From contig RQSC01001135.1 of assembly GCA_013416795.1 (NCBI GenBank), forward strand, positions 1-25,994: a DNA stretch of 25,994 nucleotides, read 5' to 3'. The position numbers were made by a program, and so were the translations under genes. Position 1 is the stretch's first letter. Each line of letters starts with the position of its first letter. The notes under the pieces were generated by a model that made no database searches, had not been told where the DNA came from, and saw only the letters and a program-made list of their open reading frames with translations. The stretch comes from Prasinococcaceae sp. CCMP 1430. Lineage: Eukaryota; Plantae; Prasinodermophyta. Positions 1 to 25,994 of this stretch are shown in pieces.

Positions 1-114
1 GCGCCACGCCCCGCTCGGCCCGCGCGAGGCGCCGCGCGCGCCGGCACGATCGCGCATGCCGCGACCACGCGCCGAGCGCCCTTTAGGTCAAGGGTTTCCA
101 AGCGCGCAACGCAC

Positions 115-724
115 CGAAGTAGTCGCCGTCGATGATCTTGTAGATGTCCTTGCGCGAGCGGCGCACCTCCTTCGTGGCCTGTGCCATCATGAGCTCGCGC
201 ACGCCCGGGAGGTTCTTCGCCGCGCCGTAGTAGCGGTACTCGCGGCCGTCGGGCGGCTGGAGGAGAGACAGGCCGAGGGAAGGGGAGGCGCGTCGCGTCA
301 GCCCGCGCGCGCGCTGCTGGGAACGTCCCGCGCGGCGCTGGGCGGGTGCGCGCCCTGGCGCGTGCGTGCGCACCTTATCCTCGCCGCTCTTGAGCGCCGC
401 CGCTCGCGCGGCCGCCGCGTAGTTCGGCCCGCCGAGTTCCATGACGCGCTTCTCCCAGTGGTACTTGGTGCGCACGAGCTTGTTGATGCCGTCGTTGAGG
501 TCGCGCAGCGTCTCCTCACCAAGCCCCTCGTTCTGGATCTCCTGCACCTTGCGGCCGATCTCCTTCAGCACGTCCGCGCGCCACTTCTCGGCCTCCTCTA
601 GCGAGCTCACCTCGCTCGCGAGGTGCGGCCGCCGCGCTGCGCGCGGGCGCAGCCCGAGGCGCTCGGCCTTGGCGTCGAGCCAGCGGTTCATCATGTTGTT
701 CTTCTGCTCCTCGGGACGCGCCAT
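115..724 (-). CDS. ISY1: Pre-mRNA splicing factor ISY1 (NTC component), 5' part; exons 724-374 and 256-115, continues beyond the left edge
   Basis: MARPEEQKNNMMNRW...RRPHLASEVSSLEEAEKWR...IQNEGLGEETLRDLNDGINKLVRTKYHWEKRVMELGGPNY and YRYYGAAKNLPGVREL match the ISY1 family. The 117-nt intron 373-257 has a GTGCG donor, CTGAC branch and CAG acceptor; the next GTGCG donor is at 114. Confidence 0.92.
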
Positions 725-1931
725 CGCGGCCGGCGGGGGGGGTGGACGCCGAAGCGGGCGCGCCCGCGCCTGCTGCGTCCGCTCGAGAGCGTCAGATCGA
801 CGCGCGGGGGAGCAATGGACGGGCAGGAAGGAAGGCCGCGCGGCGCGCTCGCGCTGTGGGCCGCCGCAGCCGTGGCTGTGGGCCGCCGCCCTGCGCGCGC
901 GCACCACACACACACATCCGAAACCGTAACGACCCCCTTTTTTTTGGGTTTGGGGCATCTTCGGGTCTACACCCATTTCGGCTCCGTCATACGGTATGTA
1001 CAACCCAGAAAAAAACTTTTTACTTAGGCCGTTGCTTCTAAGGCCGTTGCTTACTGTAATAGGGTGAATAAATTTTGGGCATAAATTCTGGCGTAGGCCG
1101 AGAACTTATTATCCAAAATTTATTCCAGGTGGGCGCTTGCTTAATAGCTGGAATAGGAATAAATTTTCGGGACCGTTTTCCCGCCGTTCGGGCAACCCAG
1201 ATCCATGGGCCCTCGATCTGGAATCGGTGCCCTGGGTGCATTACAGTAGGGTTTGATACAAAAGTGGGGATTGCATGAGGTTTGATATACAGTACTGTAA
1301 GTTGAGGTAGGTCTTAGTTGAGGTAGGTAGCTGGATGCGGATTCCGTCTTACAAGTCCTATGTGCAGTCAACGCCCTCGGGGAGAGATCCGGCGGCTGCC
1401 GCGCGCCCGAGCCGCAGCCGCCTCGCGCGCCCCCCTCCCCCGCCTCGCCCCGCCCGACGGCAGCCGCGCGTCGCGCGGGCGCGGCCGCGCGCCTGCACGC
1501 CGAGCGCGCGAACTGAGAGAGCATGCTGCGCCTCGTGTGCGGGGGTTGAGGGGGGTTGAGAGGTCCGCTCAGCAGGGCGCGCAGCGCTCCCGCGCAGCTG
1601 TCTGTCCCACCCCCACGCAGCGCGCTCGCAGTGACCGCTGAGCGCGGCCACATCACCGCATAGAATCTAAAACATCTAAAAAAAGCGAAATGAATGCATT
1701 TTGACATGAAATCCACGCAATGGTGTTTTTGGGTGCCTGTTCCCCTGGGGGACGTGTGCGGGGGCGGCCAGGTGGCGGCGCGCGACGGGCGGGGGCGTGC
1801 GCCAGTGGGCCGGGGGGAGGCGGCGCGCCTCCTCCCGGCGTCGCGGCTTCCCCCGGGAAGGGAAGCGGCAGAGCGGCAGTCGGAATCGAGCGGTGCGCGG
1901 CGCGGCCTGTCAGCGGCGCGCGCGCGCGACG

Positions 1932-4900
1932 ATGGCCGACGGCGCCGCCGAGGCGATGGCGGCGCTCTCGGTCGACGAGAAGGCGGCCGCTGCGGCGGCG
2001 GCCAAAGCCGAGGCGGACGCCAAGGCCAAGGCCGAACTCGACGCCAAGAAGGAGTACTACGCCAAGCGCATCGAGCTGTTCGAGGGGTTCAAGGCGCGCG
2101 AGGACGCCAAGGTGCGCGCGCGCCGGCGCGCCGCCCCGCCGCGCCAGAGCGCACGGGCGATGCGCGCCACCTAGGGCGGCCGTCTGCGGCGGCAGGCAGC
2201 GGCTGCGCTGCATGGACGCGCCCTCGCTCCGCTGACGCGTGCCCGCGAGCGCTCCGCCCCGCCCGCGCACGCCACGCCCGCCCATTGTGTCCACTGTCCT
2301 CCCCCAGATTGTCGCCGCCAAGGAGGCTGCCGTGCCCATGACTGTGGTGCTGCCCGACGGCAAGGAGGTCGAGGCCGTGCGCGGCGTCACCACGCCGATG
2401 GACATCGCTGTCGGCATCTCCAAGGGTCTGGCGAAAAAATGCATCGTGGCGACGGTCGACGGCAAAAGTTGGGACCTCAAGCGCCCGATGGGGGTGGACG
2501 GGCAGGGTGAGCGAGTGGAGCTCAAGCTGTGCACCTTCGACGACGCCGAGGGCAAGGAGACCTTTTGGCACTCGACCTCTCACATCCTCGGCGAGCTACT
2601 CGAGCTTGAGTATGGCGTCGACCTCACCATCGGGCCCCCCATCGAGGAGGGCTTCTACTACGACTGCTACATGGGCGAGCGCACGCTCAACGAGGCTGAC
2701 CTTCCCAACATCAAGAGCAAGGTACGTGCATGTGCGCGCGCGCCCCTGGGCATGCGCGCGAGAGGGGAGAGAGCGAAGGGAGGACTTGCCCCAGTTGAGG
2801 CCGCTATCGCTGCGAGTGCGAACAGCGTGCCTGTCGTGTTGTGCAGCAGCGGCGGGCAGGCGGGGGGGGATGGGGCGCGCCAAGGGCGCTTGAGGGGTGA
2901 CGATTCTTACTTGGTCCGTGTTACTCAGAGGCACATGGAGCCTGCTGCAGAATCCAAGATTTCCGACCTCGTGCTAAAGACGCATGCGCGCGCGCGAGCG
3001 CGCTTCGCACATGTCGTGTGTACGACGGCGCGCGGGCGGGGCGGGAAGCTGACGCGCGCGGCCGCCTGTCCCCCTCCTCCCCCCCCTCGGATGTCGCTCA
3101 GATGGAGGCCGCCGTTAAGGAAAAGCAGGAGTACCAGCGCATTGAGGTGTCTCGCGAAGAGTGCCGTAGCATGTTTCTGGAGAACAAGTTCAAGCTTGAG
3201 ATGCTCGACGCCCTGCCGGACGATGCGATCATCTCGGTGTACCGCAATGGCCCCATGGTTGACATGTGCCGCGGCCCGCACATTCCCAACACGGAGATGG
3301 TCAAGGTGCGCGCGCCTGCCCGTGCACGCGCGGGGTGTGAGCGATCGCGCTCGTGTGAGCACTCGCGCTCGTGTGTGCGCCGGGAGCTCGCGCGCTTGCG
3401 CCCGCGCGTGCACGGAACGCGCGCCCTCGAAGATGAAGAATATTGAGAGACCTGAAATGAGTGGGCGATACACCCACGGTGCTTCCAACATCAATATGCG
3501 GTTATGAGCCTGAGAGGGATTGCGCGATTCCTTCGGCAGCGGAGTTTTGGGCCTCTCGCACTCGTCCAGTCGAGGCACCCGCCTTTGCTGACACCCACCA
3601 CTCTGCGCTGCACGTGTTATAGGCGATCGACGTGACGCAAAGCTCGCGCGCTCACTGGCGCGCGGACGTGAAGCGCGAGCCCCTGATGCGTGTGTACGGG
3701 ACTGCGTTCCCCGAGCCCAAGATGCTGCGCGAGTATCAACACCGCATCGCCGAGGCCAAGAAGCGCGACCATCGCGTGCTGGGCACCAAGCACGAGCTCT
3801 TCTTCTTCAACGGCGTGTCGCCGGGCTCGTGCTTCTGGCAGCCTGCCGGCGCCTGCATTTACAACACGCTCGTCGACTTCATCCGCGAGAAGTACTGGGA
3901 GTACGAGTACGGCGAGGTCATCACTCCGAACATCTTTAACTTCGACCTCTGGCACACCTCTGGCCACGCAGCGCACTACAAGGACAACATGTTCAGCTTC
4001 AATGTGGAGAACCAGGAGTTCGGGGTAAGTGCCTGCGCGTGCGCGGTTGCGCGCATGGCCTCCGCGCGGCAGTGCCGAGGAGGGAGTTTTCCTACTTTGT
4101 CCGTGTTGCTCAGAGGCACACGGAGCCCGCTGCAGATTCCAAGACATCGGACCTCGCGCTGTGGCGCAGCTGCGTGCCACCGCGCGCGCGCGCGTGCCCT
4201 CACTCCGTGGCACGCCCACGGCGCGCTTGTGTGAGTGCGGCAACTGACGCCGCGCAACGCGCCAACGCACCTGCAGCTCAAGCCGATGAACTGCCCAGCC
4301 CACTGTGTGATGTTCCGCGAGCGCCGCCGCACGTATCGCGAGCTGCCCTTGCGCTACGGAGACTTCGGCGTGCTGCACCGCAACGAGTTCTCGGGCGCGC
4401 TGCACGGCCTCACGCGCGTGCGCCGATTCCAGCAGGATGACGGGCACATTTTCTGCCGGCCCGACCAGATGGAGTCCGAGCTCACTAGCTTCCTCAAGTT
4501 CCTCGACGAGGTGTACGACGTCTTCGGCCTCGAGTACCAGATGGCGCTGTCGACGCGCCCCGACGACTACATGGGCGAGATCGAGCTGTGGGACCAAGCC
4601 GAGAGCGCGCTCAAGAACGTGCTGGAAGCCAGCGGCCGCGACTGGTACCTCAACGAGGGCGACGGCGCCTTCTACGGCCCCAAGATCGACATCACTGTGT
4701 TTGACGCGCTCAAGCGTAGGTTTCAGTGCGCGACCGTGCAGCTCGACTTCCAGTTGCCGAAGCGTTTCGATCTCAAGTACACCACCGAGGACGGGACCGC
4801 GCAGCCGGTCCTCATCCACCGCGCCGTCCTGGGCTCGGTCGAGCGCATGAGCGCCATCCTCATTGAGCACTTCGCCGGCAAGTTCCCGCTGTGGCTGTCA

Positions 4901-5374
4901 CCCCGCCAGGTTATGATTGTCCCCGTGTCCGAGAAGTTCCTGGCGTACGCGAAGGAGGTGCGCACCATCATGCGCCGTTCCAAGCTGCACGTGGACGTGA
5001 ACGCCTCGGACAACACCATCAACAAGAAGGTGCGGGAGGCGCAGCTTGCGCAGTACAACTACATCCTCGTCGTGGGGGCGAACGAGCAGGCCGCCGGCAC
5101 GGTCAACGTGCGCACGCGCGACAACCAGGTGCACGGGGAGCAGACCGTCCATCGCGTGTGCGAGGTGCTCTCTTTTGAGCGCGACCAGAGGCTCAAGGGC
5201 TCGATGTTCCAGGGCATGAAGGCCTGCCAGCAGGTCCAGTCCAACCAGAAGGCGGACGAGAGCGCGGCGGACGCCGGTAAGGGCAAGGGCAAGGGTGGCG
5301 GGAAGCAAGGCGGCAAGAAGGACAAAAAGGGCGCCGACAAGCCCAAAGAGGAGGGTATGCCATGCGTGGCGTAG
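1932..5374 (+). CDS. TARS: Cytosolic threonyl-tRNA synthetase; exons 1932-2111, 2308-2721, 3102-3305, 3623-4024, 4277-5374 (~765 aa)
   Basis: TGS domain (VVLPDGK...TTPMDIA), editing domain ([28 protein letters not shown]), catalytic core ([55 protein letters not shown]) and anticodon domain. All four introns are GT-AG, phase 0, and join in frame. Confidence 0.96.
2892..2970 (+). ncRNA. Intronic box C/D snoRNA, U18/snR18-like (copy 1, ThrRS intron 2)
   Basis: Terminal stem GAGG/CCTC; box C GTGACGA (2897-2903); box D CCGA (2963-2966). The 13-nt guide CTTGGTCCGTGTT (2910-2922) is complementary to the conserved LSU rRNA sequence AACACGGACCAAG and is followed by a D'-like CTCA in the same register as U18. 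Confidence 0.75.
3424..3518 (+). ncRNA. Intronic box C/D snoRNA targeting LSU rRNA CUCAUAACCGCAU (SNORD99-equivalent site), ThrRS intron 3
   Basis: Terminal stem CCCTC/GAGGG; box C ATGAAGA (3433-3439); D' CTGA (3452-3455); D CTGA (3510-3513). The 13-nt guide ATGCGGTTATGAG (3496-3508) is complementary to plant-type LSU ACUCAUAACCGCAUCAGGUCUCC. Confidence 0.8.
4077..4155 (+). ncRNA. Degenerate paralogue of the U18-like snoRNA (copy 2, ThrRS intron 4)
   Basis: Aligns without gaps to 2892-2970 at 65/79 identity. The terminal stem is kept, box C has decayed (GGGAGTT), box D reads CGGA, and the guide has one substitution (CTTTGTCCGTGTT). Confidence 0.55.
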
Positions 5375-5583
5375 AGCGCGCGCGCGCGCTCGTTTGTCAT
5401 TTCCAACGCGTGGTCGCACTCGTGCGGATGCACTCAAATGCGCGCGCGCGCGCGCGCGCGGGACGGCGTGCCTTCTGGTAGTCTGTGTTTTCGTTTATGG
5501 TACAGCGCGCGTGAGAGTGGGCGCGCGGAGGCCACGGCCGTCGCCCCAGCAGTGCTTCTGCCACGGCCCGCCCGGAACACATC

Positions 5584-6500
5584 TCAGCTAGCAGCGGCCG
5601 TCGCGGGCGCATCGTTCTCCATCAGGTCCCAGAGGCTGTTGGCGATGTCAAAGTTAGATGTCTTGGCCGGATCCATGTCGAACGGTCGGATGTCAGCCTT
5701 GGCAGGGTCGCTCACGTTGCCACGCACACGCTCGCCCGCCTCGTAATGCCAGATGATCTTGGACACGTGCGCGTACAGCGAAAGCTCGTGCTTGTTCTGC
5801 GGGAGAGCCTCAGCCTCAAGCGTGTCGGTCTCGGCACGCGTCGATGCGACCGCCGACATGCGGCTCGCAGCGTTGGCCTGAACCAGCGAAGCAGAGGGCG
5901 CGGGGTGGACAGAAATGGTGAGCGGGGGAGCGTGTGGTGGTCGTGATAATAGTGAGATGGGGGGGCACAGAGGTCAGCGCGAGCAACGTCGCTGCGTAAC
6001 AATGCGGGGCAAGTGCGCGCGCGCCAGCGCGCCAGCATACACAGGGCTTCTGTCGTGCCATGAAAGAGGCGCAAACGTCCCGCGCCGTCGCATGGCGTGC
6101 ACACGAGTGCGTGCGCCGGCGTCCGCGGATGGCACACACGCGCACACACCTTCTCCAACTCAAGCGCAGCGAGCTGGTCCTCGTACTGACGCACGACCTG
6201 CTCAGCGTCAGCCTTCTGCTCCTCCGCCTCCGCGACGCGGCGCTCGTGCGCCTCGGGGGGCTCGGTGGGCGCCGCGTCCCTCTCAACGGTAGCCACCCTG
6301 CGCGTCAGGTCGCGGATGGCGCCCTGCAGGTCCCCCTGCTTGGCCTCGCAGAGCGCGGCCATCTCGGCGGCGGCGACGCGCACGTGAGCGATCTTGGCCG
6401 CGTCGTCGCGCGACTCAAACACCATGTACAGGTCATCGATGACGCCGCTGGTCTCCTCGAACGTCGTCGCCGGCGGAGGGGCGGGCACGCCCACCGCCAT
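5584..6500 (-). CDS. SPC24: Kinetochore Ndc80-complex subunit Spc24; exons 6500-6150 and 5877-5584 (~214 aa)
   Basis: N-terminal coiled coil, then the Spc24 C-terminal signature ELSLYAHVSKIIWHY...RPFDMDP...SNFDIANSLWDLM. The GT-AG phase-0 intron 6149-5878 contains a CTGAC branch. Confidence 0.82.
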
Positions 6501-7336
6501 GGCTGCGGCACGCAGGCGGATGCACAGGCGCGTGCAGGCGCCTCGCGGGCGTTCGCGTGCGGGCGGCGGCAGCGGCGGCGGCGAGCGCGAATGCGGCGGC
6601 GCGTGCAGTGCGCGCTCGCGTCTCCCTGCGGGCGCAGCGCGCGCGCAGTGTGGCGCCCCCCCGCGCCCCCACCTGGGCGCCCGCGCGCGGCTAACAACAA
6701 CAACGCGCGCGCCCACCCACCCTCCGCGCACTTTCGCGTCCCTTCCGCGCGTTCGCGCGACCGCTTCGACCTCACGTTTCCCGCTCTTGTGGCGCGCAAT
6801 GCGCCGAATCCGAATCCCGCCTCGGCGCCCGCGCCCGCCGCTCCATCAAACCGCAGGCGCCCGTGCAAGTTCAAACGCCCGCCGAACGGGCGCCAACGGG
6901 CAGAAAAAAAAATTCGCACGCGCTTTGGCCTTTTGATATGCGGCCGGCGGAGGAAAAAAAAAAACGCAGGGAGCGAAGGAAGGCGACGGTCGAATTCCTC
7001 ACTGTGTGTCCCCTCATAGGGTTTATAAATAATACTGAATAAATATATGGTAACTTGCGCGCGTGCGCCAACCTCAAATGTGTGACCGAAACTCCACGCG
7101 TGGTCCGAATTCGATTTGATGAGCAACTCTTGCGCAAGGTGCACGTCGACCTTTTTTTTTTTTTTTTTAATGGCTTTCGCGCGCGCGCGCCGAGGTTCGG
7201 GTTGAGGCCCCATCTGGACACGCGTGCGTCGTGTGTGGACTGGGCTGTGATGAGCTTGTGAATTAGGGTTCAGATGATGATTGTGATATGCACAGTATTG
7301 CAGCAGTCGGGTGCGATGCCTGACTAGGGTTAGCAG

Positions 7337-9289
7337 CGGCGAGACGCGCCACAGCGCGCGCGCGCGCCGCGCGGGGGCCGGGCGCAGAGGGCGGCGGCGC
7401 TGGCGCCAGCGGCGGGACGTTCGAGCTGCGGGGCGCGGCCGTCGGCGACGTCGAGCGCCATGAGGCGCTGCTGGAGGAGTTCGAGCGCCGCGCGCGGGCG
7501 CGGGCGCAGGCTGTGCCCACGGCAGTAGCGGATGTCAAGGTGCGCCGGGCGGCGCGGCAGCACGCACGAGAGGCAATCGCGACCCGGCCCAGCGCGCGCA
7601 GCCCGTGGCGGCTGCGCAGCCCTACCTGGCCAAGGGTGCACGTTCTAACACCGGCGCCGTGACGTCCCGCCTTGCCTCCCTCTCCCGCTCTTCCCCCCGT
7701 GGCCGACCGCGCGATCTATTTTCATCCCGCACGCCCCTCCTGCGTGTGGCGCGCGATCCTGCGCGTGTGTATTACAGGCGCGCCTGCGCGCGATGGGCCA
7801 TCCGGTGACCCTCTTCGGCGAGGACCCGGCAGACCGGCGTGATCGCCTTCGCAAACTCATGGCCGAGAGCGGCGAGGACGCCCTGGCTGAAGCAGCTGCA
7901 GCTGCGGCCGCAGAGGGTGGCGAGGGCGATGGCGACTTTGCCGAGGCTATTGAACAGCGCGAGCTCTTCTACACTGAAGGTGGCGAGGGGTTGCTCGCCG
8001 TGCGCCGGCGTATCGCCGCGCACTCGCTCAGCGCAGCGAGCGCGCGGCTCGCCGCGCGACGCACGCTCGCGACGGATGAGGCAGCCGCGCGACGGACCCT
8101 CGACGAAAGGTCTGCCGCTCTTGCCGCCGCGCGCCGCGTCGAGCTCGGCTGCTCGGAGCTCGGGGACGAGAGACCGCTGTCGGCGTGCGCATTCTCCTCG
8201 GGCAGCGGCGGTGGCGGTGCACCTGCTCTCGTGACGGCATCGTGGGGCGGCGTCGTGCGCGTGTGGTCGAGCGAGGGCGACGAGCTGCAGCGACGTGCGG
8301 CGTGGATTGCGGGCGCCGAGCGCGTGACAGGCGTCGCGCTGCACCCACGCTTCTCCGCCGATAGCGTCGGACGGGCGACGGACGGCGACGGCGACGCGAC
8401 GATGGGAGGCGGCGGCAATGACGGCGTTGGCGAGGCAGGCGCGGGTGGCGGGGCCGAGGGGCACGTTCTGACTGCGAGCGCCGATGGCACGGCAACGGTG
8501 TGGAGTGCCGCTGGAGGGCGACGGCAGACGCTGCGCGGCCACCTTGAGCGCCTCGCGCGGTGTGCATGGCACCCAATGGGCGACCACGTGGCGACGGCAT
8601 CGTACGACAAGACGTGGCGGCTGTGGGACGTCGAAACGGGCGCCGAGCTGCTCCTGCAGGAGGGGCACTCCCGCGCCGTATATAGCGTCGCGTTCCAGTG
8701 CGATGGTGCACTGGTGGCCACAGGCGGCATGGACGAGCTCGTGCGTGTTTGGGATTGCAGGAGCGGAAAGTGCGTGCACGTGTGCAAGGGGCACGCCAAG
8801 TCCGTGCTGTCCGTTGACTTCTCCCCGGACGGATACACGCTTGCCTCCGGATCGGAGGACAACACCGTGCGGCTTTGGGACTTGCGCAAGGTGAGCACCG
8901 CGCACACGCGTGAGCATCGTGCGCGCTGATGCGGCGCGAAGGATGTCCGCGACAGGCGCGCTGCGAGTACTGCTGACACCGCCCGCCCGCGCGCGCTCCC
9001 GCCCACGCGTTTCGCGTCTGCCGCGCAGCGCGTGTGCCACGCGACCCTGCCGGCGCACGTCAATCTCGTGAGCGCTGTGCGCTTCTCGCGCGAGACGTGC
9101 GGTGCGGTGGTGGCCAGTGCGTCGTTCGACGGCACCGCCGCGCTCTGGTCGACGCGCGACGGCGGGCTGCTTCGGCGGCTCTCGGCGCACGAGGGCAAGG
9201 TGGCGGACCTGGACGTCGACGCGCGCGGGCGGGTGGCCACGGTGGCGCACGACCGCACCGCCAAGCTGTGGGCGCCTCCCATTGACTGA
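7337..9289 (+). CDS. PRP4: U4/U6 snRNP protein Prp4 (PRP4 motif + WD40 repeats); exons ~7337-7539, 7778-8890, 9029-9289; true 5' end unresolved
   Basis: Spliced ...EEFERRARARAQAVPTAVADVK|ARLRAMGHPVTLFGEDPADRRDRLR (PRP4 motif), ELFYTEG, CSELGDERPLS, and WD40 repeats (GHLERLARCAWHP, TASYDKTWRLWD, LLLQEGHSRAVY, RVWDCRSGK, ASGSEDNTVRLWDLR, HDRTAKLW). Confidence 0.9.
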
Positions 9290-9620
9290 TCCCATGCGTA
9301 AGCTGTGTGCCCGCGGGCGACCAACAACGCACGCGCACGCGCGCGCGGTGCCGCCGCGTCCGGGGAACAGCTCGATGAGGCCGCCGCCCGCGACTGCCGC
9401 CCTGGTTAGGGTTACAGTATGTATATTTGGGTATAAACCCTATTCCTCTCCCGTGGCTGTCCGCAGCATTCCGAATTCAAATACAACAATGCGCGCGCAT
9501 CACCGCGGCGGCCAGAGGGCGTGCGCCCCGCGCATGCCGCGGGGCGGGCGGGTGGGCGAGGGGAGGAGGCACGCGCGGGCGGAAAGCGGGGGTAAGCGGG
9601 GCAGAGGAGTCGCCTCCTCT

Positions 9621-9622
<2 letters not shown>

Positions 9623-9653
<31 letters not shown>
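9623..9653. repeat. Poly(C) homopolymer, 31 nt
   Basis: Directly visible about 250 nt upstream of the ATG at 9905. Confidence 0.9.
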
Positions 9654-9904
9654 ATAGCCCTACCCATGGGGCATGGGAGAGTATGCCGCCACACTCACAT
9701 CCACCCCCCACCCTTCTTTCCCCGCCCACCATCTCCCGGAGGCTTCGGGGCGCGCTGCGCTGCGCGCGCTCGCGCGCTGTCGAGCCCACGCGTGCGCTCG
9801 CGGGCCGACGAGTGAGAAGGCGTGCAAGAGACAGACCAGGTGGCGGCGGCAGGGGAAGCCTGCGGCGGCGCAGAGGGGGCCCGAGGGCGCGGCCGTCGCC
9901 CGCG

Positions 9905-12900
9905 ATGCCGATTCACCTGCCGCGCGTGGACGGCGAGTCATGGGTGGACGTGAACTCGCTCTTCTCGTACTACAACGAGGTGTACTTCGGCCGCAAGCTC
10001 GGCGGCGGGCGGGTGACGCTGGGTTGGATCGACCGCGAGTCGGACGACCTCGACTTCCGGTACTGCCAATGCCACAAAGTGCCAAGCTGGTGGCACGGCC
10101 CGCAGCGCGTGCTCGCAGCTGGAGTGTGCTGTGAACACGAGCGCCTTCCTGGCGGACTGATGGTGCGCCGCGCGCACATCCGACTACCGATCGCGCTGCG
10201 CAACTTCCGCCTGACGCAGGAGACCAAGGAGAGCCTGCTGCACAGCATGATCCACGTGTACTTGTACCTCGAGCGGCTGCTGCTGCCAGACGAGCCGTTC
10301 TACGCGCACACGCGATCCTTCCAGCGCATCATGGAACGCATCAACACGGATACGCTCACGGTCGACCTGTACCGCCCGAAAGGCGGCTACAAGATCCTGT
10401 ACTGCGACCGCAACAAGGAGCAGGACGCCGCCGCCGCCCGGCAGGCGCTGGTGGACGGCTTCTCCGAGGACCACTTCAAGATGCTCTTCATCATCAGCAA
10501 GTACTCGCATCAGGCAGATCGCGCCAACGACACGGAGACGTGGATCCGCAAGCTACCGCTACTCGTCCTCGTGTACGAGGGCATCGTCGAGGGGCTCTTC
10601 GACTACGACTACGCCCCCACGAGCGTCTTCATCGGCGGCAAGCGTGTGTACCTCAACATCACACAGGAGGGACGCGACCACATCGACGACCTCGCCGAGG
10701 CGGGCATGGTGCGCTCGCTGCGCCTGGCGACCAGTGATCACCAGCCCGTGACGGCCCTACAGATTACGCCCGAAGGCCTGAGCATCCTTCGCAATATGCC
10801 ATCGGACGTCAAGACGGAGGTGATGAACTTCATCACCGCGCCCGATGGACAAAGCCTCCTATCGGTGGCGTTGCGGGGTGACTTGTTCTACCTGTCTGGC
10901 GTTGGCTACCTGGTCGAGAGCTCTGTGACGGACGTGGAGGACGTGAGCTACGTGTGCTCGCCATACCTGCCCCGCTTCTACATAGACCAAAAGAAGCCGA
11001 TGAGCTCAAACGCGCACCGCGCGCTGGAGAGCGCGTCCGGCGAGAGCAACCTCAAGGACGAGCTGGACGAGGCCATCATGCTGAGCCGCGTGGTAGTTCT
11101 TGTCGGCGAATATTTGCCCTTTGGCTCCAACCAGATGGTAGAGCTCAACGACAAGCTAGGCACGCGCGACCCCATCAAAGGCGGCTCGTTTGCCCCCCAA
11201 GTCGACGAAGAGTCGGCAAAGACGAACCTCGAGGTGCCTCCTGGCTTGACTGAGGTGATCATCAACTCGCACAACATGTCGCATTTCGTCAACCTCGAGG
11301 CCGAGGTGTTCTTTCCTGAGGACGAGGGCATCGTGCAGGTGGAGCAGATTGGCATTCGCTACTCGGTGTCGGGCAGCACCCTTTACGGCCTCATGGTTGA
11401 GGCTGTGCAGGACCGCGTTATGGACGGCATTTCGCTGGACAACATCGCGCGCATGATGGTAGACGTGGCCGTCGACAGCTCCAAGATCACCGACTCGATC
11501 ATCAACGAGCACCAGCGCCACCTGCTCGACGTGGTCTTCGGGGGGCACCCGACCAATCGCGACAAGTGCGTCGTGTTCATGGCGGAGGACATCATACCGC
11601 ACATGGCGGCCTCAAAATACAGAGACGGAGACCGATTTGAGAATGAAATAAAGCAGGTGATAGGTGACGTGCAGCGCACATATGACCTCACCGATGTCGA
11701 TGTGGTCATCTTCGGCACCACCGGCGTACTCTTTGCGGGGCCGGAAGCCTTTCGGCACGAGCCAATACTGACGGCGTACATGAGTCTACGCGGACGTGAG
11801 TCCTTTGTCGTGAACTTCTTCAACAGGCTCTTCGTGCTGGATGATCAGACCAAGGAAGTTCGCGACGGCATCAAAAACTTCAGCAAGGACCCACGCAGTG
11901 TGCCGAGACTACGCACCACGCTGCACGGCATGCACGAGGACACTCTTCTGCTCGGCGAAACCCTGCACTACTTGGAGCAGAGCATGGGCGAGTTGCGTCC
12001 CCTGGATGCGCTGCCTGCTGTGGACCACCCTGACTACGACACTGCTAAGCGGCTCTTCGACCTCCTCGACATCGAACGCACGCAGGAAAGCCTCAACACG
12101 CGCATTGTCGACATAAGGAAACAAGTCGACGCCACGTTGTCCGAGGTCATCTTTCTCATGTCGCAGGTGCACAATTGCGGCGACCTGCTCACGCGGAAGG
12201 TCATCCAGGACACGTCAAACATGTTCGTGTCCGTGGCGCAGCAGATGCGCAGCATGGAGGCGGCGTCTGTGTCGCTCAATGTCATGAAACTCATCTTCTC
12301 GGGCGAGCTCGCTTTTAAGTCACTCGACAGGGTCACTGGCGAGTGGTCGCTCGAAGACCAGCCATTCGCAAGGAGCATGCTCTTCTACCCCATCATTTGG
12401 TAAGCGCCGCACGTGCGCGGCTCTGCGCGCGCTCGAACGCTTGCTGTCGCGTCGCGACCGCGTGCCCCGCGCGCTCGCGCGTGTTCACGCAATGGCACTT
12501 CACGCTGACCTCACTTGTGCGTCAGGTCAAATCGCATGTACTTCGCAATTCTGTCGGTCGCTCTCTGGGCGACGGCGGGCTATGCCATCATCAGGCGCAT
12601 GCGTTCGATGGCCGACAAGGCAACGGGCGGCATATCGACGTCCTTTCGGATACAGTGCTCAGCGAATGTCGCCAAGCTGCGCGCGTTCCTGGACTCGCGC
12701 AATGTCACCGTGGAGGGCGTGATCGAGTCCGGCAGCAGCCTGGTCAGGGAGTTTACGTGGGAAGACAAGACAAGGCGTGTGTGGCTCGGGTACACGGCGA
12801 TCATCACGCTCGTGGTTGAGATGAGACACGGGTTCGTGCAGAGCGCTTCCATACGCATCGTTCGCCCGGCGAGCCAAGCCCCGAAGCTCTACCCACGCGA

Positions 12901-13381
12901 TTTGCAGGCGCTTCTGCTCGGCCAGCTCGAGGACGCGCGCGTGCTGGCCAAGACGAGCAACGTCATCTCGCTGAGCGGCGAGGCCCACTCGCCGCGCGTG
13001 CTCTTTGTGCGCGAGGTGGGCGCGACCCTCATGCGCGAAGTGGCCATCGACAAATCGAGCGTCGATTGCCTGTGCACGCGCATCGCCTCCAAGTTCCTGT
13101 ACAAACCCGAAAACGTCGTGTCCGTGAGCGTGCGCGAACTCCTGCCCGATGGCTCGTATTCCGACGAGGTGATCGAGACAGACCATCAGGTGACCAAGCT
13201 GCGCCCCTATGCCACCATCGACGTCATCTTCTCAGGCAAGCCAGACCCCGGCATCGCCAAGCTCAAACACATCAAGAGCAAGGACACGGACTTCCTCGAC
13301 GTGCTCCAGCGGCAAGGCCTCATGCCCGAGCTCGCCAAGGATCCGGCGCAGGCGCGCACCGACGGCGCGGGCGCGGCGTGA
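9905..13381 (+). CDS. Uncharacterised ~1116-aa protein: SprT/Spartan-like domain (HSMIH), unknown central region, CorA-like helical/2-TM region, ubiquitin-like C-terminus; exons 9905-12399 and 12526-13381
   Basis: Long ORF with strong coding-type codon bias. The GTAAG..CTGAC..CAG phase-2 intron 12400-12525 joins two ORFs in frame. The N-terminus (DVNSLFSYYNEVYF...AAGVC...IRLPIALRNFR...KESLLHSMIHVYL...HTRSFQRIMERIN...DLYRPKGGYKI) follows the plant SPRTN pattern. Confidence 0.85.
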
Positions 13382-13949
13382 GCCTCGCGCCCCGCCCTGT
13401 TGTACACTTTGTGATCCCCTCAATCGAACACACCCAACCTCGGTCCAACACGCCACGCGCGCGCGCACCACGCGCGCGAGCGAGTGCCCCGGGCGGCGCG
13501 CGTTCGAAGCGCGGCGCGCCTGCCCCATCAGAACGCAATGGCCGCCGGGTGAACATAAACCCTAACCAAAAATCGACCGCAACCTCAACCGGGACCGGCC
13601 CGTGTCAAATCGCGTGCGTCCGTCGCGTCCACGTCAAAATGCATCCACGCGTGGCCGTAGCCGTAGCGCACGTCAAATGGCATGCGCGCTTCGCTCGTCC
13701 TCGTCCTCCTTTGCCGCCGCTGCCGCCGCGCTCGCCCTCCGGGAGGTGGGTGGGTGGGGGGGGGCAACCTGAGGCAGAGCGCGCGCGGCCGGCGCGCGGC
13801 GCGGCGCGCCCCGTCTTCTCTCTCTCTCTCTCTCTTCCTACCCTCTCCCTCTCTGCGAGCCCGCCGCGCGGGCGCACCGCGCCGGGCGGCAGCGCAGCGG
13901 CGTCCAGGGCACGCGCGCGCGGAGCAGGGGGCGCGCGCGCGCCCTCACC

Positions 13950-14572
13950 ATGGGCGGAAGAGGAGGAGGAGGTGAAGACAAAGCCGAAGGCGAAGGCGCG
14001 CGCGTACGCTGCTGGAAGGCGGGCGAGGCGCTGATGGAGTGCCTTACGCCGTGGTGGCAGCTCTCCCAGATGTACGTGTACGGCGACTGGGATGACTGTG
14101 CACGGCAACGTGCGTCGGCGTTCCGTTGCCTTGTCGCCGACACAAAATTTGGCAGCAGAGGCACCGCAGCCAGCGACGTGGCGGAGCAGGGGGGTGCGAG
14201 CAAAGGCGCGACGGCCGATATGACCGCGGCGCAGGTGCGCGCACTGGCTGGGCCGGACAAGGTACGCAAGCGCGGGCGCAACGCTCGACCACGACTGATC
14301 GTATTTGGCCATGTTCTAACACGCCCTCCTTTCCCCCACACGCGCGCCTCACCCGGCCCCTGTGCGACCCTGCGCTCCCTCATACACAAACGACACACGA
14401 CGCGCGCTCTGATGAGCAGACGCCGGACATATGGACGCTGCGCACGCGCGAGGAGGCACAGGCTGACTGGATGCGCAACTACAAGCCCTCTCAGGGCAGC
14501 ATTGCGTCCGATCTGCGCGCAGCGGCTGCGGCTGCGGCCGACGCAGAGGCCAAGGCCAGCGGCCAAGCTTGA
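13950..14572 (+). CDS. DUF3128 / EMI1 / C22orf39-like small Cys-containing protein; exons 13950-14261 and ~14420-14572
   Basis: RCWKAGEALMECLTPWWQLSQMYVYGDWDDC...FRCL and C-terminal DIWTLRTREEA match the family pattern. GTACG donor at 14262, CTAAC branch, tandem GAGCAG acceptor (14416/14419, both in frame). Confidence 0.72.
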
Positions 14573-14699
14573 TCCCGAAGCGGCGTGGAAGGGCCCCGCG
14601 TGCGACCGCACAAGCGCGAGCACGCTGACCATTTCTCAGCGCACGACCACTTTTTGACTCTATAATATCCGCAGTATGTTTCTCACATGTGTCGCCTGG

Positions 14700-16421
14700 C
14701 TAGGAAGGCACTTCGCTCGGCTGGACGCTGCGCTCCGCCGGCAGATAGACCACAAAGGAGCCATCCGCAGAGAAGGAGCCGGGGTTGACCGCTTGCGTGT
14801 CGCCACATGTGACTGTGGCCTGCGCGCTCGAGTCCGCGAGGACGAGCACGTCAGGTGCGTCATACAGCCGCATGGCGCTGTCGAAGTCCCAATACACAGC
14901 CTGCGCCGCGAGCGGCACGGGTGAGAGGTGCGCTTGCCCCAGCAGCGTTGTGGCCATCACCGCGAACATGCCGCCCTCCTCCGGTTCAGTCGGCGGCGCG
15001 AGGGCCAGGCGGCGCATCTTCATGGCGATGTTCGAGCGGTACAGCACAATCTCTTGTGTGTAGAACCTCACCCGACACGGATTAGATCCGAAGCTCACCC
15101 TGCACTTGCCCTGTTTGGTGAGCTTTTCTGTGACATACTCGGGTAGATGCGGCCGCGGCAGTGCCGACCCGGCTGGCCCAGGATCGTTTGGTCCGGGGAC
15201 AAGCAGGAACAGCGAATGCTCACAGATTTGCGGGTGCTCCTCGATGAGCTCGCCCAGCTCGCTCAGCTTGCGCGAGAGCGTGGCCACGCGCGCAGCCGTG
15301 CTCCCGCCCGAGCCGCCCTCGGCGCCAGCGCTCTGCCTGCTCGCGGCGCCACCGCCGGCCCACTCACCCCCGTCGCCGCTCAGGAAGTCGCCCATAAGCA
15401 CGAACATGGTCGGCGGAGCCATGCCGTCGGCGGTGGACGCCTCAAAACCACTCAGCACTTTCTGCAAGCTTTCCATGGTCGCGGGGTCATCGAGGTGCAC
15501 GTCCGACATGAGCACAAGCATGTCCCCGGTCGCTGCCTGTTCCAAACGCCTGAGGTGCTCTTCATCTCCCGCCGCCGTAGCTGCTGCCGCTCCGCCCATC
15601 GCCGCGTGGCCTGCCCTGGCCGCCTCGGCCTTCGTGACGAGCGGCGGCGACGCCAGCTCGTGCACCTCGAACACGCCGTCCGACGGGCGCATCACCCCCT
15701 TTGCGAGCACAATGCAGCACTCGGTGAAAACGCCCCCGAGATGCACCGCCCGGCGCATGTCGATTGTCACCGTGCCCGACGTATCCTCGAGCGAGAACGT
15801 GTCCTCGCGAAGCTGCACGAGCGCCCCCATGATGCACCGCACGACGCCCATGCCCGAGCCCAGCAACGACGCGATCGGCACGATATCGTTGCCCGCGCTT
15901 TGCCCGCCACCGCCCGGGCCAAGGCTGCGTGCAGAAGGTCCGGCCAGCACCGGCTTGGAGAGTCCCGGCAGCAGCGAGAGCCGCTCCTGCAGCAGGTACA
16001 GTCGGTCGCGGAATGCGGCCGTCTTCGCCTCCGGTGAGCCAAGCAGCGTGCCCGGATCGCCCATCTCGCGAAAGCGCCGCAGTGCGAGGTCATAGGTGAG
16101 CCGCGGGCCCGCGAACGCCGAGATCACGGCCACGGGCTCGACCGCCGTGCCGTCTGCATCGGCCGTCGCAGCAGCGGTCTCGGTGGGCGCGGCCGCGCTC
16201 GCGGTGTGCAGCGCCTTCACCGCCGCCTCGGGCGAGACGATGTTCGTGCCGGCCTCCTCGCACAGCGCCGTCACCGACTCGAGCACTTGCTCGATGAGCC
16301 CGTCCGGGTCGTCCCAGCTGCCCGCCGCCTCGGCGATCGCGCCCAGCGCCCCCATCGAGAGCGAGAAGCCCGCCGCGGCAAACTCGCGGTGCACCGCCGC
16401 GCGCGTCGCGGCATCGGCCAT
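14700..16421 (-). CDS. POLE2: DNA polymerase epsilon subunit B (DPB2), intronless, ~573 aa
   Basis: AFRDRLYLLQERL, FSLEDTSGTV, GVFTECCIVLAKG, LMSDVHLDDP, FVLMGDF, FLLVPGPNDPG, LPRPHLP, SNPCRVRFYTQEIVLYR, QAHLSPVP, VYWDFDSAMRLYDAPDVLVLAD, VNPGSF. ATG 16421 (MADAATRAAV) is preferred over 16490, which lies within the promoter motif. Confidence 0.94.
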   Translation of the reverse strand: MADAATRAAVHREFAAAGFSLSMGALGAIAEAAGSWDDPDGLIEQVLESVTALCEEAGTNIVSPEAAVKALHTASAAAPTETAAATADADGTAVEPVAVISAFAGPRLTYDLALRRFREMGDPGTLLGSPEAKTAAFRDRLYLLQERLSLLPGLSKPVLAGPSARSLGPGGGGQSAGNDIVPIASLLGSGMGVVRCIMGALVQLREDTFSLEDTSGTVTIDMRRAVHLGGVFTECCIVLAKGVMRPSDGVFEVHELASPPLVTKAEAARAGHAAMGGAAAATAAGDEEHLRRLEQAATGDMLVLMSDVHLDDPATMESLQKVLSGFEASTADGMAPPTMFVLMGDFLSGDGGEWAGGGAASRQSAGAEGGSGGSTAARVATLSRKLSELGELIEEHPQICEHSLFLLVPGPNDPGPAGSALPRPHLPEYVTEKLTKQGKCRVSFGSNPCRVRFYTQEIVLYRSNIAMKMRRLALAPPTEPEEGGMFAVMATTLLGQAHLSPVPLAAQAVYWDFDSAMRLYDAPDVLVLADSSAQATVTCGDTQAVNPGSFSADGSFVVYLPAERSVQPSEVPS

Positions 16422-16470
16422 CGCCCCCGCCGCAGCAGTCGCGCCCCCGCCCCGCGCGCGCTCGCTTCTG

Positions 16471-16490
16471 CAAAATGCATCAAAATGCAT
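16471..16490. promoter_or_regulatory. Tandem CAAAATGCAT x2, a copy of the recurrent intergenic motif, ~50 nt upstream of the POLE2 ATG
   Basis: The same motif occurs at 1694-1705, 13633-13644, 17099-17107 and 17209-17221, all in 5' intergenic regions. Confidence 0.5.
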
Positions 16491-16958
16491 TGATCTTCAT
16501 ACGACCTCCGGGGATTCGGTGCGAAACGGTTTTTTCGTGTCGGTGCTGGGGGAACCGGCCTCGGTTGTTATGCGCGCGCCGCCGCGCCCTCGCGCCAACC
16601 AGCGCAAAACGGCCGTACGCCGCATGCCTTTTGATATATATTAGATATCCCGTGGGAGCAATAGACGTTTTTATGAATGTTGTGGCGCGCCGCGCCGAGC
16701 CATCCGGCCACCGGCCAGCCGGCCACAGCCAGCGAGCCGGGCGCGGCCGAGTCCGTCCGCTGCGCGCGCGCGAGCCCCGGCCCCGCGCCGCACCACCGCC
16801 CGCACACCGCGGCAAGATCGAACCGACGGCGGACCCTCGCCGCGGGGAGGGGCCGATGGGCTGGCGGACCGGCCCGCCGGCCAGCCGGGGAAGGGGGGGG
16901 GGGGAGGTAGCAGCTCGCGGGCGCGCTGTGCCACCCGCGGGCGCGCGCTCGAAACGCG

Positions 16959-16981
16959 TTTCGCGCTCGAAACGCGCGAAA
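16959..16981. promoter_or_regulatory. Inverted pair of E2F-consensus sites (TTTCGCGC / GCGCGAAA) upstream of POLE2
   Basis: Both match TTTSSCGC, and replication genes such as DPB2 are established E2F targets. The GC-rich background makes chance matches possible. Confidence 0.45.
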
Positions 16982-17610
16982 CGCGCCCCAAACAGGGTCC
17001 CTTTCCAATATATAATAACATCGCAACATTTGCACACCGCCGTACTGACCCCAATTATGTTTCGGTTTTGGCCCATTGGCCGGGGTCCCGGGCAAGGCGC
17101 ATTTTGAGCGCCGAAAAAGGGTTCCATGTAATGATCAAATTATATTATTTAATTTGGACAACACGGATCTGACCCCAATTACGTTTTGGCGCGCGGGCGC
17201 TCAAACGAATGCATTTTTGACGTCGGGCGCCCTCCAACCCGAACGCGCGCCGCGCCGCGGCGGGGGGCGCGCCCGCGGCCCCCCCACCCGGTCCGGATCG
17301 CGCAGATTTTTTGAAACCGTCGTTCTGTAAATTGGTACGATGTTTTGGTCGCGACATCCGACGGCTTGAAATCCGTGGAGTTGGGCGCGCAGCCACGCGC
17401 AGCCACGCGCTCACCACACACTCGGCAGCGGCGCGCCTGCAGACACGGCGCAGGGGGGGGGGGGGCGGGGAAGGGGGCATTGGCGCGGCCACAGCGCGCG
17501 CGGCGTGCGGTCCAGGAGCCAATCGGACGCCGTTCCGATCGGCGTCGGGGAGGGGGGCGCGATGGTGGCGTGCGCGACGGCGGCGCCGGCGCGCGAGCGC
17601 CCGCGCGCGC

Positions 17611-18405
17611 ATGGCGCCCGGCGGCCGCGACGAGGAGAAGTACAGCGCGCGCACGCGGCTGCGGTCGGAGGCCACGGCGCCATTCCGCGCGTTCCGCAAG
17701 TTCATCTGGGGAGGCCTGGGCGCGTCGGCGGCCATCGGCACGGGCGTCGCCGGCGTGCAGACCCTCGCGGCCGCGCTCGGCGCTCCTGCAGCAATGCCGC
17801 TCAGTCAGACGGCCGAGACGCTCGGTATCGATTTGGCGGGGCTGGCGACGATGATCTTTCTTTGGCGCCGCGAGGCGGCCGCTGACGAGCGCTCCATGGC
17901 GATGATATCGCGCGAGGAGCGGCTGGGTGAGCTGCAGGTAGAGCTCTCCAGTGGGAAGCTCGCCAAGATGAAGGACCTCCGCGAGATGTGCAGGCCGGTC
18001 ATCGTAGCGGGCTCGGCGGAGGACGTGGTCGCTGCGCTCGAAGAGGCCGAGAGCGCCGACATGCGCGCAGGGCTCGAGTCGAAGAGCGTGCTGGTGGTGC
18101 CGATGGTGCTGGCCGCGGACGGCAGCGGGCGCGCGGGCCCGCAGATCGAAGCGGGCGGCGACGAAAATCTTCGCTGGCGCGTGACGCCCATCCTGGCCGA
18201 GCGCTGGGCGGACTGGGTGACCGAGCAGATGCGCATGGCCAAGGTGGCGGAGGGCCGGCCCGTGTGGCTCAGCCTGCGCGCCGACGGGCGCATTCGCGCG
18301 AGCGGCGTTGGCGCGGCGCCGTGGGCGCGCATGGCGGCAGAGCTCGCGCCGATGGACTCGAAGCTCGCGGGCTTCGACGGCTCCATGAGCGGGCCGTTCG
18401 TCTGA
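17611..18405 (+). CDS. DUF3493 / LOW PSII ACCUMULATION 1-like protein (no TPR domain)
   Basis: RLRSEATAPFRAFRKFIWGGLGASAAIG, two hydrophobic helices, ISREERLGELQV, LREMCRPVIVAG, VWLSLRADGRIRASGVGAAPW...ELAP. The start is uncertain. Confidence 0.82.
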   Translation: MAPGGRDEEKYSARTRLRSEATAPFRAFRKFIWGGLGASAAIGTGVAGVQTLAAALGAPAAMPLSQTAETLGIDLAGLATMIFLWRREAAADERSMAMISREERLGELQVELSSGKLAKMKDLREMCRPVIVAGSAEDVVAALEEAESADMRAGLESKSVLVVPMVLAADGSGRAGPQIEAGGDENLRWRVTPILAERWADWVTEQMRMAKVAEGRPVWLSLRADGRIRASGVGAAPWARMAAELAPMDSKLAGFDGSMSGPFV

Positions 18406-18727
18406 CTTGGCGTGCGCGCCGCTCGAGGCTTTTTTGTGTGCCTCGAGCCATACTCGTGCCCAACCTCGCGCGTACGCGTGCGCGCGCCCGCTGTACAAGC
18501 CCAGACAGTACCATAAGAAACTCCCCCCGCTCTCAATGCTGGCGGACCCACCAATCGGCCCCTGCTGGCCTGCATCCCCGGCGCGCTGTGCCTGTCGGCC
18601 TCGTACAACAACGAGAGTACTGCGATTACAGGCATTGCACTGACGGTCGTTGGGGCGGTCCTGAGGACTGCCGCCTGGGCGCCTATCCGGGCAGACTTTA
18701 CCCACAGTTGCGCACCCCAGCGCATTC

Positions 18728-19792
18728 TCACGAGAAGCCGCCCTTTATGCCGCCTCCGAGGCTCGACGCGAGCGAGAACGCCGGGAAGACGATGTTCGGG
18801 AACTTTTTGGAGAGTTGCACGAACTCCTCGTAGCTGATCCTGCCGTCGCCGTCCTTGTCGCACTGCGTCATCAGCCATTTGACCTTGCGGTCAAGCTGCT
18901 TCTCGGTGGCCATGTTAGTGGCCTTCACGATCTTACGCAGCTCGTCCTTGTCGATGTAGCCGCTCGCATCGAGGTCGAAAATCTCGAACGCAAACTTGAC
19001 CTTGTCGTCACGCGCGGTGGAGCCCACATTGCACAGCCCCACGATGAATTCCTTGAGGTCGATGCTGCCACTGCGATCGCTGTCGAAGAGCGAGAAGAGC
19101 CGCTCGACGTATTGCGATCGCTCCACGCGCAGCACGCGGCAGAACTCGTTGATGTCCACCTGCCCGCTTCCGTCCGCGTCCACAGTCTTGAACTTGCTGT
19201 AGATTTTTTTGAGGGCGTCTGCATCCAGGCCATACATGCGCTGGAAGGCCTCCATATCCTCCATCGGGTTGCCACTTGCCGGCCCGGTCGCGGCGCCAAC
19301 AACGCCTGGGCCCATAGGGGGCATGCCCATACCCTTTCCGTCCATCATGGCCTTGCCATCCATGCCTATGCCCGCCCCCGCCCCCATGCCCATGCCCATG
19401 CCGCCGCGCACACCGCCACCCATACCCGACGCTCCCCCTCCTATGCCACCATAGCCGCCGCCCATGCCCTGTGGCATGCCCGCCGGCGGTGCGTACTGCG
19501 GGATCGAGGCTGCGAACGTCTGCACGAGGCGTGCGAACTCCTCGAAGCTCACCTGGCCGTCGCCATCCTGGTCGGCCATGAGGATCATCTCGTCGACCTC
19601 GTCGTCGGTGACCTTCTCGCCAATGCTCTGCAGGATGTGCGAAATCTGCGCTGCGCCAACGTATCCGTTCTTGTCGAGGTCGAACTCACGGAAGGCGTCC
19701 TTCACCTGCTGCGGCGTAAGCGCGCCGCCGGGGCCTGCGCCAACCGGCGGGCCAGCGGCCATGCCGCCGCCCATCCCGCCGAGCTGCTGCAT
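18728..19792 (-). CDS. Six-EF-hand Ca2+-binding protein: calmodulin-like lobe + Gly/Met/Pro linker + calcineurin-B-like four-EF-hand domain; may be 5'-incomplete
   Basis: EF loops [72 protein letters not shown]. Confidence 0.88.
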
Positions 19793-19905
19793 GGTACGCT
19801 GCTTGCTTGCCGCACGTGAAGAGGCCTACGTGCGCTTCTTGCGCCCCCTCTCGGCCACCCACACACACCCGGTGCCCGCGCGCTCCTGCGCTCCTGCGCC
19901 CGCAG

Positions 19906-20766
19906 TCGAGCTGCGCAAACAGATCCGCTGCGACCTCTTCCTGCGCAATGCGGGCTCCACCGCGGTCGCCTTCAAGGTGAAGACGACGGCGCCCAAGAAG
20001 TACTGCGTGCGCCCCAACATCGGCATCGTCGCGCCGGGCGCGACGGTCGAGGTGCAGGTGATCATGCAGTCGCAGAAGGAGCAGCCCGCGGACCTCGCCG
20101 CGTGCCGGGACAAGTTCCTCGTGCAGAGCGTCGAGACGACCGCGGCGGAGGCGTCCCAGCTGGACGCGTCGACCTTCCAGAAGGCCGAGGGCAAGACCAT
20201 CGGGGAGTCAAAGCTGCGCGTCGCCTACACCACCCCGGCGATGCCGCCCACCGTGTCCGAGGAGGGGCTGGCGTCGCCGATGGCCACGCCGGCCGGCCGC
20301 GCGGCCGCCAACAACGGCGGCGGCGGTGCGACGTACGACAACGATCTGGACGCGGCCACCATGAACTACAAGGCCTCGCAGGTGAGAGTGCGCGCGCGGC
20401 GGCGGCGGCAGCGGTCGCGCGTGCGCGCTCGCGAGGGCGGGGTGGGCGGGCGCGCAGGGCGGCACGCTGACGCACCCCCGTGCCCCGAATCACGCGGACA
20501 CCACTCGCTCGCCGTCCCCCTCTCTCCCCCCTTCTCCGCGTCCCTCTCTCTCCCCCCTTCTTTGCGTCCCCCTCTCTCCCCCCTTCCCCTCGCAGGCTGA
20601 GGTGAGCCGAATGCAGCGTGAGATCTCGGACTACAAGCTCCAGGTGAGCGAGCTCAAGAGCAAGGCAGCGGCGGGGCAGGATGTGGCGGGGAAGCCCAGC
20701 GGCTTCTCCATGCTGCACCTGCTGCTCACAGCCATCATCTGCTTCCTGATCGGCCGCTTCATGTGA
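19906..20766 (+). CDS. VAP: Vesicle-associated membrane protein-associated protein (VAP27/Scs2 family); exons 19906-20381 and 20596-20766; first exon not found
   Basis: MSP-domain signature VAFKVKTTAPKKYCVRPNIG, MQSQKEQPADLAACRDKFLVQS; then a coiled coil and a C-terminal TM anchor GFSMLHLLLTAIICFLIGRFM*. GTGAG..CTGAC..CAG intron 20382-20595. Confidence 0.9.
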
Positions 20767-21529
20767 TCCGGGCCGCGCGCGAGCGCGGATGCCTCCGACG
20801 GGAGCCCGGACGGCGGGCGGCCGCAGACGGACGGCGATCGAGTGGACGCAGCTGGGGTGTGCCCCGCGCCGAGGCGGCGCGGGGCGGTACATTGGGAGGG
20901 TAGGGGCAGGTAGGCGCGGATGCGCACAGCCGGGCCCACGCGCTGGTCGCGCGGCGTGGCGCTCGGCGACATCACTGTAACTTGCGGGCGGGCGCGCTGG
21001 GGGCCCGCCGTCACCACACCGCTCGAGTCTGCGTCGCGCGCATGCGGCCCCGCGCCGCGCTCAACCGCGCGCGAGTGCGTGCGCTCGGCGTCTTCGGTGC
21101 GTTCGTTTGTTCGTGTGCGGCGCGCATCCCGATGTTGGCGCGCCTCGTGTGTGCGTTTTTTTTTTTTTTTTTTACCTGACGGGAAATCATCTCACCCCGC
21201 ACTCCACCACTGGCAGCAATGAGCGCCGCTGCGCTGCGTTGCCGCGGGTGTTGACAGCGAGCGGCACGCGCCGCCGCAGCCAGCGCACCACCAGCGCCGC
21301 GAGTCCAGCTGGGTGCGGCATCGGCGCCACCACAAAGCTCGCCTGGCGCGCGGCGCGGGCTTTGCGACCGACGATTGTCGTCGGGCGCGGGCACTCGCGG
21401 CTCGCGCGGGTCGGCGCGAGCGAGGAGTCGCGCTCGGCGGGAAGGCCGCGGCCGCAGCTGTAACAACCCCAACAACCCCCAACCGGCCGCCCGCTGCCGC
21501 GAACAGCGGGATGGTGCCGCGCCGCCGCG

Positions 21530-21734
21530 CCGGCGGCAGCGGCGCCCGGCCCGCCGAGGGCCTGCAGGCTCTTCGCCATCTCCTTGAACTGCGGGTCCTC
21601 GGAGATGTTCTTGGCCATCTCCTTGATGCTGGGGTCGTTGAGGATGTTGGCCATGGCGCTCATGTCCATGCCGCCGCCGCCGGCAGCGGCCGGCGGGCCG
21701 CCGAGCGCGCCGATGCCCGGAGGGAGGTCGCCGC
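21530..21734 (-). CDS. Isolated exon resembling the N-terminal STI1-like region of ankyrin repeat protein AKR2; remainder of gene not found
   Basis: MDMSAMANILNDPSIKEMAKNISEDPQFKEMAKSLQ resembles the plant AKR2 motif LLNDPSIKELAEQIAKDPAF. It is preceded by a CTGAC branch (~21800) and a CCCAG acceptor at 21735. The 3' boundary is approximate. Confidence 0.6.
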
Positions 21735-21955
21735 CTGGGCAGCGCAGAGGCGTGCGCGCGTGCGATGGGCAAGCGACGGGGTGGCGGCGCGCGAGGCGCG
21801 TCAGCACGCGCCAGCGCGCGAGCCTCTCGCGCCCTGCCTATCCTCTCCCCTCGTTCCCCCACAGAGGCCGCGGGAGGCGCCACGGCACGCGCACGCCGCG
21901 CCGCGCTGCGCCGCGCCCGCCTTAGGGCTCGCCAACCGGCCGGCGCAGGTCGCAG

Positions 21956-23545
21956 CCGCCGCGCTGCGTTCGCGCGCCCACCTCCGCCTCCGCCTCCGCG
22001 CGCGCGCGGAGCGCGTGGGGCACCGCCGCGCTGTTCGTGGCGTCCGCCGCCGGGTTGGTGTGCGCCATCGCCCTGGCGTCCCACCGCGGCGCGCTTCTCC
22101 AGTCGGCCCGCGAGGAGCTGAGCGCGCGCCTCGAGGGCGAGCTGTCCGCGGCGCGCGAGGCGAGCGCGCTGCTGGAGGGCGCGGGTGCGGCGGAGGCGGA
22201 GGCGAGGAGGCGCCTCGCGGAGGCCACCCGCAAGGCGGACGAGGCCGAGGAGGAGGCGCGCAGGCGGCGGGAGGAGGAGGAGAGCGCGCAGCGGGAGGCG
22301 GAGAGGCTGCGCGCGCAGATCCGCGAGGAGGACGTGGCCATCGCCTCTGCGGACCCGTACACCCGACACCCCGAGCTGCGCGTGGGGCTCACCGAGACGC
22401 AGCGCTCGCAGCGCTACCTCAACGGCGGCAACGCGGGCAACAGGTTCGTGACCGAGATCCTGTCGTGGGAGCCGCGGGTGGTGCTGTACAAGGGCTTCGT
22501 CACCGCGGAGGAGATCGCGCACATCGAGCGCCTCGCCGAGGGACACCTCACGCGTAGCAAGGTGGTCACCGACAACGCCAGCGACACCATCCAAAGCGGG
22601 CGGACGTCGGATGGCGTCTTTTTCAGCGGCTCTCTCCGCACGGGCGTGATCAACGCGCTCGAGGAGAGGGTCGCCAACGCCACGAGGCTGCCCGCGCATT
22701 TCGGGGAGGACTTCTACTACCTGCGGTACAAGAAAGGGCAGGCGTACCTCCCTCACACCGACTACTGCTACCGCCCGCCCGAGCCGGGGATGCCGCCGGG
22801 CTCCGGCCTGAAGACGTCGTGCAGGGACAAGTTCCTGCGCTGCTATGACCCCGACGAGGGGGCGCAGAATTACGCGGACCGGATCGCCACCGCGATCGTG
22901 CAGCTGCGGTCGCCGGAGGAGGGCGGCGAGTCGGCGTTCCCGTCGTTCCACCGCCGCGGGCTGCCCCGCAACCAGCACTTCACCTCCGCTGGGGGGCGCG
23001 ACGACTCGTGGATGGGCGATCCCGAGGACCCGGCCAACGCCGCGTCCGGCCGCGGCGGCCAGCGTCGCCTGCTGGCCTCCGATGGCCACAGGGAGGACGC
23101 CGCGTTCGAGGAGGCCAAGCGGAAGGAGCAGGCCGCCAAAGAGAGGCTCAAGCGCGACAGGTACTTGCCGCACAACCTGACCTTCGAGGGCGAGGGCGCC
23201 ATCCCGTGGCCCGGGTACATCTTCGCCGAGTGGGGCTCCTTCGCCGACCCGGAGGACGACAGGAGGTGGCGCGCGCGCACCGAGGTCAAGGGCTACGACG
23301 AAGGGTGGTGCACCTCCCCGAACATGGTGAACGTCCTCCGCGTCAAGCCCGACCCCGGCGACATGGTGCTCTTCTACAACTACAACATCGACGGAAGCAA
23401 CGACGGCGCGGCGCTTCACGGCGGCTGCCCCGTGCTCAAGGGCGAGAAGCACATCATGACCAAGTGGATACGCAGCGCGCCCATGCACTCGCGGAAGAGG
23501 CCGCAGCACGCCGCCCCGTGGGAAGGCGAGCACCGCGCTGCGTAG
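21956..23545 (+). CDS. P4H: Prolyl 4-hydroxylase (2OG-Fe(II) dioxygenase) with N-terminal membrane anchor and coiled coil; start codon not found
   Basis: EILSWEPRVVLYKGF, RTSDGVFF, LEERVANATRLP, LRYKKGQAYLPHTDY (HxD), RIATAIVQL, GGESAFP, VKPDPGDMVLFY, LHGGCPVLKGEKHIMTKWIR (distal H and K). There is an in-frame TAG at 21923 and no ATG before the anchor; CAG acceptors lie at 21948 and 21955. Confidence 0.88.
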   Translation, partial: PPRCVRAPTSASASARARSAWGTAALFVASAAGLVCAIALASHRGALLQSAREELSARLEGELSAAREASALLEGAGAAEAEARRRLAEATRKADEAEEEARRRREEEESAQREAERLRAQIREEDVAIASADPYTRHPELRVGLTETQRSQRYLNGGNAGNRFVTEILSWEPRVVLYKGFVTAEEIAHIERLAEGHLTRSKVVTDNASDTIQSGRTSDGVFFSGSLRTGVINALEERVANATRLPAHFGEDFYYLRYKKGQAYLPHTDYCYRPPEPGMPPGSGLKTSCRDKFLRCYDPDEGAQNYADRIATAIVQLRSPEEGGESAFPSFHRRGLPRNQHFTSAGGRDDSWMGDPEDPANAASGRGGQRRLLASDGHREDAAFEEAKRKEQAAKERLKRDRYLPHNLTFEGEGAIPWPGYIFAEWGSFADPEDDRRWRARTEVKGYDEGWCTSPNMVNVLRVKPDPGDMVLFYNYNIDGSNDGAALHGGCPVLKGEKHIMTKWIRSAPMHSRKRPQHAAPWEGEHRAA

Positions 23546-24009
23546 GCGCTGCTGTCTGGGAGCCGTGCGTTGCGTGCGCCGCCGGCGCGCCGACTCGGAG
23601 CGGGAGCGGGGCTCGCGATCGATCCTGTCGCGCGCACGCAAGCAAGCGAAGCGCGCAAGCAAGCAAGCGAAGCGCGCTCGCCGCGCTCGCTGTGCGCTCG
23701 CTGTGCGCGCTCTGGTCGCGCTCTGGTCGCCGTGCCGTCGCGGGGCCGCGAGAGGAAGACCGCGCGGAGAGAGAGACGCGGCCGCTCCAAAGATAAGAAA
23801 GAGATGGGGTTGCGTGCCGGGCCCGCGGCGCTCGGCCGTCGCCTCGTCGGCCTCGGCTCGGTCGGCTGATGCGCGCGCCGAGGCGGCGCGCCGCCACCGC
23901 GCGCAGACAGCTGCGACGCGCCGCGCGCGGGTTGAGACTGCGCGGCAGTCGGACAGGTAACACCGCTCGGCCCGCCCTGCTGCTCCCTGCGCTCGTCTTC
24001 AGCCCTATN

Positions 24010-25080
24010 CCCCGCCACGCCGCCCGCGCTCGCGCCTCCCACTCGCAGGGCCGCGCGCGTGCTCCCCGCGCCCGCGCCGAGGCTGGCGCGGCTGCTGGCA
24101 TAGAAGGATCGGCCGCCCGCCCACGCCCCCGCGCCCGAGTGCGTCGAGAAGCGCATCGACCCGCCGACGGCCATCGGCCGCACGGCGCGGCGCACGTGCA
24201 TGGGCGAGCGAAGCGGCTTGAGCCTGCGGCCGGGCGGCGAGGGAGGGTCGAAGGCCTCGAACGAGGTGCCAGCGCCCAGACCGCGCGCCCACGCCGACGC
24301 CAGCTCCTGCGTGCTGGTCGACGGCGTCGACGGCGAGGCGTCGGCGGCGGGCGCGTCGCCGCCGTCCTTCTTGAGGCCAACGAAGAGCGTCGGGTGCGCG
24401 TGGCGGAGCACCGCGCGCTCCTCGTCGGGGTACGCCTCGGCGGGCACCGCGTCGATCGCCGCGAGCAAGTCCGCGATCGGGAACGCCTTGTCATCCGGGT
24501 GCTCCTCCTGCCTGTGGCGCATCAGGCGGTTGTGCACGCGCTGCGCGAAGCCGCGGATCACCGCCGCCTCCTCCGCGCTGACCGCCACGCCGTCCTGCTG
24601 GTCCTTGCGCAGCCTGCCGAGCGCCTGCGTGACGGCCGTCACCTGCGCGCGCAGGCAGTCACACTCGACGCACACGTCGCGGTCGTACACGGCGCCGGCG
24701 GCGCCGGCGCTGTCCATGAGCGGCCGCAGCGGCGTGGGCACGTAGGGCCGGCCCGCGCGCGGCAGCATGGCCATGGCCGCCTGGTGCGGGAGCAGCGCGC
24801 TGGGATCCCTGCCCGCCGCGCGCGCGGCGGCGGACGCCTCGTCAACGGTGAAGGCGCGCGGCGGCATGAGGTGGATGTGCCGCAGCAGCTCCTCGGCGGT
24901 GGGCGCGCGCGACTCCTCGTACGCCCAGCGGTAGTCGCCGCACTCGCCGTCCAGGTACATGCCCAGCGTCCACGCGAGGCCGTGCGTGTACGCCTCCACC
25001 AGCCGCGCGGCCTCGCTCGCGCCGTCGGCGCTCCCGGCGGCGGCGGGGGAGCCGCCGACGGCGCCCGCGGCGGGGAGAGG
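24010..25080 (-). CDS. XRN-family 5'-3' exoribonuclease-like C-terminal (helical) region, running into the N at 24009
   Basis: LVEAYTHGLAWTLGMYLDGECGDYRWAYEESRAP and LLPHQAAMAMLP...YVPTPLRPLM parallel the XRN motifs YxEGLxWVLxYYxxGCxSWxWxYPxHYAP and PFEQLLAVLP...LPxxxxxLM. Confidence 0.65.
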
Positions 25081-25264
25081 CGCGACGGGGCACGCGCCGC
25101 GCGAACGCCGCGCGAGCGCGCATGTGTGTGCGCGTGCGTGTGCGTGGAGTGGTGGGAGGGGGAGGCGTGGAGGGCGGCGGCTGGAGTGGTGGCGTGGGGG
25201 GGCGGGAAGGGGAGGAGGATGATAAGGGGTGGGAAGGAACTGCGCGGGGGGGCCGGCACGCCCG

Positions 25265-25313
25265 AGCCCCAACCACCCCAACCACTCAAGCCCCAACCAC
25301 CCCAACCACTCAA
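25265..25313. repeat. Tandem repeat, 2 x 24 bp AGCCCCAACCACCCCAACCACTCA
   Basis: Directly visible perfect duplication. Confidence 0.9.
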
Positions 25314-25384
25314 TCGCGCAGCGCTCCGAGCCTCGGAGCGCCTTCTCGCCGGCGGCGCGGGCGAGCGGCGCGCGCGCGACGCAC

Positions 25385-25481
25385 CACACGACGCCGTAGG
25401 CGCCCTTGCCGATGGGCTTGATGGGCTTGTACTTGGCGTCGACCTCGAAGAGGTTGCCGCACACCATGAAGTGGTTGGTCT
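25385..25481 (-). CDS. MAP kinase N-terminal exon fragment (subdomain I glycine-rich loop)
   Basis: TNHFMVCGNLFEVDAKYKPIKPIGKGAYGVV[C] matches the plant/algal MAPK start GNLFEV..KY.P..PIGxGAYG.VC. It ends at a TG|GTGCG donor (25384); no further kinase exons are present downstream. Confidence 0.78.
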
Positions 25482-25489
25482 CTGGCGGC

Positions 25490-25994
25490 GCGGCGCGGCT
25501 ATGGCCGCCGTCGGCGCCGCCGTCGGATCCGTCGCCGAAGGCGGACGCGTCGCTGAAGGCCGCCACCGCCTCCGGAGCCGCCGCGCCCACCACCTGCCCC
25601 GCGACGAACTGCGCGTCGGCGCCACCCGCCGCCGCGTCGTCCGCCTCGGACTGCGCCCCGGCGAGCGCCTCCGCGCTCTGCAGCCTCAGGTACAGGTCCA
25701 CCGCCGCGTCCCCCCTCGCCGCGCCCTTGGAGGACTTGGGGTCCGAGCGCGTCTCGATGGTCTCGGTGGTGAGCCCCGGCACGGCGTTGAGGCGCATGGA
25801 GCACGCCCACCGCCCGTCGTCCTGCAGCACATACGTGCAGTCCGCCTTGGTGACCACGGGCGCGCCGTACGACTGCAGCATGCGGTTGAGCGCGCCCATG
25901 CCGCCGCCGTCGGCCATGGCCTCCACGGCCATCGCGCGCGCGTGCGCGGCGAGCACGCGCGTGCCGCGGATGCCCGCGCCGCCGAGGCCGCCGC
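25490..25994 (-). CDS. Coding segment with a dsRBD-like domain, probably the upstream part of the XRN-like gene; open to the right edge
   Basis: MGALNRMLQSYG...CTYVLQDDGRWACSMRL...KSSKGAARGDAAVDLYLRL has the alpha-beta-beta-beta-alpha pattern with an SKKxAxxxAA-like last helix. It is in the same frame as the XRN-like segment. Confidence 0.5.

Follow-up and report, generated by a model that had tools for sequence, protein, structure and literature searches.

Positions 9905-13381 of the forward strand hold one gene in the window, by which we mean the whole stretch of 25,994 nucleotides that was analysed. This nuclear gene, from a green alga of high GC content, has two exons (9905-12399 and 12526-13381), and its predicted product is a membrane protein of ~1,115 residues. 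All peptide strings quoted in a preliminary description of this DNA were recovered between these coordinates, in frame 2 of the plus strand. We searched the two exons separately and folded the orthologue P0002 (82% identical, 1074 aa) as a proxy for the full-length protein. The features are as follows.

9905-12399, plus strand: exon 1, 831 codons and two bases of a split Trp codon
9932-10354, plus strand: SPRTN-type SprT-like metalloprotease subdomain, catalytically dead, residues ~10-150 (from PF10263 and the Spartan 6mdw alignment)
10241-10255, plus strand: HSMIH at the HExxH position, with Ser for Glu; aligned to HEMIH of Spartan
10460-10954, plus strand: MJ1567-family domain, residues 186-350, a winged-helix-like core ending in an invariant E-D-V-S-Y strand
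10955-11041, plus strand: linker (..SPYLP..SSNAHRA..) between two formerly separate gene products, from alignments
11042-11740, plus strand: MJ1566_N alpha/beta domain, residues ~380-612, pLDDT above 90 in the P0002 model
11747-12262, plus strand: stalk, two long helices and a ~89-residue helix running into TM1 (P0002 model)
12272-12325, plus strand: TM1-like helix, residues 790-807; one face is polar and conserved, another has A-G-x-x-A
12326-12340, plus strand: D-R-x-x-G motif (D808, R809) at the site of the GMN of CorA; of 80 family rows, 77 have the D and 73 the R
12400-12525, plus strand: intron of 126 nt, GTAAGC...CAG (GT-AG), a multiple of three, with two in-frame stops
12526-13381, plus strand: exon 2, 284 codons and the stop codon
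12536-12592, plus strand: TM2, exon-2 residues 4-22, Kyte-Doolittle 1.77
12626-12934, plus strand: alpha/beta domain after the hairpin, also C-terminal in prokaryotic MJ1566 proteins
12989-13240, plus strand: ubiquitin-like (UBL) beta-grasp domain of ANKRD40_UBL type, exon-2 residues ~155-238
13241-13378, plus strand: C-terminal tail, 46 residues, short helices of low model confidence, conserved in the closest orthologue only

The preliminary description had read the span as one multidomain fusion. The fusion is real, since one ORF without interruption encodes P0002 (genomic contigs L002 and L003), but the span itself is not a single ORF: the intron contains two in-frame stops, one (TAA) at 12401-12403 and the other at ~12503-12505. 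The intron position splits a TGG codon; at this site P0002 reads ..LFYGVIWPNQMYIA.., and the gene described here reads ..LFYPIIW up to the junction and SNRMYFA.. after it. Prokaryote-style gene callers yielded P0001, a 99% identical product of 832 aa that stops at the first stop codon. This call, together with the presence of two ORFs parted by stop codons, would fit a gene-model artefact in which 9905-12403 and 12515-13381 belong to different genes or translation does not extend to the second of them. We regard such an artefact as extremely improbable, given the canonical GT-AG ends and the intron length divisible by three, the orthologues P0002, P0004 and P0020, each with the entire architecture in one unbroken ORF, and the prokaryotic MJ1566 proteins that span the junction colinearly. 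The ATG at 9905 is our best guess for the start codon, since the homology with SprT-bearing relatives sets in just behind it. An in-frame ATG at 9683, in GC-rich sequence rich in P and R codons, is a less likely start: the GC content there is 72%, and there are a poly-C tract and, in other frames, ATGs at 9666 and 9673.

The architecture had been called unassignable to any described family, a statement that did not hold for the core, which is catalogued as MJ1567 and MJ1566_N. Family matches extended down to E=0 and were all annotated with PF27231 and PF27230, P0001 among them, and the region-A profile matched fragments carrying PF27231 only. This assignment was made via the precomputed annotations of P0001 and P0002 (Pfam 38.1 family names); a Pfam scan of the ORFs, with a copy older than both families, matched SprT-like as the sole family, and NCBIfam gave no match for either exon. 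The winged-helix-like ending that had been noted in a motif-dense block corresponds to the MJ1567-family domain, whose likeness to the wHTH fold of MarR/PadR-like DNA-binding domains is tentative. In chlorophytes, oomycetes and cryptophytes, the MJ1566_N domain that follows the linker has a mean column identity of 66%, and its ~60 invariant columns abound in D, E, S, N, Q, R and K. It had no sequence match among solved structures in the PDB search, contained no known catalytic motif and matched no Pfam or NCBIfam enzyme family. A literature search on MJ1566, MJ1567 and their Pfam accessions found no paper, one on CorA-like proteins with Asgard or on the combination of SprT, CorA and UBL found nothing relevant, and recent Asgard structural-homology papers mentioned neither CorA nor MJ156x. 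Judged by sequence, the core of this protein is a catalogued family without published function.

In prokaryotes the two halves of this core are separate genes. MJ1567 is a small protein with a winged-helix-like part and a zinc ribbon, and MJ1566 is a membrane protein of ~590 residues with an alpha/beta domain, a helical stalk, a two-TM hairpin and a C-terminal alpha/beta domain. The genes adjoin as a pair in Asgard archaea (Hodarchaeota L011, Helarchaeota P0391) and other prokaryotes, with a pair on L010 as well, forming a self-contained, translationally coupled module whose neighbours are not conserved. We reached these homologues via an exhaustive profile search and a word search seeded with P0334; a GTDB genome scan with eukaryote-derived patterns matched one contig (L001), and a profile search with the MJ1567 region in a short length window gave eukaryotic exon fragments only. 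The family comprises 1149 representatives at 50%-identity clustering. The preliminary description had also suggested mapping the distribution, including prokaryotes, and the fusion partners of one sequence block of the protein: the module is patchily spread across archaea and bacteria, and fused forms occur in some bacteria, where the zinc ribbon is kept, and in many protists. Other members carry an N-terminal ubiquitin (PF00240; P0213 and P0222) or TPR (P0116). The algal protein is colinear with both proteins of the pair (PF27231, PF27230) over their full length (alignments A7 and A8), and the predicted structure of P0002 matches archaeal clusters with fold TM scores of 0.66 and 0.70, the MJ1567 domain scoring 0.70 against the archaeal MJ1567 cluster. 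It differs from the pair in being one polypeptide joined by a linker, in having lost the cysteines of the Cys4 zinc ribbon of MJ1567, in a fixed D-R motif after TM1 and in the added SprT and UBL modules. Overall, the product is almost certainly the eukaryotic fused form of MJ1567 and MJ1566, extended by a dead SPRTN-type subdomain and an ANKRD40-type UBL.

The N-terminal module bears out the SPRTN-like pseudo-protease that had been proposed. SprT-like PF10263 matched residues 58-148 with 30.6 bits (cut-off 25.6), and when the PDB was searched by sequence with the protein and the domain profiles A3 and A4, the only hit was Spartan (6mdw, E 5.9e-4), for the SprT part. The alignment of the metalloprotease subdomain takes in the H-x-x-x-H helix, and all three zinc-ligand histidines are present, with H113, H117 and the His of ..FYAH.. 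aligned to the ligands of Spartan. In contrast to SPRTN, the catalytic Glu is a Ser, ~30 residues are inserted before the central strands and no SHP, PIP or UBZ tail is found. The catalytic Glu is kept in only 3 of 13 relatives and was repeatedly lost in the other 10; P0003 has the HEMIH version. The alignment to 6mdw ends at chain residue 125 of 194 and is followed by ~35 Cys-poor residues and then the MJ1567 domain. There is thus no counterpart to the C-terminal ~70 residues of the crystallised domain, reportedly the zinc-binding, ssDNA-binding subdomain; in the 6mdw alignment and the sequence up to the MJ1567 domain, this subdomain is absent. A bacterial origin of the SprT-bearing clade was ruled out, as ATG101 and split ADK gene models on the contigs of P0004 and P0020 mark them as eukaryotic.

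At the other end of the protein, the beta-grasp fold that had been expected was found in the P0002 structure model, although it does not form the final ~80 residues as described, since the 46-residue tail follows it. Exon 2 aligned to residues 757-981 of P0012 (E 5e-20), including the PF27687 tail of that protein, and a fold search with the P0002 model matched residues 797-1032 to a chordate ANKRD40 cluster (Atlas). The UBL of ANKRD40 (PF27687) follows ankyrin repeats, whereas here it follows the membrane hairpin and, in the clade of this protein, carries an inserted loop of ~8 residues. Other UBLs close to it are ISG15, CIDE-N and Hub1. The domain has no C-terminal Gly-Gly, which indicates that it is not a conjugatable modifier.

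Two hydrophobic segments in a CorA-like arrangement without GMN had also been described. The second is a strong TM segment, and it carries conserved Asn/Ser. The first is weak in this protein (Kyte-Doolittle 1.24 over 19 residues), with a mean of 1.52 across 75 family members. A fold likeness to the CorA/ZntB/Mrs2/CmaX family (MIT superfamily) is tentative. This family was the top Foldseek match of the P0002 model, and its elements come in the same order, from a cytosolic alpha/beta domain and a helical hairpin through a very long stalk helix, continuous with TM1, to a short loop on the outside and then TM2. The absence of GMN from the TM region was likewise borne out. The likeness did not extend to sequence, as PF01544 (CorA) gave no match at E<=1 in this protein or in prokaryotic homologues, and hhalign of alignment A7 against E. 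coli CorA, taken as a single sequence and not a profile, returned a probability of 0.3%. Further differences from CorA are a longer loop (~25 residues with a short helix), a much larger and far more conserved alpha/beta domain, an extra winged-helix-like subunit or domain, and ~250 more predicted cytosolic residues where CorA ends after TM2.

Together, these data suggest a tentative model, somewhat short of an even chance, of an oligomeric channel or sensor of CorA architecture with acquired ubiquitin-system modules. The MJ1566 part would be built like a CorA-superfamily subunit and assemble into an oligomer, in which the long stalk helices run on as TM1 helices that line a pore. The role of the GMN filter of CorA could fall to the conserved Ser/Gln face together with the near-invariant Asp-Arg that TM1 has at its outer end. 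Both large soluble parts would be cytosolic, for an N-in, acidic-loop-out, basic-C-in topology. The MJ1567 part, a former subunit, may be docked through its E-D-V-S-Y strand on the conserved acidic alpha/beta domain, which would act as a ligand or ion sensor gating the membrane part. Neither the dead SprT nor the UBL would be a catalyst; both would be handles for protein contacts with ubiquitin or p97-type machinery.

The same hairpin might instead be a non-conducting anchor or scaffold that tethers a large cytosolic assembly to an organelle membrane, with the SprT remnant, the UBL and, elsewhere, ubiquitin or TPR recruiting partners from the ubiquitin system or of p97 type, for instance for the quality control of membrane proteins. 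All modules accreted across the family are interaction modules (Glu-losing SprT, UBL, PF00240 ubiquitin, TPR), and the statistical support for CorA is weak, both of which suit a scaffold. Yet the polar face of TM1, the D-R motif and the Asn/Ser of TM2 are conserved far beyond the needs of a simple anchor, and the prokaryotic pair retains stalk and hairpin without any ubiquitin-system module, so that we consider this explanation doubtful, if worth serious consideration. A membrane-anchored enzyme, in which the invariant Asp, Glu, Ser, Asn, Arg and Lys of MJ1566_N form an active site that stalk and hairpin merely position at the membrane, would account for the exceptional conservation of that domain and for its lack of matches to solved structures. 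It is unlikely in view of the missing catalytic motif and enzyme-family matches described above, and the only structural matches that reach into MJ1566_N are CorA cytosolic domains, the domain having been fold-searched as part of the whole model.

Least probable of these functional alternatives is descent from a prokaryotic conflict or stress module in which an MJ1567 sensor triggers MJ1566 as a membrane-perturbing two-TM effector, later domesticated by eukaryotes. The self-contained, coupled gene pair with its unconserved neighbours and patchy spread is what such a module would look like, and P0376 showed sub-threshold SLATT_4 and SLATT_1 matches (E ~0.01) over the stalk/TM region. Those matches score 15 bits, however, far under the cut-offs of 41-55. 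PADLOC returned nothing for either exon and nothing meaningful for the prokaryotic homologues, the contigs examined showed no defence-island neighbours, and the family shows strong purifying conservation in eukaryotes, which points to a housekeeping role.

Extending the channel or sensor model to the whole family is more speculative still. MJ1567 and MJ1566 could be an ancient, unstudied two-component membrane channel or sensor common to Asgard archaea, some bacteria and many protists, and form a separate, GMN-less branch of the CorA architecture in which Asp-Arg forms the filter and a winged-helix regulator is docked. Its eukaryotic version may have become fused and wired to ubiquitin-like signalling, and in the green-lineage SprT subclade a DNA-protein-crosslink protease domain may have been reused as an inactive binding module. 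If this is true, it concerns a large family for which our literature search found no paper, although few proteins of similar size are as conserved in chlorophytes, oomycetes and cryptophytes. A CorA-type architecture that lacks GMN and has a winged-helix unit attached for good and a C-terminal domain in the cytosol would broaden the known roles of this channel scaffold. The forms, from the split pair in Asgard and other prokaryotes, through the fusion with zinc ribbon in some bacteria, to the ribbonless eukaryotic fusions with UBL, SprT, ubiquitin or TPR, would constitute a clean operon-to-fusion case near the prokaryote-eukaryote boundary. The repeated loss of the catalytic Glu among relatives would offer a natural series in which to study the binding partners of a dead SPRTN domain, and the presence of the family in oomycete plant pathogens makes it reachable by genetics.

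All peptides quoted in the preliminary description were present in + strand frame 2 of the window between 9905 and 13381, a frame interrupted there by two in-frame stops. The first ORF ends in ..LFYPIIW and then meets a TAA at 12401-12403. Removal of a 126-nt intron (GTAAGC from 12400, CAG up to 12525) restores a TGG codon, and reading continues into S-N-R-M-Y-F-A-I-L. Exon 1 (window:9905-12397, 831 aa) and exon 2 (window:12527-13378, 284 aa) were searched separately and never joined; P0002, the closest full-length relative (1,074 aa; 82% identity to exon 1, 53% to exon 2), served as a natural full-length proxy in structure prediction. P0002 is a single uninterrupted ORF on genomic contigs L002 and L003, adjoining an RWP-RK gene, and its DNA reads through the junction as ..LFYGVIWPNQMYIA.. 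P0004 and P0020, two SprT-bearing relatives at a greater distance, are likewise encoded by one ORF each (1,272 and 1,282 aa), on contigs that are eukaryotic (ATG101 and split ADK gene models present). As these three ORFs are unbroken, the gene is real and fused.

ATG 9905 is our best guess for the start codon. Upstream of the gene, window 9624-9690 holds a ∼32-C tract and then three ATGs, of which 9666 and 9673 are out of frame and 9683 is in frame. The latter lies in 72%-GC, Pro/Arg-rich sequence, and the extension from it is rich in Arg, Pro and Ala, so the protein may extend further at its N-terminus, perhaps with a targeting peptide. The flanking genes are ordinary nuclear housekeeping genes:

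7793-9289, + strand, upstream: PRP4-like U4/U6 snRNP WD40 protein (PRP4 motif and WD40 repeats, apparently intron-split)
14700-16490, - strand, downstream: DNA polymerase alpha/epsilon subunit B (PF04042, 117 bits)

In P0004 and P0020 (L009:4816-7235), the gene adjoins lactate/malate dehydrogenase and adenylate kinase genes, a conserved micro-synteny that the window gene, with PRP4 and DNA polymerase subunit B as neighbours instead, does not share.

A word search recovered >150 relatives with precomputed Pfam 38.1 annotations PF27231 and PF27230, named MJ1567 and MJ1566_N in the ESM Atlas, which also has a 59-member "fusion protein" cluster (SprT-like in 42% of members). When the 315-residue MJ1566_N region was used for an exhaustive profile search, 1,149 cluster representatives passed E≤1e-3 and 301 passed E≤1e-30; named eukaryotic matches were oomycetes and cryptophytes, and Chlorophyta came from Atlas clusters. 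The window protein belongs to the MJ1567/MJ1566 family, so the architecture previously called unassignable has a catalogued, uncharacterised core. A literature search for MJ1566, MJ1567 and the Pfam accessions found no mention of them; within the searched literature, there was no function, structure or paper for this catalogued family, and no description of the CorA-like reading, the operon-to-fusion series or the repeatedly inactivated SprT module. JGI labels several members (P0023, P0025, P0030, P0050, P0153, P0334 and others) 'WD repeat-containing protein 35' (IFT121); these have no WD40 domain, and the label looks like a propagated mis-annotation.

The AlphaFold2 model of P0002, from an 84-row alignment, had a mean pLDDT of 82.8, with core residues 140-660 above 90, and comprises the following parts:

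N-terminal, MJ1567 part: helices and two beta-hairpins
after the MJ1567 part: large alpha/beta domain
579-621 and 629-659: helices
686-774: 89-residue helix, its end being the first hydrophobic segment
782-793: short helix
797-827: helix, TM2
828-930: alpha/beta domain
951-1029: beta-grasp

The Atlas fold search matched archaeal MJ1566_N (TM 0.66, rmsd 3.0, 356 residues), archaeal MJ1567 (TM 0.70) and bacterial MJ0711_N (TM 0.55) clusters. Chordate ANKRD40 was also among the matches, and the beta-grasp pattern first noticed in the tail is seen in the model; the tail of the window protein is a ubiquitin-like domain (UBL).

In a Foldseek-independent wide search, the three-helix bundle alone (583-732) gave equal Z with spectrin repeats, STAT and designed bundles; CorA-family rows alone reached into the alpha/beta domain (5n77_A, model residues 373-731, 142 residues, rmsd 2.4) and both TM helices. 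However, the family profile reached a probability of 0.3% against E. coli CorA by hhalign, PF01544 matched neither the window exons nor the prokaryotic homologues in the Pfam search, and the GMN motif is absent. The window protein is therefore described as CorA-like in architecture and not as a member of the CorA family; the lack of GMN noted at first is borne out.

Of the two hydrophobic segments in this protein, TM2 alone is strongly hydrophobic (Kyte-Doolittle 1.77) and the first segment is weaker (1.24); the means over 75 family members are 1.52 for TM1 and 1.85 for TM2. Across these members, acidic residues outnumber basic ones in the inter-helix loop (K+R 2.2, D+E 3.8), and the reverse holds for the 16 residues C-terminal to TM2 (2.6 vs 1.0). 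This fits a predicted N-in, loop-out, C-in topology, which would leave the UBL cytosolic, in line with expectation. One face of TM1 is conserved (Ser, Leu, Met, Gln, Leu), another is made up of small residues (A-G-x-x-A), and the outer end of the helix carries a near-invariant Asp (77/80), then Arg (73/80) and x-x-Gly; Pro, Trp-Phe and Asn or Ser are conserved in TM2. The D-R pair is mostly a eukaryote-type trait, found in P0334 only among the five stand-alone MJ1566 homologues in alignment A7.

Pfam SprT-like matched residues 58-148 at 30.6 bits (cut-off 25.6). Aligned to human Spartan (6mdw), HSMIH falls on HEMIH: H-x-x-x-H and the third histidine are shared, whereas Glu is replaced by Ser. 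This alignment ends at chain residue 125 of 194, and only ∼35 Cys-poor residues precede the next domain, so the second Spartan subdomain, the zinc-binding, ssDNA-binding part, is absent. Among 13 SprT-bearing relatives, the catalytic Glu is kept in three (Ser in six, Gly in three, Gln in one). Judged by its sequence, the window SprT domain is catalytically dead, and proteolysis is evidently dispensable in the SprT-bearing fusion.

The alignment of stand-alone prokaryotic MJ1566 proteins (575-607 aa) with the eukaryotic protein starts at ..SNIRDELDE.., covers the stalk and the two hydrophobic helices, and runs to where the alpha/beta domain behind the membrane hairpin ends. In 6/6 contigs with upstream DNA (L005, one ENA contig, L006, L007, L010, L011), the MJ1566 gene has a same-strand MJ1567-annotated gene of 184-213 codons adjoining or overlapping it (gaps -4 to +23 nt); the remaining neighbours vary. 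NCBI lists L011 as a "Candidatus Hodarchaeota" assembly, P0391 bears the label Helarchaeota, and two archaeal markers, ribosomal protein L15e and RNase P p30, are encoded on L010. The small protein aligns to window residues 186-350, with the invariant E-x-E-D-V-S-Y strand at its end. The eukaryotic proteins have lost its CxxC...CxxC zinc ribbon, all four cysteines included; this ribbon lies C-terminal to the winged helix and gives weak matches to RPB9-type Zn-ribbons in the prokaryotic MJ1567 proteins at

L005:5394-5996
L006:4155-4793
L007:5375-5998

P0313 (815 aa, L012:8001-10448) is a fused MJ1567-MJ1566 protein that keeps the ribbon cysteines. Its 561-kb contig also encodes Peptidase_M50 and is bacterial given its two CheW, T2SSE ATPase, STAS and SpoU genes, so the fusion is not exclusive to eukaryotes. 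P0305 (labelled bacterium) and P0338 (Riflebacteria) are both fused and both keep the ribbon. The family thus has split versions in Asgard and other prokaryotes and fused versions in bacteria. In a quick unrooted IQ-TREE tree (44 rows, 777 columns), the eukaryote-type and prokaryote sets split at SH-aLRT 100, and the seven SprT-bearing proteins form one clade (100), sister to a chlorophyte UBL-bearing clade (99). A eukaryote-type fused gene, truncated by the contig end, also occurs at L001:6881-7570 (GTDB 'Myxococcales bacterium' MAG contig JAGQJP010000227.1; 51% identity to window residues 186-416). This contig (65.6% GC) has otherwise bacterial-looking, densely packed ORFs (glutamine synthetase, Fe-ADH, GNAT, UDPGP, a weak BMC match), and the gene reflects either horizontal transfer or mis-binning.

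Our tentative reading, held at somewhat under even odds as a whole, is that the protein would form a CorA-style oligomer with a pore lined by TM1; sensing of a ligand or ion would fall to the conserved acidic alpha/beta domain, on which the winged-helix unit would be docked, and the SprT and UBL modules may serve as interaction handles. A non-conducting scaffold is possible, if rather doubtful, and a membrane-anchored enzyme is unlikely. Even less probable is a domesticated conflict-system effector, its sole support being sub-threshold NCBIfam matches to SLATT_4 and SLATT_1 (E ∼0.01, 15 bits vs cut-offs 41-55) at residues 393-500 of P0376, a prokaryotic MJ1566 homologue, where they cover stalk and TM1; two further proteins tested had no SLATT match. 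A gene-model artefact, against which the unbroken ORFs of the relatives speak, is exceedingly improbable.

The 5' splice site overlaps the stop codon at window 12398-12403 (TG/GTAA), so intron retention would halt translation right behind the TM1-proximal helix. The product would be exactly P0001, the protein called by prokaryote-style gene callers. With the in-frame 126-nt intron retained, the gene would yield an 832-aa form that lacks TM2 as well as the C-terminal domain and UBL.
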